In this document: one piece after another, positions 1-64,000 of the stretch | Numbering within the stretch: the stretch's first letter is position 1 | Layout: every line of letters begins with the position of its first letter | Source of the DNA: Escherichia phage RB3 | Sequence record: KM606994 | Strand: one strand, 5' to 3' | Length of the DNA stretch: 64,000 nucleotides | The notes under the pieces: generated by a model | The model's input: only the letters and a program-made list of their open reading frames with translations | Databases searched by the model: none | Told to the model about the DNA's origin: nothing | Position numbers and translations under genes: made by a program

Positions 1-375
1 CCATATCCCAGATAATATTGCTGCTGTAAAAATATTAACAAGTATGGTTAAAAGAATCCAATCTCCTATTCTGTCTATTGGATTTTTTATAAAAAAGTAA
101 AATACGAATGATGTCACAGGAAGACTAATAATATACCACAGAATCATAATTTTATCTGTGAACCAATCAGCGTTCGTTAACTTAGCGCGACCATTATGAA
201 TACACACGAATTTATCATCTGTTATAATAGATGGCTTAGCTGCTTGATATCCCATTCTAAACTCCCTAATCAACAAATTTTTCATATCTTCGGAACAACC
301 ATTCCAGTCAACTCTATCAACTGAAATGCCATCATCCCCATCATCTAAATCATACCAGCGAGTTTTTAAAATCAT
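1..375 (-). CDS. hypothetical protein, partial (N-terminus at 375, C-terminus beyond window start); hydrophobic C-terminal segments
   Basis: Open minus-strand frame from ATG 375-373 to window edge; AGGAA Shine-Dalgarno upstream; ATGA overlap with stop of upstream ORF; not in ORF track because incomplete. Confidence 0.45.
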   Translation of the reverse strand, partial: MILKTRWYDLDDGDDGISVDRVDWNGCSEDMKNLLIREFRMGYQAAKPSIITDDKFVCIHNGRAKLTNADWFTDKIMILWYIISLPVTSFVFYFFIKNPIDRIGDWILLTILVNIFTAAILSGIW

Positions 376-734
376 TTAATTTTCCTACAATCACTCACAA
401 ACTCTTCCATTGATTCTTTTTCAATATAAGACATGTAGCTATTATATTCTTTTAATTGTATTTTGTAATCTTTTTTTCTTTGCCAATTTATTTTAAAATT
501 ATCATAATGAAAATATAACATGGTACCAAAGAATGAAAATAATGAAATAATTTTAGTATAGTGAAGTTCACTCCAAACTTCTATTATATTTACTGTGCCG
601 TCAATGTTTAAAATAAGACAGTCAATTAACAATCCAAAAAGACTACCCGCAAGAGCTGCAGCCAACGCCACAGCAAAAATTAAAAATGACTCAGGAAGCG
701 AATATTTGACTTTATTTAGTTTTGGCTTTTGCAT
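372..734 (-). CDS. hypothetical small membrane protein (N-terminal hydrophobic helices, basic C-terminus)
   Basis: 120-aa ORF, ATG start at 734; hydrophobic stretch FLIFAVALAAALAGSLFGLLI; same architecture as the adjacent 130-aa ORF. Confidence 0.5.
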   Translation of the reverse strand: MQKPKLNKVKYSLPESFLIFAVALAAALAGSLFGLLIDCLILNIDGTVNIIEVWSELHYTKIISLFSFFGTMLYFHYDNFKINWQRKKDYKIQLKEYNSYMSYIEKESMEEFVSDCRKIK

Positions 735-1108
735 CGTGATTCCTTAACAAATTTCATAATTTCATCAAATTCATACGCAGCAAGTTTAAGCTGATGTTCC
801 TTTTTAATCTTTTTACACTGTGCTTTCCAATCACGTACGCGTTTACGATAATGCCTTCCTTGATACCAGTATCCTACCCAATTTACAGGTACTAATAAAA
901 ATGGAACTATCATTGGAAGAATTAGTGTTGACGCAAATATTATATTAGATTCAATATTAGTCATAACATCTATAACTATTCCAACCCCCAGTAGAATTAC
1001 AAATGATACAGCTATTACAGGACCTATTAATACATCAGTAGAAATTATCTGACGCTTTAATTCATACTTTAAGGGTTTACTTGGAAGATACATTGATGGC
1101 TTTGACAT
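716..1108 (-). CDS. hypothetical small membrane protein
   Basis: 130-aa ORF, ATG start; two predicted TM helices (VIAVSFVILLGVGIVI, LILPMIVPFLLVPV) followed by a basic K/R-rich tail. Confidence 0.5.
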   Translation of the reverse strand: MSKPSMYLPSKPLKYELKRQIISTDVLIGPVIAVSFVILLGVGIVIDVMTNIESNIIFASTLILPMIVPFLLVPVNWVGYWYQGRHYRKRVRDWKAQCKKIKKEHQLKLAAYEFDEIMKFVKESRCKSQN

Positions 1109-1685
1109 ATTCTCTGCATTCCTTCACAAATTTTTCTAGTAATAAATCGCTTTCAAAATTGGGATTTTCTACGAATTTATCAAAAAGATCATCAACAATA
1201 GTTAAGATATTCTTTTTACTAAGAATACGTTTATTTTCATGCTTCGTTTCAGAATCAACTATAAGAGTAAAGAAATATTTCTTTCCCTGAAATTTTACCG
1301 TAGTATCAATATAGAATAAATTTGACTTTTGTAAGTTACGTTTAAACCATGCGTCACTTAAACTATAAACGCCAAGATAATCATAATCGTCGTTTAAATA
1401 ACAAACTGTCCATTCAGGAGAAATGAAATCAGTAAATTCAACATCAAAATCACACGTCAATGAATGAATTGATTCAATACTGTTAATAAGTATTCCAGGA
1501 CGTATTAAAGACTTTTTACCTCTGGAAAATCTTCCAGAAAGACTTTCATCAGTTTCATATGAAGAACCCCAATAATAATTACGTCCTTCTGCCATACGTT
1601 TAAGAGCATGTAGTAATTGGTCTGGAACATCAACCTGTCTTTGGAACTCTTCAAACATTGAATTGAAATCACTTTGCATTTTCAT
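1077..1685 (-). CDS. hypothetical protein
   Basis: 202-aa ORF in minus-strand early gene array; no motif recognised. Confidence 0.5.
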   Translation of the reverse strand: MKMQSDFNSMFEEFQRQVDVPDQLLHALKRMAEGRNYYWGSSYETDESLSGRFSRGKKSLIRPGILINSIESIHSLTCDFDVEFTDFISPEWTVCYLNDDYDYLGVYSLSDAWFKRNLQKSNLFYIDTTVKFQGKKYFFTLIVDSETKHENKRILSKKNILTIVDDLFDKFVENPNFESDLLLEKFVKECREYVKAINVSSK

Positions 1686-1706
1686 TCCTATTTACTCCAA
1701 GTAATA

Positions 1707-1720
1707 GGGGCCGAAGCCCC
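1707..1720 (-). terminator. GC-rich hairpin (GGGGCC-GAAG-GGCCCC) after stop of ORF 1727-2320; putative terminator or RNA-stability element
   Basis: Perfect hairpin immediately downstream of stop codon; no strong T-run, so weak as an intrinsic terminator. Confidence 0.35.
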
Positions 1721-1726
1721 TTATCA

Positions 1727-2320
1727 TTATTTCAGAGAATTAATGTATTCCTGAACATCGGCAGAAGTAGTTTCAACCCCAGAAATATTACCATTAAAGG
1801 TTTCAACTCGAGCAAGAGTATCTTCAATATCAACCTTAGTCAGCGCTGCAATTTCAACTACATCATCGGCAGTACTAATTCCAAGTGCATTCGCTGCTCG
1901 AGTTTCACGGATATATTCCAATTTAACTGCAAGTTCTTGGCGAGCATCATCCAATTCAACTACTTTCTTGGCGATTTCAATTCGCATTTCAGCATACCCA
2001 TCAGCTTTAGTAGTTAACTGTTCAGCTGTTCGACGATATAGCAAGCCGAGTTTAGCATGCATTGTTACATCTTGACCTTCGGAAAGAAGCTTGCGAATTT
2101 CACGCTCTTTTGATTCGGCTTGCCGATTCTTTTCAACAATAAGTTCACGAATACGTTTTTCTTCATTAATAGATTTAATAGAAGCAGTTTTTAGATCTTT
2201 AATTTTATCAAGCAGTTTTGCTGCTGCGGCAGTATACTGTTCTTCAACAGATAGATTTTTAGCCATAGCAGAACCAAGTTTAGTGCGAATAAACTCAACA
2301 ATTTTCTTCAGTGTGTTCAT
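1727..2320 (-). CDS. coiled-coil protein, weak PspA/IM30-like character
   Basis: 197-aa ORF; heptad-rich, charged sequence ([27 protein letters not shown]); resemblance to PspA is pattern-level only. Confidence 0.5.
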
Positions 2321-2363
2321 AGTATTTCCTTAGGTTAATTAAGATTTAAAATCCATGAGAGTA

Positions 2364-2539
2364 TTATACTCCGGATAGTTTGTAAACTATTTCAACATCG
2401 CCTTTTGCTGCTTTATAACCTTCAGCCCAAGATACAACCGAGTTTTTATCTGAAGATTCAAATTCTGGCATTGGGCTTTCGCCAATGTTCACACAGTATG
2501 TTTCTTCATTTTCGTCAAACCAAATAATTAAAGTAGTCA
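2364..2539 (-). CDS. small hypothetical protein (58 aa), below ORF-track cutoff
   Basis: ATG at 2539 to TAA at 2366-2364, fills gap between flanking minus-strand genes; its 3' end overlaps a GTTTAC promoter-like motif. Confidence 0.3.
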
Positions 2540-2609
2540 TTTATTTCTCCGTTTTCTGTATTTGTTTTGATAAGTCTATAATAACACCGTCCTTGGCGTT
2601 TGTACACAA

Positions 2610-2873
2610 TTATTTCATATTATTGAAATATTCTTCTGCGATTTCATCGTTATCATGGTAAACTTTAGAAGACAGTTTAACATAACCTTCAGCAGTGAAC
2701 ATGTTAATCACAACCTTTACAGTATACCACTGACCATCTTCATTACCCATTACTGCGTAAGTTTCAAACATCGGATGGTCAGGACCGATAACTTTAATAT
2801 CATTCACTGTACGACCAAAATCTTCTGAAACACATTTCATAAAGAAGTTGAACAGTTCGCCGTAATTATCCAT
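2610..2873 (-). CDS. hypothetical protein (87 aa)
   Basis: ORF track gives 2610-2885 with TTG start; ATG at 2873 is preceded by GGAGAATAAA Shine-Dalgarno. Confidence 0.5.
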   Translation of the reverse strand: MDNYGELFNFFMKCVSEDFGRTVNDIKVIGPDHPMFETYAVMGNEDGQWYTVKVVINMFTAEGYVKLSSKVYHDNDEIAEEYFNNMK

Positions 2874-2916
2874 TTTATTCTCCAAGTTGTTTTCTGTATC
2901 AGTAGTTGATAGTTGT

Positions 2917-2946
2917 ATAGTACCATGGAAGAACAGGGATGTAAAC
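2917..2946 (-). promoter_or_regulatory. T4-type early promoter (GTTTAC -18 nt- TACTAT)
   Basis: Minus-strand GTTTAC at 2946-2941 and TACTAT at 2922-2917, same architecture as five other copies in window. Confidence 0.45.
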
Positions 2947-3077
2947 AGTTTTGTGAAAAAATTTTTAAAAAGTTTTAGGGAATTCTAGGGCGGGGAGGGG
3001 CAATTAAAAGATAGGATAATATATTATAAAGGATATAAACTAAATGATGCCTAGAGAGACAAGGAAAGGCCTAGATA

Positions 3078-3106
3078 CCAAAAAGCCCCAACCTTTCGGT
3101 CGGGGC
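3078..3106 (-). terminator. rho-independent terminator ending the tRNA/stable RNA transcription unit
   Basis: Minus-strand hairpin GCCCCGACC-GAAA-GGTTGGGGC followed by TTTTT. Confidence 0.6.
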
Positions 3107-3158
3107 TAAGCCTTGCGGCAACCTTGTCGGGGTTCCACCTGCTAAGGCAAGTGTTTGT

Positions 3159-3301
3159 ACGAAACGCCGGGATTCGAACCCGGTTATTAAGCAGTTGACG
3201 CTACTCAATATTTTTAAAAGGCCATATCTCGACCATATCCGAACGTTCCGTCAAAAACGCTACTCGGCTTACGGCAAAGATATTTCCTCGAATCGATAAT
3301 T
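3159..3301 (-). ncRNA. putative tRNA-like stable RNA (about 140 nt), boundaries approximate
   Basis: No ORF; canonical T-arm CCGGG-TTCGAAT-CCCGG followed by 7-nt acceptor-like strand, but no matching 5' acceptor strand within tRNA distance; internal repeat TTGAGTAGCGT twice. Confidence 0.3.
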
Positions 3302-3423
3302 TGGTGCGCCGTTTCTGCTGTGATATAAGGGGGCATTAACAAAACATAAAGATTTATTAATGCCAGTCCTTAAACAGGGAACATCAGTCCGACGACTTGC
3401 CGGTAGCGACCCGGCTTCTTGTC
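3302..3423 (-). ncRNA. putative stable RNA (about 120 nt) ending in GGCGCACCA, boundaries approximate
   Basis: Starts directly after tRNA-Arg; hairpins GCCGG-GTCGCTA-CCGGC and GGCATTAA..TTAATGCC; 3' end resembles acceptor plus CCA. Confidence 0.3.
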
Positions 3424-3499
3424 TGGTCGAGGCAGTAGGGATCGAACCTACGACCCAGGACTTAGAAGGTCCTTGCTCTTCCTTCTGAGCTATGCCTCG
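3424..3499 (-). tRNA. tRNA-Arg (anticodon UCU)
   Basis: Manual fold: acceptor CGAGGCA/TGCCTCG, anticodon loop CTTCTAA, T-loop GGTTCGATCC, encoded CCA. Confidence 0.85.
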
Positions 3500-3503
3500 T
3501 ATT

Positions 3504-3578
3504 TGGCGGACGTGATAGGATTCGAACCTATAACCAATCGCTTAACAGGCGATCGCTCTGCCATTGAGCTACACATCC
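3504..3578 (-). tRNA. tRNA-Asn (anticodon GUU)
   Basis: Manual fold: acceptor GGATGTG/CACGTCC, D-arm GCTC-AATGGCA-GAGC, anticodon loop CTGTTAA, T-arm ATAGG-TTCGAAT-CCTAT, CCA. Confidence 0.85.
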
Positions 3579-3582
3579 AAAT

Positions 3583-3669
3583 TGGTGGGGAGTGATGGAG
3601 TCGAACCACCCGAGTCGCAATGACAATGGATTTACAGTCCACACCGCTACCTCTACGGGATAACTCCCC
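3583..3669 (-). tRNA. tRNA-Tyr (anticodon GUA), class II with long variable arm
   Basis: Manual fold: acceptor GGGGAGT/ACTCCCC, anticodon loop CTGTAAA, long variable arm, T-loop TTCGACT, CCA; 87 nt. Confidence 0.8.
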
Positions 3670-3678
3670 TAATTAATT

Positions 3679-3753
3679 TGGTGGCCCTGGGTGGAATTGA
3701 ACCACCATCTGGCGATTATGAGTCGCTTGCTTGAACCTTCCAGCTACAGGGCC
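3679..3753 (-). tRNA. tRNA with CAU anticodon (Ile if lysidine-modified, otherwise Met)
   Basis: Manual fold: acceptor GGCCCTG/CAGGGCC, anticodon loop CTCATAA, T-loop GGTTCAATTCC, CCA; sits where T4 has tRNA-Ile. Confidence 0.85.
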
Positions 3754-3754
3754 T

Positions 3755-3830
3755 TGGCGCTGATTGACGGAATCGAACCGCCGACATCCTCATTACAAGT
3801 GAGGTGCTCTACCTACTGAGCTAAATCAGC
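3755..3830 (-). tRNA. tRNA-Thr (anticodon UGU)
   Basis: Acceptor GCTGATT/AATCAGC, D-loop TAGCTCAGTAGGTAGAGC, anticodon loop CTTGTAA, T-loop GGTTCGATTCC, CCA. Confidence 0.9.
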
Positions 3831-3835
3831 AAAAC

Positions 3836-3925
3836 TGGCGGAGGCGATAGGATTTGAACCTATGAGTCGCCGGAGCGACTGCCGGTTTTCAAGACCGGTG
3901 CATTAAACCACTCTGCCACGCCTCC
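3836..3925 (-). tRNA. tRNA-Ser (anticodon UGA), class II
   Basis: Acceptor GGAGGCG/CGCCTCC, anticodon loop CTTGAAA, long variable arm, T-loop GGTTCAAATCC, CCA; 90 nt. Confidence 0.9.
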
Positions 3926-3927
3926 AG

Positions 3928-4001
3928 TCTCCATACAAGGATTTGAACCTTGGACCTCCTGATCCCAAATCAGGCGCTCTACCAAACTGAGCTACACGGA
4001 G
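3928..4001 (-). tRNA. tRNA-Pro (anticodon UGG)
   Basis: Acceptor CTCCGTG/TATGGAG with G-U pairs, D-loop TAGCTCAGTTTGGTAGAGC, anticodon loop TTTGGGA, T-loop GGTTCAAATCC; CCA not encoded. Confidence 0.9.
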
Positions 4002-4011
4002 TAAATTAAAT

Positions 4012-4085
<74 letters not shown>

Positions 4086-4090
4086 AAATT

Positions 4091-4177
4091 TGGTGCGAGA
4101 AGTGGGACTCGAACCCACAAGGAAATCATTCCGCAGCATTTTAAGTGCTGTGCCTTTACCAATTTGACCATTCTCGC
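4091..4177 (-). tRNA. tRNA-Leu (anticodon UAA), class II
   Basis: Acceptor GCGAGAA/TTCTCGC, anticodon loop CTTAAAA, long variable arm, T-loop GGTTCGAGTCC, CCA; 87 nt. Confidence 0.9.
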
Positions 4178-4178
4178 G

Positions 4179-4251
4179 CTGGGAATAAAGGACTCGAACC
4201 TTTGCATCCTGGAATCAAAATCCAGTGCCTTACCAACTTGGCTAATTCCCA
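4179..4251 (-). tRNA. tRNA-Gln (anticodon UUG)
   Basis: Acceptor TGGGAAT/ATTCCCA, anticodon loop TTTTGAT, T-loop GGTTCGAGTCC; CCA not encoded; 1 nt from tRNA-Leu. Confidence 0.9.
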
Positions 4252-4348
4252 ATTATTAACAAAGGCTCTCTAACAAGAACCCTTGATGATAGAGGGTATT
4301 AATCAGTGCGGTATGAGTTAATAATAACAAATAATTCTTAAAGCATAT

Positions 4349-4636
4349 TTACCATTTATGATAATACGTATTTACGATACATTCAAGACCCAAAGGATTC
4401 TTGAAAATATCATATTCAAGAGGACCTTTTTCTGTTTCAATAAAGAAATCAAAATTTACTATATTAAATTTACGGTCTTCCTTCACTAATTTAACCTGAG
4501 AAGATGAACGGTCAATGTAAACCTTTTCAACTTCAAAACATGTTAAAATGCCATAATCATCAATCAAGTCTTTAGCTGCTTCTTGATCATATTTATATCC
4601 ATTTTCAATGGATGATACTTTAGCATAAAGAATCAT
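4349..4636 (-). CDS. hypothetical protein (95 aa), ip-locus accessory gene
   Basis: ORF tightly packed after the 136-aa ORF (2-nt gap); no recognisable motif. Confidence 0.5.
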   Translation of the reverse strand: MILYAKVSSIENGYKYDQEAAKDLIDDYGILTCFEVEKVYIDRSSSQVKLVKEDRKFNIVNFDFFIETEKGPLEYDIFKNPLGLECIVNTYYHKW

Positions 4637-4638
4637 TA

Positions 4639-5049
4639 TCAGCCTCTATCAACGATAGTATGAGTATGGGCATTTACGATTTGCCACCAATCAAAGCGAT
4701 TGGAACCATAATCCGGTTTATTTTCATTTTCTTTAATGATATCACGTAGTTTATCTTCTGTTTCAGCATACGCAATTAAATCATCATATCCACCACAAGG
4801 ATAATAATTATCACCTGCAAATAAAAGAAAATTTACCTTAGATGGATTTACGTAATAATGATCTTTAGGGTATTTAGTTCCTCTCCAATCAGTTACTTCA
4901 ACATAACGATAAGAAAATCCATTTTTGCTTTCAATCCAACTCCACGCTTCAAAAGGAGTATTAAAAACTTTATCAGGTATTAAATTACCTTCAAAATGAG
5001 AAGGATTTGCATAATCCCCAGCATAAACATAATATTCGTTAATACTCAT
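4639..5049 (-). CDS. hypothetical protein (136 aa), aromatic-rich, ip-locus accessory gene
   Basis: ATG start directly abutting stop of upstream 61-aa ORF; Tyr/Trp-rich, no known motif. Confidence 0.55.
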   Translation of the reverse strand: MSINEYYVYAGDYANPSHFEGNLIPDKVFNTPFEAWSWIESKNGFSYRYVEVTDWRGTKYPKDHYYVNPSKVNFLLFAGDNYYPCGGYDDLIAYAETEDKLRDIIKENENKPDYGSNRFDWWQIVNAHTHTIVDRG

Positions 5050-5235
5050 TTATTCACCTTTAGAAATTTTATCCATAACAATAGCGATTAAACCAATTAA
5101 AAATGCTACTACAAGTGAAAACACATTTTCTGCTGTAGTCAATAATCCGCATATAAATCCAACAAACATTGAAAAACTAAAAGCAGAAGCAGAAATTGCA
5201 ATAGCAACATTTCGAATTAATTCACAGCGTTTCAT
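5050..5235 (-). CDS. small membrane protein (61 aa)
   Basis: ORF track 5050-5295 trimmed to ATG at 5235 with GAGGAG Shine-Dalgarno; two hydrophobic helices (VAIAISASAFSFSMFVGFICGLL, VVAFLIGLIAIV). Confidence 0.45.
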   Translation of the reverse strand: MKRCELIRNVAIAISASAFSFSMFVGFICGLLTTAENVFSLVVAFLIGLIAIVMDKISKGE

Positions 5236-5263
5236 TTTATTCTCCTCGGTAGTTGATAGGGTA

Positions 5264-5293
5264 ATAGTATCACTACTAAAACCCCATGTAAAC
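5264..5293 (-). promoter_or_regulatory. T4-type early promoter, repeat copy A
   Basis: Minus-strand GTTTAC at 5293-5288, 18-nt spacer, TACTAT at 5269-5264; shares about 55-nt core with copies B and C. Confidence 0.45.
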
Positions 5294-5311
5294 AACTTTG
5301 TGAATTATTTA

Positions 5312-5599
5312 TTACAAAAGATTTTTAGCAATAATCTTGAGATGTGCCGCAGAAATGTGTTTAGCTTTAAACAACGCAGTTTCTTCAGCAGGAGAGATAA
5401 CGATTGTAGCACCATCCTTTTTAGCAGACCACCCATCACCTAGGTAAACAGTACCTTTGATTTCTTCACCATCAACCAGACTAATCATCGGTTTACCTTC
5501 TCGTCCTTTATTTGCTTTAATAACTTCAGAAGTAAGAGTAGCTTCAGTAATAGTAGAAACCGGGGTAGTCGTAGAAGTAAATTCTTTGAAAGTTTTCAT
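5312..5599 (-). CDS. ipI: internal protein I-like head protein with N-terminal capsid-targeting sequence
   Basis: 95 aa; N-terminus MKTFKEF...ITE matches internal-protein targeting sequence with gp21-type cleavage site; position between tRNAs and 57B as in T4; assignment to ipI by position and length only. Confidence 0.6.
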   Translation of the reverse strand: MKTFKEFTSTTTPVSTITEATLTSEVIKANKGREGKPMISLVDGEEIKGTVYLGDGWSAKKDGATIVISPAEETALFKAKHISAAHLKIIAKNLL

Positions 5600-5629
5600 T
5601 TTATTTTCCTAATTAATTTTGATGAGATA

Positions 5630-5659
5630 ATAGTATCATAACTAAAACCCCATGTAAAC
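5630..5659 (-). promoter_or_regulatory. T4-type early promoter, repeat copy B
   Basis: GTTTAC at 5659-5654, 18-nt spacer, TACTAT at 5635-5630. Confidence 0.45.
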
Positions 5660-5671
5660 AACTTTGTGAAA

Positions 5672-5929
5672 TTATTTTAAATCTTCTAATCGTTTCTTCA
5701 TCTTAGAACCATTTTTAGCGATTTCACCTGCATCGGAGCATAATGCTAAAAGTGCTTTAACTTTCGTTTGGTCTCCTTTAAAAGACGAAGGATCGACTGC
5801 AGCAGCAAGTTCTTTAATACGGGAGAAAAGACGCTCAGCTTCAGCTAAAGCCATTCCAAGCTTTACTTCCATACCGTGAGAAGATTCAGTGATAGTAGTT
5901 TTTGTAGCAAACTCTTTGAAAGTTTTCAT
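5672..5929 (-). CDS. second capsid-targeting-sequence internal-protein candidate (85 aa), divergent mature domain
   Basis: N-terminus MKTFKEFATKTTITE almost identical to the ipI-like ORF through the predicted cleavage site, rest unrelated; own promoter copy. Confidence 0.6.
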   Translation of the reverse strand: MKTFKEFATKTTITESSHGMEVKLGMALAEAERLFSRIKELAAAVDPSSFKGDQTKVKALLALCSDAGEIAKNGSKMKKRLEDLK

Positions 5930-5960
5930 TTTTATTTTCCTAATTAATTTTGATGAGGTA

Positions 5961-5990
5961 ATAGTATCACTACCTCATCAGTATGTAAAC
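5961..5990 (-). promoter_or_regulatory. T4-type early promoter, repeat copy C
   Basis: GTTTAC at 5990-5985, 18-nt spacer, TACTAT at 5966-5961. Confidence 0.45.
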
Positions 5991-6002
5991 AACTTTGTGA
6001 AA

Positions 6003-6687
<685 letters not shown>

Positions 6688-6688
<1 letters not shown>

Positions 6689-7413
6689 TATAGTACCTTT
6701 AGTGTATTTTTAATTTTAGAAAAAAGTTCTTCAAGAGAACCATCGTTTGTAATTACTAAATCGCCATCACGAATTGGCAATCCAGCTTCTGTAATATGTG
6801 TATCATTGGATTTTTGACCAGGACGAACTACATGAATTACTGTAGCACCCATCGCCCTAGCCGCATCCATTTCATGATCTTGACGGGTATCAGGAACGAT
6901 ATAATAATCATAACCTGAGTTAAATTTATCAAGATAATCTAAAGCAAATAATTTTACCCAGTACATGCGGTCGAAGTTATTAACAATCAAATCCGTACCT
7001 AGGGCTTGCATCAGACGACGGACTGACCATTGATCTTCAATATTATTTATAACGTCAATAATCTTGTTAAATGCTATGGAATCAACTGATTCTTGTCCTT
7101 CGTCATCAAAAACAAACACACCCTTAATTGGGCTTTTACCATTAAGATAGCAAAATGCTTGTTCCATAATCGTGATTACTTCTAATTTAGTCAGATTTAA
7201 ATTAGTCTCACGATCATAGTCAATTCCTTCAAACTCTTTACGAGTTAAGCAAGGATAGTCAGTGTTTGTTGCAAATACTCCCCATGCATAAGCCAATGCA
7301 TCCTTAATAGGACCAGCAAGTTGATATTTAACTGCAGAATAATTATTCATGATAAAATCTGCAGTAGTATCCTTTCCACTACGTTTTACACCGCTTAAAA
7401 AGATTAGTTTCAT
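6688..7413 (-). CDS. 1: gp1 deoxynucleoside monophosphate kinase
   Basis: 241 aa; P-loop GVKRSGKDT near N-terminus; T4 gene order 3-1-57A. Confidence 0.9.
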
Positions 7414-7462
7414 GTGTTTCTCCTCAAATTTAGTTAAGATTATAACACATGAAACTGAAGCA

Positions 7463-7993
7463 TTAAACTTCTGCTATAATTTTTCCATCTTTTTCTACTT
7501 GAAAATAGGTGTAAGGAATCGTTGCAGTACATACTAAAGCCGGGTCTGAATCTTCTGTGTAGCTAAATTCTACTTCAGATAGGTCAGAAACCCAAGGCTT
7601 ATAAAAATTTATTGACATCACGATTTCAGTTTTACTATTATCTAAAATGTAAAGCGTAATGTATTCAGGGCCTGTTTTTTGGGCAGTATTTTCACCTGTA
7701 AGATAGTTACTAGTTCCTAACATCCATTCATACATTCCTATCCACGACTTAAGTTCTTCATCAACTATAAATCTCACAATGAGTGGATCATACTCAAATG
7801 TAACACCTGGACGTTGTGCTCGACCCAGGCCAAATGGCCCAGTCACGGTATCAGTAACAGGTATTCTAATTCCTGGAATAGGAACTGACTGAGCATTTAA
7901 AGTAAAAGCAGATGTAGTATTACTGTGTGGTATTGATACTACAAAGTTAGTTGTATTTGCTTGGTTAAAAATTTGTTGCAGAGCTTGCGACAT
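7463..7993 (-). CDS. 3: gp3 tail completion and sheath stabiliser
   Basis: ORF track 203 aa trimmed to 176 aa starting MSQALQQ at ATG 7993 with GAGGA Shine-Dalgarno; T4 gp3 is 176 aa. Confidence 0.85.
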   Translation of the reverse strand: MSQALQQIFNQANTTNFVVSIPHSNTTSAFTLNAQSVPIPGIRIPVTDTVTGPFGLGRAQRPGVTFEYDPLIVRFIVDEELKSWIGMYEWMLGTSNYLTGENTAQKTGPEYITLYILDNSKTEIVMSINFYKPWVSDLSEVEFSYTEDSDPALVCTATIPYTYFQVEKDGKIIAEV

Positions 7994-8099
7994 ATATTCC
8001 TCATAATGCTTTATAATTGTTGATGGTATAATGGGTCTAAGTCCCTTCCATTCAATTCCATTTAGAACAAACAACAGAAAAGAATGGAAGATAATAGAA

Positions 8100-8924
8100 T
8101 TAGATATTTGACCAGACTTTGTTTGCAGAGAAACGTTTTCCTTTTGAAACGAACTGCTGAAGTGGCATCAACACAACGTTCGCCCAGTCTTTCGGGGCGA
8201 TTTCAACAAGGCTACCCATAATATTACCAGGTATATATGCCTTAATCATTTGGTCTGCACCCCTAAATCCTTTCACTTGACTCCAATCAATTTTTAATTT
8301 CGTTTTATTAGTAATAGTAGGTGTATTTGCATATTGCTTTAAAAGCTCTTCTAGAAATTGCTGACGAGCTTTAGGTGGAATATAGTGCAAGTTCAATCCG
8401 TACATTAAGTTATGCTTACCTAAACCAAGATAAATTATCAAAGGAAATTTATCCCAGTAAGGAAGAGTTTCCTTGTGTTTAGCATCATAAGCAAAAGCAT
8501 ATATTCGTCCCGGCTGCGGGCGAACAACTTTATGTCCTTTTACTTGCTTAATAGTTTCAGCAAACCACTTTCTGGTTTTATTATTAATTGCTGCACCTTC
8601 ATTACGAATTTTATCGCGCAATGTTTGTCTGAATGAATTTATCATAAGCAGTTGTCTTTCTTGCTTATTGAGTTTATTCATTGGTTTTGATTCAAGCTTT
8701 TGAATCTTTTCAGCTGTTTTAATTCCTGAAGCATATTTTGACATTGCCGAAGTAAACGTAGAATATTTAATTCCTCTTTCTTCAGCAAATTGCTTTCCTG
8801 TCATTCCTTTTGCTTTGGCCTTTTTGTATTCAAGACCTATCTGAATCCATTTCTTTTCGTTTAATGATTGCTTAACCTTTGGAACTTGGGGAGTGCTTTC
8901 ATTAATTATTTGAAAAATAGCCAT
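8100..8924 (-). CDS. 2: gp2 DNA end protector protein
   Basis: 274 aa, T4 length and position; start overlaps gene 4 stop (TAATG). Confidence 0.9.
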
Positions 8925-9376
8925 TATGCCCCCTTAAAGCCAAGAGCTCGTAATCCATCTTCTGTTAGAATTCTAAATTTTATTCCACGCTTTTCAGCTA
9001 AAGATTGTGCTGCTTTCCATTTATCGGTGTTCACAGACCAGGTATAAATTTCATTCATAAATCTTTTCTTCGCTGCGGTTGTTAGATGTGCTGGTTTAAC
9101 TGGTGGTTGTGTTTCTTTTTTAGGCTTTATTTCAATAAAAAATTCTTGCCCAGAAGAATCTTTCATCCAAATATCCATGAAGTATCTACGTTTTTTCCCT
9201 TCGGCATTACAAAAATAAGGAATTACTGCTGTTTCACTACCCCATGCAATAATTTCTGGATTTTTATCTAACCATTCAAAAAAGAATTTTTCCCAATTTG
9301 ATCTATACGTAATTTTTTTAGGGTCACCTCTATACTTTGATATATTTTTAGGAACCCATTTTCCAGAATATGCCAT
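8924..9376 (-). CDS. 4: gp4 head completion protein
   Basis: 150 aa, T4 length; divergently arranged to gene 53. Confidence 0.9.
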
Positions 9377-9387
9377 TGGATTCTCCT

Positions 9388-9395
9388 TATAAATA
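9388..9395 (+). promoter_or_regulatory. late promoter TATAAATA for gene 53
   Basis: Exact T4 late -10 consensus 29 nt upstream of gene 53 ATG. Confidence 0.6.
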
Positions 9396-9402
9396 GATAA
9401 TA

Positions 9403-9410
9403 TATTTATA
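9403..9410 (-). promoter_or_regulatory. late promoter TATAAATA for gene 4 (divergent)
   Basis: Exact TATAAATA on minus strand upstream of gene 4 start. Confidence 0.55.
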
Positions 9411-9423
9411 AACAGGAGGGCCC

Positions 9424-10014
9424 ATGCTCTTTACATTTTTTGATCCGATTGAATATGCGGCCAAAACGGTGAATAAAAACGCGCCGACTATTCCTATGAC
9501 AGATATTTTTAGAAACTATAAAGACTATTTTAAACGCGCTCTTGCGGGATACCGCTTACGTACTTATTATATCAAAGGTTCACCCCGCCCGGAAGAATTA
9601 GCAAATGCTATATATGGAAATCCACAGTTGTATTGGGTTTTATTGATGTGTAATGATAATTATGATCCATATTATGGATGGATTACTTCACAGGAAGCTG
9701 CTTATCAAGCATCTATACAAAAATACAAAAATGTAGGTGGAGACCAAATAGTATATCATGTGAATGAGAATGGTGAAAAATTTTATAATTTAATATCATA
9801 CGATGATAATCCATATGTTTGGTATGATAAAGGCGATAAAGCTAGAAAATATCCTCAATATGAAGGAGCACTTGCTGCGGTCGATACGTATGAAGCGGCT
9901 GTTCTTGAAAATGAAAAACTTCGTCAAATAAAAATAATAGCAAAATCAGACATTAATTCATTTATGAACGACCTTATACGTATAATGGAGAAATCTTATG
10001 GAAATGATAAGTAA
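9424..10014 (+). CDS. 53: gp53 baseplate wedge subunit
   Basis: 196 aa, T4 length; AGGAGGG Shine-Dalgarno; precedes gene 5. Confidence 0.9.
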   Translation: MLFTFFDPIEYAAKTVNKNAPTIPMTDIFRNYKDYFKRALAGYRLRTYYIKGSPRPEELANAIYGNPQLYWVLLMCNDNYDPYYGWITSQEAAYQASIQKYKNVGGDQIVYHVNENGEKFYNLISYDDNPYVWYDKGDKARKYPQYEGALAAVDTYEAAVLENEKLRQIKIIAKSDINSFMNDLIRIMEKSYGNDK

Positions 10015-11725
10015 TAACCTTAATTGGTTTGTCGGTGTTGTTGAAGATAGAATGGACCCATTAAAATTAGGTCGTGTTCGTGTTCGTGTGGTTGGTCTGC
10101 ATCCACCTCAAAGAGCACAAGGTGATGTAATGGGTATTCCAACTGAAAAATTACCATGGATGTCAGTTATTCAACCTATAACTTCTGCAGCAATGTCTGG
10201 AATTGGAGGCTCCGTTACTGGTCCGGTAGAAGGAACTAGAGTTTATGGTCATTTTTTAGACAAATGGAAAACTAACGGAATTGTCCTTGGCACGTATGGT
10301 GGGATAGTTCGCGAAAAACCTAATAGACTTGAAGGATTTTCTGACCCAACTGGACAGTATCCTAGACGTCTAGGAAATGATACTAACGTATTAAACCAAG
10401 GCGGAGAAGTAGGATATGATTCGTCTTCTAATATTATCCAAGATAGCAATCTAGACACTGCGATAAATCCCGATGATAGACCGCTATCAGAGATTCCAAC
10501 TGATGATAATCCAAATATGTCAATGGCTGAAATGCTTCGCCGTGATGAAGGATTAAGACTAAAAGTTTATTGGGATACCGAAGGATATCCGACAATTGGT
10601 ATTGGTCATCTTATCATGAAGCAGCCAGTTCGTGATATGGCTCAAATTAATAAAGTTTTATCAAAACAAGTTGGTCGTGAAATTACAGGAAATCCAGGTT
10701 CTATTACAATGGAAGAGGCGACGACTTTATTTGAGCGTGATTTGGCTGATATGCAACGTGACATTAAATCACATTCTAAAGTTGGCCCAGTCTGGCAAGC
10801 TGTCAACCGTTCTCGTCAAATGGCATTAGAAAATATGGCATTTCAGATGGGTGTTGGTGGTGTAGCTAAATTTAACACAATGTTAACTGCTATGTTAGCA
10901 GGAGATTGGGAAAAAGCATATAAAGCTGGTCGTGATTCATTGTGGTATCAACAAACAAAAGGCCGTGCATCCCGTGTTACCATGATTATTCTTACGGGGA
11001 ATTTGGAATCATATGGTGTTGAAGTGAAAACCCCAGCTAGGTCTCTATCAGCAATGGCTGCTACTGTAGCTAAATCTTCTGACCCTGCTGACCCTCCTAT
11101 TCCAAATGACTCGAGAATTTTATTCAAAGAACCAGTTTCTTCATATAAAGGCGAATATCCTTATGTACATACAATGGAAACTGAAAGTGGACATATTCAG
11201 GAATTTGATGATACCCCTGGGCAAGAGCGATACAGATTAGTTCATCCAACTGGAACTTATGAAGAAGTATCACCGTCAGGAAGAAGAACAAGAAAAACTG
11301 TTGATAATTTGTATGATATAACCAACGCTGATGGTAATTTTTTGGTAGCCGGTGATAAAAAGACTAACGTCGGTGGATCAGAAATTTATTACAACATGGA
11401 TAATCGTCTTCACCAGATAGATGGAAGCAGTACAATATTTGTACGTGGCGACGAAACGAAAACTGTTGAAGGTAATGGAACTATCCTAGTTAAAGGTAAT
11501 GTTACTATTGTAGTTGAAGGTAATGCTGACATTACAGTTAAAGGAGATGCTACCACTTTAGTTGAAGGAAATCAAACTAATACAGTAAATGGAAATCTTT
11601 CTTGGAAAGTTGCTGGGACAGTTGATTGGGACGTTGGTGGTGATTGGACAGAAAAAATGGCATCTATGAGTTCTATTTCATCTGGTCAATACACAATTGA
11701 TGGATCGAGGATTGACATTGGCTAA
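9998..11725 (+). CDS. 5: gp5 baseplate hub subunit and tail lysozyme
   Basis: 575 aa; lysozyme-like segment YWDTEGYPTIGIGHL; C-terminal VxGxxxxx beta-helix repeats. Confidence 0.95.
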   Translation: MEMISNNLNWFVGVVEDRMDPLKLGRVRVRVVGLHPPQRAQGDVMGIPTEKLPWMSVIQPITSAAMSGIGGSVTGPVEGTRVYGHFLDKWKTNGIVLGTYGGIVREKPNRLEGFSDPTGQYPRRLGNDTNVLNQGGEVGYDSSSNIIQDSNLDTAINPDDRPLSEIPTDDNPNMSMAEMLRRDEGLRLKVYWDTEGYPTIGIGHLIMKQPVRDMAQINKVLSKQVGREITGNPGSITMEEATTLFERDLADMQRDIKSHSKVGPVWQAVNRSRQMALENMAFQMGVGGVAKFNTMLTAMLAGDWEKAYKAGRDSLWYQQTKGRASRVTMIILTGNLESYGVEVKTPARSLSAMAATVAKSSDPADPPIPNDSRILFKEPVSSYKGEYPYVHTMETESGHIQEFDDTPGQERYRLVHPTGTYEEVSPSGRRTRKTVDNLYDITNADGNFLVAGDKKTNVGGSEIYYNMDNRLHQIDGSSTIFVRGDETKTVEGNGTILVKGNVTIVVEGNADITVKGDATTLVEGNQTNTVNGNLSWKVAGTVDWDVGGDWTEKMASMSSISSGQYTIDGSRIDIG

Positions 11726-11759
11726 TATACTTCCAATGAGCGCTGATTTAGGAGAATCC

Positions 11760-12254
11760 ATGGAAGGTTCTTCTATCGACGTCACCTTTACCGCTCAATT
11801 AGAAACGGGTGAAACGTTAGTATCTATAAATATAACTAGTTACGAAGAAACTCCTGGGGTTTTAGTAGAAAAAAATCGCTTATATGGAACATATGAATCT
11901 GTGTTTGGATTTGGAGATGACGCGTTGAAATATCGTTTAGGCGATGAATTTAAAACTGCTGCTTCATGGGAAGAACTTCCTACTGATTCTGATACTCAGT
12001 TGTATTTGTGGAAAGCTCCTCAAAATCTCCAGAAGACATTCACTTACGAAGTAACATTAATATATGACTATCAAGAACAAAGTGAATCTGGGGGTTCTGG
12101 CAGTAATTCTAGGTCATCTTCTGATACTACTGAACCGACAGATCCTCCTGCTCCAGTAAGAAAAACTCTCGTTAAAAATTATACTAAAACTATAGTTGGA
12201 AATTGGAGTCGTTGGGCTAATAAATTGAGAAGCTATGTGTATGAGAGGCCATAA
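11760..12254 (+). CDS. 5.1: gp5.1-like hypothetical protein
   Basis: ORF track 11697-12254 has TTG start inside gene 5; ATG at 11760 has AGGAG Shine-Dalgarno; start uncertain (11700 or 11736 also possible). Confidence 0.6.
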   Translation: MEGSSIDVTFTAQLETGETLVSINITSYEETPGVLVEKNRLYGTYESVFGFGDDALKYRLGDEFKTAASWEELPTDSDTQLYLWKAPQNLQKTFTYEVTLIYDYQEQSESGGSGSNSRSSSDTTEPTDPPAPVRKTLVKNYTKTIVGNWSRWANKLRSYVYERP

Positions 12255-12548
12255 ATGTCAGGATTAAGTTATGATAAGTGTGTTACTGCTGGCCATGAAG
12301 CGTGGCCTCCAACAGTTGTGAATGCTACACAAAGTAAAGTATTCACTGGAGGAATTGCTGTTCTAGTAGAAGGCGATCCAATTACAGAACATACAGAAAT
12401 TAAAAAGCCATATGAAACACATGGCGGAGTGACACAACCCAGAACTTCTAAGGTATATGTCACTGGAAAGAAAGCTGTTCAAATGGCTGATCCAATATCA
12501 TGCGGTGATACTGTGGCTCAGGCATCATCTAAAGTATTCATTAAATAG
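12255..12548 (+). CDS. 5.4: gp5.4 PAAR-like spike tip protein
   Basis: 97 aa, T4 length and position between 5.1 and 6. Confidence 0.8.
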
Positions 12549-12556
12549 GATTTAAA

Positions 12557-14539
12557 ATGGCAAATACCCCTGTAAATTATCAATTAACAAGAACAGCAAA
12601 TGCTATTCCCGAGATATTCGTCGGGGGTACGTTTGCTGAAATAAAACAAAACCTCATTGAATGGCTTAATGGCCAAAATGAATTTTTGGATTATGATTTT
12701 GAAGGCTCAAGATTAAACGTTCTGTGTGACCTTTTGGCTTATAATACGCTGTACATTCAACAGTTTGGTAATGCTGCTGTGTATGAAAGCTTTATGCGTA
12801 CTGCTAACTTACGAAGTTCAGTTGTTCAAGCTGCACAAGATAATGGATATTTACCTACTTCAAAATCAGCTGCGCAGACTGAAATTATGCTAACTTGCAC
12901 AGATGCATTGAATAGAAATTACATTACTATTCCTCGCGGTACTCGCTTTTTAGCATATGCAAAGGATACTTCTGTTAATCCTTATAACTTTGTATCTACC
13001 GAAGATGTTATTGCTATTCGTGATAAAAATAACCAATATTTTCCACGATTAAAATTGGCCCAAGGACGTATAGTAAGAACTGAAATCATTTATGATAAAT
13101 TAACACCTATTATCATTTATGATAAAAATATTGATAGAAACCAGGTTAAATTATATGTTGATGGAGCGGAATGGATTAACTGGACGAGAAAGTCAATGGT
13201 TCATGCTGGTTCAACATCAACGATTTATTATATGCGTGAAACTATTGATGGAAACACTGAATTCTATTTTGGTGAAGGTGAAATTTCTGTTAATGCTTCT
13301 GAAGGAGCTTTGACCGCTAATTATATCGGAGGTCTTAAACCTACCCAGAACTCTACGATTGTTATTGAGTACATCAGTACTAACGGTGCAGATGCGAATG
13401 GCGCAGTCGGATTTTCATATGCAGATACATTAACAAATATAACTGTCATCAATATTAATGAAAATCCAAACGATGACCCAGATTTTGTTGGGGCAGATGG
13501 AGGCGGTGATCCAGAAGATATTGAGCGTATTCGCGAATTGGGTACTATTAAACGCGAAACCCAGCAACGCTGCGTAACTGCGACTGACTATGATACATTC
13601 GTTTCAGAGAGATTCGGTTCTATTATTCAGGCAGTTCAAACTTTCACTGATTCTACTAAACCTGGGTATGCATTTATTGCTGCTAAACCTAAATCAGGTC
13701 TGTATTTAACTACTGTACAACGTGAAGATATTAAAAATTATCTCAAAGACTATAATTTAGCTCCTATTACGCCATCAATTATTTCTCCTAATTATCTTTT
13801 TATTAAGACTAATTTAAAAGTCACATATGCTTTAAATAAACTGCAAGAATCCGAGCAGTGGCTTGAAGGTCAAATAATTGATAAAATTGATCGCTATTAT
13901 ACCGAAGATGTAGAAATTTTTAACTCGTCTTTCGCTAAATCTAAGATGTTAACTTATGTAGATGATGCAGATCATTCTATCATTGGCTCATCAGCGACAA
14001 TTCAAATTGTTCGCGAAGTACAAAACTTCTATAAAACGCCTGAAGCAGGTATTAAATACAATAATCAAATAAAAGACCGTTCTATGGAATCTAATACGTT
14101 TTCATTTAATTCTGGACGAAAGGTTGTAAATCCTGATACTGGTTTAGAAGAAGATGTATTATATGACGTTCGCATAGTATCAACAGACCGAAATTCTAAA
14201 GGAATTGGTAAAGTTATTATTGGTCCATTTGCTTCTGGCGATGTTACAGAAAATAAAAACATTCGTCCATATACAGGCAACGATTTTAATAAATTAGCAA
14301 ATTCTAGTGGACGCGACAAATACTATGTTATCGGTGAAATAAATTATCCAGCTGATATGATTTATTGGAATATCGCTAAAATTAATTTAACATCCGATAA
14401 ATTTGAGGTTCAGACTATTGAACTATATTCTGACCCAACCGATGATGTTATCTTTACCCGTGATGGTTCACTGATTGTATTTGAAAATGATTTACGTCCG
14501 CAATACTTAACTATCGATTTGGAGCCTATATCACAATGA
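12557..14539 (+). CDS. 6: gp6 baseplate wedge subunit
   Basis: 660 aa, T4 length and order. Confidence 0.9.
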   Translation: MANTPVNYQLTRTANAIPEIFVGGTFAEIKQNLIEWLNGQNEFLDYDFEGSRLNVLCDLLAYNTLYIQQFGNAAVYESFMRTANLRSSVVQAAQDNGYLPTSKSAAQTEIMLTCTDALNRNYITIPRGTRFLAYAKDTSVNPYNFVSTEDVIAIRDKNNQYFPRLKLAQGRIVRTEIIYDKLTPIIIYDKNIDRNQVKLYVDGAEWINWTRKSMVHAGSTSTIYYMRETIDGNTEFYFGEGEISVNASEGALTANYIGGLKPTQNSTIVIEYISTNGADANGAVGFSYADTLTNITVININENPNDDPDFVGADGGGDPEDIERIRELGTIKRETQQRCVTATDYDTFVSERFGSIIQAVQTFTDSTKPGYAFIAAKPKSGLYLTTVQREDIKNYLKDYNLAPITPSIISPNYLFIKTNLKVTYALNKLQESEQWLEGQIIDKIDRYYTEDVEIFNSSFAKSKMLTYVDDADHSIIGSSATIQIVREVQNFYKTPEAGIKYNNQIKDRSMESNTFSFNSGRKVVNPDTGLEEDVLYDVRIVSTDRNSKGIGKVIIGPFASGDVTENKNIRPYTGNDFNKLANSSGRDKYYVIGEINYPADMIYWNIAKINLTSDKFEVQTIELYSDPTDDVIFTRDGSLIVFENDLRPQYLTIDLEPISQ

Positions 14540-17500
14540 CAGTAAAAGCACCTTCAGCCACTAGTCTCAGAATTTCCAAGTTATCCGCAAATCAGGTGCA
14601 AGTACGCTGGGATGACGTTGGTGCTAATTTCTACTATTTTGTAGAAATCGCTGAGACAAAAACAGACTCGGGGGAAAATCTCCCGAGCGATCAATATCGT
14701 TGGATTAATTTAGGATATACAGCAAATAATAGTTTCTTTTTTGATGATGCTGATCCACTAACATCATACATCATTAGAGTAGCTACGGCGGCGCAAGATT
14801 TTGAGCAGTCTGATTGGGTTTATACAGAAGAGTTTGAAACTTTTGCTACGAATGCTTACACATTTCAAAACCTGATTGAAATGCAATTAGCCAATAAATT
14901 CATTCAGGAAAAATTTACTCTTAACAATTCTAATTATGTCAATTTTAATAATGACACTATAATAGCTGCATTGATGAATGAATCGTTCCAATTCAGCCCA
15001 TCATATGTTGATGTTTCATCAATAAGTAATTTTATTATTGGTGAAAATGAGTATCATGAAATACAAGGTTCTATTCAGCAAGTATGTAAGGATATTAACC
15101 GTGTTTATTTGATGGAATCAGAAGGGATTCTATATCTTTTTGAGCGTTATCAACCCGTAGTTAAAGTATCTAATGATAAAGGACAAACCTGGAAAGCTGT
15201 GAAGCTCTTCAATGACCGTGTAGGATATCCTTTATCTAAGACAGTATATTACCAATCTGCGAGCACAACATACGTTCTAGGATACGACAAGATTTTCTAT
15301 GGCCGCAAATTTACTGATGTTAGATGGTCAGCTGATGATGTCAGATTTAGTTCGCAGGATATAACATTCGCTAAACTTGGTGATCAACTTCATTTGGGAT
15401 TTGATGTTGAAATCTTTGGTACTTATGCTACATTACCTGCAAATGTGTATCGTATAGCTGAAGCTATTACTTGCACCGATGATTACATTTACGTTGTCGC
15501 CAGAGACAAAGTTAGATACATAAAAACGAGTAATGCACCTATAGATTCTGATCCATTATCTCCAACATATTCGGAAAGACTTTTTGAACCTGATACAATG
15601 ACTATAACCGGAAATCCTAAAGCAGTATGCTATAAAATGGATTCTATCGGTGATAAAGTTTTTGCTCTTATTATTGGTGAAGTTGAAACATTAAATGCTA
15701 ATCCTAGAACATCAAAAATAATTGATTCTGCTGATAAAGGAATATATGTTTTAAATCATGACATGAAAACATGGAAAAGAGTTTTTGGCAACACTGAAGA
15801 AGAAAGAAGACGTATTCAACCTGGATATGCGAATATGTCAACTGATGGTAAATTAGTTTCTCTGTCTTCGAGTAATTTTAAATTTTTAAGTGATAACGTT
15901 GTTAATGACCCTGAAACTGCAGCGAAATATCAGTTAATCGGTGCTGTTAAATATGAATTTCCTCGTGAATGGCTAGCCGATAAGCATTATCATATGATGG
16001 CATTTATAGCAGATGAAAAATCTGATTGGGAAACTTTTACGCTTCAACCGATGAAATATTATGCAGAACCATTCTTTAACTGGTCTAAAAAATCTAACAC
16101 ACGTTGTTGGATAAACAACTCTGACAGAGCTGTAGTAGTTTATGCTGATTTAAAATACACTAAAGTTATAGAAAATATTCCGGAAACATCGCCAGATAGA
16201 TTAGTTCATGAATACTGGGATGATGGTGATTGTACGATAGTAATGCCAAATGTTAAATTCACAGGATTTAAAAAATATGCGTCTGGGATGCTTTTTTATA
16301 AATCTTCTGGTGAAATAATTTCTTACTATGATTTTAACTATCGAGTGAGAGACACGGTTGAAATAATTTGGAAGCCAACTGGAATATTTTTAAAAGCATT
16401 TTTACAAAACCAAGAGCGTGAAACTCCTTGGTCACCAGAAGAAGAGCATGGATTAGCTGACCCTGATTTAAGACCATTGATTGGCACAATGATGCCTGAT
16501 TCTTATTTACTACAAGATTCGAATTTTGAGGCATTTTGCGAAGCATATATTCAGTATCTTTCTGATGGATATGGAACTCAGTATAACAATTTACGAAATT
16601 TAATTCGTAATCAGTATCCACGAGAAGAGCATGCATGGGAATATTTGTGGTCAGAGATATATAAAAGAAACATTTATTTGAACGCGGATAAGCGAGATGC
16701 TGTAGCAAGATTTTTTGAATCACGTAGTTATGATTTTTATTCTACTAAAGGAATTGAAGCATCATACAAATTTCTTTTTAAAGTTCTTTATAATGAAGAA
16801 GTTGAAATTGAAATTGAATCTGGAGCTGGTACTGAATATGATATAATCGTTCAATCTGATTCTTTGACTGAAGATTTAGTAGGACAAACGATTTATACGG
16901 CAACAGGAAGATGTAATGTTACTTATATAGAAAGAAGCTATTCTAATGGTAAATTGCAATGGACCGTAACTATTCATAATCTTTTGGGACGATTAATTGC
17001 TGGTCAAGAAGTTAAAGCAGAAAGACTCCCTAGTTTTGAAGGCGAAATTATTCGTGGAGTTAAAGGAAAGGATTTGCTTCAAAACAATATAGACTATATT
17101 AATAGAAGTAGATCATACTATGTAATGAAAATTAAATCCAATTTACCTTCTTCCCGCTGGAAATCTGACGTTATTCGTTTTGTTCATCCAGTAGGATTTG
17201 GATTTATAGCAATTACCCTTTTAACGATGTTTATTAATGTTGGTTTAACTCTTAAACATACAGAGACTATAATTAATAAATACAAAAACTATAAATGGGA
17301 TTCTGGATTGCCTACTGAATATGCTGATAGAGTAGCTAAATTAACTCCAACCGGTGAAATTGAGTATGATTCAGTAACAGGCGAAGCAATTTATGAGCCT
17401 GGCCCAATGGCTGGTGTAGAATATCCTCTTCCTGATGACTATAATGCTGAAAATAATAATTCAATATTTCAAGGTCAATTGCCGTCTGAACGACGTAAAT

Positions 17501-17634
17501 TAATGAGTCCCCTATTTGATGCTTCTGGAACAACATTTGCGCAATTTAGAGATTTAGTTAATAAACGTCTAAAAGATAATATAGGAAATCCAAGAGACCC
17601 TGAAAATCCAACACAGGTTAAAATAGATGAATGA
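14536..17634 (+). CDS. 7: gp7 baseplate wedge initiator
   Basis: 1032 aa, T4 length; ATGA overlap with gene 6. Confidence 0.9.
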   Translation: MTVKAPSATSLRISKLSANQVQVRWDDVGANFYYFVEIAETKTDSGENLPSDQYRWINLGYTANNSFFFDDADPLTSYIIRVATAAQDFEQSDWVYTEEFETFATNAYTFQNLIEMQLANKFIQEKFTLNNSNYVNFNNDTIIAALMNESFQFSPSYVDVSSISNFIIGENEYHEIQGSIQQVCKDINRVYLMESEGILYLFERYQPVVKVSNDKGQTWKAVKLFNDRVGYPLSKTVYYQSASTTYVLGYDKIFYGRKFTDVRWSADDVRFSSQDITFAKLGDQLHLGFDVEIFGTYATLPANVYRIAEAITCTDDYIYVVARDKVRYIKTSNAPIDSDPLSPTYSERLFEPDTMTITGNPKAVCYKMDSIGDKVFALIIGEVETLNANPRTSKIIDSADKGIYVLNHDMKTWKRVFGNTEEERRRIQPGYANMSTDGKLVSLSSSNFKFLSDNVVNDPETAAKYQLIGAVKYEFPREWLADKHYHMMAFIADEKSDWETFTLQPMKYYAEPFFNWSKKSNTRCWINNSDRAVVVYADLKYTKVIENIPETSPDRLVHEYWDDGDCTIVMPNVKFTGFKKYASGMLFYKSSGEIISYYDFNYRVRDTVEIIWKPTGIFLKAFLQNQERETPWSPEEEHGLADPDLRPLIGTMMPDSYLLQDSNFEAFCEAYIQYLSDGYGTQYNNLRNLIRNQYPREEHAWEYLWSEIYKRNIYLNADKRDAVARFFESRSYDFYSTKGIEASYKFLFKVLYNEEVEIEIESGAGTEYDIIVQSDSLTEDLVGQTIYTATGRCNVTYIERSYSNGKLQWTVTIHNLLGRLIAGQEVKAERLPSFEGEIIRGVKGKDLLQNNIDYINRSRSYYVMKIKSNLPSSRWKSDVIRFVHPVGFGFIAITLLTMFINVGLTLKHTETIINKYKNYKWDSGLPTEYADRVAKLTPTGEIEYDSVTGEAIYEPGPMAGVEYPLPDDYNAENNNSIFQGQLPSERRKLMSPLFDASGTTFAQFRDLVNKRLKDNIGNPRDPENPTQVKIDE

Positions 17635-18631
17635 TTCAAGTGTTATCTATCGTGCGATAGTTACTTCAAAATTTAGAACAGAAAAAATGTTGAATTTTTA
17701 TAATTCAATTGGAAGTGGTCCGGATAAAAACACTATCTTTATCACATTTGGAAGATCAGAACCGTGGTCATCAAATGAAAATGAGGTGGGCTTTGCCCCA
17801 CCTTATCCAACCGATTCTGTATTAGGCGTAACTGACATGTGGACGCATATGATGGGAACCGTAAAGGTTCTTCCATCAATGCTTGATGCAGTTATTCCTC
17901 GTCGAGATTGGGGAGATACTAGATATCCGGATCCGTATACATTTAGAATTAACGATATTATAGTGTGTAACTCAGCTCCTTACAACGCTACTGAATCAGG
18001 CGCAGGCTGGTTAGTATATCGTTGTTTAGATGTTCCTGATACTGGAATGTGTTCAATCGCATCTTTAACTGATAAGGATGAATGCCTTAAATTAGGCGGA
18101 AAATGGACACCTTCTGTTAGGTCAATGACTCCTCCTGAAGGTCGAGGAGATGCTGAAGGAACAATTGAACCTGGGGACGGGTATGTATGGGAATATCTTT
18201 TTGAGATTCCGCCTGATGTATCTATAAATAGATGCACGAATGAATATATCGTGGTTCCTTGGCCTGAGGAATTAAAAGAAGACCCGACTAGATGGGGATA
18301 TGAAGATAATCTCACTTGGCAACAAGATGATTTTGGATTAATTTACCGGGTTAAGGCAAATACTATCCGTTTTAAAGCATATTTAGATTCAGTTTATTTT
18401 CCTGATGCTGCATTGCCAGGAAATAAAGGATTTAGACAAATATCAATAATCACGAATCCTCTTGAAGCTAAAGCTCATCCAAATGACCCAAACGTTAAAG
18501 CTGAAAAGGATTATTATGACCCAGAAGATTTAATGAGGCATTCGGGCGAAATGATTTATATGGAAAATAGGCCACCTATTATTATGGCAATGGATCAAAC
18601 AGAAGAAATCAATATTCTGTTTACATTTTAA
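17627..18631 (+). CDS. 8: gp8 baseplate wedge subunit
   Basis: 334 aa, T4 length and order. Confidence 0.9.
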   Translation: MNDSSVIYRAIVTSKFRTEKMLNFYNSIGSGPDKNTIFITFGRSEPWSSNENEVGFAPPYPTDSVLGVTDMWTHMMGTVKVLPSMLDAVIPRRDWGDTRYPDPYTFRINDIIVCNSAPYNATESGAGWLVYRCLDVPDTGMCSIASLTDKDECLKLGGKWTPSVRSMTPPEGRGDAEGTIEPGDGYVWEYLFEIPPDVSINRCTNEYIVVPWPEELKEDPTRWGYEDNLTWQQDDFGLIYRVKANTIRFKAYLDSVYFPDAALPGNKGFRQISIITNPLEAKAHPNDPNVKAEKDYYDPEDLMRHSGEMIYMENRPPIIMAMDQTEEINILFTF

Positions 18632-18636
18632 ATTAA

Positions 18637-18660
18637 GGGAGCCCATGGGCTCCCTTTTTT
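18637..18660 (+). terminator. rho-independent terminator after gene 8
   Basis: Hairpin GGGAGCCC-ATGGGCTCCC followed by TTTTTT. Confidence 0.7.
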
Positions 18661-18663
18661 CTT

Positions 18664-18671
18664 TATAAATA
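18664..18671 (+). promoter_or_regulatory. late promoter TATAAATA for gene 9
   Basis: Exact consensus 25 nt upstream of gene 9 ATG. Confidence 0.6.
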
Positions 18672-18695
18672 TTATAAACTCATAAGGAAACCGCT

Positions 18696-19562
18696 ATGTT
18701 CATTCAAGAACCAAAGAAATTGATTGATACCGGCGAAATTGGTAACGCTTCTACTGGTGATATCTTATTCGACGGTGGTAATAAAATTAATAGTGATTTT
18801 AACGCAATTTATAATGCGTTTGGCGATCAGCGTAAAATGGCAGTAGCAAATGGCACTGGAGCAGATGGTCAAATTATCCATGCTACTGGGTATTATCAAA
18901 AACACTCTATTACAGAGTACGCAACTCCAGTGAAAGTTGGCACTAGACATGATATTGATACCTCTACTGTAGGTGTTAAAGTTATCATTGAAAGAGGCGA
19001 ACTTGGCGACTGTGTTGAATTTATTAACTCTAATGGATCAATATCAGTTACTAATCCTTTAACTATTCAAGCTATTGATTCAATTAAAGGCGTTTCAGGT
19101 AATTTAGTAGTAACTAGTCCATATAGTAAAGTTACTTTACGTTGTATTTCATCTGATAATTCTACGTCGGTTTGGAATTATTCTATTGAAAGTATGTTTG
19201 GCCAAAAGGAATCACCGGCCGAAGGTACATGGAATATTTCTACGTCTGGATCAGTTGACATTCCGCTATTTCATCGTACTGAATATAACATGGCTAAATT
19301 GTTAGTTACATGCCAATCAGTAGATGGAAGAAAAATTAAAACAGCAGAAATAAATATTCTTGTAGATACTGTTAATTCAGAGGTCATTTCTTCTGAATAT
19401 GCTGTCATGCGGGTTGGGAATGAAACCGAAGAAGACGAAATCGCTAATATTGCATTTAGTATTAAAACAAATTATGTAACGGCGACTATAAGTTCTTCAA
19501 CTGTCGGTATGAGAGCAGCAGTTAAAGTTATCGCTACGCAGAAAATCGGGGTGGCTCAATAA
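18696..19562 (+). CDS. 9: gp9 baseplate wedge tail-fiber connector
   Basis: 288 aa, T4 length. Confidence 0.9.
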   Translation: MFIQEPKKLIDTGEIGNASTGDILFDGGNKINSDFNAIYNAFGDQRKMAVANGTGADGQIIHATGYYQKHSITEYATPVKVGTRHDIDTSTVGVKVIIERGELGDCVEFINSNGSISVTNPLTIQAIDSIKGVSGNLVVTSPYSKVTLRCISSDNSTSVWNYSIESMFGQKESPAEGTWNISTSGSVDIPLFHRTEYNMAKLLVTCQSVDGRKIKTAEINILVDTVNSEVISSEYAVMRVGNETEEDEIANIAFSIKTNYVTATISSSTVGMRAAVKVIATQKIGVAQ

Positions 19563-21367
19563 TGAAACAAAATATTAATATCGGTAATGTTGTTGATGAT
19601 GGTACCGGTGACTACCTGCGTAAAGGTGGTATAAAAATAAATGAAAACTTTGATGAGCTTTATTACGAGCTTGGTGATGGAGATGTTCCATATTCAGCCG
19701 GTGCCTGGAAAACTTATAATGCTTCATCTGGTCAAACATTAAAAGCTAAGTGGGGAAAATCATACGCTATTAATACCTCTTCTGGAAGAGTAACTTTACA
19801 ACTTCCTAAAGGAACTGTTAATGATTATAATAAAGTAATTAGAGCTAGGGATGTATTTGCAACATGGAACATTAATCCAGTTACTTTAGTAGCCGCTTCT
19901 GGTGATACTATCAAAGGATCATCGTCATCGGTTGAAATTAACGTTCAATTTAGTGATTTAGAGCTAGTTTATTGCGCTCCGGGCCGTTGGGAATATGTCA
20001 AAAATAAACAAATTGACAAAATTATTAGTTCAGACATTAGCAATGTAGCTCGTAAAGAATTTTTAGTCGAAGTTCAAGGACAAACAGACTTTTTAGATAT
20101 TTTCCGTGGAACTAGCTATAATGTTAATAACATCCGAGTAAAACATCGTGGTAACGAATTATATTACGGCGATGTATTTAGTGAAAACAGTGACTTTGGC
20201 TCTCCAGGGGAAAATGAAGGAGAACTAATTCCTCTCGATGGATTTAATATTAGGCTAAGACAGCCATGTAATATTGGTGACACTGTTCAAATTGAAACAT
20301 TTATGGATGGTGTATCACAATGGAGAAGTTCATATACAAGACGCCAAATAAAAGTACTAGATTCAAAACTAACATCAAAGACTTCATTAGAAGGAAGTAT
20401 TTACGTTACTGATTTATCGACGATGAAATCAATTCCATTTTCCGCTTTTGGATTAATTCCTGGTGAACCTATTAATCCTAACTCTCTTGAGGTTCGTTTT
20501 AATGGAATTTTACAGCAACAAGCTGGAACAGCTGGATATCCTCTGTTTTTGTGTGAAGGCGCTAGTTCAGATACGCAAGAAGGATGTATATCTCTTGGTG
20601 GTGAATGGAAAGAATCAAACACAGATTATTCTATAGAATATGAAGATGGAAAACCTACCAGTCTTTTATTTGATAGAAAATTTGAATCAGGCGATATAAT
20701 CGTTATAACGTGGTTCAATAATGATTTAGGAACTCTTTTAGAAAAAGATGACATTATTGAATTAACGGATGACCGTTATGTTAGCAAAGGATCATCTACC
20801 GAAGTTACTGGTGATGTAGCCTTAACGGATTTTGATAAAATCGGTTGGCCAAATGTTGAAAAAGTTGATTCTTATACTAGAACGTATAATTCAATATCAT
20901 CTATTTTCGATAGCATTTATCCTGTAGGTTCAATTTATGAAAATGCTATAAATCCAAATAATCCGGCGACTTATATGGGATTTGGTTCATGGAAATTATT
21001 TGGTAAAGGACAGGTTTTAGTAGGATGGAATGATGATGTTACGGATCCAAACTTTGCTTTAAACAATAATGATTTAGATTCTAGCGGAAATCCTTCACAT
21101 ACTGCCGGTGGAACAGTTGGAACAACAACAGTGACACTTGAGAATGCAAATCTTCCTGCGACTAAAACTGATGAAAGGGTTTTAATTGAAGATGAAAATG
21201 GATCAGTTATTATTGGAGGTTGTCAATATGACCCAGACGAAACTGGTCCTATATATACAAAATATCGTGAAGACTACGCAACAACAAACTCTTCACATAC
21301 TCCTCCTGCTAATATTAGTAATATTCAACCGTCTATTACTGTATACCGTTGGATAAGGATTGCATAA
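19562..21367 (+). CDS. 10: gp10 baseplate wedge subunit and tail pin
   Basis: 601 aa, T4 length; TAATG overlap with gene 9. Confidence 0.9.
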
Positions 21368-22026
21368 TGAGTTTACTTAATAATAAAGCGGGAGTTATTT
21401 CCCGCTTAGCAGATTTTCTTGGTTTTAGAACTAAGAAAAATGATATTTCGGTTATGAATAATCAGCCAGTAGGCGCTGTAACAATTTCACAAATAGCAAA
21501 AGGTTTTTATGACCCAAATGTAGAATCTGCTATCAATGATGTTAGAAATATGGCAGAGCAACAGGTTGGAGCTGTATTAGTTAATATAAGCGGCGTATCT
21601 CCTACTGGCGTGCAACAAACCGACTATTGGTCATTTGAAGGAACTGTTACTGATACTTCAGACAAACCAGGTGACCCAGTTATTGTTAACATGTTTGGTA
21701 TTCCAGTTAAAGCTACTAATGGAATGACTTCAATTGAATTTACTAGTGCTGTTAGAACAGCTCTACAGGAAATGGTTGTAAAATTTATTGCAATTGATTC
21801 ATTTGAAGACCATCCTACTATAGGAAATAAAATACAAGTTAAGTATTTAGATAACCAAGAACATATCTTAGAGCAATACTCTGATAAAGGAATTACTTTC
21901 AAACAAGAAATAATTTCTCCTTCTAAACCTGGGTACGGAACTTGGCAATTATTAGGTGCGCAAACTGTCACGCTAGATAGTCACACACAACCTACAGTAT
22001 TTTATTATTTTGAGAGAATAGCATGA
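21367..22026 (+). CDS. 11: gp11 baseplate wedge subunit and tail pin
   Basis: ORF track 225 aa trimmed to 219 aa starting [20 protein letters not shown] at ATG overlapping gene 10 stop. Confidence 0.9.
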
Positions 22027-23579
22027 GTAACAATACATATCAGCACGTATCAAATGAATCAAAATATGTTAAATTCGATCCAGTAGGATCGAATTTTCCT
22101 GACACTGTTACGACAGTGCAGTCTGCATTATCAAAAATAAGTAATATCGGCGTAAATGGTATTCCTGATGCAACTATGGAAGTTAAAGGAATAGCAATGA
22201 TTGCATCAGAGCAAGAGGTTTTAGATGGAACAAATAATTCTAAAATCGTTACACCAGCTACATTAGCAACAAGATTATTGTATCCAAATGCTACTGAAAC
22301 TAAATATGGTTTAACGCGCTATTCAACAAATGAAGAAACATTAGAAGGCTCAGATAATAATTCATCAATAACGCCGCAAAAACTGAAATACCACACTGAC
22401 GATGTGTTCCAAAATAGATATTCGTCTGAGTCATCAAACGGGGTTATTAAAATATCATCTACACCTGCAGCTTTAGCTGGAGTTGATGATACTACGGCAA
22501 TGACTCCATTAAAAACACAAAAACTTGCAATAAAATTAATTTCACAAATAGCTCCTTCAGAAGACACTGCAACAGAATCTGTGAGAGGAGTAGTTCAATT
22601 ATCTACTGTTGCACAAACTCGTCAAGGAACTCTCCGCGAAGGATATGCAATTTCTCCGTATACCTTTATGAATTCTGTTGCAACACAAGAATATAAGGGT
22701 GTTATACGTTTAGGAACACAATCGGAAATTAACAGTAATTTGGGAGATGTTGCAGTAACAGGTGAAACACTAAATGGTCGAGGAGCTACTGGTTCTATGC
22801 GCGGAGTAGTTAAATTAACGACGCAAGCCGGTATTGCCCCTGAAGGTGATAGTTCTGGAGCATTAGCATGGAACGCAGATGTAATTAATACTCGTGGTGG
22901 ACAAACTATTAATGGTTCTTTAAATTTAGATCATCTCACAGCAAATGGAATTTGGTCGCGCGGTGGAATGTGGAAAAATGGCGATCAGCCAGTTGCGACA
23001 GAACGTTATGCATCAGAAAGAGTTCCGGTTGGGACTATTATGATGTTTGCGGGAGATTCGGCACCTCCGGGTTGGATTATGTGCCACGGTGGAACAGTGT
23101 CAGGTGACCAATTTCCTGATTATAGAAACGTAGTTGGAACAAGATTTGGTGGGGATTGGAATAATCCAGGGATTCCTGATATGCGAGGTCTTTTCGTCAG
23201 AGGAGCCGGCACAGGCGGTCATATTTTAAATCAACGTGGACAAGATGGCTATGGAAAGGATAGACTGGGCGTAGGATGTGACGGAATGCATGTTGGTGGT
23301 GTTCAGGCACAACAAATGTCATACCATAAACATGCTGGTGCCTGGGGGGAAAATGGAAATAACAGAGGTTATGCACCGTTTGGCGCATCTAATGGCAATG
23401 GATATTTGGGCAATGGTAGAAGCGCCGACTGGGACAACCATTTGTTCTTTACTAATGACGGATTTGAAATGGGTGGTCCTCGTGACTCGTTCGGCACGTT
23501 AAATCGCGAAGGATTAATTGGTTATGAAACTAGACCATGGAATATATCATTAAACTATATTATTAAAATTCATTACTAA
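22023..23579 (+). CDS. 12: gp12 short tail fibre
   Basis: 518 aa; ATGA overlap with gene 11; position before wac. Confidence 0.85.
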
Positions 23580-23588
23580 GGATTACAA

Positions 23589-25046
23589 ATGATTGAATTA
23601 AAAGAGTTACCTTTTGTTGATAGCGTTCCTGGCGAAGGTCAGGAACGTATTTCATGGATTAAAAATGGTGAAGAAATATTAGGAGCTAGTACTAAGTATG
23701 GAAACGATGGGTCAATGAATAGACCAATTGTTTCCGTGTTTAAAAACGTCGAGGTTCTTGATGAAAATGTGGGAATTCTTAAAACTGCCATTGAAACATC
23801 ACAGAAAGATATTAAAACAATTCAAGGAGTTTTAGATGTATCAGGAGATATAGAAGCACTATCGCAGATCAGTGTTAATAAAAATGACATATCAAATTTA
23901 AAGACACTTACTAATGAACACACTGATATATTAACTGGAACTAATAATACAGTTGACAAAATTATTGCTGATATAGGTCCATTTAATGATGAAGAAAATT
24001 CTGTTTATAGAACAATTAGAAATGATTTATTGTGGATTAAACAAGAACTAGGGCAATATTCTGGCCAAGACATTAACGGTCTTCCTGTTGTTGGTAATGC
24101 TAGCACAGGAATGAAACATAGAATAATAACAAATAGTACATTATTATCTTCACAAGGCATTCGTTTAAGTGAATTAGAAAATAAATTTACTGAATCTGAC
24201 GTAGGATCATTGACGGTTGAAGTTGGTAAATTACGCGATGAACTTGGTAATAAACCAGTAGATTTTGGGCCAAATATTTATAATAGATTAAGCATTATAG
24301 ATGATAAACAGTCTTTAATAAATTCTGATATAGCAGAAATTAAATCTTCTATTGGATATCCAGAAAATGTTTCTATAATAACAGAAATTAATAATAACAA
24401 AAGTAGCATTGAAGCTATTAATAATGAATTAAATCAGAGTGAAGGTGTTAAACAACGCTTAACATCTATTGAAACTTCTATTGGTTCAGATGATATTCCT
24501 TCTAGTATTAAAGGAAAAATTAAAAATCACACAACTTCTATTGAGTCTTTAAACGGAATTGTTGGTGAAAACACTTCGTCTGGATTAAGAGCGAATGTTT
24601 CGTGGTTAAATCAAATTGTTGGAACTGACTCTAGCGGAGGACAGCCATCTCCTTCTGGGTCTCTATTAAATAAAGTTTCAGTGATTGAAGGAGAAGTTTC
24701 AGTTTTAAACAATAATGTTCAAAATATACAGGTCGAAATAGGAAATAATAAAACAGGAATTAAAGTCCAAGTTATTGAACTCACTTCACTTATAAATGGA
24801 AATAATCCTGACGGATCAACTGTTGAAGAACGAGGATTAACTAATTCTGTAAAAACGAATGAAACCAACATTGCGGCAGTCACACATGAAGTAAATACAG
24901 CTAAAGACAATATATCCTCTTTACAGAGCAGCGTTCAAGCTCTACAAGAAGCAGGTTATATTCCTGAAGCTCCAAAAGATGGCCAAGCTTACGTTCGTAA
25001 AGACGGCGAATGGGTACTACTTTCTACCTTTTTATCACCAGCATAA
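23589..25046 (+). CDS. wac: fibritin (whisker antigen control)
   Basis: 485 aa; long heptad coiled coil; C-terminal foldon [27 protein letters not shown]. Confidence 0.95.
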
Positions 25047-25049
25047 CAT

Positions 25050-25065
25050 GGGGCCGCAAGGCCCC
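25050..25065 (+). terminator. GC hairpin after wac (GGGGCC-GCAA-GGCCCC)
   Basis: Perfect hairpin 4 nt after wac stop; no T-run, so may be partial terminator or stability element. Confidence 0.4.
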
Positions 25066-25077
25066 AAAGGATTTTAA

Positions 25078-26779
<1,702 letters not shown>

Positions 26780-26820
26780 TAAATATTATAAACTAATTAA
26801 AGCCCAGATTAGGAGAAATC

Positions 26821-29962
<3,142 letters not shown>

Positions 29963-29989
29963 ATTAAAGCATATTAAAGAGGATTAAAA

Positions 29990-31969
29990 ATGACTTTATT
30001 ATCTCCGGGCATTGAGCTCAAAGAAACTACGGTTCAAAGCACCGTGGTTAATAACTCTACTGGTACAGCAGCTTTGGCCGGTAAATTCCAGTGGGGTCCT
30101 GCTTTTCAGATTAAACAGGTTACAAATGAAGTAGATTTAGTTAATACTTTTGGTCAACCAACCGCTGAAACTGCTGACTATTTTATGTCTGCGATGAATT
30201 TCTTGCAGTACGGAAATGACTTACGAGTAGTTCGTGCTGTTGATAGAGATACCGCTAAAAACTCATCGCCAATTGCTGGTAATATTGAATACACAATTTC
30301 TACCCCAGGTAGTAACTATGCGGTTGGAGATAAAATCACGGTCAAATATGTTTCAGATGATATTGAAACTGAAGGTAAAATTACCGAAGTAGACGCAGAT
30401 GGAAAAATTAAGAAAATTAATATTCCTACTGCAAAAATTATCGCTAAAGCGAAAGAAGTCGGTGAATATCCAGCACTAGGTTCTAACTGGACTGCGGAAA
30501 TTTCTTCGTCTTCCTCTGGTTTAGCTGCAGTAATAACTCTTGGAAAAATTATTACTGATTCTGGTATTTTATTAGCTGAAATTGAAAATGCTGAAGCTGC
30601 TATGACAGCGGTTGACTTTCAAGCAAGTCTCGAAAAATACGGAATTCCAGGAGTAGTAGCTCTTTATCCAGGCGAATTAGGCGATAAAATTGAAATTGAA
30701 ATCGTATCTAAAGCTGACTATGCAAAAGGAGCTTCTGCATTACTCCCAATTTATCCGGGCGGTGGTACTCGTGCATCTACTGCTAAAGCAGTGTTTGGAT
30801 ATGGACCACAAACTGATTCACAGTACGCTATTATAGTTCGTCGTAATGATGCTATTGTTCAAAGCGTTGTTCTTTCAACTAAGCGTGGTGAAAAAGATAT
30901 TTACGATAGTAACATCTATATCGATGACTTTTTCGCAAAAGGTGGTTCAGAATATATTTTTGCAACTGCACAAAACTGGCCAGAAGGATTCTCTGGAATT
31001 TTAACTCTGTCTGGTGGATTATCATCAAATGCTGAAGTAACAGCAGGAGATTTGATGGAAGCTTGGGACTTCTTTGCTGACCGTGAATCTGTTGATGTTC
31101 AACTGTTTATTGCAGGTTCTTGTGCTGGTGAATCTTTAGAAACAGCATCTACTGTCCAAAAACACGTCGTTTCAATCGGGGATGCTCGTCAAGATTGCTT
31201 AGTATTGTGCTCTCCTCCGCGTGAAACTGTAGTTGGAATTCCTGTAACTCGCGCTGTTGACAACTTAGTCAACTGGAGAACCGCAACAGGTTCATACACT
31301 GATAATAACTTTAATATCAGTTCAACCTATGCAGCAATTGATGGTAACTATAAGTATCAGTATGACAAATATAATGATGTGAATCGTTGGGTTCCATTAG
31401 CAGCTGATATTGCTGGTTTATGCGCAAGAACTGATAACGTATCTCAGACTTGGATGTCTCCAGCTGGTTATAATCGTGGTCAGATTCTTAACGTTATTAA
31501 ACTGGCTATTGAAACTCGCCAGGCTCAGCGCGACCGTTTATACCAAGAAGCTATCAACCCAGTAACTGGTACAGGTGGTGATGGTTACGTATTGTATGGT
31601 GATAAAACAGCTACTTCTGTTCCTTCTCCATTTGATCGTATTAACGTTCGTCGTCTGTTTAATATGTTGAAAACGAATATCGGACGTAGTTCAAAATATC
31701 GTTTGTTCGAATTAAACAACGCGTTTACTCGTTCATCATTCCGCACAGAAACTGCCCAATACTTACAGGGAATTAAAGCTCTCGGTGGAATTTATGAATA
31801 TCGTGTAGTTTGCGATACAACAAATAACACTCCGTCAGTAATTGATAGAAATGAGTTTGTTGCAACATTCTACATCCAACCGGCGCGCAGTATAAATTAT
31901 ATTACTTTGAATTTCGTCGCAACTGCTACTGGTGCAGATTTCGATGAGTTAACTGGTCTTGCAGGTTAA
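29990..31969 (+). CDS. 18: gp18 tail sheath protein
   Basis: 659 aa, T4 length; GAGGA Shine-Dalgarno. Confidence 0.95.
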   Translation: MTLLSPGIELKETTVQSTVVNNSTGTAALAGKFQWGPAFQIKQVTNEVDLVNTFGQPTAETADYFMSAMNFLQYGNDLRVVRAVDRDTAKNSSPIAGNIEYTISTPGSNYAVGDKITVKYVSDDIETEGKITEVDADGKIKKINIPTAKIIAKAKEVGEYPALGSNWTAEISSSSSGLAAVITLGKIITDSGILLAEIENAEAAMTAVDFQASLEKYGIPGVVALYPGELGDKIEIEIVSKADYAKGASALLPIYPGGGTRASTAKAVFGYGPQTDSQYAIIVRRNDAIVQSVVLSTKRGEKDIYDSNIYIDDFFAKGGSEYIFATAQNWPEGFSGILTLSGGLSSNAEVTAGDLMEAWDFFADRESVDVQLFIAGSCAGESLETASTVQKHVVSIGDARQDCLVLCSPPRETVVGIPVTRAVDNLVNWRTATGSYTDNNFNISSTYAAIDGNYKYQYDKYNDVNRWVPLAADIAGLCARTDNVSQTWMSPAGYNRGQILNVIKLAIETRQAQRDRLYQEAINPVTGTGGDGYVLYGDKTATSVPSPFDRINVRRLFNMLKTNIGRSSKYRLFELNNAFTRSSFRTETAQYLQGIKALGGIYEYRVVCDTTNNTPSVIDRNEFVATFYIQPARSINYITLNFVATATGADFDELTGLAG

Positions 31970-31975
31970 TTGATA

Positions 31976-31989
31976 TGGGGCTTCGGCCC
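31976..31989 (+). terminator. GC hairpin after gene 18 (GGGGC-TTCG-GCCCC)
   Basis: Perfect UUCG-capped hairpin 7 nt after gene 18 stop. Confidence 0.45.
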
Positions 31990-32007
31990 CTATTCTCGAG
32001 GAATCAA

Positions 32008-32625
32008 GTGATTATTTCTAAATTTATTAAAGTGAAAATTGTACCATCAAATTTTAAACATTATCAATCAAAGGGTTATAAATTAACACCTCTTGGAGCG
32101 GTTAAACATGGATTTAGGTATTATGAAATTGATGTTAAAGTTGAAGACATTAAAGGTAGTACCGCGTATGTAAAATGCCGTTGCGATAAATGTGGAATTG
32201 AATATAACCAACGCATTGGAAGAAACACTGATATTTGTCGTGATTGCCGTCATAAAGATAAAATGCGCAATAATTCATATGGTTCCGCGAATAAAGGAAA
32301 AACAGTAGAATGTATGCATGGCGTAAATCATCCAAGATGGAACCCAAATAAATCTGAAATGCGTGAATATATTTCATTGGTATATAAAGAAACTCGTAAG
32401 CATAAGAAAATTTGGTCAAAATGGCCAAATGCTGATAAAATAGGAGTGTGTGGTACAAAAGGCGCTTACCAACTTGATCATAAGGTATCTATCAAATACG
32501 GTTTTGATAATTTAATTCCTGCTAAAATAATTGGCGGTATTAATAATTTAGAAATAATCACTTGGGAATCTAACCGAGAAAAATCAAAAAGAAATAGTGT
32601 AGATCTTTGGGATTTACTAGAATGA
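32008..32625 (+). CDS. free-standing HNH homing endonuclease inserted between genes 18 and 19
   Basis: C-terminal HNH-like segment YQLDHKVSIKYGFDNL...NNLEIITWESNREKSKRN and Cys pairs CRCDKCG/CRDCRH; GTG start with GAGGAA Shine-Dalgarno preferred over track ATG at 31975, which lies inside the hairpin. Confidence 0.65.
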   Translation: MIISKFIKVKIVPSNFKHYQSKGYKLTPLGAVKHGFRYYEIDVKVEDIKGSTAYVKCRCDKCGIEYNQRIGRNTDICRDCRHKDKMRNNSYGSANKGKTVECMHGVNHPRWNPNKSEMREYISLVYKETRKHKKIWSKWPNADKIGVCGTKGAYQLDHKVSIKYGFDNLIPAKIIGGINNLEIITWESNREKSKRNSVDLWDLLE

Positions 32626-32633
32626 TTCTAAAG

Positions 32634-32651
32634 GCCTGTTTCGGCAGGCCA
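32634..32651 (+). terminator. hairpin after HNH ORF (GGCCTG-TTTCGG-CAGGCC)
   Basis: Inverted repeat directly after HNH stop. Confidence 0.4.
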
Positions 32652-32652
32652 T

Positions 32653-32660
32653 ATAAATAC
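32653..32660 (+). promoter_or_regulatory. late promoter motif TATAAATA, first of two upstream of gene 19
   Basis: Exact consensus immediately after HNH hairpin. Confidence 0.45.
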
Positions 32661-32710
32661 ACTATATCCTTAATTCTTTAATTCTATATGCCCTAGGTTA
32701 AACATAGGGA

Positions 32711-32718
32711 TATAAATA
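32711..32718 (+). promoter_or_regulatory. late promoter TATAAATA for gene 19
   Basis: Exact consensus 15 nt upstream of gene 19 ATG, preceded by hairpin CCCTAGG..CATAGGG. Confidence 0.55.
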
Positions 32719-32732
32719 CTACAGAGGCTAAT

Positions 32733-33224
32733 ATGTTTGTAGATGATGTAACACGAGCGTTTGAATCTGGTGATTTTGCTCGACCTAACTTATTCCAAGT
32801 AGAAATTTCTTATCTTGGACAAAATTTTACGTTTCAATGTAAAGCTACTGCTTTACCAGCTGGTATTGTAGAAAAAATTCCAGTCGGATTTATGAACCGT
32901 AAAATTAACGTAGCAGGCGATCGTACATTCGATGACTGGACTGTTACAGTAATGAACGATGAAGCTCATGATGCTCGCCAGAAGTTCGTTGATTGGCAAA
33001 GCATTGCTGCGGGGCAAGGAAACGAAATTACTGGTGGAAAACCTGCAGAGTATAAAAAGAGCGCTATCGTTCGTCAATATGCTCGTGACGCTAAAACAGT
33101 AACAAAAGAAATTGAAATTAAAGGTCTGTGGCCTACTAACGTGGGTGAACTTCAGTTAGATTGGGATTCAAACAATGAAATCCAAACATTTGAAGTAACT
33201 CTTGCTCTCGATTATTGGGAATAA
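32733..33224 (+). CDS. 19: gp19 tail tube protein
   Basis: 163 aa, T4 length. Confidence 0.95.
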   Translation: MFVDDVTRAFESGDFARPNLFQVEISYLGQNFTFQCKATALPAGIVEKIPVGFMNRKINVAGDRTFDDWTVTVMNDEAHDARQKFVDWQSIAAGQGNEITGGKPAEYKKSAIVRQYARDAKTVTKEIEIKGLWPTNVGELQLDWDSNNEIQTFEVTLALDYWE

Positions 33225-33229
33225 AATGA

Positions 33230-34881
<1,652 letters not shown>

Positions 34882-34882
<1 letters not shown>

Positions 34883-35127
34883 TGGAAGGTTTAATTGAAG
34901 CTATTAAATCAAACGACCTCGTAGCCGCTCGTAAATTATTTGCTGAAGCCATGGCTGCAAGAACGATTGATTTAATTAAAGAAGAAAAAATCGCTATCGC
35001 TCGTAATTTCTTAATCGAAGGTGAAGAACCTGAAGACGAGGATGAAGATGAAGATGATGACGAAGATAGCGATGATAAAGACGACAAAAAAGACAAAGAC
35101 TCTGACGAAGACGAGGATGATGAATAA
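34882..35127 (+). CDS. 67: gp67 prohead core protein
   Basis: 81 aa with highly acidic Asp/Glu C-terminal tail; ATGA overlap with gene 20. Confidence 0.85.
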
Positions 35128-35552
35128 TGCTTCTGATCCCTGAAACTCATGAATTAGTTCTCGAGAATGTCGAAGCACTTATTCCTGAAGCACAGGGTCG
35201 CTTTGACGAATTGTCTTCTGCTTTAAATAAAGACGATATAAATACAATTGTCGAGAATATGCTTGATGATGAAACTGACTTAGCGGTTGCATTAGCTTCT
35301 ATTAATGAAAATATGCCGTTAAATGAATTTATCGTTAAACATGTTTCCGCCCGTGGTGAAATTACTCGCACTAAAGATCGCAAAACCCGCGAACGAAATG
35401 CATTTCAAACCACTGGGCTGTCTAAAGCAAAACGTAGACAAATTGCTCGTAAAGCTACCAAAACGAAGATTGCCAATCCAGCAGGTCAATCTCGTGCTCA
35501 GCGTAAGCGTAAAAAAGCTCTTAAACGCCGTAAAGCATTAGGATTAAGCTAA
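35127..35552 (+). CDS. 68: gp68 prohead core protein
   Basis: 141 aa, T4 length and order; basic C-terminus. Confidence 0.85.
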
Positions 35553-36190
35553 TGAATGAACCCCAATTACTAATTGAAACTTGGGGTCAACCTGGCGAAA
35601 TTATTGATGGCGTGCCAATGCTTGAATCTCATGATGGAAAAGACTTAGGTTTAAAACCGGGTTTATACATCGAAGGAATATTCATGCAAGCGGAAGTCGT
35701 CAATAGAAATAAACGTCTTTATCCAAAACGTATATTAGAAAAAGCGGTAAAAGACTATATTAATGAGCAAGTTTTAACTAAACAAGCTCTCGGAGAATTA
35801 AATCATCCTCCACGCGCTAATGTTGACCCGATGCAAGCCGCTATCATTATAGAAGATATGTGGTGGAAAGGAAATGACGTATACGGACGAGCTCGTGTTA
35901 TTGAAGGTGACCATGGTCCTGGAGATAAATTAGCAGCTAATATTCGTGCCGGATGGATTCCAGGAGTTTCTTCTCGTGGATTAGGTTCATTGACTGACAC
36001 AAATAAAGGTTATCGTATCGTAAACGAAGGATTCAAATTAACTGTAGGTGTTGATGCGGTATGGGGTCCAAGTGCTCCAGATGCATGGGTAACTCCTAAG
36101 GAAATTACCGAATCACAGACGGCGGAAGCCGATACAAGTGCCGATGACGCCTATATGGCTCTCGCAGAGGCCATGAAAAAAGCGTTATAA
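35552..36190 (+). CDS. 21: gp21 prohead core scaffold and protease
   Basis: 212 aa, T4 length and order. Confidence 0.9.
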   Translation: MNEPQLLIETWGQPGEIIDGVPMLESHDGKDLGLKPGLYIEGIFMQAEVVNRNKRLYPKRILEKAVKDYINEQVLTKQALGELNHPPRANVDPMQAAIIIEDMWWKGNDVYGRARVIEGDHGPGDKLAANIRAGWIPGVSSRGLGSLTDTNKGYRIVNEGFKLTVGVDAVWGPSAPDAWVTPKEITESQTAEADTSADDAYMALAEAMKKAL

Positions 36191-36220
36191 ATATTATTAT
36201 CTAAACAACAGGACTACAAA

Positions 36221-37030
36221 ATGCTTAAAGAACAACTGATTGCCGAAGCGCAGAAAATTGATGCTTCCGTTGCTCTTGATAGTATTTTCGAATCAGTTAA
36301 TATTTCTCCGGAAGCAAAAGAAACTTTCGGCACTGTATTCGAAGCTACCGTCAAGCAGCACGCCGTTAAATTAGCTGAATCTCATATCGCTAAAATTGCT
36401 GAAAAAGCAGAAGAAGAAGTAGAAAAAAATAAAGAAGAAGCCGAAGAAAAAGCTGAGAAGAAAATCGCTGAGCAAGCTTCTAAATTCATTGACCATCTTG
36501 CGAAAGAATGGCTCGCTGAAAATAAATTAGCAGTTGATAAAGGCATCAAAGCCGAACTGTTTGAATCCATGCTTGGTGGATTAAAAGAGCTCTTTGTTGA
36601 ACACAACGTTGTTGTTCCAGAAGAATCAGTTGATGTTGTAGCTGAAATGGAAGAAGAGCTGCAAGAACATAAAGAAGAATCAGCTCGTCTGTTCGAAGAA
36701 CTCAATATGCGCGACGCATATATCAATTATGTGCAGCGTGAAGTGGCATTGAGCGAAAGTACTAAAGATCTGACTGAGTCTCAAAAAGAAAAAGTCTCTG
36801 CTCTGGTCGAAGGTATGGATTATTCAGATGCATTCTCAAGTAAATTGAGTGCAATCGTAGAAATGGTGAAGAAATCTAATAAAGATGAAAGCACTATTAC
36901 TGAGAGTATAAATACTCCTGATACTGAAGCAGCCGGACTGAATTTCGTCACTGAAGCTGTAGAAGATAAAGCTGCACAAGGTGCAGAAGATATTGTAAGT
37001 GTATATGCGAAAGTCGCATCTCGTTTCTAA
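36221..37030 (+). CDS. 22: gp22 prohead core scaffold protein
   Basis: 269 aa; Glu/Lys-rich coiled coil. Confidence 0.9.
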   Translation: MLKEQLIAEAQKIDASVALDSIFESVNISPEAKETFGTVFEATVKQHAVKLAESHIAKIAEKAEEEVEKNKEEAEEKAEKKIAEQASKFIDHLAKEWLAENKLAVDKGIKAELFESMLGGLKELFVEHNVVVPEESVDVVAEMEEELQEHKEESARLFEELNMRDAYINYVQREVALSESTKDLTESQKEKVSALVEGMDYSDAFSSKLSAIVEMVKKSNKDESTITESINTPDTEAAGLNFVTEAVEDKAAQGAEDIVSVYAKVASRF

Positions 37031-37048
37031 TTTTAAAGGTTAACACAA

Positions 37049-38614
37049 ATGACTATCAAAACTAAAGCTGAACTTTTGAACAAATGGAAGCCATTACTGG
37101 AAGGTGAAGGTTTACCGGAAATTGCTAATAGCAAACAAGCGATTATCGCTAAAATCTTTGAAAACCAGGAAAAAGATTTCCAGACAGCTCCAGAATACAA
37201 AGACGAAAAAATTGCTCAGGCATTTGGTTCTTTCTTAACAGAAGCTGAAATCGGTGGTGACCACGGTTACAATGCTACTAACATCGCTGCAGGTCAGACT
37301 TCTGGCGCAGTAACTCAGATTGGCCCAGCTGTTATGGGTATGGTACGTCGTGCTATTCCTAACCTGATTGCTTTCGATATTTGTGGTGTTCAGCCGATGA
37401 ACAGACCGACTGGCCAGGTATTCGCACTGCGTGCAGTATATGGTAAAGATCCGGTGGCTGCTGGTGCTAAAGAAGCTTTCCACCCAATGTATGGTCCAGA
37501 TGCAATGTTCTCTGGTCAGGGTGCTGCTAAGAAATTCCCAGCTCTGGCTGCTAGCACACAAACCGTTGTAGGTGATATCTATACTCACTTCTTCCAGGAA
37601 ACTGGTACTGTGTATCTGCAAGCTTCCGCTGTAGTAACAATCGATGCTGGTGCGACTGATGCTGCTAAATTAGATGCTGAAATTAAGAAACAAATGGAAG
37701 CTGGTGCACTGGTAGAAATCGCTGAAGGTATGGCTACTTCTATCGCTGAACTCCAGGAAGGTTTCAACGGTTCTACCGATAACCCATGGAATGAAATGGG
37801 CTTCCGTATCGATAAGCAAGTTATTGAAGCTAAATCTCGCCAGCTGAAAGCTGCTTACTCTATCGAATTAGCACAGGACCTCCGCGCTGTTCACGGTATG
37901 GATGCTGATGCTGAACTGTCCAGTATTCTGGCTACAGAAATCATGCTGGAAATCAACCGTGAAGTTGTTGATTGGATTAACTACTCAGCTCAGGTTGGTA
38001 AATCTGGTATGACCCTGACTCCGGGTTCTAAAGCTGGTGTATTTGACTTCCAGGATCCAATCGATATTCGTGGTGCTCGCTGGGCAGGTGAATCCTTTAA
38101 AGCTCTGTTGTTCCAGATTGACAAAGAAGCAGTTGAAATTGCTCGTCAGACTGGTCGTGGTGAAGGTAACTTCATTATCGCTTCCCGTAACGTAGTTAAC
38201 GTTCTGGCTTCAGTTGATACCGGAATTTCTTATGCTGCACAGGGTCTGGCTACCGGCTTTAACACTGATACTACCAAGTCAGTATTTGCTGGTGTTCTGG
38301 GTGGTAAATACCGTGTATATATCGACCAGTATGCTAAACAGGATTATTTCACTGTAGGTTATAAAGGTCCGAACGAAATGGATGCTGGTATTTACTACGC
38401 TCCATATGTAGCTCTGACTCCGCTGCGTGGTTCCGATCCGAAGAACTTCCAACCGGTAATGGGATTCAAAACTCGTTACGGTATCGGTATCAACCCATTT
38501 GCAGAATCCGCTGCTCAGGCTCCGGCTTCTCGCATCCAGAGCGGTATGCCTTCTATTCTGAATAGCCTTGGTAAAAACGCTTACTTCCGCCGTGTATATG
38601 TTAAAGGTATCTAA
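37049..38614 (+). CDS. 23: gp23 major capsid protein
   Basis: 521 aa, T4 length; strongly biased codon usage typical of a highly expressed gene. Confidence 0.95.
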   Translation: MTIKTKAELLNKWKPLLEGEGLPEIANSKQAIIAKIFENQEKDFQTAPEYKDEKIAQAFGSFLTEAEIGGDHGYNATNIAAGQTSGAVTQIGPAVMGMVRRAIPNLIAFDICGVQPMNRPTGQVFALRAVYGKDPVAAGAKEAFHPMYGPDAMFSGQGAAKKFPALAASTQTVVGDIYTHFFQETGTVYLQASAVVTIDAGATDAAKLDAEIKKQMEAGALVEIAEGMATSIAELQEGFNGSTDNPWNEMGFRIDKQVIEAKSRQLKAAYSIELAQDLRAVHGMDADAELSSILATEIMLEINREVVDWINYSAQVGKSGMTLTPGSKAGVFDFQDPIDIRGARWAGESFKALLFQIDKEAVEIARQTGRGEGNFIIASRNVVNVLASVDTGISYAAQGLATGFNTDTTKSVFAGVLGGKYRVYIDQYAKQDYFTVGYKGPNEMDAGIYYAPYVALTPLRGSDPKNFQPVMGFKTRYGIGINPFAESAAQAPASRIQSGMPSILNSLGKNAYFRRVYVKGI

Positions 38615-38629
38615 TCTTTGACGATTTAA

Positions 38630-38645
38630 GGGACCTTCGGGTCCC
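38630..38645 (+). terminator. terminator hairpin after gene 23 (GGGACC-TTCG-GGTCCC)
   Basis: Perfect hairpin followed by TTTAG. Confidence 0.5.
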
Positions 38646-38662
38646 TTTAGTTGTTTTTATGG

Positions 38663-38670
38663 TATAAATA
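38663..38670 (+). promoter_or_regulatory. late promoter TATAAATA for gene 24
   Basis: Exact consensus 28 nt upstream of gene 24 ATG. Confidence 0.6.
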
Positions 38671-38697
38671 AATCATATAAACCAAAAGGAAAGCGCA

Positions 38698-39981
38698 ATG
38701 GCTAAAATCAACGAACTTCTGCGCGAATCAACCACAACGAATAGCAACTCAATCGGTCGCCCAAATCTCGTTGCTTTGACTCGCGCTACCACTAAATTAA
38801 TATATTCTGACATTGTAGCAACGCAAAGAACTAATCAACCTGTTGCTGCTTTTTATGGTATCAAATACCTTAACCCAGACAATGAATTTACATTTAAAAC
38901 TGGTGCTACTTATGCTGGCGAAGCTGGATATGTAGACCGAGAACAAATCACAGAATTAACAGAAGAGTCTAAATTAACTCTCAATAAAGGCGATTTATTC
39001 AAATATAATAACATCGTTTATAAAGTATTAGAAGATACACCATTTGCTGATATTGAAGAAAGCGATTTAGAATTAGCTCTTCAGATTGCAATTGTTCTTT
39101 TAAAGGTTCGTCTATTTTCTGACGCAGCGTCAACAAGCAAATTTGAAAGCTCTGATAGCGAAATTGCGGATGCTAGATTCCAGATTAATAAATGGCAAAC
39201 CGCAGTTAAATCTCGTAAACTTAAAACTGGCATCACAGTTGAATTAGCGCAAGATTTAGAAGCAAACGGATTCGATGCTCCTAATTTCTTGGAAGATTTG
39301 CTTGCAACTGAAATGGCAGATGAAATCAATAAAGATATTCTGCAGTCTTTGATTACAGTATCAAAACGTTATAAAGTTACAGGAATTACTGATACTGGAT
39401 TCATTGATTTGAGTTATGCATCTGCACCTGAAGCTGGTCGTTCATTATACCGAATGGTATGTGAAATGGTTTCGCATATCCAAAAAGAATCAACTTATAC
39501 AGCAACGTTCTGTGTTGCTTCAGCTCGTGCTGCTGCGATTCTTGCTGCATCAGGTTGGTTAAAACATAAACCAGAAGATGATAAATATCTTTCACAAAAT
39601 GCCTATGGGTTCTTAGCTAATGGTTTACCGCTTTATTGCGATACTAACAGCCCATTAGATTATGTAATCGTTGGCGTAGTAGAAAATATCGGTGAAAAAG
39701 AAATTGTTGGATCAATTTTCTATGCTCCGTATACAGAAGGTCTCGACTTAGATGACCCTGAACATGTAGGTGCATTTAAAGTTGTTGTTGATCCAGAAAG
39801 CTTACAACCGTCTATCGGTTTATTAGTTAGATATGCTTTATCAGCAAATCCTTATACCGTAGCAAAAGATGAAAAAGAAGCAAGAATAATTGACGGTGGA
39901 GACATGGATAAAATGGCGGGTCGTTCAGATTTGTCTGTTTTATTAGGTGTTAAATTACCAAAAATTATTATTGATGAATAA
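38698..39981 (+). CDS. 24: gp24 capsid vertex protein
   Basis: 427 aa, T4 length; gp23-like fold expected. Confidence 0.9.
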   Translation: MAKINELLRESTTTNSNSIGRPNLVALTRATTKLIYSDIVATQRTNQPVAAFYGIKYLNPDNEFTFKTGATYAGEAGYVDREQITELTEESKLTLNKGDLFKYNNIVYKVLEDTPFADIEESDLELALQIAIVLLKVRLFSDAASTSKFESSDSEIADARFQINKWQTAVKSRKLKTGITVELAQDLEANGFDAPNFLEDLLATEMADEINKDILQSLITVSKRYKVTGITDTGFIDLSYASAPEAGRSLYRMVCEMVSHIQKESTYTATFCVASARAAAILAASGWLKHKPEDDKYLSQNAYGFLANGLPLYCDTNSPLDYVIVGVVENIGEKEIVGSIFYAPYTEGLDLDDPEHVGAFKVVVDPESLQPSIGLLVRYALSANPYTVAKDEKEARIIDGGDMDKMAGRSDLSVLLGVKLPKIIIDE

Positions 39982-39984
39982 AGC

Positions 39985-40006
39985 AAAGGGACCGAAAGGT
40001 CCCTTT
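39985..40006. terminator. bidirectional terminator between gene 24 and rnlB
   Basis: Hairpin AAAGGGACC-GAAA-GGTCCCTTT with T/A runs on both sides, between convergent genes. Confidence 0.6.
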
Positions 40007-40010
40007 TTAT

Positions 40011-41015
40011 TTAGCTCACCAACTCAATCCAAGCTGGACGAAGTACATCTTGTACCATTTTAACTAATTCCTTTTTAATCAAAGAAGGATTATCTGCTTG
40101 AGTTAGAGTAATACCTTCACGAGAAGTTTCTTCCAAAATATCTTGAACAGTTAGCCCCATCACCTTTCCAAAATCTTTAGGACCAATTTCGCCAATTTTA
40201 GAAATAACGTTATTTACTCGGTTCAGTGTAACGTAACAAGCTAAAATTCCCACCAATTTGTTATCAGCTTCTGATAGTTCAACTTTAGCTTTAATAGGCT
40301 TATCAGACTTTTTCTTTTCACTAAATTTGGAATTCTTGCATTTAATCGCTACACGATTTCCATTACGAAGCCAAGAAGGATAACAAGGTTTCAATACATA
40401 TCCTTCAGCGGTAAATACTTCGCCTTTTGCTTCGGCATTCCAAACGCATTTATTTGCATCAACTAATCCAGCATGGTCTACTGTAAAATTATAATCTTGG
40501 ACGACAGAATCTAAATCATTTGGCAATTTAATAAGCTCTTCAAATTTACCGCGACCTAAAAGTGGAGCCATTTTAAATTTAAATGTATTGCAGAATGATT
40601 CCATCATATAATCATCGACATAAGTCACATCACCACTTTCTGTAGTAACAATAATGTCAAATACATAAAAATCTTTATCGCCATAATCAACATTCTTCTG
40701 AATGCCAGGTCCAGCGAATTCGCCAAAGACTTGATAAGATACAACTGCTGAAGTTTCCATAATATCTTGTACTGCTTTAATGGAATCAGCGTAATTCTTT
40801 AAAATAATTTCATACCCAAAGAAATCTTCAGCAGGAAGAATAGGACCAGTACGTTTAGCGCAAGTTACTTTATCACGCTCAATAATCAATGAGAAATTTG
40901 TGCCGTGAATTTTTTCACGAGCTACCCATTCGCCGCCAGTCAATCCCAGGCTATAAAGTTTTTCAATAAATTTAGAGTTGTAATGATTTTCAAGACTGCT
41001 ATACTTTTTAAACAT
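40011..41015 (-). CDS. rnlB: RNA ligase 2
   Basis: 334 aa; nucleotidyltransferase lysine motif KIHGTNFS; T4 position after gene 24. Confidence 0.9.
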
Positions 41016-41024
41016 AATTAATCC

Positions 41025-41303
41025 TCAAAATGTAATTTCTAACCAATCACCATCACGCTGATCACTATTGACTTTAAAGCTAAATCCTTCTTTTCTCAGC
41101 CAATCACCAATTTCTTCAGTAATCAATTTATCACGAGCAATACAATAATAATTAAAATGTGTTTTACCTTGTTCAGCTGCTTTATTAGCAAGTTCCGAAA
41201 AATCTTTAATAAAACACTCTAGCTTAAACTGTTTACTTTTAAATGCTTTTTCGCGTAATTGATTAGCAAAAGATTCATTTTCATAAAGATCATACTGTTC
41301 CAT
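41025..41303 (-). CDS. hypothetical protein (24.2-like position)
   Basis: 92-aa ORF between rnlB and hoc. Confidence 0.5.
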   Translation of the reverse strand: MEQYDLYENESFANQLREKAFKSKQFKLECFIKDFSELANKAAEQGKTHFNYYCIARDKLITEEIGDWLRKEGFSFKVNSDQRDGDWLEITF

Positions 41304-41505
41304 TTTTCACCTTTTTATTGATATGTCTTTTTCTATAGACAACTTTTTCTCGAGTTTCAAATTTATTCTTAGCAGTCATAGCTCGAGCCCATAATACAGC
41401 CACTTCTTTTGCCTGCAAGTTTAATTCACGAGCAATTTCAATGAATGACTTTCCAGACTCATGAAGAGTAAACACCACAATCTCAGTTCTCATAATCAAT
41501 CTCAT
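41290..41505 (-). CDS. small protein with possible helix-turn-helix (24.3-like position)
   Basis: 71 aa; segment SGKSFIEIARELNLQAKEVAVLW resembles an HTH. Confidence 0.45.
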   Translation of the reverse strand: MRLIMRTEIVVFTLHESGKSFIEIARELNLQAKEVAVLWARAMTAKNKFETREKVVYRKRHINKKVKNGTV

Positions 41506-41573
41506 GTTATCGAGTTGGTGCCATTATATACATCATTTTCTGATTGTGTTTTTGTGTGCTTTCAAAATGAAGA

Positions 41574-41591
41574 AAGGGGCCGAAGCCCCTT
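41574..41591 (-). terminator. GC hairpin after hoc (AAGGGGCC-GAAG-GGCCCCTT)
   Basis: Perfect hairpin directly after hoc stop, followed by TTTCTTCATTTT on minus strand. Confidence 0.5.
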
Positions 41592-41595
41592 ATGA

Positions 41596-42726
41596 TTATG
41601 GATAGGTATAGATGATACCAGTTTCTAAAGCAGTTTTGTGAATGATGTATCCATTACGCGATTCTTGGACATCAACTTCTGGATAATCTTTCATCATCTT
41701 CTGAAGAGTGTAACGATGCAGGTAGTATTTACTATCTGGATCTTCAGTTTTCCAATCTTTACCTTCTTCAGTCATTTTTTGGATTTCATCCATAACCCAC
41801 CAACCGCACCAGATGTAAGCTGAAGTACGATGTGGAAGAGGATGAACATAAGGTAATTCACCTTCTGGTTCCGGAGCAACTTTATCAGTTACCTGAACTT
41901 GACCTTCTGCCGTAATAGTTTTGCTATCATAATCAGCAGCAGTAACAGTTGCAGTAACTTCAATAGTTTGACTTCCAATAGATGAGGTATCAACGGTATA
42001 TACATTAGTTGACCCTTCTACAGGAGAAGAATCTTTCTTCCATGAATACGCAATTTGCGCTTCTTCTGGAGCATTAGTGACATTAGCGGTAAATGTAGCC
42101 GAAGCATCTTGCTGCACGTTAATAGAAGGAGGAGTCAATGTAACCTGTGGATTCATTGTCTTCTTATTAACCGTTAATGATACTTCATTCGAAGTAACTT
42201 CCTTTTCATTGTAATTTTCAGCAGTTACTTGGGCTACGCATTTAATTCTTTTTACTCCACTTGTAGTTGGAGTATAGCTAAATGTAGAGTTAGTTTCTCC
42301 ACCAACTTGTGAATCATCTACATACCACTGATACGTAGCAGACGCTCCAACGGGTTGAGAAGCTAAGGCAGCAGTAAATTGAACTGGGGTTCCAATTACT
42401 CCAGCTGAAGGACTATCAGGAGTTACTGCCAAGGTAGTTGTCTGTGTCTTATTTTGAACTGTGATAGTTGTACTAATTTCAGCTGTTTCAGCTTCAGAAT
42501 CAGGAATAGTATTTGTTGCAACTACCTTAATAGTTTTTTGACCAGCAGGTCCTTTTAATACATAATCAAAAGTTGCTGCTGATCCTTCTTGGGGAGCATT
42601 ATCTACGCTCCAAGCATAGGTAATAGTTCCACCTCCAGTTTCACCACTGGGTGTAGCAGTAAACTGCTTGGTTTCATCAATAACCCCTGTTGGTGTTTTA
42701 GGAGTTATATCAACTGTAAAAGCCAT
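41596..42726 (-). CDS. hoc: Hoc outer capsid protein, Ig-like domains
   Basis: 376 aa, T4 length; repeated Thr/Val-rich Ig-like modules. Confidence 0.9.
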   Translation of the reverse strand: MAFTVDITPKTPTGVIDETKQFTATPSGETGGGTITYAWSVDNAPQEGSAATFDYVLKGPAGQKTIKVVATNTIPDSEAETAEISTTITVQNKTQTTTLAVTPDSPSAGVIGTPVQFTAALASQPVGASATYQWYVDDSQVGGETNSTFSYTPTTSGVKRIKCVAQVTAENYNEKEVTSNEVSLTVNKKTMNPQVTLTPPSINVQQDASATFTANVTNAPEEAQIAYSWKKDSSPVEGSTNVYTVDTSSIGSQTIEVTATVTAADYDSKTITAEGQVQVTDKVAPEPEGELPYVHPLPHRTSAYIWCGWWVMDEIQKMTEEGKDWKTEDPDSKYYLHRYTLQKMMKDYPEVDVQESRNGYIIHKTALETGIIYTYP

Positions 42727-42735
42727 AAGTTATCC

Positions 42736-43416
42736 TTATTTTAATGTTACGAAAGAAGAATTGCGTGTTTCACGAATTAGAACTGATCCATCACGATTAA
42801 TGTAGTAAATTAAGCTAAATAAAGTTTGGTGTGCCGACGCGTGTTCAAAACTAGTTGGGTGAGATTTCCAATCCGGAGTTTCAGCAATCCACTGGTAAAT
42901 CCACCAAGGAACCGTGCAGAATCCTGGATTTTTTCCAATCAGCTGAAGATTCGGACTAAAGTTTTCCGGAAGAGTAAATACAGACGGCTTTTCAGATTCA
43001 ACAATCTCAGCTACAGCCTGTTCGAATTTTTCTTCAACAAAAGGAGTATCTTCAATCAAAACTGAGGTATTTTCAGGAATTTTATCCGTTTCTACTACTT
43101 CAATTTTAATGTCAGATTTAACCGGAGAATCAATCAGAAGTGCTGCTTCTGGATTGACTTCTTCATCGTCATATTTTAATCCCTCTGCGGCATCAGCAGC
43201 ATCAATTAGGTCTTTAATAGATAACCCATCAGTCTCAGGCATAGGTTCACTAGCGAGCTTCTGGAGGGCTTCTTCAATATCAACAACGATATTATCAAAA
43301 GATTTATTCTTTTTGACCTTTATACCAAACTGTTCAGCATATTCAGCTAATTTAGCTTTAGCTTCTTTATTATCATCAAGAGCCTTCAGCTCTGCAATAT
43401 AATCTTTATCTATCAT
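42736..43416 (-). CDS. inh: Inh inhibitor of prohead protease
   Basis: 226 aa, T4 length and position next to hoc. Confidence 0.8.
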   Translation of the reverse strand: MIDKDYIAELKALDDNKEAKAKLAEYAEQFGIKVKKNKSFDNIVVDIEEALQKLASEPMPETDGLSIKDLIDAADAAEGLKYDDEEVNPEAALLIDSPVKSDIKIEVVETDKIPENTSVLIEDTPFVEEKFEQAVAEIVESEKPSVFTLPENFSPNLQLIGKNPGFCTVPWWIYQWIAETPDWKSHPTSFEHASAHQTLFSLIYYINRDGSVLIRETRNSSFVTLK

Positions 43417-43429
43417 AATATTTCCTCAG

Positions 43430-43437
43430 TATAAATA
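43430..43437 (+). promoter_or_regulatory. late promoter motif TATAAATA upstream of SegE-like gene
   Basis: Exact consensus 28 nt upstream of ORF start. Confidence 0.45.
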
Positions 43438-43465
43438 TAGATATATTTATTACTCGGAAAATAGT

Positions 43466-44083
43466 ATGTACCACTTTGTATATGAAACAACAAATCTAAT
43501 AAATGGTAAAAAGTATATAGGAAAACACTCTACTGATGACTTGAATGATGGTTACCTTGGTTCCGGTAAGGCAATTCAGCAGGCTATAAAGAAATATGGT
43601 GAAAACAATTTCTCTAGAACAATACTAAAAGAGTTTAAAACTTCCGAAGAAGCGTACATGTATGAAGAAGAAATTATAACTCCTGAACTAATAAAAAGCA
43701 AAAATTATTATAATATGAAACCTGGTGGAATTGGTGGAATTGTTATGACTACAGAGGTTATAGCAAAGATGAAAGAATCTTCCGCTAAAAGATTTGAAAA
43801 CTCACCAGGCACGGTATTAGGTAAAACTTGTTACACTAATGGAACTAAAAATATTTTTATTAAACCTGGAGAACTTGTTCCAGAAGGATTTGTAAAAGGG
43901 ATGGTTCATCCTAATAGAAAGTCCAGAAAAGGATGTAAAGTCAAACCGACTACCACAGGAACTTTTTGGGTCAATAATGGCGCAATAAATAAATTAATAC
44001 AACCAGACGGTATTATTCCCGACGGATTTATTAAAGGTCGTCTCATGAAAAGAGATTCTAAAGGCAAATTTAGTAAGGCATAA
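43466..44083 (+). CDS. segE: GIY-YIG homing endonuclease, SegE-like
   Basis: 205 aa; N-terminal VYETTNL...GKKYIGKH GIY-YIG motif, downstream conserved Arg, Glu and Asn (YYNMKPGG); location upstream of uvsW as recalled for T4 segE. Confidence 0.7.
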   Translation: MYHFVYETTNLINGKKYIGKHSTDDLNDGYLGSGKAIQQAIKKYGENNFSRTILKEFKTSEEAYMYEEEIITPELIKSKNYYNMKPGGIGGIVMTTEVIAKMKESSAKRFENSPGTVLGKTCYTNGTKNIFIKPGELVPEGFVKGMVHPNRKSRKGCKVKPTTTGTFWVNNGAINKLIQPDGIIPDGFIKGRLMKRDSKGKFSKA

Positions 44084-44085
44084 TT

Positions 44086-45594
44086 ATGGATATTAAAGTA
44101 CATTTTCACGACTTCAGTCATGTACGCATCGATTGTGAAGAGAGCACGTTCCACGAATTAAGAGATTTCTTTTCGTTTGAGGCCGATGGATATAGATTTA
44201 ACCCTCGCTTCAGATATGGCAACTGGGATGGACGAATCCGTCTGTTAGATTATAATCGTCTTCTTCCATTCGGCTTAGTCGGGCAAATTAAAAAGTTCTG
44301 TGATAACTTTGGCTATAAAGCTTGGATTGACCCGCAAATTAACGAAAAAGAAGAATTATCAAGAAAAGATTTTGATGAATGGCTTTCTAAATTAGAAATC
44401 TATTCAGGAAATAAAAGAATTGAACCGCACTGGTATCAAAAAGATGCAGTGTTCGAAGGATTAGTTAATCGTCGTAGAATTCTTAATCTTCCAACATCTG
44501 CAGGTAAATCTTTAATTCAAGCTTTGCTTGCGCGATATTATTTGGAAAATTATGAAGGTAAAATTCTTATCATTGTTCCAACAACTGCTTTAACAACTCA
44601 GATGGCTGATGACTTCGTTGACTATCGTTTATTCAGTCATGCAATGATAAAGAAAATCGGCGGCGGAGCATCAAAAGATGATAAATATAAAAATGATGCA
44701 CCAGTCGTTGTTGGTACATGGCAAACTGTAGTAAAACAACCAAAAGAATGGTTCTCACAATTTGGAATGATGATGAATGATGAATGTCATCTTGCTACAG
44801 GAAAAAGTATTTCATCTATCATATCAGGTTTAAATAACTGCATGTTCAAATTTGGTCTATCGGGTTCATTACGTGATGGCAAAGCCAATATCATGCAGTA
44901 TGTTGGAATGTTTGGTGAAATATTTAAACCAGTAACGACTTCTAAATTAATGGAAGATGGACAAGTAACTGAGCTAAAAATTAATAGTATTTTTCTTCGC
45001 TATCCCGATGAGTTCACTACTAAATTAAAGGGAAAAACTTACCAAGAAGAAATAAAAATTATTACTGGGCTTAGTAAAAGAAATAAATGGATCGCTAAAT
45101 TAGCTATTAAGCTTGCACAAAAAGATGAAAACGCTTTTGTCATGTTTAAACATGTATCGCATGGTAAAGCTATTTTCGATTTAATTAAAAATGAATACGA
45201 TAAAGTTTATTACGTATCAGGGGAAGTTGATACCGAAACCCGCAACGTAATGAAAACCTTAGCTGAAAATGGTAAAGGAATAATTATAGTAGCTAGTTAT
45301 GGTGTATTTTCTACTGGTATTTCAGTTAAAAATCTGCATCACGTTGTTTTAGCGCACGGTGTTAAATCTAAAATTATTGTATTGCAAACAATCGGTCGTG
45401 TATTACGTAAGCATGGTTCTAAAACAATCGCAACAGTCTGGGACCTCATAGATGATTGTGGTGTTAAGCCAAAATCTGCTAATACTAAAAAGAAATATGT
45501 TCATTTGAACTATCTTTTAAAACACGGCATTGATCGTATTCAGCGCTACGCAGATGAAAAATTTAATTACGTAATGAAAACAGTTAATTTATAA
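44086..45594 (+). CDS. uvsW: UvsW RNA-DNA and DNA-DNA helicase
   Basis: 502 aa; Walker A PTSAGKS and DECH box NDECHLAT. Confidence 0.9.
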   Translation: MDIKVHFHDFSHVRIDCEESTFHELRDFFSFEADGYRFNPRFRYGNWDGRIRLLDYNRLLPFGLVGQIKKFCDNFGYKAWIDPQINEKEELSRKDFDEWLSKLEIYSGNKRIEPHWYQKDAVFEGLVNRRRILNLPTSAGKSLIQALLARYYLENYEGKILIIVPTTALTTQMADDFVDYRLFSHAMIKKIGGGASKDDKYKNDAPVVVGTWQTVVKQPKEWFSQFGMMMNDECHLATGKSISSIISGLNNCMFKFGLSGSLRDGKANIMQYVGMFGEIFKPVTTSKLMEDGQVTELKINSIFLRYPDEFTTKLKGKTYQEEIKIITGLSKRNKWIAKLAIKLAQKDENAFVMFKHVSHGKAIFDLIKNEYDKVYYVSGEVDTETRNVMKTLAENGKGIIIVASYGVFSTGISVKNLHHVVLAHGVKSKIIVLQTIGRVLRKHGSKTIATVWDLIDDCGVKPKSANTKKKYVHLNYLLKHGIDRIQRYADEKFNYVMKTVNL

Positions 45595-45619
45595 GGGCTT
45601 CGGCCCTTTGGAGAAAAAG

Positions 45620-45850
45620 ATGTTACTAGAATTTAAACAATTTCTTTATGAAGCTTCTATTGATGAATTTATGGGTAAAATTGCCTCTTGCCAAACATTA
45701 GAAGGTCTAGAAGAACTTGAAGCTTATTATAAGAAAAGAGTTAAAGAAACTGAATTAAAAGATACTGATGACATCTCTGTGAGAGATGCTTTGGCAGGAA
45801 AAAGAGCTGAATTAGAAGATTCAGACGATGAAGTAGAAGAAAGCTTTTAA
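45620..45850 (+). CDS. uvsW.1: UvsW.1
   Basis: ORF track start 45608 is TTG; ATG at 45620 gives 76 aa; follows hairpin GGGCTTCGGCCC. Confidence 0.75.
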   Translation: MLLEFKQFLYEASIDEFMGKIASCQTLEGLEELEAYYKKRVKETELKDTDDISVRDALAGKRAELEDSDDEVEESF

Positions 45851-45905
45851 ATTAAAAAAGGCCCAACCAAAAAGGAAGGGCCAAAACTATAGACTAAAGG
45901 TCACA

Positions 45906-46073
45906 CTATAGCAAAAGTTGTGTTTCATTTAATTGTTCTTCCGAACTTTCTGAAACTGGTAGTTCTTTAATGTAATTATAGCAAGGCCCAGGATGTACAG
46001 GACCTTTGTCTGTTTCAACAACCAATGCAGAATCGATTGGAGTTTTACAGACAACACAAATCTTATCTGACAT
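45906..46073 (-). CDS. small hypothetical protein (55 aa), below ORF-track cutoff
   Basis: ATG at 46073 with AGGAGA Shine-Dalgarno; sequence MSDKICVVCKTP...GPCYNY has three Cys; followed by hairpin and T-run on minus strand. Confidence 0.4.
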   Translation of the reverse strand: MSDKICVVCKTPIDSALVVETDKGPVHPGPCYNYIKELPVSESSEEQLNETQLLL

Positions 46074-46101
46074 GATTGTCTCCTCTGAATTATATATCTA
46101 T

Positions 46102-46326
46102 TTATACAACTCTCATATGCATATCAATGCCCATATCTTTAGAATAAAAATATTCATCAAGATATCCGGAAAATTTTCCTTTAATATAAAGGACATCTTC
46201 ACCACACGGGTGGTCGGCCAGGATACGAATATCCTGACGCTTAAGATTATGCTTTTTCATTAAGAATTGAATTTCCGTTTCAAATTCTTCTTCATAATTA
46301 AAAGCATCATCAATGCTATATCTCAT
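46102..46326 (-). CDS. hypothetical protein downstream of uvsY (uvsY.-2-like)
   Basis: 74-aa ORF; ATGA overlap with uvsY stop. Confidence 0.6.
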   Translation of the reverse strand: MRYSIDDAFNYEEEFETEIQFLMKKHNLKRQDIRILADHPCGEDVLYIKGKFSGYLDEYFYSKDMGIDMHMRVV

Positions 46327-46739
46327 TATTTTCCAGCCTCAAATGCTCGCATGTCTTGAATATGCTTAATAGCAAATCCACGTGATTTGATAGCATCAAG
46401 AGCTCCGCTACAGAAATCTAATAAAATTCCCCAATATTGTAATGAAGTATCAACCTTTAAAACATCCTTATCAGCTGATAGAACTGTCTTCATTTCTGAT
46501 TTCTCGTAACGATCCATACTAAATTCATCACCATCTCCTCGTCCCGAGTAGTAGTCTAATCTAGCTTTAAGAGCAACTTTTTTCTGTGCTTCAATTCTAA
46601 GCATTTCCTTTTTAATACTTGAATGCTTATTAAGCCATTTACTATATAACATCACATTATTAGCTGCTTCATACTGTAATTTAGTCGAATCTATAAACAC
46701 ATCTTTCTTCAATTCTTCTTGAAGATCTTCTAATCTCAT
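46326..46739 (-). CDS. uvsY: UvsY recombination mediator protein
   Basis: 137 aa, T4 length; between gene 25 and uvsW region. Confidence 0.9.
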   Translation of the reverse strand: MRLEDLQEELKKDVFIDSTKLQYEAANNVMLYSKWLNKHSSIKKEMLRIEAQKKVALKARLDYYSGRGDGDEFSMDRYEKSEMKTVLSADKDVLKVDTSLQYWGILLDFCSGALDAIKSRGFAIKHIQDMRAFEAGK

Positions 46740-46779
46740 ATTGTTCTCTATTCAATTGTTATTGGATGGACTTAGATTC

Positions 46780-46806
46780 ATTATACCACGTTTATACGTG
46801 AAGCAT
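46780..46806 (-). promoter_or_regulatory. MotA-dependent middle promoter candidate for uvsY
   Basis: Minus-strand MotA-box-like ATGCTTCA, 13-nt gap, then TATAAT. Confidence 0.45.
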
Positions 46807-47204
46807 TATACTCTATTACTAGAAGCCAATTGCAGTTTTATCTGCTCAATATCATCGGGGTTATCGATGACCGAAAAGCGTATTTCTACTATCAGAGTAT
46901 AATCATCATAAACGGGTATCACATTAACTGATAATTTATCAATACGCGGCTCATAGTTTCTTACTGCGCTTTCGATATTGCGCTCAACTGTATCAGCAGT
47001 AAGAGGAGTCATATTTTCAAAAAGCTGGTCTGATAAATCACATCCAAATTCAGGGTCAAACGGTCTTGAACCTTTTCTTGTTGTAATAATTCCCAAAAGA
47101 CTGTTTTTAATTGACCTTAATCCAAGTGATCTGGAAACATCTTTGTTCCAATCCATTTTCATTTCCGGGTCAATATCAGAATAAAGCTTATTAATATTTG
47201 CCAT
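46806..47204 (-). CDS. 25: gp25 baseplate wedge subunit
   Basis: 132 aa, T4 length; overlaps gene 26 stop. Confidence 0.9.
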   Translation of the reverse strand: MANINKLYSDIDPEMKMDWNKDVSRSLGLRSIKNSLLGIITTRKGSRPFDPEFGCDLSDQLFENMTPLTADTVERNIESAVRNYEPRIDKLSVNVIPVYDDYTLIVEIRFSVIDNPDDIEQIKLQLASSNRV

Positions 47205-47830
47205 TATAGTAACTCAAAGAACTCTTTGAGGCCTCTTATTACGTGAGCATGGGTTTTTCCACACTCTGGACACTTAATTGGAACAGCCAAATAAACGGTA
47301 GGCTTTAAAAGCATATCTTTTATAGCTACAATATCTGACTCTGTGATGATAGAATATAAATCTTCTAGTTCCTTTTCATTTAAGTCTTCAACTGGAATGC
47401 TTTCCCCGTTAGCATGAATCGTTTCTATACATGATACTATCATGTGGGCTATATTTTTATCATCAAAAATTTTAGGGTATCGGAATTTAATTTTAATGTC
47501 ACCCAGTGTATACCAGAGGTCTTCTGGCGCATCTATTTGTGTGTGTAATAGATTTATATGGGTTGGTATTTCAGTTCCACAGGTGCACTTCCAGGAGTTT
47601 TCGTGATTAACTTCGCCGAGAGAATGTGCCCATAAATGAATCAACAATAGTTCTGATTCTTGGCGGTTTAAATCTTTTGCATTTGTGCAGTCTTTGATTA
47701 GCTTTTTAACAATTACTTCTACAGAACCATTATTTTTGGCAGTAATAAGTTCTAGATATTCTTTAAGCGTGAATGCGCGACAATTGATTATTTTAGAACC
47801 AACTCTCACATCAAATTTGTATTCATACAT
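47204..47830 (-). CDS. 26: gp26 baseplate hub subunit
   Basis: 208 aa, T4 length; divergent from gene 51. Confidence 0.9.
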
Positions 47831-47851
47831 ATTTAGCTCCTTTATTTATCA

Positions 47852-47859
47852 TATTTATA
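47852..47859 (-). promoter_or_regulatory. late promoter TATAAATA for gene 26
   Basis: Exact consensus on minus strand in the 26-51 intergenic region. Confidence 0.55.
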
Positions 47860-47863
47860 AATA
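47856..47863 (+). promoter_or_regulatory. late promoter TATAAATA for gene 51
   Basis: Exact consensus on plus strand, overlapping the minus-strand copy. Confidence 0.55.
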
Positions 47864-47880
47864 GAATAAAAGGAGCATCT

Positions 47881-48630
47881 ATGGCAAACATTATTCGTTG
47901 TAAATTACCAGATGGTGTTCATCGTTTTAAACCATTTACGGTAGAAGATTATCGAGATTTTTTGTTAGTTCGAAACGATATAGAACATCGGTCACCACAA
48001 GAACAAAAAGAAATAATTACTGATTTAATTGATGATTATTTTGGAGACTATCCGAAGACTTGGCAACCATTTATATTTTTGCAGGTATTTGTAGGGTCAA
48101 TAGGTAAAACTAAAGTACCAGTCACATTCGTATGTCCAAAATGTAAAAAAGAAAAGACAGTTCCATTTGAAATATATCAAAAAGAATTAAAGGAACCTGT
48201 TTTTGATGTAGCTAATGTTAAAATTAAATTAAAGTTTCCTTCTGAGTTTTATGAAAATAAAGCAAAGATGATTACTGAAAATATTCATTCTGTTCAAGTA
48301 GATGAAATATGGTATGATTGGAAGGAAATTAGCGAGTCCAGTCAAATAGAACTAGTTGACGCCATCGAGATAGAAACATTAGAAAAAATTCTCGATGCAA
48401 TGAATCCTATTAATTTAACTCTACATATGTCATGCTGTAATAAGTACATTAAAAAATACACTGATATAGTAGACGTGTTTAAGCTATTAGTTAACCCAGA
48501 TGAGATATTTACTTTTTATCAAATTAATCACACACTCGTAAAAAGTAATTATAGCTTAAATTCAATAATGAAAATGATTCCTGCTGAGCGCGGATTCGTA
48601 TTAAAACTGATTGAGAAGGATAAACAATAA
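47881..48630 (+). CDS. 51: gp51 baseplate hub assembly catalyst
   Basis: 249 aa, T4 length; AGGAG Shine-Dalgarno. Confidence 0.9.
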
Positions 48631-49805
48631 TGAGTATGTTGCAACGCCCCGGATATCCAAATCTCAGCGTTAAATTATTTGATAGCTACGACGCTTGGAG
48701 TAATAATAGATTTGTTGAATTAGCTGCTACTATTACCACATTAACTATGCGGGATTCTCTTTATGGACGAAATGAAGGAATGCTGCAGTTTTATGATTCT
48801 AAAAACATCCATACAAAAATGGATGGAAATGAAATAATTCAGATTTCTGTAGCTAATGCAAATGATATTAATAATGTTAAAACACGAATTTATGGATGTA
48901 AGCATTTTTCCGTGTCAGTAGATTCAAAAGGTGATAACATCATTGCTATTGAATTGGGAACTATTCATTCTATAGAAAATCTTAAATTTGGTAGACCATT
49001 TTTCCCTGATGCAGGTGAATCTATAAAAGAAATGCTTGGTGTCATTTATCAGGATCGCACATTATTAACTCCAGCAATAAATGCTATAAATGCTTATGTT
49101 CCTGATATTCCATGGACTAGCACATTTGAAAACTATTTGTCATATGTAAGAGAAGTTGCTCTAGCTGTAGGAAGCGACAAATTTGTATTTGTGTGGCAAG
49201 ACATCATGGGAGTTAACATGATGGACTATGATATGATGATAAATCAAGAACCATATCCAATGATTGTCGGTGAGCCATCTTTAATAGGTCAATTCATCCA
49301 AGAATTAAAATATCCATTAGCATATGATTTTGTTTGGTTGACTAAATCGAATCCTCACAAACGTGACCCAATGAAAAATGCTACTATCTATGCTCATTCA
49401 TTTTTAGATTCTTCATTGCCAATGATTACTACAGGAAAGGGCGAAAACTCTATTGTAGTGTCAAGGTCAGGTGCTTATTCTGAAATGACTTATAGGAATG
49501 GATATGAAGAAGCTATTCGTCTTCAAACTATGGCACAATATGACGGCTATGCTAAATGTTCTACTGTCGGTAATTTTAACTTGACTCCTGGCGTTAAAAT
49601 TATTTTTAATGATAGTAAAAACCAATTTAAAACAGAATTTTACGTTGATGAAGTTATCCATGAATTATCCAATAATAATTCAGTAACTCATCTATATATG
49701 TTCACTAATGCAACGAAACTGGAAACAATAGACCCAGTTAAGGTTAAAAATGAATTTAAATCTGATACTACCACTGAAGAAAGTAGTTCTTCCAATAAGC
49801 AATAA
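48630..49805 (+). CDS. 27: gp27 baseplate hub subunit
   Basis: 391 aa, T4 length; TAATG overlap with gene 51. Confidence 0.9.
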
Positions 49806-50283
49806 AGAAGTTTCTATTCCTAAAATGGGTCTTAAACATTATAACATTTTAAAAGATGTTAAAGGTCCTGATGAAAATTTAAAACTTCTTATTGATTCTA
49901 TTTGTCCGAATTTATCACCGGCAGAAGTTGATTTCGTTTCTATTCATTTATTGGAATTTAATGGAAAGATTAAATCTCGTAAAGAAATAGATGGCTATAC
50001 TTATGACATTAATGATGTTTATGTGTGCCAAAGATTAGAGTTTCAATACCAAGGAAATACATTTTATTTTAGACCTCCTGGAAAATTTGAACAATTTTTA
50101 ACAGTGAGCGATATGTTATCTAAATGCTTACTTAAGGTCAATGATGAAGTTAAAGAAATTAATTTTCTTGAGATGCCAGCATTCGTTTTAAAATGGGCAA
50201 ATGATATTTTTACAACTTTAGCAATTCCTGGCCCTAATGGTCCAATAACTGGAATTGGCAATATTATTGGATTATTTGAATGA
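49750..50283 (+). CDS. 28: gp28 baseplate hub distal subunit
   Basis: 177 aa, T4 length; ATG at 49750 overlaps gene 27 3' end by 56 nt. Confidence 0.85.
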
Positions 50284-52052
50284 AAAAGCCACAAGAAATG
50301 CAAACGATGCGTAGAAAAGTTATTTCAGATAATAAACCAACACAGGAAGCGGCTAAATCCGCTTCTAACACTTTATCTGGACTTAATGATATATCTACGA
50401 AATTGGATGATGCTCAAGCTGCTTCTGAATTAATAGCTCAAACTGTCGAAGAAAAATCGAATGAAATAGTTGGAGCAATTGGTAACGTAGAAAGCGCAGT
50501 GAGTGATACTACTGCTGGTTCTGAGTTAATTGCTGAAACTGTCGAAATTGGCAATAATATTAATAAAGAAATCGGTGAATCGCTCGGAAGCAAATTAGAT
50601 AAATTAACAAGTTTACTAGAGCAAAAAATCCAGACAGCTGGAATTCAACAGACTGGAACTAGTTTAGCCACTGTTGAAAGCGCTATTCCTGTTAAAGTCG
50701 TTGAGGATGATACTGCTGAATCTGTGGGTCCTTTATTACCAGCTCCTGAAGCAGTTAATAATGATCCTGACGCTGATTTTTTCCCTACCCCTCAGCCAGT
50801 TGAACCCAAACAAGAATCACCAGAAGAAAAACAGAAAAAAGAAGCATTTAACTTAAAATTATCTCAAGCTTTAGATAAATTAACAAAGACTGTTGATTTT
50901 GGATTTAAGAAATCCATTTCAATTAGTGATAAAATATCAAGCATGTTATTTAAGTACACCATCAGTGCTGCTATTGAAGCCGCTAAAATGACTGCAATGA
51001 TATTGGCTGTTGTTGTTGGAATAGACCTGTTGATGGTTCATTTTAAATACTGGTCAGATAAATTTTCAAAAGCCTGGGATTTATTTAATACTGACTTTAC
51101 TAAATTCTCTAGCGAAACCGGAACATGGGGTCCTTTATTACAGAGCATCTTTGATTCTATTGATAAAATTAAACAACTTTGGGAAGCGGGAGATTGGGGT
51201 GGATTGACAGCAGCTATTGTTGAAGGACTCGGAAGTGTTCTTTTTAATTTAGGTGAACTTATTCAATTAGGTATGGCTAAATTATCTGCAGCAATTCTTC
51301 GAGTCATTCCTGGTATGAAGGATACTGCTGATGAAGTAGAAGGAAGAGCATTAGAAAATTTCCAAAATTCTACTGGAGCATCTCTCAATAAAGAAGACCA
51401 AGAAAAAGTTGCAAATTATCAAGATAAACGAATGAACGGAGACCTTGGTCCGATAGCAAAAGGATTAGATAAAATTGCTAATTGGAAAACTCGTGCATCT
51501 AATTGGATTCGCGGGGTTGATAATAAAGAAGCACTAACTACCGACGAAGAACGTGCAGCAGAAGAAGAAAAATTAAAGCAACTTTCACCGGAAGAAAGAA
51601 AAAATGCTTTAATGAAGGCTAATGAAGCTCGTGCTGCGATGATTCGTTTTGAAAAATATGCCGATTCAGCTGATATGAGTAAAGACTCAACAGTTAAATC
51701 AGTTGAATCTGCCTATGAAGACCTTAAAAAACGGATGGATGACCCGGATTTAAATAATTCACCGGCAGTTAAAAAAGAACTTGCTGCTAGATTTTCTAAA
51801 ATTGATGCTACTTATCAAGAGCTCAAGAAAAATCAGCCTAATGCCAAACCTGAAACTTCTGCTAAATCGCCAGAAGCGAAACAAGTCCAGGTTATTGAAA
51901 AGAACAAAGCACAGCAAGCTCCTGTTCAACAAGCATCTCCTTCAATCAATAATACTAATAATGTTATTAAGAAAAATACTGTCGTTCATAATATGACACC
52001 TGTTACGAGTACAACTGCTCCTGGTGTATTTGGCGCGACTGGAGTTAATTAA
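50280..52052 (+). CDS. 29: gp29 baseplate hub subunit and tail length determinator
   Basis: 590 aa, T4 length; Ala/Glu/Lys-rich extended regions. Confidence 0.9.
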   Translation: MKKPQEMQTMRRKVISDNKPTQEAAKSASNTLSGLNDISTKLDDAQAASELIAQTVEEKSNEIVGAIGNVESAVSDTTAGSELIAETVEIGNNINKEIGESLGSKLDKLTSLLEQKIQTAGIQQTGTSLATVESAIPVKVVEDDTAESVGPLLPAPEAVNNDPDADFFPTPQPVEPKQESPEEKQKKEAFNLKLSQALDKLTKTVDFGFKKSISISDKISSMLFKYTISAAIEAAKMTAMILAVVVGIDLLMVHFKYWSDKFSKAWDLFNTDFTKFSSETGTWGPLLQSIFDSIDKIKQLWEAGDWGGLTAAIVEGLGSVLFNLGELIQLGMAKLSAAILRVIPGMKDTADEVEGRALENFQNSTGASLNKEDQEKVANYQDKRMNGDLGPIAKGLDKIANWKTRASNWIRGVDNKEALTTDEERAAEEEKLKQLSPEERKNALMKANEARAAMIRFEKYADSADMSKDSTVKSVESAYEDLKKRMDDPDLNNSPAVKKELAARFSKIDATYQELKKNQPNAKPETSAKSPEAKQVQVIEKNKAQQAPVQQASPSINNTNNVIKKNTVVHNMTPVTSTTAPGVFGATGVN

Positions 52053-52060
52053 GGAATAAT

Positions 52061-53155
52061 ATGGCAATTGTTAAAGAAATAACTGCTGATTTAATTAAAA
52101 AGTCCGGTGAGAAAATTTCAGCCGGACAGAGCACTAAATCAGAAGTAGTAACTAAAACATACACTGCCCAGTTTCCAACTGGGCGTGCTAGTGGTAATGA
52201 CACTACAGGGGACTTCCAGGTAACAGATCTATATAAGAATGGATTATTATTTACTGCATACAATATGTCATCTAGGGATTCTGGAAGTCTTAGATCGATG
52301 AGATCTAACTACTCTTCTTCATCTTCGAGTATTTTAAGTACAGCCAGAAACACTATTAGTAGTACAGTATCAAAACTATCAAATGGATTAATATCAAATA
52401 ATAATTCAGGAACAATAAGTAAAGCTCCTGTCGCAAACATTCTTTTACCGAGATCTAAATCTGATGTTGATACATCATCACATAGATTTAATGATGTTCA
52501 AGAAAGCCTTATCAGTAGAGGCGGAGGTACTGCTACTGGTGTGCTAAGTAATATTGCTTCAACCGCAGTATTTGGGGCACTGGAAAGTATAACACAAGGT
52601 ATAATGGCTGATAATAATGAGCAGATTTATACGACAGCCAGAAGTATGTACGGTGGCGCTGAAAATAGAACTAAAGTGTTTACATGGGATTTGACTCCAC
52701 GTTCCACAGAAGATTTAATGGCTATTATTAATATCTATCAATATTTTAACTATTTTTCTTATGGTGAAACGGGTAAATCTCAATATGCTGCTGAAATAAA
52801 GGGATATTTAGATGATTGGTATCGTTCTACGTTAATTGAACCTTTATCTCCGGAAGACGCAGCTAAAAATAAAACACTATTTGAGAAAATGACATCGAGT
52901 TTAACTAACGTTCTAGTAGTTTCAAACCCGACAATTTGGATGGTGAAAAACTTTGGTGCAACATCTAAGTTTGATGGAAAAACTGAAATATTTGGTCCAT
53001 GCCAAATTCAAAATATCAGATTTGATAAAACACCTAATGGTAACTTTAACGGATTAGCTATTGCTCCAAACCTCCCTAGTACATTTACTCTCGAGATTAC
53101 TATGAGAGAAATTATCACGTTAAACCGTGCTTCTTTATATGCGGGGACTTTTTAA
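52061..53155 (+). CDS. 48: gp48 baseplate tail tube cap
   Basis: 364 aa, T4 length and order. Confidence 0.9.
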   Translation: MAIVKEITADLIKKSGEKISAGQSTKSEVVTKTYTAQFPTGRASGNDTTGDFQVTDLYKNGLLFTAYNMSSRDSGSLRSMRSNYSSSSSSILSTARNTISSTVSKLSNGLISNNNSGTISKAPVANILLPRSKSDVDTSSHRFNDVQESLISRGGGTATGVLSNIASTAVFGALESITQGIMADNNEQIYTTARSMYGGAENRTKVFTWDLTPRSTEDLMAIINIYQYFNYFSYGETGKSQYAAEIKGYLDDWYRSTLIEPLSPEDAAKNKTLFEKMTSSLTNVLVVSNPTIWMVKNFGATSKFDGKTEIFGPCQIQNIRFDKTPNGNFNGLAIAPNLPSTFTLEITMREIITLNRASLYAGTF

Positions 53156-54120
53156 TGTATTCTTTAGAGGAATTTAATAATCAAGCAATAAACGCAGATT
53201 TCCAACGTAATAATATGTTTAGCTGCGTTTTTGCAACAACTCCATCAACTAAAAGCTCTTCGTTGATAAGTTCAATTAGCAACTTTTCTTATAATAACTT
53301 GGGCCTAAATTCAGATTGGCTAGGATTAACTCAAGGTGATATTAATCAGGGAATTACCACGCTAATTACAGCTGGCACACAAAAACTGATAAGAAAATCA
53401 GGGGTTAGTAAATATCTTATTGGTGCCATGAGTCAACGTACAGTTCAAAGTTTATTAGGCTCATTCACAGTTGGTACATATTTAATTGACTTCTTTAACA
53501 TGGCATATAACTCATCTGGATTGATGATATATTCTGTAAAAATGCCAGAGAACAGATTATCCTATGAAACTGACTGGAACTATAATTCTCCTAATATTCG
53601 TATAACCGGAAGAGAATTAGACCCTTTGGTTATTTCATTTAGAATGGATTCAGAAGCTTGTAACTATCGTGCAATGCAAGACTGGGTTAACGCTGTTCAA
53701 GACCCAGTAACTGGATTACGTGCTTTGCCACAAGATGTCGAGGCAGATATTCAGGTTAATCTTCATGCTCGTAATGGATTACCTCATACTGCGGTGATGT
53801 TCACCGGATGCATTCCAATATCAGTGAGCGCTCCTGAGTTATCATATGATGGAGATAACCAAATAACTACATTTGACGTTACTTTTGCGTATAGAGTGAT
53901 GCAGGCTGGAGCAGTTGATAGGCAAGCTGCGCTTGAATGGCTTGAATCTGCTGCTATAAATGGTATTCAAAGCGTTCTCGGAAATAGTGGAGGTGTTACT
54001 GGACTATCTAATTCGCTTTCACGACTCAGTAGATTAGGAGGAACTGCGGGGAGCATTTCAAACATTAATACTATGACAGGAATTGTCAATTCGCAAAGTA
54101 AAATATTAGGAGCAATATAA
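53155..54120 (+). CDS. 54: gp54 baseplate tail tube initiator
   Basis: 321 aa; TAATG overlap with gene 48. Confidence 0.9.
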   Translation: MYSLEEFNNQAINADFQRNNMFSCVFATTPSTKSSSLISSISNFSYNNLGLNSDWLGLTQGDINQGITTLITAGTQKLIRKSGVSKYLIGAMSQRTVQSLLGSFTVGTYLIDFFNMAYNSSGLMIYSVKMPENRLSYETDWNYNSPNIRITGRELDPLVISFRMDSEACNYRAMQDWVNAVQDPVTGLRALPQDVEADIQVNLHARNGLPHTAVMFTGCIPISVSAPELSYDGDNQITTFDVTFAYRVMQAGAVDRQAALEWLESAAINGIQSVLGNSGGVTGLSNSLSRLSRLGGTAGSISNINTMTGIVNSQSKILGAI

Positions 54121-54124
54121 CAAT

Positions 54125-54150
54125 GGGGACCGAAAGGTCCCCATATTTTT
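54125..54150. terminator. bidirectional terminator after gene 54
   Basis: Hairpin GGGGACC-GAAA-GGTCCCC followed by ATATTTTTATTT, between convergent transcription units. Confidence 0.6.
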
Positions 54151-54439
54151 ATTTACGGAATGAAATGAAAGCAGAAACTGAAGCAACTAAACTGTCTTCA
54201 ATATAAACTTCAATTTTTACCGGAGCTTCTGACTCAAATTTACCTGTTACTACACTCTGAAAAATACTTTCAGACTGTTCTGGCTTTGAAAAATTTTCAG
54301 AAGGAAAAATTCCAAACTTTTTATCTGTTCCAAAAATTTTAATAAATTCATCGTAAACTGCTTCATTAAAAGCATTATCAGCAGGAATAACGCCTTCAAC
54401 TACAAGTTCTTGACCTAAAAAGCGCAAAGAAGATTTCAT
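54149..54439 (-). CDS. hypothetical protein downstream of alt genes
   Basis: 96-aa ORF with its own GTTTAC early promoter. Confidence 0.5.
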   Translation of the reverse strand: MKSSLRFLGQELVVEGVIPADNAFNEAVYDEFIKIFGTDKKFGIFPSENFSKPEQSESIFQSVVTGKFESEAPVKIEVYIEDSLVASVSAFISFRK

Positions 54440-54470
54440 TTTGTGTTCCTCATGTTATGTCAGTAAGTCT

Positions 54471-54500
54471 ACTATAACACAACACGAGGGACTTGTAAAC
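54471..54500 (-). promoter_or_regulatory. T4-type early promoter (GTTTAC -18 nt- TATAGT)
   Basis: Minus-strand GTTTAC 54500-54495 and TATAGT 54476-54471. Confidence 0.45.
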
Positions 54501-56557
54501 TACATTTTGAACTTTTTAGACATTCCGTTGATGTTAACCAAAGAAGCTAATATTTGAGAAACTTCGTTTTCCTCTTCTTTTGATTCTTCTACAAGGAATT
54601 GATTAAATCCAGCCATTGGACGAACTTCACCAGTTTCCATTAAATGGTCTCCATCATATACTGATTCTTCTAATTGTTCAGAAGGAGGAACGATTGTACC
54701 TTCGATTAGATACTTGTTATAAGCAGTTTCTTTCATAAAGTACGTACTTACTTTATTAATCTTCAGTAAAATTCCGCGCGGTAGAATAACTTCAGCTTCT
54801 GATGGAAATCCTGATAAATGACCTGGAACGATAACTTTGATTCGCTCAGCTCCTTTAATTACCATACCCACGCTAGTTTCAGCATCTTCATTAGCATATG
54901 TAGAATGACTACCCATATGCATCAAATCTTCTGCATCAACGGAACCTTCTCCTTCACCAGAAAATACTGCGCCGGAATCATCTAGAGCCATATAGTTTTT
55001 ACCATGCTCACCGAAGATATTTGGTTTAAGCGATGTGGATACGAAGTTCTTGAAATAGAACATTTTGTTTTCAATGTTATGACGCAAAGTTTTAAAGGTA
55101 ACTTCTTGTCCACGATAAAGCGTAGTTCCTGGAGGAAGAACTGAACCTTTAGCGAATGCAGAATCAAGCGTCTCAATATGTTTAATAGCTCGTTCCATAT
55201 ATTCTTCACGGGTAGAATCTGGTTTACCCAAAAGGAACGAGTTCATTTCAACATATGAATCTGCACAATAATCTTCAATTACATCAGATTCAGCTTGAGT
55301 TAATCCTTTTGGAGTTACTTCGGTGCTTGCGTATTCATATGCCTGGGCAGCAGATTCATTAATCAATTTATAAATGCCATTCATGACAAATTGAATAATA
55401 GCTGTCTTTTCATCTGGCGTAGCTTTAGAACCTTTAACTAAATCATTAATAATTTTCTTAATAACATCAAAGCTATTAGAAATATTAATGTCAGCAAGAT
55501 CGCTTAAAATTTTATCAGTTTTATAATCAAAGAATTCTTTATTCTTTAAATATTCTTGAGAACCTTGATACGATATATCGCTCTGCAACTTGATAGATGG
55601 ATCACGTAAACGTGCATGGGCTAATGCAATATGATTTCGGAAACTTTCTAGTTCATAATCGTTAGATTTAAAACGAGAAGCACTTCTCATACCACCGATA
55701 GCTCCTTTGCCGAAGTTTGAACCAATCTGAATAACGCCAGAGTTCATTGGTCCTTCTGCTTTATATACCGGAACTTTAGATTCAAACTCTTGATATTTCT
55801 TGGCAGCGAAGCTATCACCCTGAAGTGAAGCATCGACAGTAGAATATTGAGCTTGTGCTGCTAATCGACGACTAATTTTAGTTTTTTGAATAACAGCTTG
55901 ATCCGTGCGCTTATCATTTTCTAAAGCAATAGAAGCAGCAACAGCGACAGCTTTAGGAACAGCATTACCTGTTTTAACATCTACATAAACATCACCGACC
56001 TTTGATTCAACTTTTGTGAATAACTCAGTTGAAATAGGAGGTACACCTGGAATGTCTTCTAAATTGGCATTTTTACGGTAAACCATAATATATGCATACT
56101 TTTTATCATAGTCCCAGATTTCCTTTAAAAGAACATATCGACCTGCTCCTTTAGTACGTACTAAACGGTCAGCAATAACTTGCATTTGACGAGCAGCGCC
56201 ATTTGTTTTACTTTTTAGTACGCGGAATAGGCATGCGTCAATTTTATACTGTTTCATTGTTTGAAGAGCAGTATCAAAAACAGCATTAATGACGCCAATT
56301 GGATTTCCACCCAAGTTTCTAAGCTTAACCAGCGATAATTTCTCGTTGACACCTATCATTACGATATGCATCATTTTATCGCCTGGCTTAACGTTTTTAT
56401 TCGTATCACCACCAGAGGTGTATGTACAAAATCTAAATCCAGGAAGCACGCTTTCTTCGCCGGCTTGAATAGCAAAAATTTGTGGTATTTTATGCTTAGG
56501 ATTTAAGTTAACAACCGGCGCCGAAGCGCCGTCAAATAATTCTGTAATAAGTTCCAT
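54500..56557 (-). CDS. Alt-family mono-ADP-ribosyltransferase, second tandem copy
   Basis: 685 aa; first about 230 aa nearly collinear with the upstream Alt (MELITELFD...); ART-type motifs retained (YRGQ, VSTSL, EAEVILPRG); middle and C-terminal regions divergent. Confidence 0.8.
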   Translation of the reverse strand: MELITELFDGASAPVVNLNPKHKIPQIFAIQAGEESVLPGFRFCTYTSGGDTNKNVKPGDKMMHIVMIGVNEKLSLVKLRNLGGNPIGVINAVFDTALQTMKQYKIDACLFRVLKSKTNGAARQMQVIADRLVRTKGAGRYVLLKEIWDYDKKYAYIMVYRKNANLEDIPGVPPISTELFTKVESKVGDVYVDVKTGNAVPKAVAVAASIALENDKRTDQAVIQKTKISRRLAAQAQYSTVDASLQGDSFAAKKYQEFESKVPVYKAEGPMNSGVIQIGSNFGKGAIGGMRSASRFKSNDYELESFRNHIALAHARLRDPSIKLQSDISYQGSQEYLKNKEFFDYKTDKILSDLADINISNSFDVIKKIINDLVKGSKATPDEKTAIIQFVMNGIYKLINESAAQAYEYASTEVTPKGLTQAESDVIEDYCADSYVEMNSFLLGKPDSTREEYMERAIKHIETLDSAFAKGSVLPPGTTLYRGQEVTFKTLRHNIENKMFYFKNFVSTSLKPNIFGEHGKNYMALDDSGAVFSGEGEGSVDAEDLMHMGSHSTYANEDAETSVGMVIKGAERIKVIVPGHLSGFPSEAEVILPRGILLKINKVSTYFMKETAYNKYLIEGTIVPPSEQLEESVYDGDHLMETGEVRPMAGFNQFLVEESKEEENEVSQILASLVNINGMSKKFKM

Positions 56558-56560
56558 GAT

Positions 56561-58657
56561 TTATCCTTGAACGAACTTGTAAGGCATGTTTGTAATATCT
56601 ATGCAAGACGCAATAATTCCAAGAGATGATTCTGCTTTCTGTTTAACGTTTGATGAAACAAATGATGCAAAGTCAACTCTGTCTTCTATTTCAATATCAC
56701 CTGTCATTGCAACTACTTCACCGGTTTCCATTAAATGGTCTCCGTCATAGATTACCGATTCGGTGAGTTCTTCGGTGGTCATAACTTCAGCTTGAATGAG
56801 TTTTGTATTATTAGATGTTGTTCCGTCATTATTAGAAGCATCAGTTATTTTATTAACTTTGACCATCAATCCACGCGGTAGAATAACTTCAGCTTCTGTT
56901 GCTATTCCGAGACTTCCTGGATATACAACATTAACTTTATGAGCTCCATCAATTGCCCATCCTATTTGAACTTTAACGTATTCAGGATTTTCTTTATACG
57001 CTCTTATTTCGTTTGGATTAATAGTTATTCCTTCTTCATTTTTATCAACTGTTAATTCATTGCGAGCTTCTGGTTCTAAAAGACCAATACCAGCATGTGT
57101 AATTCCAAAACGTCCAAAAATGATAGGAGTTAAAGAAGTAGATACAAAATTTCTGAAATAGAACACTTTATTTTTAACTAGTGCTTCGTATATAGGAGCA
57201 GTCATACTTTGAGCACGATAAACTGTAATGCCTTCTGGTATACGGTCACCATTTTCAAAAGCTGAATCTAAATTATTTATCGCAGATTCAATTTCTTTTT
57301 CACTCATTACATCATATCGTTCTGGATTGTAGCGGCCTAAAAGAAGATTATTGATGTCAGTATATCCTGATCCACAATACTCTCTAATACCGCGCTTTTG
57401 CGATGGAGTATATTTAGAACCATCACGGGCAATAGTAATATCAATCATTGGACCTGCACCAATTCCAGAAAAACTATAAATCATTCGTTTGAGGAATTTA
57501 GTTTTTGCTGAGTTCCAAGAATTTTTAGTTATTTCTTCCCAGACTTCATCTGGCTGCCCTTTACGAGTTTTATTATGTTTATCAAGCCAATTATCTTTAT
57601 ATTCTTCAAAGAATTGATTAACAGCTGCTGCGTATTTCTCTAAACATTTTATTGAAGTAGTTGGTTCATTTTTAATCGCATTAAGAATTACATCTTTAAT
57701 TTTTTCAGAAACTTCATTAACCTCACTTTTTGAAAAGAATTTATAGTCATAGTGAAGTTCATCTGCGGTTCCTTCGGCAATGATTTTTGCTGCCTTAGTT
57801 TTAGAAGCTAATGAATTAATTCCAAGCTTCATTTCTTCTGCTTCGGGAATTAAAGGAGCAGTAGCAGGTTTATTGAAATTAGCTGCGGTAGATTCATACT
57901 TCTGGAATAATTCACTTTCAAATCTAGAAGACTCTAACGATTGACTTTGTGCAATTGCTCTACGTGAAATTTTAACTTTAACGATTACAGCTTGGTCAGA
58001 ACGTTTATCATTTTCTTGCGCAATAGATGCTGCAATTGCCTCATTTTTAGTTACTTGGGCTCCAGTATCTTTATTGATATAAACATCACCGACCTTCGAT
58101 TCAACTTTAGTAAAGAGCTCAGTACTAATTTCCGGAACTCCCGGAATGTCTTCTAGTGATACATTTTTGCGATGTATAAGAATATATGCATACTTTTTAT
58201 CGTAATCCCAGAGTTCCTTAAGAAGGACGTATCTGCCACCTGAACGACTGCGGATGAGTCTATCAGCAATAAGTTGAATTTGTCGAGCTTGACCGGCGGT
58301 TTTAGACTTAAGAATACGAAGCATGCAGGCATCAATTTTATACTGACGCATTGTTTGCATTGCAACAGTAAAAACCGAATTGATATAATTAATTGGGCTT
58401 GGACCAAGACCTTTCAATTTAGCAATTGAACCTTTAGCGGTTAATGTAAAAGGAACAATATGCATCATTTTATCGCCCATTTTTAAATCGCGATTAGTAT
58501 CACCTCCAGATGTATAGGTACATAAACGAAAGCCTGGTTGTTCAATTGCATCATCAACATGAACTGAAAAAATTTGCGGTATTTTCTTCTTTGGATTTAA
58601 GTTTGTAATCGGAAGAGTAGTATCTTCGTCAAATAATTCTGTAATAAGTTCCATCAT
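56561..58657 (-). CDS. alt: Alt ADP-ribosyltransferase (head-packaged)
   Basis: 698 aa (697 if second ATG used); ART motifs YRAQ, VSTSL, EAEVILPRG; minus-strand late promoter upstream; T4 position next to ligase gene 30. Confidence 0.85.
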   Translation of the reverse strand: MMELITELFDEDTTLPITNLNPKKKIPQIFSVHVDDAIEQPGFRLCTYTSGGDTNRDLKMGDKMMHIVPFTLTAKGSIAKLKGLGPSPINYINSVFTVAMQTMRQYKIDACMLRILKSKTAGQARQIQLIADRLIRSRSGGRYVLLKELWDYDKKYAYILIHRKNVSLEDIPGVPEISTELFTKVESKVGDVYINKDTGAQVTKNEAIAASIAQENDKRSDQAVIVKVKISRRAIAQSQSLESSRFESELFQKYESTAANFNKPATAPLIPEAEEMKLGINSLASKTKAAKIIAEGTADELHYDYKFFSKSEVNEVSEKIKDVILNAIKNEPTTSIKCLEKYAAAVNQFFEEYKDNWLDKHNKTRKGQPDEVWEEITKNSWNSAKTKFLKRMIYSFSGIGAGPMIDITIARDGSKYTPSQKRGIREYCGSGYTDINNLLLGRYNPERYDVMSEKEIESAINNLDSAFENGDRIPEGITVYRAQSMTAPIYEALVKNKVFYFRNFVSTSLTPIIFGRFGITHAGIGLLEPEARNELTVDKNEEGITINPNEIRAYKENPEYVKVQIGWAIDGAHKVNVVYPGSLGIATEAEVILPRGLMVKVNKITDASNNDGTTSNNTKLIQAEVMTTEELTESVIYDGDHLMETGEVVAMTGDIEIEDRVDFASFVSSNVKQKAESSLGIIASCIDITNMPYKFVQG

Positions 58658-58677
58658 AGCCTCTCTAGTGTTTATTC

Positions 58678-58685
58678 TATTTATA
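58678..58685 (-). promoter_or_regulatory. late promoter TATAAATA for alt
   Basis: Exact minus-strand consensus about 20 nt upstream of alt ATG. Confidence 0.55.
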
Positions 58686-58689
58686 AAAT

Positions 58690-58707
58690 TAAAGGCCCGA
58701 AGGCCTT
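58690..58707 (-). terminator. hairpin AAAGGCC-CGAA-GGCCTTT after ORF 58707-58895
   Basis: Perfect hairpin immediately after stop, followed by AATTTT on minus strand. Confidence 0.45.
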
Positions 58708-58895
58708 TAGTAATCTAGTGGTAAGAGAGTACGATATATTTCAAACTTCGGTCCTTTTTCATAGGCATCAAATGTTTCTGTAAATTTGTTATAAGCGTAT
58801 GCATCTACAAATTCGAGAATGACTTGTGATACAGAAGTAGAAACATCTCCACCTTCTTTTTGAGCAATGACAATTGTTTCTAAGTAAGCTTTCAT
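58707..58895 (-). CDS. hypothetical small protein (62 aa)
   Basis: ORF overlapping ligase stop (ATGA). Confidence 0.5.
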   Translation of the reverse strand: MKAYLETIVIAQKEGGDVSTSVSQVILEFVDAYAYNKFTETFDAYEKGPKFEIYRTLLPLDY

Positions 58896-60355
58896 AGACC
58901 AGTTACCTCATGAAAATCACCAAATACATCCTCGAATGTATTAGCTTTAGTTTTATCTTCACGTAAACGAATCGCAATCGGAAGAAATAATTTAACGTAA
59001 TCAGTGCGGCCATCAGATTTTAACCAACCGTTGCATTCGCACTCTAGAATTTTTCCAATATAATAATTTTGGTTTTCCATAATGCGAGTACGGTCAAGTT
59101 CATGCGATTTTACACCGGCTTTATCTTTTAAGCCTGAACCAGCATTTACTTTAATTTTTCCACACTCTGACTCAAGAATAAATCCACCTGCTTTAGTAGG
59201 GTCTTTACGGTGAGGATAAATTCCTACAATTTTTAAATCAACATCAATTACTTCTTTAAATTTATAGAGATTTTTTGAACGAGCATTTTCCCATAATCCA
59301 TCGATATTTTTGAGAATAATACCTTCAAGACCTTGGTCAATATACTTTTTATAAATTACCTTAGCTTCATCTAAGTTATTTACTACTTGGTTTTCAATTA
59401 AAATTACTTTATCATATCCTGATGTCATTTGTTCTAGTTTAGAAAAACGTACATCATATTTCAAACGAAATGCAGGAAGACCGTATATTTCTACCAACGG
59501 TACATAATCCCAGACCTGAAACTTCATGCACTGTGCTTCTTTTTCAGAAATGGTTCCCTTTAAAGATTTATTGGCGATGCCATTAGATGCAGTACGTGAT
59601 TCAGCTACTTCGGCGAATTCTTTAGCTTTACTAATTTCAGGATAAGCATCAAAAAGAAAATCTAGGCCTTCTGGCTCCTTTTTAACTTGCTCATGGTATA
59701 CCAATTCGCCATCAATTAACACACCTTCTGGATGAATCTGGCGGGCTTCAGCGGTCATTTTGATTAACTCTTCCTTAAGAAGATCTAATCCTAGATATTC
59801 ATTACCAGCTCGTGATAAAAGACGAACATCATCTAATTCATCACCTCTAACTTCAGCAAAACACCGAGCTCCATCAGCTTTTAACTGGGCAAAAGCTGGA
59901 AATTTGATATTCTTATTAATGCCTTTTTCATCATAAGAACTTGCAAGCATTTGAGGTTGTTCAGGAATTAAACCTGGCCAAACTTTGTTTGCAATAGATA
60001 CCGAAGCACCGCATTCAAGGTCTCGCATCATCACCCGACGCAAAACTTCAACATCATCTTTTTTACCGTCAGTAATATATCCAGTTAATTCCTCAATTGC
60101 CGCATTTCCAGTCAATTTCCGAGTAGCTAACGTGAATTCAATGAAGTCAAGCATATCGGTAAGAGTCAACATTCCAAAACTCTGGGTAGCAATACCAGGT
60201 TTAGGCCATTTCTTGATATAATACTGTAACCCACGAGAATAAGTCAGACGATATACCCGTTTAAGCAATTCATTATCTTTATTCTTTTCAAGAATTGCTT
60301 GCTTCTGCTTAGTTGAACCAATAGATGCTATTTCGTTCAGAATTTTAAGAATCAT
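58892..60355 (-). CDS. 30: gp30 ATP-dependent DNA ligase
   Basis: 487 aa, T4 length; adenylation motif KADGARC. Confidence 0.95.
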   Translation of the reverse strand: MILKILNEIASIGSTKQKQAILEKNKDNELLKRVYRLTYSRGLQYYIKKWPKPGIATQSFGMLTLTDMLDFIEFTLATRKLTGNAAIEELTGYITDGKKDDVEVLRRVMMRDLECGASVSIANKVWPGLIPEQPQMLASSYDEKGINKNIKFPAFAQLKADGARCFAEVRGDELDDVRLLSRAGNEYLGLDLLKEELIKMTAEARQIHPEGVLIDGELVYHEQVKKEPEGLDFLFDAYPEISKAKEFAEVAESRTASNGIANKSLKGTISEKEAQCMKFQVWDYVPLVEIYGLPAFRLKYDVRFSKLEQMTSGYDKVILIENQVVNNLDEAKVIYKKYIDQGLEGIILKNIDGLWENARSKNLYKFKEVIDVDLKIVGIYPHRKDPTKAGGFILESECGKIKVNAGSGLKDKAGVKSHELDRTRIMENQNYYIGKILECECNGWLKSDGRTDYVKLFLPIAIRLREDKTKANTFEDVFGDFHEVTGL

Positions 60356-60621
60356 TGTTCATCCTTTAGAGTTTGGTTTACAGCTCTATTATAAATCAAT
60401 TCATCATTAAGCTCAGTCAAAGACCTGTGGTACGTGGTTCTAACTTTATTTCCTTGCATCCAGTGCTTGACGTAAATGAAACCTTGCTCTACACATTTTT
60501 TAAAAATTCGTTCGTCTTTTTGAGCTCGGAATTCTGGATTGCATCTAAAAAATTGATTTACGTGACCGTAATCACGTGTAGTATTACCTTCATTTTCATA
60601 AATAGTATGAACAACAAACAT
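60352..60621 (-). CDS. hypothetical protein (30.1-like position)
   Basis: 89-aa ORF, ATG start, overlapping ligase start. Confidence 0.55.
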   Translation of the reverse strand: MFVVHTIYENEGNTTRDYGHVNQFFRCNPEFRAQKDERIFKKCVEQGFIYVKHWMQGNKVRTTYHRSLTELNDELIYNRAVNQTLKDEQ

Positions 60622-61460
60622 TAGAATGCTCCTTGGAAAATATTATCACCACTAGTAGGTCTATTATACAAATACCCTATGCCGCCAGGTTTAATATAGT
60701 TCCATGTCTGAAACGGATGTGTCTGATATGGATGATATAGATGATTATAAGGATTAAACCCAGGAGTTCTCCAGGTAGTGTTCCAAGGAAAAGAATCGTT
60801 TTTGATCATCTTCTCAATTACATCTTTTATAACTTTTTCACTATCAAAACTTTCTTTATTTTCCTTCGATGGAAAAAGCTTATTCTCTACATCATTCCAT
60901 GTATAAACTCGCTGTGCAGTTTTTGGAATACTGTCACGCTCCCCTCGAACCATCCAATAAACAGGAACATTTAATATTTCACTCGCGTGATCGCAATGGT
61001 GAGCGAGATCGTCAATATAACAAATTACGTTATATTTCTCTTTTGCCTTTTTGAACAACTCTTCTTTTGAAGAATCATGACTACACATCAGTACTTCTGA
61101 GAAGGCACCAGGAAAAAGAGCATTCAAATTAAATTGACGATTCAGCAGAGCGTCAATAGAATCACCCAATGCTGTAACAGCTACAAAATTATAATCTTCT
61201 TTTAATTTGTTAATTACACACAGGGCATCTTTATATGGAGACAAGTAACGAATAAAATCTGAACGATTGTATTTTTCAATTAACTTGACGCCAAGTTCTT
61301 CATCACAATTAAAGAGTTTACCAGGAGAAATAAATTTCTCATCTTGGATCATTTTTAAAATATGTTCTAACGGAAGATTATATTTCTGAGCAAAATAAGG
61401 AAGGCCTGATTGCCAGCTTAAACATACTCCATCAATATCAGTTAAAATAGTAGGCTTCAT
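60621..61460 (-). CDS. HAD-superfamily-like hydrolase (30.2-like position)
   Basis: 279 aa; N-terminal ILTDIDGV matches HAD DxDG motif I. Confidence 0.55.
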   Translation of the reverse strand: MKPTILTDIDGVCLSWQSGLPYFAQKYNLPLEHILKMIQDEKFISPGKLFNCDEELGVKLIEKYNRSDFIRYLSPYKDALCVINKLKEDYNFVAVTALGDSIDALLNRQFNLNALFPGAFSEVLMCSHDSSKEELFKKAKEKYNVICYIDDLAHHCDHASEILNVPVYWMVRGERDSIPKTAQRVYTWNDVENKLFPSKENKESFDSEKVIKDVIEKMIKNDSFPWNTTWRTPGFNPYNHLYHPYQTHPFQTWNYIKPGGIGYLYNRPTSGDNIFQGAF

Positions 61461-61915
61461 AGAGAGTCTCTTAATAGGTTTAACACATCAATAAATTCAG
61501 CTTCAGTTAGTATTGTATCATCTTTTGTTAGACCACTAGCCATGCTGTGCTTCAAAACTTTTCCTTTCGAGGCTTGTAATGCATCACGAAAGCCCTTGTT
61601 TTGGATCGCTGCTTCAAAATATGCATTTGTATACAGCTCTTTCCACGCCGGGGAGTATCTTGAAAACGGAACTCCAATCCAGAAGAGGGTCCCACGGTCC
61701 TGAGCTCTAGCATAAGACCTTCCAGCTTGTTGGGCGGCAAGCCCGGATAACCCAAATATACGACGTTGTTGTTCAACATTTTTCACCTTGCATCCTTGGA
61801 GGAATCCTTCAAGACCTCCAAATTGAATACCATCCATAACGAAAGGCCATTGGGCGAAATTACTTAATGCACATGATGGCCACCTAAAATTGTTTCTAAT
61901 CTCTAACTCAGACAT
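61457..61915 (-). CDS. NADAR (YbiA/DUF1768)-like protein (30.3-like position)
   Basis: ORF track TTG start trimmed to ATG 61915 (152 aa); motif LSNFAQWPFVMDGIQFGGLEGFLQGCK matches the NADAR N-terminal signature. Confidence 0.6.
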   Translation of the reverse strand: MSELEIRNNFRWPSCALSNFAQWPFVMDGIQFGGLEGFLQGCKVKNVEQQRRIFGLSGLAAQQAGRSYARAQDRGTLFWIGVPFSRYSPAWKELYTNAYFEAAIQNKGFRDALQASKGKVLKHSMASGLTKDDTILTEAEFIDVLNLLRDSL

Positions 61916-62114
61916 TTTCAATGCTTATAATTTCAACATCAGCCCAATGACCATAGCAAGGAAGACGAAATTCAACTGGCCAGTTAGGGTCCTTTTCTAA
62001 TATAATAGACTTAACTTGTGGTTCTTCATGTTCATCAGTATATGGATTTTTATCTGTTACTTTATATGTGACCTTAATGTACTGAATTCCAAAAATCTTA
62101 TTAATTATATTCAT
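61908..62114 (-). CDS. hypothetical small protein
   Basis: 68-aa ORF, ATG start, in overlapping gene chain. Confidence 0.5.
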   Translation of the reverse strand: MNIINKIFGIQYIKVTYKVTDKNPYTDEHEEPQVKSIILEKDPNWPVEFRLPCYGHWADVEIISIENV

Positions 62115-62308
62115 ACTAGTTCCTTTAATCCGTAAATAGGAGATAATTCATCACCCATACGAAGGTCTTCATTTCCATCTACCCAGGAAACAATATAAGC
62201 CTCTTTTATTTGAACACCACTCCATTTAAATGGAGGTAGAACCTTAGAAATTAATCCAGGTATACCAACTCCCTTTAATTCAACAGTTTGACCTAAAAAG
62301 AATTTCAT
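62111..62308 (-). CDS. hypothetical small protein
   Basis: 65-aa ORF, ATG start, ATGA/TAATG coupling to neighbours. Confidence 0.5.
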   Translation of the reverse strand: MKFFLGQTVELKGVGIPGLISKVLPPFKWSGVQIKEAYIVSWVDGNEDLRMGDELSPIYGLKELV

Positions 62309-62596
62309 TAGAACCTCATCTGAAAACCGTGCGATTTAACATTACCGCCACCAATATCAGAGATATTAATTTCGCGCGCAATTGAAGGGTCAATGTCAAT
62401 TTCGCGATTGAGTTTAGTGATAGCTAAAGTATCGCGCCCATTTACAGTACGAAACTCTAAAGGACAAACCACATCAACATAGTTTTTAATCGATTCGCTA
62501 GTAGGTTGCAAATGTGCAGGAAGGTCTTTAGGCGCCTTTGAGAAAACTACTTCGCAGAAGTTTTTACGGGTATCAAAATAAGTAGTCATAAACATA
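62308..62596 (-). CDS. hypothetical protein
   Basis: ORF track 62308-62646 trimmed to ATG 62596 (MFMTTYFD) with GAGGA Shine-Dalgarno; track extension would run through the hairpin at 62612-62627. Confidence 0.5.
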
Positions 62597-62611
62597 ACAT
62601 TTTCCTCAGTA

Positions 62612-62627
62612 AGGGGCCAAAGCCCCT
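62612..62627 (-). terminator. GC hairpin (AGGGGCC-AAAG-CCCCT family)
   Basis: Hairpin between stop of ORF 62636-63001 and start of next ORF. Confidence 0.4.
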
Positions 62628-62635
62628 CATTTATT

Positions 62636-63001
62636 TTAAATATCAAATTCGTTAAGAACTACATCAAAGATTGCTTCAAGATGCTCAGGTTTAGCTCTGT
62701 TACTCAGAATATGACGAATCCAAGTTTTAACCAAAAGCTTGCGATTAGCACCATTCCAGCAAGGATGAGTCCCTAAATCACGTTGACGAAAATCATCATC
62801 CAGAGCGATTTTGAAGTTTGAACCTTCCATTGTGATTGAAACCGTGATGCCATTTTCAAATCGCATATAAACGTAGTTAGGAGTCATATACTGTTCAATT
62901 TCGCATACTGATCCATTTTGATGTTTCCAAAGGCAGATGGTATCAATAGAACCTGCAATACCATTAGAAACATATTTACGTTCAAAGTTGATGTAGTTCA
63001 T
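62636..63001 (-). CDS. hypothetical protein
   Basis: ORF track TTG start at 63013 trimmed to ATG 63001 (MNYINF) with GGAGAATAAA Shine-Dalgarno. Confidence 0.5.
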   Translation of the reverse strand: MNYINFERKYVSNGIAGSIDTICLWKHQNGSVCEIEQYMTPNYVYMRFENGITVSITMEGSNFKIALDDDFRQRDLGTHPCWNGANRKLLVKTWIRHILSNRAKPEHLEAIFDVVLNEFDI

Positions 63002-63068
63002 TTTATTCTCCAAGATGTTTAATTGCGGTACAGGTATATAATATCATATCCTGCACCAAAGTAAACAA

Positions 63069-63401
63069 TTATTTTACTACTTTCCAATGCTGCATGTCAA
63101 GTTTACCAACTTTTTTCATCTTCTCAATTAAGCGTTCGGCACGTTGGCGAGCTGTAACATAATACCATTCACCTAATTCATTTTGTTCAATTTTTCCAAC
63201 GATTACTGTATTTAATTCATAAATCCAACCAGTAAAGAAATTATGAACTTGAATTGTAAAGGTGAAATCTGTTCCCATACCTTCTGTTGTTTCTACTTCA
63301 ATAATATCACCTTCAACTGCCATTAAGAACCACATAGTTTCATCATATTTACCATTGAAGCATTTAGTTTTAACTGCAGCGTTCAGATTAATCGTTTTCA
63401 T
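63069..63401 (-). CDS. hypothetical protein
   Basis: 110-aa ORF, ATG with GGAGAATAAA Shine-Dalgarno, early promoter just upstream. Confidence 0.55.
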   Translation of the reverse strand: MKTINLNAAVKTKCFNGKYDETMWFLMAVEGDIIEVETTEGMGTDFTFTIQVHNFFTGWIYELNTVIVGKIEQNELGEWYYVTARQRAERLIEKMKKVGKLDMQHWKVVK

Positions 63402-63428
63402 TTTATTCTCCTTTGTTTGTGTAAGATA

Positions 63429-63458
63429 ATACTATCACAAAGGAGCTATACTGTAAAC
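63429..63458 (-). promoter_or_regulatory. T4-type early promoter (GTTTAC -18 nt- TAGTAT)
   Basis: Minus-strand GTTTAC 63458-63453 and TAGTAT 63434-63429. Confidence 0.45.
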
Positions 63459-63477
63459 AACTTTATGCAATCTTTGG

Positions 63478-63507
63478 AAAATAAAAAAGGACTCCCGAAG
63501 GAGTCCT
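63478..63507 (-). terminator. rho-independent terminator
   Basis: Minus-strand hairpin GGACTCC-TTCG-GGAGTCC followed by TTTTTTATTTT, directly after stop of ORF 63512-63688. Confidence 0.65.
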
Positions 63508-63511
63508 CAAC

Positions 63512-63688
63512 TTATGCTTTCTGCTTACCAAAACGAGAAGCATCATCTCGAAGAACCGCACGCGCTCGGCGCATGATCTTCTCAACAGTTTGATTGATAC
63601 GAGAGTTCGACCCACGCTTGTAGCCAGCGCGTTTAGAATCACCAACTTTCTTTTCAACTGCTTTCTTTGCTTTAACTTGTTTTGCCAT
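63512..63688 (-). CDS. small highly basic protein (58 aa)
   Basis: ORF track 72 aa trimmed to ATG 63688 (MAKQVKAKK...); Lys/Arg-rich. Confidence 0.45.
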   Translation of the reverse strand: MAKQVKAKKAVEKKVGDSKRAGYKRGSNSRINQTVEKIMRRARAVLRDDASRFGKQKA

Positions 63689-64000
63689 TATAAATTCTCT
63701 TTTAAATGAAAATGCAGGACTTATTGGCATTGCCTGCGCAAGCCCTCAAGGGGAACATAGGTTTTTGGATATTTAACGACCAGGATAACCATAAACCCGT
63801 CATCATTCACATTCAAGAGGTACACCGTAAAACTGCCGAGGTCTTAAAACTATAATGATTCGCAAATCATTAATCAGACAGTTCGACGGCTCCTCGATTT
63901 TAGCTCACACTAAGGTAGTGAATCTCCAATAAATTACTTCAATGTTACCACAAAGTGACGAACTGCTTTTCGTGCAGCAGAAGCCAGAGGCTTAGCATAT

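What the first reader, a model, noticed from the sequence alone, without database searches (positions are those of the whole stretch)
1..2885. Early accessory module downstream of the tRNAs: paralogous small membrane proteins plus a coiled-coil PspA-like protein
At least six minus-strand ORFs with GTTTAC promoters include two or three small proteins of the same build (N-terminal transmembrane helices, basic tail) and a 197-aa heptad-rich protein faintly resembling PspA/IM30. Membrane-targeted early proteins in T-even phages often act in superinfection exclusion or lysis timing. This set does not obviously correspond to the nudE and e.x genes I would expect from T4.
Basis: inference. Interest (0 to 1): 0.5.

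Follow-up and report, generated by a model that had tools for sequence, protein, structure and literature searches.

The report
T4 e.2–e.8 genes; e.6 is PspA-like
This stretch is the well-catalogued but functionally unknown e.2–e.8 early gene cluster of a T4-type phage, and its 197-residue protein e.6 proves to be a very divergent phage copy of the bacterial membrane-repair protein PspA/Vipp1, followed by proteins that share an unexplained C-terminal signature.

Summary
The window is 100% identical to phages RB5/6/7/9/10, which are T4-type (Tequatrovirus). Region 1-2885 (minus strand) holds T4 genes e.2 (cut by the window edge), e.3, e.4, e.5, e.6, a 58-aa ORF in place of T4 e.7, and e.8.

Two of its structural hunches hold.
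- **e.6 is PspA-like.** It has no Pfam hit itself. A profile that includes distant relatives hits Vipp1 first among all PDB sequences (E 9e-5, collinear 1-146). Two relatives pass Pfam's PspA_IM30 threshold. The AlphaFold model has the PspA layout, and Vipp1 fills the top eight Foldseek PDB hits.
- **e.3 and e.4 are probable paralogues.** Both are two-helix membrane proteins with basic tails (hhalign 86%; reversed control 0.7%).

New here: an e.5 homologue directly follows e.6 in about 37 of 40 related loci. e.2, e.3, e.5 and many neighbouring ORFs share the C-terminal motif [LIVF][EDN]xF[IV]xxC[RK]. It occurs in 99/468 ORFs downstream of e.6 and 0/484 upstream.

Published T4 data show early expression and no fitness effect of knock-down. 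Function is inferred: a phage-encoded membrane-maintenance module. Interest is moderate.

The parts
1..375 (-). e.2, N-terminal 125 of 162 codons (the gene runs off the window start). It has a soluble N-terminal domain, then two hydrophobic helices. The basic tail and the C-terminal motif NNFITECRKLK lie outside the window.
   Evidence: The ATG at 375-373 overlaps the e.3 stop (ATGA).
372..734 (-). e.3, 120 aa. Build: basic N-terminus, two membrane helices, basic tail. C-terminal motif FVSDCR at 384-401.
   Evidence: (phrog_2330, E 2e-60).
716..1108 (-). e.4, 130 aa, probable paralogue of e.3. It has the same build, with a relaxed motif FVKESR at 734-751.
   Evidence: phrog_2604, E 2e-69; hhalign 86%, E 4.7e-6, 114 columns; reversed control 0.7%.
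1077..1685 (-). e.5, 200-202 aa (RB5 annotation starts at 1679). Soluble alpha/beta protein. The C-terminal helix carries the invariant F186/C190/R191 motif (FVKECR, 1113-1130). It is the constant neighbour of e.6.
   Evidence: (phrog_2607, E 3e-109).
1706..1721 (-). GC-rich hairpin with a UUCG loop (GGGGC-UUCG-GCCCC) in the 41-nt e.6-e.5 spacer. There is no clear U-run. A hairpin at this position is present in nearly all related loci, with different stem sequences.
1727..2320 (-). e.6, 197 aa, a divergent PspA/IM30/Vipp1 (ESCRT-III superfamily) homologue. Predicted helices: alpha0 at 3-20, hairpin at 25-80 and 86-145, and shorter C-terminal helices.
2358..2387 (-). T4-early-type promoter-like site (GTTTAC-N17-TATAAT) in front of e.6, inside the 3' end of the 58-aa ORF.
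   Evidence: T4 e.6 RNA is classed as early.
2364..2540 (-). 58-aa acidic ORF (RB69ORF145c-like, phrog_5461). It occupies the position of T4 e.7.
2578..2606 (-). Sigma-70-like site (TGTACA-17-TATTAT, with TG) before the 58-aa ORF.
   Evidence: This is a consensus match only.
2610..2873 (-). e.8, 87 aa, acidic, function unknown. The mechanical ORF extends to a TTG at 2885.
   Evidence: phrog_2678, E 3e-56; 98.9% identical to T4 e.8.
2917..2946 (-). T4-early-type promoter-like site (GTTTAC-N18-TACTAT) before e.8.

Best explanation
The region is the e.2-e.8 early, dispensable gene cluster of a T4-type phage identical to RB5.

**e.6.** Its conserved core gene, e.6, encodes a shortened and highly divergent member of the PspA/IM30/Vipp1 branch of the ESCRT-III superfamily. 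The most likely action, inferred by analogy with that superfamily, has three steps:
- e.6 is made soon after infection.
- It binds the cytoplasmic face of the host inner membrane through its N-terminal amphipathic helix.
- It polymerises through its helical hairpin into a coat or ring that limits ion leakage and keeps the membrane energised.

This would matter while the phage punctures the membrane, shuts off host transcription (so the host could not induce its own psp operon) and later loads the membrane with holin.

**The partners.** The genes translated after e.6 are e.5 (soluble, always adjacent) and the two-helix membrane proteins e.4, e.3 and e.2. They carry a common C-terminal helix motif, [LIVF][EDN]xF[IV]xxC[RK]. 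I infer that this motif is a shared docking peptide, which would let these proteins act at the same site, possibly on e.6 itself.

**Shown:** gene identities, expression of the T4 orthologues, homology and fold of e.6, the e.6-e.5 linkage, and the motif with its confinement to this gene block.

**Inferred:** membrane binding, polymerisation, the physiological role, and any e.6-motif interaction.
For: **Identity**
- 100% DNA identity to RB5/6/7/9/10.
- Same gene order as RB14 and T4.
- 84-99% protein identity to T4 e.2-e.8.

**e.6 is PspA-like**
- A profile of 40 family members hits Synechocystis and Nostoc Vipp1 as eight of the nine best among 177,635 PDB sequences. E-values are 9.3e-5 to 1.7e-3, and the alignments are collinear from residue 1 to about 146.
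- Family members P0065 and P0066 match the e.6 profile at E 1.5e-21 and 3.6e-20 over their full length. They pass Pfam's gathering score for PF04012 PspA_IM30: 35.1 and 39.0 bits against 33.9.
- hhalign against enterobacterial PspA gives E 1.5e-4 over 167 collinear columns. Reversed-sequence controls give E 0.3-0.4 over 25 columns or fewer.
- The AlphaFold2 model (pLDDT 76.5, and 85-95 over the hairpin) has alpha0, the hairpin and short C-terminal helices.
- The top eight Foldseek PDB hits are all Vipp1 (listed probability 1.00), followed by archaeal CdvB2.
- The N-terminal helix has a hydrophobic moment of 0.45, against 0.42 for E. coli PspA.
- A homologue in Serratia phage Kevin is deposited as 'PspA protein'.

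**Linkage**
- An e.5-family gene starts 35-65 nt after e.6 in nearly all of the 40 loci.
- Small membrane proteins follow it in most enterobacterial genera.

**Motif**
- F186, C190 and R191 are among the few invariant or near-invariant residues of the e.5 family, together with M1 and N98.
- The strict motif occurs in 99/468 ORFs downstream of e.6 and 0/484 upstream, p = 8e-34.
- All six Arg codons and both Cys codons are used, and the distance to the next start codon varies.
- Within the 64-kb window the strict motif occurs only in e.3 and e.5.

**Expression**
- T4 e.2-e.8 RNAs are early, and all the proteins were detected by mass spectrometry (PMC9697503 supplement).
Against: - RB5/T4 e.6 itself has no PspA_IM30 hit at E <= 1.
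- A profile of close relatives alone shows no hhalign signal to PspA (probability 0.2%).
- That close-relative profile also finds no canonical PspA among 1.84 billion representatives. The link therefore rests on transitivity through distant members and on a predicted fold.
- Long helical hairpins are common. Foldseek E-values are only about 1e-3, TM-scores are 0.43-0.56, and prefoldin alpha also scores E 9e-4 in the sequence search.
- e.6 is about 25 residues shorter than PspA, and its conserved C-terminal third has no counterpart in PspA.
- No PspB, PspC or PspF homologue is present.
- Knock-down of T4 e.2-e.8 gave no fitness effect in laboratory culture (PMC11879866 supplement), so no phenotype yet supports any role.
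- No test of membrane binding, polymerisation or e.6-motif contact was possible here.
- The Aeromonas-phage loci have the e.6-e.5 pair without adjacent membrane proteins.
Confidence: 0.6

Rival explanations
1. e.6 is simply a coiled-coil hairpin protein with an unrelated role (scaffold, regulator or adaptor). On this reading its resemblance to PspA/Vipp1 reflects shared heptad composition and a common helical-hairpin architecture, not homology or a shared mechanism.
For: - e.6 has no direct Pfam hit.
- The close-relative profile gives no signal to PspA.
- Other coiled-coil proteins (prefoldin, PI3K iSH2, SMC arms) appear among the weaker hits.
- HMMER reports large bias terms.
Against: - Vipp1/PspA are specifically the top hits in two independent searches, one by sequence profile and one by fold. 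Both give full-length collinear alignments that start at residue 1.
- Two family members exceed Pfam's curated PspA_IM30 threshold.
- Reversed-sequence controls, which keep composition and heptad character, lose the signal.
- Distant members begin with MGILSRIKEF or MSIFQRLKSIF, like PspA's MGIFSRF.
Confidence: 0.15
2. The small membrane proteins e.2, e.3 and e.4 act, with or without e.6, in superinfection exclusion or lysis timing, as Imm, Sp, RI and RIII do.
For: - The T4 orthologues are transcribed early, and e.4 and e.2 proteins appear in the early and middle classes.
- The inner-membrane hairpin topology, with both ends basic, is plausible for such roles.
- The genes are dispensable in single-infection laboratory assays, as exclusion genes are.
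Against: - None of the four libraries returned a match named Imm or Sp, or any other characterised membrane protein. There were only sub-threshold hits to DUF5418 and to a Bfi1 immunity family.
- From general knowledge, T4 exclusion and lysis inhibition are already accounted for genetically by imm, sp, rI, rIII and t.
- Nothing here tests the phenotype.
Confidence: 0.12
3. e.6 is a counter-defence or host-manipulation factor rather than a repair protein. It could mimic PspA to hold host PspF inactive or to decoy PspA-linked immune sensors. Alternatively, it could neutralise defence effectors that kill by depolarising the membrane.
For: - It is a PspA-like protein in a hyperplastic, accessory, early-expressed region.
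- A review records that phage infection is a PspA trigger and cites work on a CBASS cyclase that is regulated by reversible conjugation (PMC7619361).
Against: - No PADLOC or anti-defence family match was found.
- Conservation at 50-60% identity across Escherichia, Klebsiella and Aeromonas phages, and presence in Ackermannviridae, fits a general housekeeping role better than a strain-specific counter-defence.
- PspF-binding residues could not be assessed.
Confidence: 0.1
4. The shared C-terminal motif is a by-product of nucleotide-level constraints: an embedded ribosome-binding site for the overlapping downstream gene, or a recombination junction. On this reading it is not a protein-level signal.
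For: - In the window the motif codons lie just upstream of, or across, the next gene's start.
- In about 40% of instances the next ATG lies 2-10 nt after the Arg codon.
Against: - All six Arg codons, both Cys codons and both Phe codons are used.
- The distance to the next start ranges from -29 to +372 nt.
- The number of residues after the motif ranges from 0 to 24.
- The Phe and Ile/Val positions lie outside any Shine-Dalgarno sequence.
Confidence: 0.05

Closest known systems
Bacteriophage T4 ORFs e.2, e.3, e.4, e.5, e.6, e.8 (UniProt P32273, P32274, P39222, P39223, P39224, P39226), with the RB14/RB69 58-aa ORF in place of e.7
   Same: Same genes, order, strand and position between nudE/e and rnaC/rnaD/tRNAs. 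Protein identity is 84-99%. The T4 orthologues are early-transcribed and their proteins have been detected.
   Different: - RB5 e.2 is full length (162 aa, with the second membrane helix, basic tail and motif), whereas T4 e.2 is truncated to 102 aa.
- T4 e.7 is replaced by a 58-aa ORF.
- RB5 lacks segB and has ten tRNAs against eight in T4.
PspA / IM30 / Vipp1 (Pfam PF04012), bacterial branch of the ESCRT-III superfamily (Liu et al. 2021, PMC8281802)
   Same: Shared features are the N-terminal amphipathic helix, the long alpha1-alpha2/3 hairpin and the shorter following helices. Sequence alignment is collinear over about 146-170 residues. Top sequence and fold hits are Vipp1/PspA.
   Different: - It is 197 aa against 222 aa (PspA) or about 267 aa (Vipp1).
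- Identity is about 15%, and e.6 itself falls below Pfam detection.
- It has a distinct conserved C-terminal third.
- It is phage-encoded, with no pspF, pspB or pspC.
- Its neighbours are e.5 and motif-bearing membrane proteins.
- Function is untested.
Phage genes already labelled PspA-like: Serratia phage Kevin 'PspA protein' (PP869623), Acinetobacter phage ME3 'PspA/IM30 family protein', and the pspA-like gene of Jug jumbo phages (PMC12880540)
   Same: These show that phages carry PspA-family genes. The Kevin and Vi01-type proteins belong to the same family as e.6.
   Different: Those are closer to canonical PspA or are in other phage families. For T4 and its close relatives the gene is still listed as unknown function. 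I found no paper in the searched library linking e.6 to PspA.
PspB/PspC and LiaI-type small membrane partners of PspA (from general knowledge of the Psp and Lia systems)
   Same: These are small inner-membrane proteins with cytoplasmic tails, encoded next to a PspA-family gene.
   Different: There is no sequence relationship: Pfam returned nothing for e.2-e.4. The analogy is positional only, and interaction is untested.

Membership tests
T4 e.x ORF set (e.2-e.8) | Position and order between nudE/e and the rnaC/rnaD/tRNA cluster, on the same strand | tested here: met
   Annotated RB5, RB14 and T4 records. tRNAs lie at 3424-4251.
T4 e.x ORF set (e.2-e.8) | High sequence identity to the T4 proteins | tested here: met
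   e.6 99.0%, e.8 98.9%, e.5 94.0%, e.3 88.3%, e.2 86.3%, e.4 83.8%. PHROG matches have E 1e-37 to 1e-109. T4 e.7 is absent.
PspA/IM30 (Pfam PF04012) | Match to the family HMM at or above the gathering score | tested here: not met
   e.6 of this window has no hit at E <= 1. Two distant members of the same family (P0065 at 35.1 bits, P0066 at 39.0 bits, against 33.9) do pass. They are linked to e.6 at E about 1e-20.
PspA/IM30 (Pfam PF04012) | Significant profile-level similarity to solved PspA/Vipp1 sequences, collinear from the N-terminus | tested here: met
   The A2 profile gives Vipp1 at E 9.3e-5 to 1.7e-3, residues 1-146 against 1-147. hhalign against PspA gives E 1.5e-4 over 167 columns, and reversed controls give E 0.3-0.4. 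E. coli PspA 4whe alone scores only E 1.1.
ESCRT-III superfamily fold | Alpha1-alpha2/3 helical hairpin followed by shorter helices; structural match to family members | tested here: met
   This rests on a predicted model only. Helices are 25-80 and 86-145, with pLDDT 85-95. Foldseek ranks 1-8 are Vipp1 and rank 9 is CdvB2, with TM 0.43-0.56.
PspA/Vipp1 | N-terminal amphipathic helix alpha0 that binds membranes | tested here: inconclusive
   Helix 3-20 is predicted but at low pLDDT (about 47). Its hydrophobic moment is 0.45, against 0.42 for PspA. Binding was not testable.
PspA/Vipp1/ESCRT-III | Self-assembly into rings, rods or carpets on membranes | not testable with these tools
   This needs purified protein and electron microscopy, or multimer prediction with interface scores.
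Psp operon | Co-encoded PspF, PspB or PspC | tested here: not met
   No Pfam or NCBIfam hit to these families for any of the six proteins.
Imm / Sp superinfection-exclusion proteins | Sequence membership in the Imm or Sp families | tested here: not met
   No match named Imm or Sp was returned by Pfam, PHROGs, NCBIfam or PADLOC for e.3 or e.4. e.2 was not scanned against these libraries. The phenotype was not testable.
e.3/e.4 two-helix membrane protein family (paralogy claim) | Full-length profile similarity above a composition-matched control | tested here: met
   hhalign gives probability 86%, E 4.7e-6 over 114 columns, against 0.7% for the reversed control. jackhmmer converges. Pairwise BLAST (E 0.05) and single-sequence phmmer chains do not connect them. 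e.2 shares only the last 18 columns (probability 96%).
Intrinsic terminator (for the 1706-1721 hairpin) | GC-rich stem followed by a U-run | tested here: inconclusive
   The stem is present and its position is conserved. In this window the stem is followed by AUUACUUGG, which is not a U-run. Some relatives do have U-runs.

The most novel reading that the evidence does not exclude
T4-type and Vi01-type phages encode their own ESCRT-III-like membrane-remodelling system. On this reading e.6 polymerises on the inner membrane. A polymorphic set of early proteins, both soluble (e.5 family) and membrane-embedded (e.2/e.3/e.4 and many others), is recruited to it through the shared C-terminal helix [LIVF][EDN]xF[IV]xxC[RK]. 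That helix would act as an adaptor code comparable in logic to the motifs that recruit partners to eukaryotic ESCRT-III.
Probability: 0.15. Interest if true: 0.8.

Novelty: new member of a known kind. Interest (0 to 1): 0.55.

Why it matters
- T4 is the best-studied large lytic phage, yet about half of its genes, including e.2-e.8, have no assigned function. A 2025 genome-wide knock-down study still lists them as unknown.
- e.6 is a PspA/Vipp1-type protein conserved in more than a thousand T4-like genomes and present in Ackermannviridae. This gives a concrete, testable hypothesis for an old question: how T-even phages keep the host inner membrane sealed and energised after tail puncture, during host shut-off and during prolonged lysis inhibition.
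- It would extend the ESCRT-III superfamily to virulent phages of enterobacteria.
- The shared C-terminal motif links about a fifth of the ORFs in this hyperplastic block. It offers a handle for finding what these otherwise unrelated small proteins have in common.

Tried and rejected
- **Direct family scans.** Pfam, NCBIfam, PADLOC and PHROGs scans of six of the proteins (e.2 was not scanned) gave nothing informative beyond PHROGs of unknown function.
- **Single-sequence PDB search.** phmmer of e.6 against PDB found nothing. The close-relative profile A1 gave Vipp1 only at E 1.4-3.3 and no hhalign signal.
- **Representative-library search.** The 1.84-billion-representative search with A1 found only 45 e.6-type proteins and no canonical PspA.
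- **PspA homologue search.** It returned only enterobacterial sequences at 86% identity or more. The PspA profile used for hhalign was therefore shallow.
- **e.3 vs e.4 by simple methods.** Pairwise BLAST was not significant. Single-sequence phmmer networks do not connect e.2, e.3 and e.4.
- **Co-folding e.6 with e.5.** I did not attempt a linker fusion, because the tool returns no interface measures and would refuse non-window sequences.
- **Literature.** Searches for e.6, for a phage PspA in T4, and for phage-encoded ESCRT-III found no paper on this.
- **The 'host specificity protein' label.** Some e.6 homologues carry it. I treated it as an automated carry-over with no supporting evidence.
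- **Nucleotide-level explanation of the motif.** I rejected it on codon usage and variable spacing.


Full report
**1. What the sequence is**

Megablast of window 1-4400 finds 100% identity over the full length to Enterobacteria phages RB5, RB6, RB7, RB9 and RB10. Identity is 98.3% to RB14, and more than 1,000 T4-like genomes match. RB5 is classified as Straboviridae, Tequatrovirus, species Tequatrovirus RB3.

In the RB5, RB14 and T4 records the minus-strand genes at this place run, in transcription order, as follows:
- tRNA cluster, rnaD, rnaC
- e.8
- a 58-aa ORF, where T4 has e.7
- e.6, e.5, e.4, e.3, e.2
- nudE, e

In window coordinates:

| Gene | Coordinates | Note |
|---|---|---|
| e.8 | 2610-2873 | |
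| 58-aa ORF | 2364-2540 | replaces T4 e.7 |
| e.6 | 1727-2320 | |
| e.5 | 1077-1679/1685 | two candidate starts |
| e.4 | 716-1108 | |
| e.3 | 372-734 | |
| e.2 | 1-375 | first 125 of 162 codons |

Identity to the T4 proteins is 99.0% (e.6), 98.9% (e.8), 94.0% (e.5), 88.3% (e.3), 86.3% (e.2) and 83.8% (e.4). All six complete ORFs match PHROGs of unknown function at E 1e-37 to 1e-109.

These T4 ORFs are catalogued rather than characterised, however.

**2. Checking the observation**

- **ORFs.** They are real.
- **e.3 and e.4.** Each has a basic N-terminus, two hydrophobic segments and a strongly basic C-terminal third, with 10 and 14 K+R. e.2 has the same build in its C-terminal half, after a soluble N-terminal domain.
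- **Promoters.** T4-early-type GTTTAC promoters occur only twice in the region, before e.8 (2946-2917) and before e.6 (2387-2358). A further sigma-70-like site precedes the 58-aa ORF.
- **Coupled genes.** e.5, e.4, e.3 and e.2 overlap by 32, 19 and 4 nt, and e.2 overlaps nudE. They read as one coupled unit behind e.6.
- **RNA families.** Rfam finds only the ten tRNAs in 1-4400.

**3. Published data on the T4 orthologues**

- In a time-resolved transcriptome and proteome study (PMC9697503, supplement), all of e.2-e.8 are early at the RNA level and all were detected as proteins. e.4, e.5, e.7 and e.8 fall in the early protein class, e.2 and e.6 in the middle class, and e.3 in the late class.
- In the CRISPRi-ART genome-wide knock-down study (PMC11879866, supplement), e.2-e.8 are listed as function 'Unknown', prior essentiality 'UNKNOWN' and result 'Not Fit'. 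I read 'Not Fit' as no fitness effect.
- The label 'early accessory module' is therefore correct.

**4. e.6 is a divergent PspA/Vipp1-type protein**

*The direct tests failed.*
- No Pfam hit at E <= 1.
- No PDB hit with the single sequence.
- With a 32-sequence alignment of close relatives (A1), Vipp1 appears only at E 1.4-3.3.
- An exhaustive HMMER search of 1.84 billion representatives with A1 found only 45 proteins. Nearly all the full-length ones are 195-209 aa, and none is a canonical PspA.

*Adding the distant representatives changed the picture.* I added them to make a 40-sequence alignment (A2).
- Eight of the nine best hits among 177,635 distinct PDB sequences are Vipp1/PspA, from Synechocystis and Nostoc. 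E-values are 9.3e-5 to 1.7e-3, aligned collinearly from residue 1 to about 146.
- Five of the 40 members hit Pfam PspA_IM30 individually. Two exceed the curated gathering score (33.9 bits): P0066 at 39.0 bits and P0065 at 35.1 bits, covering profile positions 2-143. These two match the close-relative e.6 profile at E 3.6e-20 and 1.5e-21 over their full length.
- P0066 lies on a Vi01-like phage contig, next to UvsX and gp41 homologues.
- hhalign of A2 against a shallow enterobacterial PspA alignment gives E 1.5e-4 and probability 51% over 167 collinear columns. Reversing either alignment, which preserves composition and coiled-coil character, gives E 0.3-0.4 over 25 columns or fewer.

*The fold agrees.*
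- The AlphaFold2 model has mean pLDDT 76.5, and 85-95 over the hairpin. Helices are at 3-20, 25-80, 86-145, 151-160, 166-174 and 186-196.
- Against PDB, Foldseek ranks Vipp1 structures 1-8 (E 1e-3 to 6e-3, listed probability 1.00). Archaeal ESCRT-III CdvB2 follows.
- Against viral models, after e.6 relatives in T4-like phages and Ackermannviridae, the next named hit is 'PspA/IM30 family protein' of Acinetobacter phage ME3.
- The N-terminal helix is amphipathic to the same degree as that of E. coli PspA. Distant family members start with MGILSRIKEF or MSIFQRLKSIF, recalling PspA's MGIFSRF.

*Caveats.*
- The link for the T4/RB5 protein itself is transitive plus a predicted fold. A1 alone shows no hhalign signal.
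- TM-scores are modest (0.43-0.56).
- Helical hairpins attract unrelated coiled-coil hits; prefoldin alpha scores E 9e-4.
- The conserved C-terminal third of e.6 has no PspA counterpart.

I put homology to the PspA/Vipp1 family at about 0.8.

**5. Distribution and prior knowledge**

- tblastn finds e.6 in 1,098 phage records: Escherichia, Klebsiella, Shigella, Aeromonas, Enterobacter, Yersinia and others. It is usually called hypothetical, and sometimes 'host specificity protein'.
- A distant member finds homologues throughout Ackermannviridae (Vi01, phiMAM1, phiEa2809). In Serratia phage Kevin the gene is deposited as 'PspA protein'.
- I found no paper in the searchable library that connects T4 e.6 with PspA or describes a T4-encoded ESCRT-III-like protein.
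- A pspA-like gene has been mentioned in passing for jumbo gut phages (PMC12880540).
- The kind is therefore known and some relatives are already labelled. The assignment for T4-type e.6 appears to be unpublished.

**6. The neighbours**

I fetched 40 loci containing e.6 relatives.
- Single-pass searches detect e.3, e.4 and e.5 only in the closest genera.
- Iterative searches show an e.5-family gene starting 35-65 nt after e.6 in about 37 of 40 loci, including the Aeromonas phages. e.6-e.5 is thus a conserved pair.
- In most enterobacterial genera, one to three small membrane proteins follow.

On paralogy:
- e.3 and e.4 are joined by jackhmmer.
- They are also joined by hhalign on separately built alignments: probability 86%, E 4.7e-6, 114 columns, against 0.7% for the reversed control.
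- Pairwise BLAST and single-sequence networks do not join them.
- I accept probable paralogy for e.3 and e.4. e.2 shares only its last 18 columns with e.3 (probability 96%).

**7. A shared C-terminal motif**

- The e.5-family alignment has very few conserved positions. Apart from the initiator Met they are N98, F186, C190 and the nearly invariant R191. The F[VI]xxCR sequence they form also ends e.2 (FITECR) and e.3 (FVSDCR), and appears in relaxed form in e.4 (FVKESR).
- Across the loci, the strict pattern in the last 30 residues occurs in 99 of 468 distinct same-strand ORFs downstream of e.6 and in 0 of 484 upstream (Fisher p = 8e-34). Orthologues are counted more than once, so this p-value overstates independence. 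Several unrelated families do carry the motif.
- The consensus is [LIVF][EDN]xF[IV]xxC[RK].
- It is used with all six Arg codons and both Cys codons, at variable distance from the stop and from the next start. This argues for selection on the peptide.
- In the 64-kb window the strict motif occurs only in e.3 and e.5; e.2's copy lies outside the window.
- In Vi01 and Kevin, the proteins after the PspA-like gene end in similar sequences (IVDKARKR, IINGARKF). This is anecdotal.
- What the motif does is unknown. A common docking helix is my inference, and e.6 is a candidate partner only because it is the constant neighbour.

**8. e.5, e.8 and the 58-aa ORF**

- **e.8 and the 58-aa ORF.** Both are small acidic proteins with no informative match.

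**9. Mechanism proposed**

*Shown:* an early-expressed, dispensable block whose conserved core is a PspA/Vipp1-like protein. It is followed by a fixed partner gene and by membrane proteins that share a C-terminal peptide.

*Inferred,* from what PspA, Vipp1 and ESCRT-III proteins do (PMC8281802 and the reviews found):
- e.6 binds stressed inner membrane through alpha0.
- It polymerises through its hairpin.
- It preserves membrane integrity and proton-motive force during infection.

A phage copy would make sense because, from general knowledge, T4 shuts off host transcription, so the host could not induce its own sigma-54-dependent psp operon.

*Rivals:* a generic coiled coil; exclusion or lysis-timing roles for the membrane proteins; and a counter-defence or PspF-decoy role. 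None is excluded by experiment.

**10. Verdict**

- It is useful in another. The PspA hunch is supported, and the block shows two features that I did not find described: the conserved e.6-e.5 pair and the shared C-terminal motif.
- Novelty: a new member of a known kind.
- Interest: 0.55.

Noticed in passing
window 1686-1726 (hairpin 1706-1721); loci L004-L042, spacer after e.6: A GC-rich stem-loop, often with a UUCG loop, sits in the e.6-e.5 spacer in about 29 of 30 distinct spacers. The stem sequences differ (GGGGC/GCCCC, GGAGGAC/GUCCUCC, AGAGGGC/GCCCUCU and others), so the structure is maintained by compensatory change. Only some are followed by a U-run. It may set the e.6:e.5 expression ratio or protect the e.6 mRNA 3' end.
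   Followed up: partly
window 1690-1702 and the same place in the related loci: Just 3' of that hairpin, most loci have UUGGAG, UGGGAUAAUA or a similar sequence. GGAG in an early intergenic region is the kind of site cut by the T4 RegB endoribonuclease (from general knowledge). This was not tested.
   Followed up: no
L003 2653-2961 (T4 e.2) versus L002 2887-3375 (RB5 e.2): T4 e.2 is 102 aa and ends after the first hydrophobic helix. RB5 e.2 is 162 aa, with a second helix, a basic tail and the FITECRKLK motif. T4 has about 160 nt of non-coding DNA between e.2 and nudE, so the reference phage seems to carry a truncated copy.
   Followed up: partly
window 2364-2540; L004 1674-2218: RB5 has a 58-aa acidic ORF where T4 has e.7 (111 aa). 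One metagenomic relative (L004) has both side by side, so this is gain or loss of a gene rather than divergence.
   Followed up: partly
window 3424-4251: There are ten tRNA genes against eight in T4, with Asn and Tyr extra. The homing endonuclease gene segB, which splits the T4 cluster, is absent. The tRNA called Met (CAU) by ARAGORN is annotated as tRNA-Ile (modified CAU) in RB14 and T4.
   Followed up: no
phage records: Many e.6 homologues are deposited as 'host specificity protein' (ACLAME 1259), and one Klebsiella phage homologue as 'tail completion protein'. These look like automated labels with no support from sequence or fold.
   Followed up: no
L047 3489-4885 (Vi01), L048 3489-5554 (Kevin), L045 6742-8124: In Ackermannviridae the PspA-like gene lies between the gp41 helicase and DNA ligase genes. 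Small proteins follow it, several with membrane helices, and some end in IVDKARKR, IINGARKF or IIKHARSR. These resemble the T4-type F[IV]xxCR motif with Ala in place of Cys.
   Followed up: partly
loci L010-L042, 7500-12400 (downstream of e.6): At least 43 further small ORFs of several unrelated families, both soluble and membrane, carry the same C-terminal motif. Examples are LFLEYCR, AFIKQCRR, NFINSCRI and SFIDDCRR. The motif marks the whole hyperplastic block between e.6 and nudE.
   Followed up: partly
window 716-1108 (e.4): There are weak sub-threshold hits to Pfam DUF5418 (E 0.027) and to the NCBIfam Bfi1-family immunity protein (E 0.0016, 18 bits against a cut-off of 100). These are probably membrane-helix composition.
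   Followed up: no
[not shown]
   Followed up: partly

Follow-up and report, generated by a model that had tools for sequence, protein, structure and literature searches.

Genes and features at the locus

The window (the whole stretch of DNA analysed here, 64,000 nt of Escherichia phage RB3, sequence record KM606994) contains on its minus strand a cluster of tRNA genes followed by two genes for small structured RNAs, rnaD and rnaC, and by a terminator. The features of this operon, in the order of transcription, are as follows.

4321..4345, minus strand: middle-promoter-like site upstream of tRNA-Gln, read from the sequence
3424..4251, minus strand: ten tRNA genes (Gln, Leu, Gly, Pro, Ser, Thr, Met-CAU, Tyr, Asn, and Arg), found by ARAGORN and by Rfam RF00005 with 30-74 bits
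3422..3302, minus strand: rnaD (species II or species 2 RNA), 121 nt, starting 1 nt past tRNA-Arg, from the RB3 annotation, the fold, and the consensus of 17 variants
3296..3301, minus strand: spacer AAUUAU between rnaD and rnaC
3295..3156, minus strand: rnaC (species I or species 1 RNA), 140 nt, with a predicted cloverleaf-like four-way junction, from the RB3 annotation, a covariance model, the fold, and covariation
3108..3155, minus strand: structured 3' trailer running from rnaC to the terminator and, judging by the annotated 3' end, cut off during maturation
3079..3107, minus strand: intrinsic terminator of the tRNA-rnaD-rnaC operon, a hairpin (3107..3084) followed by UUUUU

The ten tRNA genes are arranged in the same order as in the RB3 record, the last being tRNA-Arg(UCU), which ARAGORN placed at 3499..3424, and rnaD and rnaC come after them in the same transcription unit. 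Positions 2900-3500 of the window are identical to the record of the RB3 tRNA gene cluster (AJ884578; 601 of 601 nt, 100%), in which rnaD and rnaC are labelled 'species II RNA' and 'species I RNA', respectively, and this alignment was used to map both genes onto the window. The exact limits of the rnaD-rnaC stretch are therefore 3156-3422. A preliminary description of this DNA, which had drawn the limits at 3159-3423, picked out the right stretch with each end misplaced by 1-3 nt. Its estimated sizes of about 120 and about 140 nt for the two segments agree well with the 121 and 140 nt of the annotated genes. The structured non-coding stretch that it had placed after tRNA-Arg is present on the minus strand: the folds of rnaD (-39.1 kcal/mol, z = -3.30) and rnaC (-50.1 kcal/mol, z = -4.17) each beat those of all 200 dinucleotide shuffles (200/200). 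A covariance model of rnaC (R1) scored the gene at 161 bits and detected it as the sole copy within the window.

Both RNAs are shared with close relatives of RB3. rnaC is 100% identical in RB3, RB10, and Kha5h and 98.6% identical in RB55, which belongs to the T4 species; the two substitutions that separate the RB55 copy from that in the window amount to nothing of substance. Of the 749 phage records with BLAST matches, 682 carry an rnaC of at least 95% identity. rnaD is 100% identical to the RB3 copy, whereas it shares only 87.3% identity with the copies of T4T and RB55, a difference due to a different apical hairpin. The record of RB55 annotates both genes in the same order, and that of Kha5h annotates rnaC. 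In T4, rnaC occupies the same site, with rnaD on one side and the operon terminator and gene e.8 on the other, and has a similar length (140 versus 139-140 nt); likewise, T4 rnaD lies directly after tRNA-Arg and has the same conserved 5' and 3' modules. The RB3 record itself remarks that rnaD was 'predicted based on 5' and 3' end homology'.

On this comparative sequence evidence, we assign the region to the genes rnaD and rnaC of a T4-like phage, which are the final genes of the tRNA operon. The likeness to the T4 species 2 and species 1 RNAs noted in the preliminary description reflects orthology and is more than a mere resemblance. We estimate the probability that this identity, the outline of biogenesis, and the rnaC architecture described below jointly hold at about 0.88, a figure that leaves function aside. 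Because the RB3 record already annotates rnaD and rnaC at the mapped positions, the present identification is a rediscovery of known RNAs and adds no new element. Species 1 and species 2 RNAs of T4-like phages have been catalogued for about fifty years, since the 1970s.

Transcription and processing

The promoter-like site consists of a MotA-box-like TGCTTTA (4345..4339), a 12-nt spacer, and a -10-like TATTAT (4326..4321), the first of which resembles the MotA-box consensus. This putative middle promoter is likely to be the start of the operon transcript. At the other end, the strong terminator claimed in the preliminary description is a 10-bp, G+C-rich hairpin (3107..3084) containing seven G-C pairs and a GAAA loop, followed in the DNA by TTTTT. 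A terminator is annotated at the matching place in the records of Kha5h and G29. The trailer and terminator together fold with z = -3.69, and the presence of the intrinsic terminator and then gene e.8 downstream confirms the distal position of rnaC in this operon.

The same arrangement has been described for T4, in which a middle promoter just upstream of the tRNA cluster drives transcription that stops after the species I gene, and the tRNAs, species I, and species II all derive from a primary transcript of about 1.75 kb ending past species I (PMC2330249). In T4, rnaC (RNAC) has been detected by northern blotting as a stable RNA of about 140 nt, both RNAs accumulate late in infection, and rnaD (RNAD) has been classed as a late RNA (PMC9697503). 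By analogy, a single transcript in RB3 would run through the ten tRNAs, rnaD, and rnaC and stop at the hairpin 3107..3084, and the small RNAs would be excised from it by host tRNA-processing enzymes. The helix formed by the acceptor stem and T arm is the element of tRNAs recognized by RNase P and other tRNA-binding proteins. Because rnaC presents a 12-bp acceptor/T-arm stack with a 3' tail of this kind, and because it is spaced like a tRNA among tRNAs, RNase P would be expected to cut between U3296 and C3295 and thus to generate the 5' end of rnaC. An endonuclease and 3' exonucleases would then trim away the AAUUAU spacer and the trailer. Processing of the T4 species 1 precursor presumably involves RNase P and RNase E. 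Mature rnaC and rnaD are probably stable, as both are predicted to be compactly folded.

Secondary structure of rnaC

The consensus structure of rnaC was predicted using RNAalifold on an unguided MAFFT alignment of 18 sequences. A later set contained 25 sequences, and variants were compared among 33 distinct sequences. The elements of the predicted structure are located in the window as follows.

3289..3295, minus strand: 5' strand of the acceptor-like stem, rnaC positions 1-7 (CGAUUCG), pairing with positions 130-136
3219..3288, minus strand: arm I, positions 8-77, a long bent hairpin with the apical loop UGAC (3253..3250)
3185..3210, minus strand: arm II, positions 86-111, a 10-bp stem with the loop CGUCAA (GUCA at 3199..3196)
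3167..3183, minus strand: T arm CCGGG-UUCGAAU-CCCGG, stacked directly on the acceptor-like stem
3160..3166, minus strand: 3' strand of the acceptor-like stem, positions 130-136 (CGUUUCG)
3156..3159, minus strand: single-stranded 3' tail UACA, in the place of the N-CCA of tRNAs

The 18-sequence consensus is a cloverleaf in which 20 of 46 pairs are compensatory. In this alignment, 97.6% of cells are paired, compared with 37-48% in slid controls; the 20 pairs with double changes compare with 2-6 in the slid controls, and the observed values were matched by none of 500 shuffles. In the 25-sequence set, both-sided changes were found in 31 of 50 pairs, compared with 4-11 in the slid controls. The layout comprises the pairing of positions 1-7 with 130-136, arm I (8-77), an 8-nt A/U linker, arm II (86-111), a single A, the T arm (113-129), and the tail, and 42 positions are invariant among the 33 distinct sequences, which represent many genera. 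Taken together, these patterns identify rnaC as a conserved RNA predicted to be cloverleaf-like and tRNA-shaped.

The preliminary description had reported a perfect T arm (now placed at 3183..3167) and the lack of a 5' partner for the acceptor-like strand at tRNA distance. Both observations were correct; the partner lies about 125 nt upstream and corresponds to the first 7 nt of rnaC. The resulting acceptor-like stem contains 7 bp, including two U.U mismatches. Its A3-U134 pair is replaced by G3-C134 in 21 of the 33 sequences, and the tandem U.U (4/133 and 5/132) is retained in 32, the exception being phage TG1, which has U-A and C-G at these positions. Arm I has an invariant 3-bp base, above which 18 of 23 pairs have changed on both sides; in the Gelderlandvirus, Marfavirus, and PEi20 types, the sequence of this arm is wholly different and its shape is the same. 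Covariation was detected in 8 of the 10 pairs of arm II and in two pairs of the T arm. The T-loop consensus is lost in Kanagawavirus rnaC (UGCAUGC), and full tRNA mimicry is thus not universally kept. Most tails (27 sequences) read UACA; the 6 of the Marfavirus clade read UCCA, and 1 sequence has UUCA. A hairpin in the spacer upstream of Marfavirus rnaC was not significant (z = -1.54).

The apical loops of arms I and II also match one another. In each of the 33 distinct sequences, U43-G-A-C46 in the loop of arm I is complementary to G97-U-C-A100 in that of arm II. The flanking U42/A101 and G47/C96 could lengthen this pairing. Complementarity is preserved by joint changes in TG1 (C46U with G97A) and in the six sequences of the Marfavirus clade (A45G with U98C). 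As these positions are unpaired in the secondary structure, the joint changes have no other explanation. The two loops therefore probably pair with one another, which would lock the body of rnaC into a compact fold; 'probably' is the appropriate word here because two independent substitution events constitute modest evidence.

Comparison of rnaC with tRNAs and tRNA-like RNAs

rnaC resembles tRNAs (RF00005) in having a 7-bp acceptor-type stem in which its 5' end pairs with its 3' end, a 5-bp T stem that adjoins it coaxially and bears the loop UUCGAAU of the T-loop consensus, and a 4-nt tail ending in CA, as well as in being cotranscribed with tRNAs at tRNA-like distances from its neighbours. 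It differs from them in its length of 140 nt, in carrying a 70-nt arm in the place of the D arm and a 10-bp arm with a 6-nt loop in the place of the anticodon and variable arms, and in ending in UACA instead of NCCA. No anticodon arm of 5 bp with a 7-nt loop was found in rnaC, and no NCCA end other than the UCCA of the Marfavirus clade.

Consistent with these differences, ARAGORN detected no tRNA in 3156-3422 and no tmRNA. RF00005 gave no match, and the best match within its clan was tRNA-Sec with 16.6 bits (E = 2; gathering score 47). The covariance-model search of Rfam proposed in the preliminary description was also performed: no family was found for either RNA at the gathering or a permissive threshold, and no match in 2900-3500 reached a gathering score, the sub-threshold ones having at most 19 bits. 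The tRNA-like domain of tmRNA, YrlA, and the tRNA-like structures of plant viruses offer a possible analogy, as mimics of the acceptor/T-arm helix through which tRNA-specific proteins handle an RNA that is not a tRNA. rnaC shares no sequence or model match with them, the only match with E of 10 or less among these families being tmRNA_permuted (10.1 bits; gathering score 47), and it lacks a tag reading frame, a Ro-binding stem, and a pseudoknotted acceptor. No comparative structure of rnaC and no survey of its range beyond Tequatrovirus were found in the literature searched.

Structure of rnaD

rnaD is organized differently, with two hairpins as its main landmarks.

3399..3415, minus strand: hairpin 1, GCCGG-GUCGCUA-CCGGC, with an invariant loop
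3324..3374, minus strand: apical hairpin, hypervariable

Conservation is concentrated at the ends, in a 5' module of about 48 nt and the 3' module UCACAGCAGAAACGGCGCACCA. Among the 17 variants, the outer pair of hairpin 1 covaries (G-C in 3, A-U in 13, and G-U in 1), and the basal stem (27-33/112-119) is invariant. In the middle stem, U-A is replaced by A-U in six of the variants; an upper stem is shared as well. The apical hairpin has been swapped wholesale in other phages for at least three unrelated hairpin sequences. rnaD is thus best described as a predicted small invariant hairpin joined to a long rod with a swappable apical hairpin, and this fold is not tRNA-like. On the plus strand, 3399..3415 gave a 'terminator-like' match, which is the mirror image of hairpin 1.

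The preliminary description had proposed two tRNA-like RNAs, which holds for rnaC and not for rnaD. It had quoted the end of one segment as GGCGCACCA, which is indeed present at 3310..3302 on the minus strand, and had taken the terminal CCA as a clue to tRNA-likeness. This CCA is present here and in T4, whereas other phages have CCG, CAG, or CCU in its place (the last two nt being CA, CG, AG, or CU across the variants); it is therefore not a conserved feature of rnaD, and the clue does not hold. We also rejected rnaD as a tRNA-like RNA because it has no T arm and because A118 and C119 are predicted to be paired. Apart from the non-conserved CCA, it has nothing in common with tRNAs.

Distribution of the two RNAs

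More distant rnaC homologues were identified in Karamvirus, Kanagawavirus, Moonvirus, Tegunavirus, Gelderlandvirus, and Marfavirus and in Edwardsiella, Kosakonia, and Erwinia phages; BLAST alone added weaker or incomplete matches in phages of Proteus, Serratia, and Pectobacterium. Two loose pattern scans of viral contigs yielded almost only chance matches among the matches listed, together with at least one further genuine homologue (L274). These contigs also served as a negative control: in 0.92 Mb of such unrelated DNA, the covariance model produced a single match, with E = 0.56. A scan with the 3' core of rnaC, the only part used for cellular genomes, found no matches in 185,579 bacterial and archaeal species represented by one genome each. 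By these searches, rnaC occurs in many Tevenvirinae genera and is found in phages only.

The genomic contexts of the two genes vary. Outside Tequatrovirus, rnaC begins 6 nt after a tRNA with no rnaD before it, and most of the other genera contain no rnaD. In Karamvirus, Moonvirus, Tegunavirus, Gelderlandvirus, and Erwinia phages, rnaC is located between tRNAs, at distances of 6 nt on the upstream side and 3-8 nt on the downstream side, and in Kosakonia phage 305 it has no tRNA gene within 600 nt. Conversely, five loci contain rnaD only, one of which (L331) was confirmed as that of Dhakavirus IME281. In these loci, rnaD is joined straight to the trailer and terminator, the clean absence of 146 nt corresponding to AAUUAU plus rnaC, and the covariance model detected no rnaC there. 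An obligatory partnership of rnaC and rnaD is thus rejected, as each is found without the other, and judging from these natural gene contents both RNAs are dispensable.

Possible functions and alternative interpretations

No role is known for the species 1 and species 2 RNAs (PMC3014915), and no function assignment for either rnaC or rnaD was found in the literature searched. The strict conservation of the rnaC junction and of the putative kissing loops, together with the phage-only range and natural dispensability, points to an accessory RNA that may act in trans, and the tRNA-like face of rnaC suggests a tRNA-binding partner. We tentatively propose, as possible rather than probable, that rnaC is a stable tRNA mimic that would occupy or divert a host tRNA-binding factor. 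The most plausible target would be a nuclease directed at tRNAs or some other host-range or defence factor that depends on tRNA. The retention of rnaC without a nearby tRNA in Kosakonia phage 305 and its absence from the scanned bacterial and archaeal genomes are points in favour of a role in trans, whereas the UACA end of most members, in place of CCA, argues against full tRNA mimicry. rnaD may be an accessory RNA in its own right, with host-specific selection acting on its variable hairpin, a suggestion we put forward with slightly more hesitation.

Two reports lead us to favour a decoy or inhibitor role for rnaC and a host-specific one for rnaD. The tRNA cluster of T-even phages counters a tRNA-cleaving defence (PMC13096335), and a single convergent SNP in rnaD arose in three of three lines of the T4-like phage BW1 adapted to the semi-permissive Escherichia coli ECOR34 (PMC12685909). 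This SNP could instead reflect standing variation or a cis effect. The complete picture, in which rnaC would be a subfamily-wide, phage-only tRNA mimic acting in trans, with a kiss-locked body serving as a decoy or inhibitor of tRNA-targeting immunity, and rnaD an independently mobile host-range RNA, is a speculative combination that we consider rather unlikely to hold in all its parts.

It is also conceivable, at similarly low odds, that both RNAs are purely cis-acting by-products of the operon, i.e. structured spacers that provide an entry site for RNase P and shield the upstream tRNAs from 3' exonucleases that enter at the terminator, and that they are idle once released. Their position in Tequatrovirus as the last genes ahead of the terminator, their natural dispensability, and the lack of an assigned function in reviews and omics papers (PMC3014915, PMC9697503) would all agree with such a role. 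However, rnaC is not a terminal cap, because in several genera it lies within the tRNA cluster, flanked by tRNAs, and it can stand alone without nearby tRNAs. Moreover, a spacer would need neither 42 invariant positions nor a four-way junction and a covarying loop-loop match, and stable species accumulate in T4 (PMC9697503).

We regard as improbable a third possibility, that rnaC and rnaD are regulatory RNAs that pair with host or phage mRNAs through the rnaC linker UUUAAAAA or the rnaD loop GUCGCUA. Both RNAs do contain invariant unpaired segments, and they have been labelled 'small regulatory RNAs' (PMC9697503), but their annotated mature ends carry no terminator hairpin and U tail of the type typical of Hfq-dependent sRNAs, and the most conserved rnaC loops match one another and are not free. 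In addition, according to a 2010 review, no trans-acting regulatory RNA of T4 had been functionally characterized (PMC3014915).

The idea that the stretch is the remnant of a decayed tRNA pseudogene without selected structure is already contradicted and has very little chance of being correct. It could account for a T arm and an acceptor-like strand that lack a normal cloverleaf, for the scores of at most 16.6 bits with the Rfam tRNA and tRNA-Sec models, and for the naming of the 3' two-thirds of rnaC as a 94-96-nt 'tRNA-Lys' or 'tRNA-Phe' in two GenBank records. The internal helix that underlies both these calls and the weak tRNA-Sec match (45-52/130-137) was rejected, however, as it shows zero compensatory changes and is broken in 9 of 18 sequences, whereas strong compensatory covariation is found in every helix of the cloverleaf-like consensus; the use of an unguided MAFFT alignment argues against an alignment artefact. 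A decayed remnant is also difficult to reconcile with the conservation of rnaC, which reaches 99% identity or more in 491 of 749 phage records, compared with only 38 of 733 for its neighbour rnaD (BLAST). Finally, coding of small proteins can be practically dismissed: minus-strand ORFs of 42-45 aa lie at 3214..3342 and 3071..3208 and many GenBank records annotate a 'hypothetical protein' under the match, but, in line with the earlier statement that no ORF exists between tRNA-Arg and the terminator, the stretch contains merely ORFs of 21-45 aa with mostly TTG starts, every frame is interrupted somewhere among the 33 distinct rnaC homologues, the longest frame has stops in the T4-type RB55 and in the Gelderlandvirus and Marfavirus types, and the substitutions follow a paired-RNA pattern.

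Significance

The genes rnaC and rnaD were already known, and what is added here is a fold model of rnaC and its subfamily-wide range. These results indicate that a reading of the sequence by itself can recognize the classic small RNAs of T4, species 1 and species 2, which have no Rfam family and are mis-annotated in many GenBank genomes as hypothetical proteins or odd tRNAs. For these two long-known orphan RNAs, the gain is a structural model built by comparison and a map of where they occur: the model supplies a closed acceptor stem, a four-way junction, a covarying loop-loop contact, and the natural presence or absence of each RNA. It thereby points to nucleotides that could be mutated, to natural phages lacking each RNA, and to a tRNA-binding partner as the target of a search.

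Gene content and promoters of the tRNA cluster

The cluster in the window (3424-4251, minus strand) comprises ten tRNAs, including those for Tyr and Asn, and segB is not present in it, whereas phage RB55, of the T4 species, has eight tRNAs with segB located between Met-CAU and Arg. The tRNA-Tyr of the window scores barely above the Rfam tRNA threshold (30.2 vs 29 bits). Immediately before tRNA-Gln, at 4345..4321, TGCTTTA resembles a MotA box and is accompanied by a -10 element, TATTAT. For the T4 late-promoter core TATAAATA, 21 copies were counted across the window, where 10.4 are expected and shuffles give at most 18. One of these copies has the following position:
4590-4597, minus strand: TATAAATA, within the ORF that precedes the tRNA cluster

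Flanking ORFs and annotation of rnaC and rnaD

In many Tequatroviruses, an ORF of 116 amino acids, of the T2 'trna.2' type, is inserted between tRNA-Arg and rnaD (coordinates here and below, for other phages, are local to each locus):
L003, about 1134-1500: 116-aa 'trna.2'-type ORF
L009, 731-1081: 116-aa 'trna.2'-type ORF
Its stop codon lies no more than 1-7 nt from the annotated 5' end of rnaD. The ORF is absent at the tRNA-Arg/rnaD junction of the window (3423), as it is in RB3 and T4.

Many BLAST matches to rnaC are wrongly labelled in public records, either as odd tRNAs or as hypothetical proteins, and hypothetical proteins are also frequently annotated across rnaD. Examples for rnaC are as follows:
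L009 (phage G29), 1245-1338: 'tRNA-Lys(ttt)', 94 nt
L329 (phage KKP_3262), 573-668: 'tRNA-Phe(gaa)', 96 nt
L353 (phage Marfa), 1516-1653: CDS of a 'hypothetical protein', ribosome-binding site included
In phage Marfa, the 67-nt spacer separating tRNA-Met from rnaC (L353, 1434-1500) contains a potential hairpin closed by GGGGUGG and CCACCCC; the folding energy of this spacer is unremarkable (z = -1.54).

Candidate contacts of rnaC

Each of the two kissing hairpins of rnaC carries the same heptamer on its 5' flank:
3263..3257, minus strand: GUAGCGU, rnaC positions 33-39
3204..3198, minus strand: GUAGCGU, rnaC positions 92-98
CGCUAC, in the invariant hairpin loop of rnaD (3408..3403), is the reverse complement of the first six bases of the heptamer. 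This complementarity is probably meaningless, because a 6-nt match is expected by chance for RNAs of this size and because rnaC and rnaD each occur independently.

In the Kanagawavirus rnaC sequences (L004 and L077), the T loop (positions 118-124) reads UGCAUGC instead of the consensus UUCGAAU, and G73 is replaced by C in this same clade, while G74 and the loop residue C120 are unchanged in all 33 sequences compared. This pattern, which represents one event only, would fit an elbow contact of the D-loop/T-loop type, in which G73·U119 is exchanged for C73-G119 and G74-C120 is kept.

A possible tRNA-rnaC fusion in Mosigvirus AV115

The 3' part of a 'tRNA-Asn' annotated in Mosigvirus AV115 (L354, 651-800), from GGTTCGAATCCCGG on, corresponds to the final 25 nt of rnaC, after which come the trailer and terminator of rnaC. 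The T stem and acceptor of this 'tRNA-Asn' contain mismatches, and the gene looks like the product of a deletion that joined a tRNA to rnaC at their common T-arm sequence. This common sequence includes the conserved TΨC stem-loop motif, which is part of the recognition site of the homing endonuclease SegB (PMC2330249).

Follow-up and report, generated by a model that had tools for sequence, protein, structure and literature searches.

Three small genes lying head-to-tail beside the tRNA cluster of Escherichia phage RB3 (KM606994) are almost certainly the orthologues of the T4 genes trna.4, trna.3 and trna.2 in a T-even phage of the RB5/RB6 type, as indicated by their DNA identity, agreeing annotations and PHROG matches. 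The first-pass annotation of this DNA had noted that T4 has small ORFs in this region; our comparison identifies the trio as those very ORFs and not as additions to them. The trio is already catalogued and is not a new element: it is part of the tRNA-region sequence that dates from 1985, and every T-even genome carries the annotation. Nonetheless, a full-text literature search found no paper discussing trna.2/3/4, Y07C or PF26894, the genes appearing in supplementary tables only. The explanation that we favor for the trio, which combines its identity, expression, products and an accessory function, has in our estimate an even chance of holding as a whole.

Multiple lines of evidence support the relationship to T4. 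The window that we analyzed, a 64-kb stretch (64,000 nucleotides) of RB3 DNA, is 100% identical to the DNA of phages RB5, RB6, RB7, RB9 and RB10, and the stretch from trna.2 to ipI has 96.9% DNA identity to T4. The proteins Trna.4, Trna.3 and Trna.2 are 100, 99 and 95.8% identical, respectively, to those of T4 (the N- and C-terminal halves of Trna.3 being 100 and 98.5% identical), and have full-length matches to phrog_1692 (6e-35), phrog_1411 (2.5e-51) and phrog_2023 (3e-47). Their T4 counterparts are ORF2, ORF3 and ORF4 of GenBank entry X03016 (UniProt P13322, P13323 and P13324). As in T4, ipI is followed by the trio and the tRNA cluster in the same order and on the same strand, and we found no mismatch in sequence or synteny with T4 trna.2–4 that would overturn the assignment. 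The gaps between the genes and the early, middle and late promoters (PE1, PM2 and PL2) are also common to both phages; only the surroundings differ. In RB3, identically to RB5/6/7/9/10, ipI and 57B are separated by an additional internal-protein gene that T4 does not have, and there are ten tRNA genes compared with eight in T4. In addition, the mention of T4 segB in the first-pass annotation does not carry over to RB3, as segB is absent from its tRNA region based on the RB5 annotation and ARAGORN. The features of the region are collected in Table 1.

Table 1. Features of the trna.4–trna.2 region of RB3 (positions in the window).
Feature	Position	Strand	Description and basis
Early promoter cassette, upstream of trna.4	5233..5321	-	Promoter scan; repeat family D1
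trna.4 orthologue	5050..5235	-	61 aa (MKRCELIRN...); ORF list and sequence
trna.3 orthologue	4639..5049	-	136 aa; ORF list and sequence
trna.3 N-terminal half, aa 1–71	4837..5049	-	Polymorphic, swapped by recombination
trna.3 C-terminal domain, aa 72–136	4642..4836	-	Phage_T4_Y07C (PF26894) mini-domain
trna.2 orthologue	4349..4636	-	95 aa; ORF list and sequence
Late promoter PL2, inside trna.2	4590..4597	-	Motif TATAAATA; sequence, position mapped from X03016
Middle promoter PM2	4321..4347	-	Sequence and X03016 annotation
tRNA cluster, ten genes	3424..4251	-	ARAGORN, Rfam, RB5 annotation
rnaD	3302-3422	-	RB5 annotation mapped to the window
rnaC	3158-3296	-	RB5 annotation mapped to the window
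First terminator-like hairpin with T run, end of transcription unit	3107..3084	-	Terminator scan

The arrangement originally described, three head-to-tail genes of 61, 136 and 95 aa with gaps of 0–2 nt, behind a GTTTAC early promoter and between ipI and the tRNA cluster, was borne out by the ORF list and the sequence. The end of trna.4 (...GGTGAATAA) abuts the ATG of trna.3 with a gap of 0 nt, and the Shine-Dalgarno sequence AAGGTGA lies within trna.4. At the next junction, ...GAGGCTGA-TA-ATG, the gap is 2 nt and a GAGG lies within trna.3, while the first ATG, that of trna.4, has a GAGGAG Shine-Dalgarno sequence ahead of it. That the trio are genuine genes, and did not arise as ORFs by chance, is evidenced by dN/dS values of 0–0.5 in every comparison (0–0.2 for trna.4 and the C-terminal domain of trna.3), the presence of each gene in ~770–800 phage genomes, and the early RNA and early Trna.2 and Trna.3 proteins of T4. 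No paralogues of the three genes were found elsewhere in the window.

Trna.4 is predicted to be a two-helix membrane protein, as had been proposed, since Kyte-Doolittle analysis gave a two-segment hydrophobic hairpin (GRAVY 1.22; segments at roughly aa 9–31 and 37–54) with basic N- and C-termini, and its predicted location is the inner membrane. In its size (<100 aa) and its two hydrophobic segments it resembles small phage membrane proteins of the Imm and holin/antiholin type, which have one or two transmembrane segments. Trna.4 is ≥99% identical in 427 of 789 phage records, and in hundreds of phages the protein is identical although synonymous sites vary. Matches of Trna.4 to DUF7554 or other Pfam DUFs were sub-threshold and at chance level, as was a match of Trna.2 to TusC (E 0.0075). 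Trna.2 is acidic (pI 4.8) and its AlphaFold2 model (pLDDT 47), which provided no confident structure, was left out of the fold search; hhalign detected no relatedness of Trna.2 to either half of Trna.3.

Searches of Pfam (a local copy without the PF26894 model), NCBIfam and PADLOC produced nothing above threshold for all three proteins. Trna.2 and Trna.3, the soluble proteins of the trio, and a Y07C profile also matched nothing among the PDB sequences, and Foldseek against BFVD returned uncharacterised phage proteins only. There was no solved structure or characterised family matching any protein of the trio, the PDB, BFVD and family searches revealed no resemblance to any anti-defence family or fold already described, and neither soluble protein has an RNA-binding, modification or catalytic motif. 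The original statement that no motif could be assigned therefore stands, and the homology searches it had proposed, now performed, led to T4 trna.2–4 and not to a characterised function.

Trna.3 is likewise acidic (pI 4.85) and, in keeping with its first description as aromatic-rich, consists of 19.1% F, W and Y compared with 9.6% in the long ORFs of the window. Its AlphaFold2 model (mean pLDDT 81) has two beta-alpha-beta units. The C-terminal 65 aa carry the motif FLLFaGxxYYPxGGxxDL ... DWWQIVD, in agreement with the Y07C pattern hhhFxGxxYYPxGGxxD ... WWQIVD and its beta-(beta)-alpha-beta-beta unit of ~65 aa (alignments and AlphaFold2 model), including the invariant or nearly invariant residues F6, G8, Y11, Y12, G15, G16, D19 and W50. 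The precomputed PF26894 label is present on the representative of the 99%-identical cluster and on all relatives, which also span phrog_17649, phrog_4811 and phrog_5638; together with PF26894 and PHROG 1411, these are family labels without an assigned function that cover the Trna.3 C-terminal domain. An exhaustive profile search identified 534 clusters (50% identity) with the Y07C domain, most of them stand-alone proteins of 58–90 aa in unrelated phages, whereas in Trna.3 it is joined to a polymorphic N-terminal half that is restricted to the Tevenvirinae. The same locus of Salmonella phage Melville encodes the domain on its own. Occasionally, Y07C is fused to an XRE-type helix-turn-helix domain or a Cys4 segment, and stand-alone Y07C genes occur in arrays of small ORFs beside methylase, RusA, HNH and Macro-domain genes. 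As a point against a binding role, the conserved aromatic residues of Y07C may simply pack the interior of a domain this small. A JGI label of one distant Y07C member (P0285) as dodecin was not upheld, as no match to the dodecin family or fold was obtained.

The N-terminal half of trna.3 is, from sequence comparison, an ancient allele that is swapped by recombination. Its DNA identity to two other Tequatrovirus phages is 40–55%, whereas the flanking trna.4 and trna.2 are 93–100% identical in the same comparisons, dS is about 1.4 versus 0.06–0.16 in the flanks, and the mosaic boundaries are sharp within otherwise near-identical genomes. Possibly, this half is a degenerate repeat of the C-terminal domain, as hhalign aligned it to the C-domain family with 47 columns in register (probability 44%, E 2.4e-4), while hmmsearch showed no internal duplication in Trna.3.

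The early expression that had been predicted for the trio is documented for its T4 orthologues. In the PMC9697503 supplement, the RNAs of trna.4, trna.3 and trna.2 and the tRNAs fall into the early class, and early protein is recorded for Trna.2 and Trna.3. All three genes are ‘Non-essential’ in the HIDEN-SEQ transposon screen of T4, with 92–98% of TA sites hit, and ‘Not Fit’ in CRISPRi-ART, indicating that, as expected of anti-defence genes, the T4 orthologues are dispensable on a naive host. The hits that the HIDEN-SEQ text names for RexAB, RnlAB, CBASS, DarTG1/2, Mokosh, Septu, minimal medium and clinical isolates are other genes than those of the trio. Two of its comparison sheets have log2FC values for trna.2/3/4 of 0.06–0.25 and 0.08–2.74, none significant. 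Across the limited set of defences covered by these parts of the study, a requirement for the trio in the presence of a specific defence, which would also be expected of anti-defence genes, was not seen. Of the accessory or anti-defence role first suggested, the accessory part is upheld by HIDEN-SEQ and CRISPRi-ART, and the anti-defence part remains a guess.

Tentatively, and with somewhat less than even confidence, we propose that the trio works as an accessory module which the phage can do without, that it binds a target and does not catalyse a reaction, and that it most likely serves counter-defence or host takeover. An accessory role in host interaction or counter-defence is plausible, although unproven, because of the neighboring ipI and acb1; the swapped N-terminal half of trna.3 and the small-ORF surroundings of stand-alone Y07C genes also point toward host interaction. 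Binding is favored over catalysis because no enzyme family or fold was hit, and because Y07C is small, usually on its own and at times fused as described above. The host component that the trio modulates would be one of importance in certain hosts only; the Y07C mini-domain of Trna.3 would be a self-associating or target-binding unit, and the swapped N-terminal half would confer allele-specific recognition.

It is possible, but on balance we think unlikely, that the three genes are instead functionally unrelated neighbors in ordinary T4-type packing, each with a role of its own, such as superinfection exclusion, lysis timing or transport in the case of Trna.4. Tight packing alone is not proof of a functional unit since tight junctions are usual in T4-type genomes, as illustrated by five of 12 CDS–CDS junctions in the T4 neighborhood being ≤2 nt. 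In PEi26 and Melville, further ORFs interrupt the trio between trna.4 and trna.3, and a three-protein complex is therefore not required. The genes also differ greatly in their rates of change, in that Trna.3 is <60% identical in 451 records, compared with the high identity of Trna.4 noted above, and Y07C has no trna.2-like or membrane-protein neighbor outside the Tevenvirinae in the three contexts that we translated. Against independence of the genes, the order trna.4, Y07C domain, trna.2 has been kept in four or more genera of the Tevenvirinae despite protein identities of just 50–70%, with the trio in this order upstream of tRNAs in Dhakavirus, Kanagawavirus and Gelderlandvirus, and ribosome-binding sites lie inside the preceding genes.

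Our accessory module would be transcribed as part of a larger unit. The promoter scan identified TTTACA-17-TACTAT at 5292..5264 with TG ahead of it (hexamers GTTTAC at 5293..5288 and TACTAT at 5269..5264), and a stem-loop at 5287..5256 lies between and over the two hexamers (−20.7 kcal/mol and z = −2.9 by RNA folding of a 90-nt cassette stretch). This ~89-nt cassette is repeated at 5599-5687 and 5930-6018, the three copies preceding trna.4, ipI and an ip5-like gene. The X03016 annotation has PE1 and a ‘pot. IpI terminator’ stem-loop at the same T4 site. Motifs for the predicted promoters PE1, PM2 and PL2 are all present at the mapped positions, with the MotA box (TATGCTT, 4347..4341) and −10 element (TATTAT, 4326..4321) of PM2 directly after the trna.2 stop codon. 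The tRNA cluster (Gln, Leu, Gly, Pro, Ser, Thr, Met/Ile-CAU, Tyr, Asn and Arg) is reported to be transcribed mainly from PM2 (PMC2330249).

Because the terminator scan revealed no terminator-like site between trna.2 and the tRNA genes, the trio ORFs appear to constitute a leader for the transcription unit of the tRNAs, and this unit has middle and late promoters of its own in addition. The first-pass view of an operon behind one promoter thus holds for the genes and the early promoter, but is incomplete as regards the extent of the unit and its further promoters. An early polycistron that continues into the tRNAs is, in our judgment, a highly probable architecture. The repeated cassette would start a polycistronic early mRNA, the ribosome-binding sites inside upstream genes would couple translation, and early transcripts should run past trna.2 into the tRNA genes, rnaD and rnaC, as no terminator follows trna.2.

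Such linkage could mean that the proteins serve the adjacent tRNAs through their maturation, modification, charging or protection against host anticodon nucleases, which we consider improbable. The position upstream of tRNA clusters is kept in T4, RB5, JS98, PEi26, Melville, slur08 and WilhelmHis, and the trio and tRNAs have no terminator between them, but linkage is weak evidence when synteny is high throughout the subfamily. Among 12 independent Y07C contexts outside the Tevenvirinae, three have a tRNA within 5 kb (in L008 the Y07C gene starts 17 nt after tRNA-Ser, the other distances being 1.3 and 2.6 kb) and nine have none nearby, an enrichment that is unproven as the background rate was not computable. 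Moreover, the acidity of Trna.2 and Trna.3 and their lack of RNA-binding or modification motifs argue against such a role, as does the absence of an effect of trna.2/3/4 or the tRNA genes in the HIDEN-SEQ data considered for a host that strongly requires pseT (log2FC −5.27). Very unlikely is a role of the ORFs mainly as ~0.9 kb of translated leader acting against Rho-dependent termination or for transcript stability, with proteins of little consequence: the ORFs do fill the interval from early promoter to tRNAs with almost no untranslated gaps, and the tRNAs of T4 count among its early transcripts, but the strong purifying selection on trna.4 and the trna.3 C-terminal domain, the identity of Trna.4 despite synonymous change, the detection of Trna.2 and Trna.3 proteins, the conservation of Y07C in hundreds of unrelated phage lineages and the tRNA cluster’s own, reportedly main, middle promoter all speak against it.

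A bolder form of the accessory-module proposal, which we regard as doubtful, is that the trio is a conserved counter-measure coupled to the tRNA genes, with Y07C as a new family of binders and Trna.4 as an anchor. Y07C would then bind a host immune protein, a nucleotide-derived signal or a tRNA-targeting effector; its duplicated form in Trna.3 would have had the N-terminal copy swapped in an arms race with host variants, and Trna.4 would anchor or deliver its soluble partners at the inner membrane. Three early, selected proteins in ~800 sequenced phages, beside ipI and acb1, represent ‘dark matter’ of the best-studied phage. A function for Trna.3, once assigned, would annotate the large Y07C family in hundreds of unrelated phage lineages, and the ancient, sharply bounded N-terminal alleles provide a concrete experimental handle.

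The cassette ahead of trna.4 resembles the PeSL cassettes of T4-type phages (PMC2839356, PMC4122927), in which an early promoter and stem-loop are likewise repeated before small genes of variable regions: in RB3, too, an early promoter with a stable stem-loop is repeated at module borders. The likeness is one of architecture. Unlike the PeSL promoter-terminator, the RB3 stem has no T run after it and the scan does not predict terminator activity, and the recombination boundary in RB3 is at the trna.4/trna.3 junction and not at the PeSL-like cassette.

The immediate upstream neighbors of the trio are ipI (PF11634, 7e-54) and the gene for Acb1 (57B; PF23474, 2.7e-60). IpI is an inhibitor of the GmrS/GmrD nuclease. 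Acb1 is an anti-CBASS phosphodiesterase (PMC9117128). The trio has no sequence or fold similarity to either, being without the capsid-targeting N-terminus (MKTFKEF...) shared by the ip genes and the 2H phosphoesterase motifs of Acb1. Like the trio, however, ipI and acb1 are small genes whose products are early or injected, laboratory hosts do not require them, and they occupy the same variable block behind the same type of promoter cassette. With Acb2, Tad1, Tad2 and anti-CRISPR proteins the analogy is functional only, and consists of small size, no catalytic motif, phage-wide occurrence, a place among small early ORFs and a conserved aromatic-rich surface.

The three minus-strand ORFs between ipI and the tRNA cluster of RB3 are already known as T4 trna.4, trna.3 and trna.2, whose function is unassigned in T4. 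In megablast comparisons the stretch carrying the trio was 100% identical in phages RB5, RB6, RB7, RB9 and RB10, 99.6% in RB14 and 96.9% in T4, where the matched genes were trna.2, trna.3, trna.4 and ipI, and the T4 and RB5 records have the same gene order and 2-nt/0-nt gaps. In X03016, the 1985 record of the T4 tRNA region, the genes are ORF2, ORF3 and ORF4, with an early promoter, PE1, overlapping the stem-loop of a "potential IpI terminator", a middle promoter, PM2, immediately past ORF4 and a late promoter, PL2, within ORF4; all three motifs were found at matching positions in the window. Since sequence identity, gene order and the X03016 annotation agree, the trio are T4's small ORFs themselves and not extra genes. 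The first-pass annotation had pointed to segB and small ORFs at this place in T4; segB is absent from RB3, and also from RB6, RB7 and RB9 (PMC2330249). Databases name the exact proteins "hypothetical protein" or [quoted passage not shown]. One 90%-identity cluster holds both Trna.4 (window 5053-5235) and Trna.3 (4642-5049) despite their being unrelated, which may reflect bridging by fused gene calls in the collection.

The ORF list and the sequence bear out the head-to-tail layout first described, including the ORF sizes, the 0-2-nt gaps, the promoter and the setting between ipI and the tRNA cluster, whose ten genes lie on the same strand. At the trna.4/trna.3 junction the stop codon lies directly against the start codon (GGTGAATAA followed by ATG), a 2-base spacer separates trna.3 from trna.2 (GAGGCTGA-TA-ATG), and at both junctions the Shine-Dalgarno sequence of the downstream ORF sits within the preceding gene; GAGGAG precedes the trna.4 ATG. 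Such packing alone is ordinary, because 5 of 12 CDS-CDS junctions in the T4 neighbourhood are likewise of 2 nt or less.

Features of the trio and its neighbourhood in the window
Feature	Position	Strand	Size	Basis or remark
Acb1 ("57B"), anti-CBASS phosphodiesterase	6003-6461	minus	152 aa	PF23474, 2.7e-60
"Ip5" gene (RB5 naming)	5929..5672	minus	85 aa	extra relative to T4; between ipI and 57B
ipI ORF	5599..5312	minus		PF11634, 7e-54; upstream of trio
Early promoter-like site, TTTACA-17-TACTAT with TG extension	5292..5264	minus		promoter scan and sequence read
trna.4 ORF	5235..5050	minus	61 aa	
trna.3 ORF	5049..4639	minus	136 aa	
trna.2 ORF	4636..4349	minus	95 aa	
tRNA cluster	3424-4251		ten genes	uninterrupted, without the segB homing-endonuclease gene

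The order trna.4, trna.3, trna.2, tRNAs is preserved in JS98 (Dhakavirus), PEi26 (Kanagawavirus) and Melville (Gelderlandvirus), whose trio proteins have diverged to 50-70% identity, and this says more than the tight packing. The trio is not inviolate, as inserted ORFs occur in two of these phages: Edwardsiella phage PEi26 (2501-3557 of its comparison locus) has an additional 63-aa ORF between trna.4 and trna.3, and Salmonella phage Melville (2147-3006) carries trna.4, an additional membrane ORF of 61 aa with one helix, a stand-alone C-terminal domain of Trna.3 (70 aa; Y07C, Pfam PF26894) in place of full-length trna.3, and trna.2. That the trio ORFs are real genes is supported by their spread, selection and expression. 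By tblastn, trna.3, trna.2 and trna.4 matched 766, 802 and 789 phage records, respectively (reference counts: gene 1, 1553; 57B, 1484). The records are mainly Tevenvirinae of Enterobacteriaceae, namely phages of Escherichia, Shigella, Yersinia, Salmonella and some Klebsiella; a few stray records matched, e.g., from Bacillus and Pseudomonas, and no Aeromonas, Acinetobacter or Vibrio phages were among the groups listed. All three genes had dN/dS values of 0-0.5 in all comparisons. The early expression proposed for RB3 is borne out by time-resolved omics of the T4 orthologues, whose RNAs are all early and of whose products Trna.2 and Trna.3 were seen as early proteins, the membrane protein Trna.4 being undetected (PMC9697503 supplement).

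An early promoter ahead of the trio was located as predicted; a closed three-gene operon was not borne out, since no terminator precedes the tRNA genes. Between 6100 and 2900 the sole minus-strand T-run terminator-like hairpin found by a terminator scan lies at 3107..3084, past rnaC (rnaC and rnaD positions taken from the RB5 annotation), and the scan found none between trna.2 and tRNA-Gln, 97 nt downstream. As nothing separates the two, early transcripts should run on into the tRNA genes. According to PMC2330249, which cites Broida and Abelson, the cluster is transcribed chiefly from a middle promoter immediately before it, and transcription stops past species I RNA. The trio is therefore better described as the translated leader to the unit that transcribes the tRNAs than as a closed operon of three genes. 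A fourth copy of this early-promoter hexamer pair (TTTACA-17-TACTAT with TG; 2917-2945, minus) lies downstream of the rnaC terminator, where it presumably drives the early genes on the e.8 side; positions 2899-2925 in its flank recur ahead of trna.4 at 5246-5272.

No characterized family matched any trio protein in Pfam (partial model set), NCBIfam or PADLOC, and the PHROG families matched have no assigned function. Trna.4 is basic at both ends and carries two hydrophobic segments; both soluble products, Trna.3 and Trna.2, are acidic (pI about 4.8), and Trna.3 is rich in aromatic residues (F+W+Y 19.1% versus 9.6% in the window's long ORFs). PDB sequence searches found no solved structure for the soluble proteins or the Y07C profile. 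The AlphaFold2 model of Trna.3 (mean pLDDT 81) has two beta-alpha-beta units and in Foldseek matched nothing in the PDB at E < 1 and only uncharacterized phage proteins in BFVD; the Trna.2 model was unusable (pLDDT 47). The absence of an assignable motif noted at first thus held through profile and fold searches.

Among aligned Trna.3 relatives the N-terminal half varies, and the C-terminal half, the Y07C mini-domain, is highly conserved. An exhaustive profile search yielded 534 clusters (50% identity) at E <= 0.001, nearly all covering only profile positions 63-126 and mostly proteins of 58-90 aa, with the common motif hhhFxGxxYYPxGGxxD ... (D)WWQIVD. All bear the precomputed label PF26894 "Phage_T4_Y07C", and their names are uninformative; "dodecin", a JGI label on one distant member, is not supported. 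Their contexts are phage-like small-ORF arrays with DNA methylases, RusA, ParB-N, HNH, Macro-domain and DNA-processing genes. In a few members, rare fusions join Y07C to an N-terminal XRE-type helix-turn-helix domain (P0087; HTH_31, 1e-9) or an N-terminal Cys4 segment with two CxxC pairs (P0119). Such architectures would be easier to reconcile with a module for self-association or binding than with an enzyme, and they hint at an oligomerization or sensor module. On an unrelated phage-like contig (Logan SRR21686408; 4237-5207 and 6338-10207), a stand-alone Y07C gene begins 17 nt past the last of three tRNA-Ser genes and is followed, about 1.1 kb downstream, by a giant protein (>1,900 aa) with helicase and 2',5'-RNA-ligase/Acb1-like matches.

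The N-terminal half of trna.3 is polymorphic. Compared with the Tequatrovirus phages slur08 and WilhelmHis, the window shows DNA identity of 95-100% in trna.4, falling to 40-55% within about 30 nt of the trna.3 start codon, returning to 82-92% in the C-terminal domain and reaching 93-100% in trna.2. Synonymous divergence in this N-terminal half is about 1.4 (dN/dS 0.3-0.5), versus 0.06-0.16 in the flanks, so these are ancient alleles exchanged through recombination and not the product of a recent mutational burst. The T4/RB5-type allele (at least 80% identity overall) is in the minority (126 of 766 records). Alignment of this half with the Y07C family by hhalign was in register over 47 columns (probability 44%, E 2.4e-4; not detected by hmmsearch), suggesting a possible internal duplication.

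We propose that the trio forms an accessory set, expressed early and dispensable, whose products would work by binding, most likely in host modulation or counter-defence relevant only on some hosts. This reading, which we hold at somewhat under even probability, draws on the neighbouring ipI and Acb1, the promoter cassette common to these genes, the early-expressed, dispensable yet conserved pattern, and the swapping of half of trna.3 among otherwise near-identical phages. The accessory part of the original suggestion agrees with both T4 screens: all three genes were "Non-essential" in the transposon screen HIDEN-SEQ (bioRxiv 10.1101/2025.11.20.689424; TA sites hit: trna.2 23/25, trna.3 39/40, trna.4 16/17) and "Not Fit" in the knock-down screen CRISPRi-ART (PMC11879866). 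The anti-defence part fared less well, as the HIDEN-SEQ text names genes other than the trio as conditional hits for RexAB, RnlAB, CBASS, DarTG1/2, minimal medium, Mokosh, Septu and clinical isolates, and in the two HIDEN-SEQ comparisons covered the trio was not significant, one being on a host strongly requiring pseT (log2FC -5.27). Our literature search found no paper discussing the trio in its text. The main rival, that the three are unrelated neighbours, is somewhat less probable. A tRNA-linked role is improbable: it is suggested by the conserved linkage to tRNA genes and by a tRNA gene within 5 kb in 3 of 12 outside Y07C contexts, one 17 nt away, a raw proportion uncorrected for background, but the acidic soluble proteins and the result on the pseT-requiring host speak against it. 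In one HIDEN-SEQ comparison trna.4 insertions rose (log2FC +2.74, p 0.21, non-significant after correction; trna.2 and trna.3 unchanged), which might be noise caused by one jackpot insertion. A purely translated-leader role is contradicted by protein-level selection and is very improbable.

The place of the trio in the tRNA-unit leader, the breadth of Y07C and the mosaic N-terminal half of trna.3 are descriptive novelties. With 57B identified as Acb1, the trio has two established anti-defence genes, acb1 and ipI, immediately upstream. The Ip5-like protein and IpI have a common N-terminus, MKTFKEF, probably a capsid-targeting sequence, and the same ~89-nt promoter cassette; the internal-protein locus (5599-6018, minus strand) consists of repeated promoter-plus-gene modules. 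Compared with the T4 tRNA set, the RB3 cluster adds Asn, Tyr and a CAU-anticodon tRNA. The trio promoter is part of this ~89-nt repeat, of which three copies precede trna.4, ipI and the ip5-like gene; with its stem-loop lying between and over the hexamers at trna.4, the repeat resembles the PeSL cassettes of T4-type phages (PMC2839356, PMC4122927).

Follow-up and report, generated by a model that had tools for sequence, protein, structure and literature searches.

The window analysed here is a stretch of 64,000 nucleotides from Escherichia phage RB3 (sequence record KM606994). The gene of interest, ip5, starts with an ATG codon (5929-5927), ends with a TAA stop (5674-5672) and is preceded by an AGGA Shine-Dalgarno sequence (5938-5941) located nine bases 5' of its start. 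It belongs to the following series of minus-strand genes and intergenic elements:

4349-5235, minus strand: tRNA.2, tRNA.3 and tRNA.4, neighbours of ipI and ip5
5236..5311, minus strand: third cassette copy, upstream of tRNA.4 (repeat copy 5233-5321), more diverged, 65% identity over 89 nt
5312..5599, minus strand: ipI, 95 aa, T4-type internal protein I (PF11634, E 7.3e-54 over residues 20-95; phrog_4363)
5600..5671, minus strand: second cassette copy, between ip5 and ipI (repeat copy 5599-5687), 88% identical to 5930-6018
5672..5929, minus strand: ip5, coding for the 85-aa internal head protein Ip5, stop codon included (from the list of open reading frames, phrog_3499 and identity to RB15 Ip5)
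5675..5884, minus strand: predicted mature Ip5*, codons 16-85, 70 aa, 7.5 kDa, pI 9.2 (computed and modelled)
5885..5929, minus strand: Ip5 propeptide, codons 1-15, MKTFKEFATKTTITE, capsid-targeting, with a predicted gp21 site I13-T14-E15, shared with IPI
5930..6002, minus strand: cassette upstream of ip5 (repeat copy 5930-6018), with the 57B stop, a promoter-like site, a stem-loop and the Shine-Dalgarno sequence
6003-6461, minus strand: 57B, directly upstream of ip5
6458-6688, minus strand: 57A, followed by gene 1 (dNMP kinase) and gene 3, also on the minus strand

Three direct repeats of 89 nt are found upstream of tRNA.4, ipI and ip5, respectively. Each copy of this cassette combines a TTTACA-17-TACTAT promoter-like site that has an upstream TG with a stem-loop spanning the -10 box. 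In the ip5 copy, the two promoter boxes occupy positions 5989-5984 and 5966-5961 with 17 nt between them; the same site is located at 5658-5630 in the ipI copy, and the promoter-like site of the tRNA.4 copy at 5292-5264. The stem-loop before ip5 (5952-5979) has a 13-bp stem over the -10 box and a folding energy of -20.5 kcal/mol (z -5.0). In an alignment with T4, ip5 and the T4 ipI gene share an identical upstream region over 100 nt. The gene order is 57B-ipI in T4 versus 57B-ip5-ipI in the window, and the difference amounts to a single insertion of 331 nt relative to T4 that comprises the ip5 body and a second promoter and leader; the ip5 cassette is exactly one such 331-nt repeat period. The ipI gene itself differs from its T4 counterpart by only seven substitutions, which are synonymous, and the PF11634 (IPI_T4) domain covers exactly the mature IPI*, starting right after the ITE19 motif.

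The ip5 gene thus belongs to the polymorphic IP locus flanked by 57B and tRNA.4, which is one of two such loci, the other being located between e and denV. At the same location, T4 has ipI, T2 has ip5-ip7, T6 has ip5-ip6, RB15 has ip5-ip9-ip7-ip8 and Shigella phage CM8 has ip5-ipI-ip8, the cassette next to ip5 being ipI here and in RB14, ip7 in T2, ip6 in T6 and ip9 in RB15. Promoter and stem-loop elements of the IP locus, as well as their modular shuffling, have been described previously (PMC2839356). They resemble the promoter-early stem-loop (PeSL) cassettes of RB49/phi1-type phages. These, too, are repeated intergenic units in which a promoter is combined with a stem-loop covering its -10 box and with a Shine-Dalgarno sequence; they flank small accessory genes and were proposed to mediate modular shuffling. 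However, the T-even elements are considered analogues rather than homologues of PeSLs, being based on T4 early promoters and having AT-richer stems without polyG/polyC stretches (PMC2839356). This organization suggests that the IP locus diversifies via recombination between repeated cassettes and not via point mutation of single genes. In CM8 (NC_054939.1, 70431-72824), the ip5-ipI unit is present twice, with a shortened 57B (246 nt as annotated) between the two copies and Ip8 thereafter, which may represent either a real cassette-mediated tandem duplication or an assembly artefact.

A late promoter motif, TATAAATA, was sought in the regions adjoining ip5 and none was found there; the promoter upstream of ip5 is of the early sigma-70-like type. 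The nearest minus-strand occurrence of TATAAATA lies at 7044-7051 (minus strand), inside gene 1 and upstream of the 57A-57B-ip5-ipI series. It could provide for late read-through of the internal-protein genes, which themselves have early-type promoters only.

The preliminary description of this DNA presented the 85-aa product as a candidate for a new injected effector. The protein is not new, since it is 100% identical to Ip5 of RB15 (CAA84462, GenBank Z35082.1), RB14 and T6, which was deposited and named long ago, and T2 encodes the same protein with one Ala missing. In all four phages, RB15, T2, T6 and RB14, it is encoded in the same place, directly downstream of 57B. The orthologue is annotated as Ip5 in RB14, RB5 (in a note, "Ip5"), T2 and T6, and the same name is used in phages RB32 and RB70. 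At the family level, Ip5 falls into phrog_3499, "internal head protein", with a full-length match (E 1.2e-49, residues 1-85 of 85). By megablast, the 901 bases queried at 5200-6100 are 100% identical in RB5, RB6, RB7, RB9 and RB10 and 97.9% identical in RB14, all of them T4-like Tequatrovirus phages. Among 50,697 phage records searched by tblastn, 495 encode Ip5 or its paralog over at least 80% of its length, including 176 at 99% identity or higher, and the first match is Z35082.1, "Bacteriophage RB15 DNA for Ip5, Ip9, Ip7, Ip8". With 495 records encoding it or a paralog, Ip5 is among the most widespread internal proteins. Ip5 owes its name to the scheme of Repoila et al. 1994 (EMBO J 13:4181). 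Later accounts that cite this work report many further Ips in T-even phages (at least 10, and more than 30 variants by 2007), which were recognized by a characteristic N-terminal packaging signal, are otherwise unrelated and occupy two polymorphic loci with flanking promoter and stem-loop elements. On the basis of these sequence identities, we assign the 85-aa open reading frame to Ip5, a protein known by name since the 1990s and an ordinary component of T2/T6-type phages.

The shared leader that the preliminary description noted in the 85-aa frame and its ipI neighbour was borne out by sequence comparison. In a single BLASTP comparison with the 95-aa IPI, residues 1-22 of Ip5 align with residues 1-26 of IPI (14 of 26 positions identical, one 4-residue gap, E 1e-4), whereas beyond this leader no further alignment was obtained and the PF11634 domain of IPI is absent from Ip5. 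The common segment consists of MKTFKEF, a Thr-rich spacer and TITE. A six-frame scan of the whole 64 kb with the expression MKT[FYW][KQRE][ED]F matched only ip5 and ipI, in both cases at the first residue, and a looser form of the expression again retrieved only these two frames at residue 1. The architecture of a leader followed by an unrelated mature domain is therefore real and beyond chance.

The prohead protease gp21 cuts after L/I-X-E, and the propeptides of internal proteins are 10-19 residues long (PMC9026906). The leader ends with I-T-E in both proteins, at Glu15 in Ip5 and at Glu19 in IPI, so the proposed gp21-type site of Ip5 corresponds to I13-T14-E15, after which the precursor is probably cleaved. 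Phe4 and Phe7 of Ip5 form the aromatic pair expected of a capsid targeting sequence. According to the same review, the first 10 residues of IPIII are enough for packaging; among leader residues, those at positions 4 and 7 are important for targeting, as are those of the cleavage motif for processing (PMC9026906). Having F4, F7 and I13-T14-E15, Ip5 thus shows every feature by which an internal protein is recognized at the sequence level.

We further compared Ip5 with 14 other internal proteins (T4 IPII and IPIII, IPI, Ip7, Ip8 and Ip9 of RB15, Ip6 of T6, Ip10, Ip7 and others of VR25, and proteins of G8). All fifteen start with MK(T)(Y/F)xEF and have a leader ending with [LI]xE at residue 10, 15 or 19. 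Significant pairwise BLASTP similarity between the mature domains was found only for true orthologues or paralogs, and the mature domain of Ip5 matched significantly only its own Ip5-like paralogs. A match of 24 aa between Ip5 and an 86-aa internal protein of phage G8 (E 0.005 in the 15-sequence database) was attributed to chance, given the multiple comparisons. As for the prediction that this architecture implies packaging in the head and injection with the DNA, the leader, the cleavage site and the unrelated mature domain agree with the published description of the family; what did not hold in the preliminary description is the novelty of the protein.

The closest comparison within the window is IPI, which has a leader of the same type (MKTFKEF...ITE), the same locus and promoter cassette, a similar size and pI and, presumably, the same mode of delivery. 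The two proteins differ in the length of the propeptide (19 residues in IPI versus 15 in Ip5) and in their unrelated mature domains, the BLASTP alignment stopping at IPI residue 26 and Ip5 lacking PF11634. The fold of IPI* consists of two beta-sheets flanked by helices (PMC3012670), whereas Ip5* was modelled as all-helical with moderate confidence. The T4 proteins IPII and IPIII (Ip2 and Ip3), which are virion proteins and belong to the anti-restriction class, are likewise small and basic and have a CTS-type leader with an [LI]xE site. Unlike Ip5, they have a 10-residue leader, MKTYQEFIAE, are encoded between e and denV and show no similarity to its mature domain.

At the nucleotide level, all differences between ip5 of RB3 and its orthologues are synonymous in the comparisons with RB14 (10 of 10), RB15 (10 of 10) and T6 (7 of 7), giving 27 of 27 together, and 12 of the 13 differences from the CM8 gene are synonymous as well. 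This exclusively synonymous divergence from RB14, RB15 and T6 shows that ip5 is a selected gene, conserved under purifying selection. When 1.84 billion representative proteins were searched exhaustively with phmmer, only three clusters at 50% identity were retrieved, namely Ip5 and two groups of 94-aa paralogs; the Ip5 family is therefore confined to this phage lineage.

The Ip5-like paralogs, exemplified by VR25 gp128 and G8 gp123 (RB69ORF127c type), are 48-54% identical to Ip5 over the whole length. They share with it a 15-residue leader, in which residues 13-15 are L-N-E and M1, T3, F7 and E15 are invariant down to 48% identity, and two motif blocks of the mature domain, KLG.AL.EAE.L..RI.ELA and EIAKNGS.MK.RLE. 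The paralogs differ from Ip5 in their length of 93-94 aa, due to a C-terminal extension, and in their location in the second IP locus, right after the lysozyme gene e, whose end is overlapped by their start by 14 nt; they also lack a promoter cassette of their own. Since these paralogs have no cassette and are diverged at the DNA level, the conservation of their leader reflects selection on the protein rather than DNA homology maintained for recombination. The overlap with gene e and the lack of a cassette suggest that expression of the paralogs is coupled to that of e.

One segment of the family, ELAAAVDPSS (about residues 42-50 of Ip5, 5780-5806, minus strand), which corresponds to the predicted hairpin loop, is prone to indels: one Ala is missing from it in T2 and three residues in RB70, and a 171-kb ENA contig has a frameshifted 50-aa version of Ip5 that diverges exactly at this segment.

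The mature part of Ip5 contains 13 Lys and Arg versus 10 Asp and Glu residues, corresponding to a net charge of +3. AlphaFold2 modelled Ip5 as an antiparallel two-helix hairpin (helices 17-44 and 54-84, no strands) with a moderate mean pLDDT of 71, using a shallow alignment of five near-identical sequences; residues 1-12 scored below 50, consistent with a disordered N-terminus. A Foldseek search with this model against PDB and BFVD gave no match at E <= 0.001. Its top matches, the LSD1 tower and de novo designed hairpins, are generic helical hairpins and were set aside as uninformative. A PDB sequence search returned nothing below E 0.7, an NCBIfam search assigned no family and the Pfam family DUF7890 was discarded as a sub-threshold match (13 bits versus a cut-off of 26). 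The structure prediction and remote-homology search that had been recommended for this protein thus produced an all-helical hairpin model, while the search for relatives by fold or sequence was uninformative.

Two further matches to the gp21 motif lie inside the mature part, LAE at residues 28-30, followed by A (5840-5848, minus strand), and IKE at residues 38-40, followed by L (5810-5818, minus strand). Both are within the first predicted helix and invariant in the Ip5 family, whereas IPI* has no such internal site. Because of these two matches, the size of the final Ip5 product is uncertain and would be less than 70 residues if they were used.

The anti-restriction hypothesis for the IP locus has been standard since Repoila et al. 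1994, as later papers cite it. T4 injects IPI*, which inhibits the type IV restriction enzyme GmrSD of E. coli CT596, and IPII and IPIII inhibit GmrSD-ECOR21 and GmrSD-ECOR17, respectively. Each of the three proteins Ip1, Ip2 and Ip3 was shown to inhibit a different GmrSD type IV enzyme, without cross-protection (Silas et al. 2025). The proposal that Ip5 is an anti-defence effector is in line with this standard hypothesis and with the activity of the three T4 proteins, and the assay against defence systems suggested along with it has been partly performed. When ip4-10 were expressed against a panel of GmrSD enzymes, no reproducible inhibition was observed (Silas et al. 2025), the "ip5" of this series being taken as the same protein from the shared nomenclature. 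T2 and T6, which are native carriers of Ip5, are restricted by GmrSD-ECOR17 and GmrSD-ECOR21. Our search of the open-access literature found no mention of Ip5 of T4-like phages and no virion proteomics or functional data on it, and a time-resolved omics paper on T4 does not discuss internal proteins. It should be noted that the literature and GenBank have contained the gene, its leader, its locus and the idea of an anti-defence role since the 1990s, so that they carry little weight as a discovery.

The most plausible explanation of these observations, to which we assign a probability of about 0.8, is that ip5 belongs to a set of interchangeable cassettes that encode internal proteins in T-even phages, and that its product would be packaged, cleaved by gp21 and injected, and would likely block one host nuclease. 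Based on the biology of T4 IPI, IPII and IPIII, the promoter and 5' leader that serve ipI in T4 would also give rise to the Ip5 precursor, whose MKTFKEF segment, with its aromatic Phe4 and Phe7, would dock it on the prohead scaffolding core. Next, gp21, the prohead protease, would cut after I13-T14-E15, and the released Ip5*, a putative basic helical hairpin of 70 residues, would stay among the packaged DNA. Ejected into the cell together with this DNA, Ip5* could act before phage gene expression, presumably, by analogy with Ip1, Ip2 and Ip3, by binding and blocking one specific host nuclease that attacks DNA with glucosyl-hydroxymethylcytosine; this nuclease would not be among the GmrSD variants tested so far.

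Since Ip1, Ip2 and Ip3 each block one GmrSD enzyme, the function we would tentatively favour for Ip5 is the specific inhibition of another modified-DNA nuclease, and its strict sequence conservation argues for some specific partner. The negative result of the ip4-10 panel and the restriction of T2 and T6 suggest that the target may be something other than the variants tested, or may not belong to the GmrSD family at all. A tentative version of the latter proposal is that Ip5* might be an injected inhibitor of a non-GmrSD host defence, e.g., a glycosylase or other sensor of modified DNA. If true, a non-GmrSD target would mean that the internal proteins of T-even phages counter more than type IV restriction. 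The target of Ip5 would in any case add one pair, and possibly a new class of target, to the map of restriction conflicts between T-even phages and E. coli.

An alternative explanation retains packaging and injection and dispenses with a specific host target: Ip5* would serve mainly as a counter-ion or packing protein, and the variety of internal proteins would be largely neutral turnover of cassettes. The basic character of the mature protein (pI 9.2), the contacts of internal-protein lysines with DNA phosphates in T4 heads (PMC3012670) and the negative outcome of the ip4-10 GmrSD panel are compatible with such a role. On the other hand, a net charge of only +3 is small for this purpose, the 27 of 27 synonymous substitutions and the motifs kept in paralogs of 48-54% identity are more in keeping with a specific binding surface than with bulk charge, and all three internal proteins of T4 that were tested turned out to be specific inhibitors. 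We therefore consider a purely structural function unlikely.

Less probable still is the scenario in which Ip5 acts early in the cytoplasm as an accessory protein and is never packaged, its leader being a by-product of the DNA homology involved in cassette recombination. It would agree with the early-type TTTACA-17-TACTAT promoter with TG, with the lack of a late promoter next to ip5 and with the open-access literature having yielded no virion proteomics on Ip5. However, the identical 100-nt promoter and leader region drives ipI in T4, the product of which is a proven virion protein. Moreover, the diverged e-locus paralogs retain M1, T3, F7 and E15 and keep [LI]xE at residue 15 despite having no cassette. 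Finally, the idea that the frame is open merely by chance or is what remains of a decaying gene, which its short length and the lack of a Pfam or NCBIfam family might bring to mind, is refuted by its occurrence in 495 phage records over at least 80% of the length (at least 99% identical in 176 records), by the exclusively synonymous substitutions in three comparisons and by the presence of a Shine-Dalgarno sequence, a promoter and a full-length PHROG family.

Two observations concern the neighbourhood of the packaged-inhibitor candidate and its cassettes. The product of 57B (6003-6461, minus strand), labelled as "RNA ligase" in RefSeq and PHROG, matches the Pfam family PF23474, "Anti-CBASS protein Acb1", with E 2.7e-60, and thus a known anti-defence gene adjoins the internal-protein cassettes. 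On the other side of the locus, beyond tRNA.2, a tight cluster of ten tRNA genes was identified at 3424-4251 (minus strand), with specificities for Arg, Asn, Tyr, Met/Ile (CAU), Thr, Ser, Pro, Gly, Leu and Gln. In the T4 segment used for comparison, the homing endonuclease gene segB is located beyond tRNA-Ile, whereas the RB3 window has tRNA-Tyr, tRNA-Asn and tRNA-Arg in its place.

Follow-up and report, generated by a model that had tools for sequence, protein, structure and literature searches.

The gene 18–19 junction of Escherichia phage RB3 (sequence record KM606994) was found to carry an additional gene, which is probably a free-standing homing endonuclease of the HNH type. In the 64,000-nt stretch that was analysed (the window), positions 32008–32625 contain an ORF of 205 aa predicted to encode a zinc finger followed by an HNH-type nuclease domain, and this ORF represents the type I allele of the 'ORF19.1' family. 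We put the probability of this reading at roughly 0.68. It builds on the anatomy of the locus, a presence/absence polymorphism, purifying selection, conservation of the locus, a mosaic of two alleles and linkage to a patch in gene 18, from which we infer nuclease activity, a target, the timing of expression and homing. New here are the existence of two forms of the gene, type I and type II, each found in a minimum of three lineages, and the association of carriage with a synonymously recoded patch of gene 18 (31885–31918).

Organization of the gene 18–19 junction

Positions 31500–33300 were 100% identical to the corresponding region of phages RB5, RB6, RB7, RB9, and RB10 (species Tequatrovirus RB3). 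Around the locus, the RB5 record is annotated with gene 17 (large terminase), gene 18 (tail sheath), gene 19 (tail tube), and gene 20 (portal). The GenBank records of RB5–RB10 omit the ORF altogether, and the 18–19 interval of RB5 is without any annotation. All features described here lie on the + strand. Gene 18 (29990–31969; 659 aa) has a late-promoter box TATAAATA upstream (29954–29961), and no TATAAATA was present between 29961 and 32652. Directly 3′ of the gene 18 stop codon, sequence and folding showed a hairpin, GGGGC-UUCG-GCCCC (31977–31990), followed by a ribosome-binding site, GAGGAA (31998–32003), with a spacing of 4 nt to the GTG start of the ORF. Downstream of the ORF, a second UUCG hairpin (32633–32650) and two TATAAATA boxes for gene 19 (32652–32659 and 32711–32718) precede gene 19 (32733–33224; 163 aa). 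The ORF, both hairpins and both boxes had been listed in the first-pass annotation and were found with offsets of at most 1 nt (box 1 at 32652 instead of 32653).

The reading frame spans 31975–32625 and would encode 216 aa from an ATG or 205 aa from the GTG at 32008. The GTG is the credible start, because it is preceded by the ribosome-binding site, because the upstream ATG is not conserved (AAG in W143 and GTG in SF2-1), and because a GTG start is noted in two independent GenBank records (T6 and Sf22). The upstream ATG falls within the hairpin. The ORF was intact in all 10 sampled carriers, with pN/pS values of 0.06–0.25, and is judged from these comparisons to be a real, functional gene under purifying selection. 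A 'truncated ORF' in phage ECp13, considered as a possible decaying copy, turned out to be an annotation artefact, the GTG-started ORF being intact. The G+C content of the ORF was 31.6%, vs 36–39% in the neighbouring genes, as might be expected of an accessory or mobile gene, although such a value is not diagnostic. No Rfam family matched within 31800–32900, and thus the region contains no intron or known RNA element and the gene is free-standing; it is intergenic, has its own stop codon and ribosome-binding site, and lies outside any intron or intein.

Presence and absence of the ORF among close relatives

An alignment with T2 and 15 further Tequatrovirus loci showed that, relative to T4 and T2, a 655-nt block (31970–32624) takes the place of 8 nt, TACGGTGC, just 3′ of the gene 18 stop codon. 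The empty-site phages T2, T4, RB27, phiD1, slur07, Lutter, and 236Ecol005PP were found to have the organization TAA-TACGGTGC-ATTCTAAAGGCC with an 18–19 gap of 116–118 nt, and carriers the organization TAA-[655 nt]-ATTCTAAAGGCC, with boundaries identical in all sampled carriers of both allele types. The element is thus an optional gene at one precise site among collinear close relatives, with its neighbours undisrupted. By junction-spanning queries, approximately 134 phage records were found to contain the ORF at the site and 533 to contain an empty junction, although database records are phylogenetically non-independent and such counts overstate the statistical strength. The ORF was absent from about 80% of close relatives, and the carriers were spread over several Tequatrovirus species. 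This agrees with the first-pass annotation, which had the ORF as an insertion between genes that adjoin in T4-type genomes and would have been refuted by the same ORF in all relatives.

In the alignment, no direct repeat or duplication was present at the boundaries of the insert. A possible boundary footprint, in which the 8–9 nt of the empty site (TACGGTGCA) were compared by eye with the insert ends, gave matches at approximately 10 of 23 positions and was considered unconvincing.

Distribution and conservation of the locus

The only outcome of the PHROGs search was a match of residues 1–204 to PHROG 5104 ('unknown function'; E 1.3e-91), and T6 ORF19.1 was matched over its full length. Based on this full-length match and the position between the sheath and tube genes, the ORF is assigned to the ORF19.1 family (PHROG 5104). 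Among metagenomic relatives, 6147 cluster representatives matched at E ≤ 1e-3 and 1344 at E ≤ 1e-10, and the family is typically modular, the C-terminal domain being combined in some members with a different N-terminal module, e.g., DUF7487.

The named phages inspected were Klebsiella Roth17, Salmonella STP4-a, Shewanella Thanatos-2, Pectobacterium POP12, Aeromonas AS-zj, Acinetobacter AbTZA1, and Sinorhizobium phiM12, the last of which is outside the family Straboviridae. In every T4-like genus inspected, out to Sinorhizobium phiM12, homologues adjoin the sheath gene directly downstream, and in all but phiM12 they are followed by the tube gene, from which a small additional ORF separates the homologue in a single contig (L026). 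The same gene order was found in two metagenomic T4-like contigs with longer sheath proteins (779–995 aa). One shorter relative was located at another site, after the major capsid gene. Compared to the window, the identities for gp18, the ORF and gp19 were 72, 64, and 68% in Roth17 and 77, 63, and 76% in STP4-a, and in phiM12 they were 39% for gp18 and 37% for the ORF. Across genera, identity of the ORF thus roughly tracks that of gp18 and gp19. The gene therefore has a long history at the sheath–tube slot, since the locus is conserved across genera and identity of the ORF follows that of gp18 and gp19.

Two forms of the gene

A comparison of the type I ORF of the window with the type II ORF of T6 showed that both have the leader, the initial codons and the final 73 codons in common (approximately 90% identity), whereas residues 12–130, the zinc-finger half, showed approximately 27% identity. 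This variable N-terminal half (32041–32397) is a putative DNA-binding module and shows 27–35% identity to the type II (T6) allele. Between the window and phage VEc20, gp19 was 100% identical, whereas the ORFs showed 57% identity. Four more protein pairs were found with C-terminal cores of 92–99% identity and N-terminal halves of 27–35%. Same-type comparisons between lineages gave 49–65% for the N-terminal half and 70–81% for the C-terminal core.

The mosaic was confirmed at DNA level in two further lineages, represented by the contig pairs L029/L030 (gp19 approximately 71% identical to that of the window) and L031/L032 (82%). Within each pair, the compared flanks were 88–97% identical and the leader and the 3′ 220–330 nt of the ORF mostly 96–100% identical, whereas the central 360–400 nt showed 36–50% identity and were unalignable. 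The simplest reading of these sequences is that an old dimorphism of the presumed DNA-binding half predates the split of the lineages, and that the common parts have been homogenised by recombination within lineages.

A recoded patch in gene 18

Among 16 Tequatrovirus loci, polymorphisms upstream of approximately −100 nt from the gene 18 stop codon were shuffled irrespective of ORF state, whereas the last 100 nt of gene 18 tracked it (mean mutual information 0.68, vs 0.07–0.24 elsewhere). The downstream flank was invariant. Within the last 100 nt, T4-type empty sites and type I carriers were separated by 11 synonymous differences in 34 nt, in the gene 18 codons for PARSINYITLNFV (31885–31918), i.e., 52–85 nt upstream of the insert. 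A distinct variant of this patch, including a Thr-to-Gln change, was found in type II carriers. In the L031/L032 pair, 6 of the 11 differences in the last 300 nt were located at the homologous Ala-Arg-Ser codons, including AGA/CGC and TCG/AGT switches. The ORF was present in four of approximately 252 records with the T4-type patch (about 1.6%; sb1, sb2, sb3, and Ec_YwIITB1), and the carrier-type patch was present in at least 60 empty-site records, including T2.

The patch is a candidate recognition site or co-conversion tract. Two models fit: the carrier-type patch may protect carriers from their own enzyme, or the T4-type patch may be a recoded, resistant form of the empty site. The four intact carriers on a T4-type patch are more easily explained by the second. 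The association between patch and ORF could also be ordinary tight linkage, and the database records are non-independent.

A wider scenario, which we regard as possible but doubtful, is an ancient three-state polymorphism (empty, type I and type II) maintained across genera. The catalytic half would be homogenised within lineages, the two zinc-finger halves would have different target specificities, and the recoded patch would be the contested target. Each form would invade empty or rival alleles, and the recoded T4-type empty sites would be resistant. If this were true, the locus would present a natural, replicated case of a homing endonuclease that changes specificity by exchanging a module, accompanied by an arms race for its target site.

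Mobile gene or vertical resident

Cross-genus identity and the fixed locus are fitted equally well by vertical residence with losses as by a homing endonuclease. The gene could be an old resident accessory nuclease that benefits the phage, e.g., against competitor or host DNA, and that is inherited vertically and repeatedly lost (as in T4 and T2) without copying itself. The occurrence of the gene at the same locus in all T4-like genera inspected and in the metagenomic relatives with the 779–995 aa sheaths, the rough parallel between its identity and that of gp18 and gp19, the strong purifying selection and the parallel divergence of types I and II between lineages all suit such a resident. We nevertheless consider this, the main rival reading, unlikely. 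The gene is patchy within single species-level groups and has exactly the same boundaries each time, two very different alleles occur in near-identical backgrounds, and the flanking association is sharply limited to about 100 bp. Besides, one relative occupies a different site, T4 and T2 manage without the gene, and a benefit to the phage and selfish spread are mutually compatible.

The predicted protein

In an alignment with 35 homologues, C59, C62, and C77 were invariant, and C80 completes a Cys4 site in the window protein, forming a treble-clef-like zinc finger (32182–32247). Weak matches to DUF4379, a treble-clef zinc finger, were found in 10 of the 35 homologues and in 24 of a set of 105 diverse family members. 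The zinc finger is followed by a NUMOD3-like motif, GxNHPRWNPNK.

The C-terminal half is predicted to contain a beta-beta-alpha-metal (HNH) core (32455–32583). D157, H158, N180, N189, and K192 were invariant among the 35 homologues; the Asp, the His and N180 were also invariant among the 105 diverse homologues, in which the second Asn was at least 90% conserved. In the AlphaFold model, H158 (with D157, 32476–32481) is placed at the end of strand 1, N180 (32545–32547) just before strand 2 and N189 (32572–32574) in the next helix. The pLDDT was 84.9 for the full length and 91.5 for residues 104–205, and the full-length model had a pTM of 0.47, the mutual arrangement of the two halves being uncertain. 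The window protein thus shows the beta-hairpin and alpha-helix core fold of the HNH superfamily and the expected catalytic arrangement, namely a His preceded by an Asp, a structural Asn and a metal-ligand Asn in the helix. The first-pass annotation would have been refuted by a lack of HNH catalytic residues on alignment; the candidate residues were found conserved in both sets of homologues.

Profile and structure searches were less informative. Pfam, NCBIfam, and PADLOC scans of the window protein gave no nuclease match. When family members were scanned singly, sub-threshold matches to HNH_4 were found in nine of 105 (best E 0.0037), to HNH in two and to NUMOD3 in three, and three short family members are labelled McrA by JGI. 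One search of PDB sequences with the single sequence and two with a profile gave weak zinc-finger matches only, or nothing, and a Foldseek search of the full-length model against the PDB gave no match at E ≤ 0.001. The best structural neighbours were the small HNH proteins of Gme and GVE2. Alignment of the family profile by hhalign to the GVE2 ORF43 'HNH endonuclease' and to ORF61 gave probabilities of about 1% or less, these single-sequence templates being too weak. Fold and motif evidence, with no curated profile, points to a diverged HNH domain that is preceded by a DNA-binding half with a zinc finger. Of the initial description of the ORF as HNH plus zinc finger, the motifs, the fold and the Cys4 site can thus be retained, with the reservation that the HNH label has no Pfam support.

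The failure of all HNH profiles to reach significance would also be expected of a nuclease-dead DNA- or RNA-binding protein that keeps an HNH-like fold, for instance a late regulator of tail genes. The CxxC pairs that usually flank the HNH core are likewise absent, C148 alone being nearly invariant. Many active HNH enzymes, however, lack zinc-binding cysteines, and the His that would act as general base, the Asp paired with it and both Asn do not vary among the 35–105 diverged homologues (the second Asn hardly varies in the larger set), as expected if catalysis is maintained. A loss of nuclease activity is therefore considered improbable.

Small phage HNH proteins work with terminases, and the structural neighbours named above are of this small type. 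The gene is moreover located within the 17-18-19-20 block, with the terminase gene (17) on one side and the portal gene (20) on the other. A packaging-associated role in support of the terminase, as for the HNH proteins of HK97-like cos phages, is still very improbable, since T4, T2, and about 80% of close relatives package their DNA without the gene, and since a large variable zinc-finger half in two unrelated forms suits recognition of a site and not of a conserved protein partner. T4 terminase gp17 also carries its own nuclease. A headful packaging nuclease of T4 is described in PMC3074133.

Hairpins and late promoters

The hairpin at 31977–31990 has a folding energy of −11.6 kcal/mol (z −2.9 vs shuffled sequence). 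For the hairpin GGCCUGU-UUCG-GCAGGCC at 32633–32650, the surrounding 51-nt stretch folds at −14.1 kcal/mol (z −3.05). Neither hairpin was listed in a terminator scan, because no T-run follows either of them. The two have only the UUCG loop in common and their stem sequences differ, and thus neither was copied from the other. An extended stem around the first hairpin, which might have hidden the ribosome-binding site, was no better than shuffled sequence (z −0.81); one of its pairing bases differs in pSs-1, HY03, and T6-type carriers.

The region 32625–32732, comprising the downstream hairpin and both TATAAATA boxes, was 100% identical in T4, T2, and many other empty-site phages, and phage Lutter, which lacks the ORF, has promoter annotations at both boxes. 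No TATAAATA was found inside the 655-nt insert; in the window as a whole, 21 exact copies were present vs 10.4 expected. In almost all genera examined, a hairpin was seen right after the sheath stop codon; it precedes the ORF homologue in Salmonella STP4-a, Shewanella Thanatos-2, Sinorhizobium phiM12, Pectobacterium POP12, Aeromonas AS-zj, and Acinetobacter AbTZA1, and that of Thanatos-2 was identical to the hairpin of the insert (GGGGCTTCGGCCCC). The same order of gene, hairpin and late promoter is repeated after gene 19. On this sequence comparison, the arrangement is the usual punctuation between late genes of T4, and the insert contributes only a hairpin, a ribosome-binding site and the ORF, the gene 19 signals remaining intact downstream.

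The mechanism proposed in the first-pass annotation, in which insertion duplicated a terminator–promoter unit and the doubling is its footprint, accounts for two hairpins and two TATAAATA boxes in the 18–19 interval but is hardly tenable, since the alignment already refutes it (both boxes and the downstream hairpin are unchanged in empty-site phages), the insert has no promoter box and the stems of the hairpins differ. The core idea of that annotation, a homing endonuclease, is retained here as the probable reading.

Proposed mode of action and significance

For a homing endonuclease at this site, the following course is proposed. The 655-nt block would travel with its own leader hairpin and ribosome-binding site, leaving the neighbours with their signals. 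The block lacks a promoter; its transcription would occur late and depend on read-through from the late promoter of gene 18 (at 29954), the sole candidate, and its translation from the GTG would be weak. The half with the Cys4 zinc finger and the NUMOD3-like motif presumably reads the DNA sequence, and the C-terminal HNH domain with D157-H158, N180, and N189 presumably nicks or cuts. By analogy with SegF, SegG, and MobE of T4, the enzyme would act in a mixed infection on the genome of a related phage without the gene, the cut probably falling within the conserved 3′ end of gene 18 at approximately 31885–31918. Through recombinational repair, the cut genome would then acquire the gene together with at most about 100 bp of neighbouring sheath-gene DNA.

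T-even phages are a model system for free-standing homing endonucleases. The gene family is nevertheless missing from the published censuses of T-even homing endonucleases that were consulted, and is unseen by Pfam despite thousands of metagenomic relatives. No 'other HNH' gene is listed for RB3 in a 2010 table of T4-related genomes, and literature searches for ORF19.1/gp19.1 or for an endonuclease between genes 18 and 19 gave only Candida gene names and unrelated papers. If the enzyme is active, the sheath gene would be an added structural-gene target and homing would help to explain mosaic boundaries at the 18/19 junction. The two natural forms, which occupy one slot and have a common catalytic core but differ in their DNA-binding halves, would then be a ready-made system for studying change of specificity and escape of the target by synonymous recoding.

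Comparison with known systems

The closest known counterpart is T6 ORF19.1, which has the 18–19 slot, the leader hairpin, the GTG start and the insert boundaries in common with the window ORF, as well as C-terminal 73 residues that are approximately 90% identical. It differs in residues 12–130 (approximately 27% identity), and over the whole protein the identity is 49% by BLAST and 57% by global alignment. A functional assignment for either form of ORF19.1 was not found in the literature, and genes 18 and 19 are not mentioned in a review of T4 mobile elements (PMC2988022).

Like MobA–MobE of T4, the window ORF is free-standing, intergenic, optional between close relatives and located beside conserved genes, and has an HNH-type motif (PMC2988022). 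In the Mob proteins, a well-defined HNH domain precedes a separate DNA-binding region at the C-terminus (PMC2988022), the N-terminal domain being of the HNH-3 type (PMC10448857). The window protein has the opposite order, its zinc finger being N-terminal and its HNH domain C-terminal, and it gave no HNH_3 match and matched no Pfam HNH model significantly; by domain order, it falls outside the T4 Mob class (MobA–E). In every T-even record inspected, its tblastn matches were located in the 18–19 slot and not at known mob loci.

I-TevIII of phage RB3, from the same phage species group, also combines an HNH endonuclease with zinc-finger DNA binding, having two zinc fingers (PMC2988022). Its gene, however, is carried by the nrdB group I intron, and the enzyme cleaves as a dimer, whereas the window ORF is at another locus without an intron and showed no sequence match to it. 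The nicking endonucleases Gme HNH (PDB 4h9d) and phage GVE2 HNH (5h0o) showed 11–18% identity to the window protein and no match at sequence level; their structure chains comprise 92–97 residues, with nothing matching its N-terminal half. Hef of phage U5 is, like the enzyme proposed here, a free-standing homing endonuclease of T-even phages that belongs to neither the seg nor the mob class, but a relation was ruled out, Hef belonging to the Vsr-like endonuclease family (PMC3239194).

The model for the proposed spread of the gene is the 'intronless homing' of SegF and SegG of T4, in which cleavage takes place in a conserved neighbour away from the insertion and flanking markers are co-converted (PMC2988022; titles cited in PMC2993671). 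The Seg enzymes are GIY-YIG nucleases for which activity and marker exclusion were shown experimentally, whereas the window gene encodes a predicted HNH-type nuclease. The location of the recoded patch, 52–85 nt upstream of the insert, fits the SegF/SegG pattern.

Organization around gene 19

An extra ORF of 190–198 aa was found between the tail tube and portal genes in two T4-like lineages other than that of the window, in the related genomes L029 (1619–2191) and L030 (1908–2480) of one lineage and in L031 (1615–2211) of the other. A domain scan covering the L029 and L031 copies showed a NUMOD3 match in both (E 0.0063 and E 1.8e-5, respectively), together with weak matches to the SegE GIY-YIG domain. 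In the L029/L030 and L031 lineages, gene 19 is flanked on both sides by endonuclease-like genes. The 19/20 interval of the window contained no counterpart of the 190–198-aa ORF. This interval (region 33228–33279) was shown to contain a hairpin directly 3′ of the gene 19 stop codon (33228–33249), for which phage G4507 has an annotated terminator at the equivalent place, followed by a TATAAATA late-promoter box at 33272, upstream of gene 20. The order gene, hairpin, late promoter is common to the 19/20 and 18/19 junctions.

Relatives of the C-terminal domain at other loci

A 117-kb metagenomic T4-like contig encodes, directly 3′ of a gp23-type major capsid gene, a 151-aa protein (L027:4001–4456) related to the C-terminal HNH-like domain of the 18/19 ORF. 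This slot differs from the sheath-tube slot, but it likewise lies just 3′ of a highly conserved structural gene. Five larger relatives of 316–451 aa (P0226, P0232, P0249, P0272, and P0273) contained one to three DUF7487 modules (matches up to E 2.6e-50) preceding the common C-terminal domain. Pfam assigns no function to DUF7487 or to the C-terminal domain.

Representation in database records

The 205-aa 18/19 ORF is named RB3_165 in the RB3 record, but it is wholly unannotated in the GenBank records of RB5–RB10 (KM606995–KM606999), and in the ECp13 record (PP274704) only a 120-aa fragment is annotated although the GTG-started ORF is intact. A 32-kb sequence registered as 'Staphylococcus phage SAJK-IND' (MG010123.1) contains DNA with 98% identity to the T-even 18-ORF-19 region of the window. 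This record has probably been misnamed or includes contaminating sequence.

Other endonuclease-like genes and comparison with T4

Another ORF of 205 aa (window 43466–44083, plus strand) showed a match to the SegE-type GIY-YIG endonuclease domain (PF19835, E 6.6e-9). With the 18/19 ORF, the window thus contains two free-standing genes of the homing-endonuclease-like kind. In T4, segD is located between genes 23 and 24 (table in PMC2988022), whereas the spacer between the 521-aa and 427-aa ORFs of the window, which match these two genes in size and order, is just 83 nt (38615–38697) and contains no gene of segD size. Ten closely packed tRNA genes (Arg, Asn, Tyr, Met/Ile-CAU, Thr, Ser, Pro, Gly, Leu, and Gln) were found on the minus strand at window 3424–4251, with spacers too short to hold any ORF. 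The T4 cluster comprises eight tRNAs and includes the endonuclease gene segB, whereas the RB3 cluster appears to be without segB and to contain two additional tRNAs.
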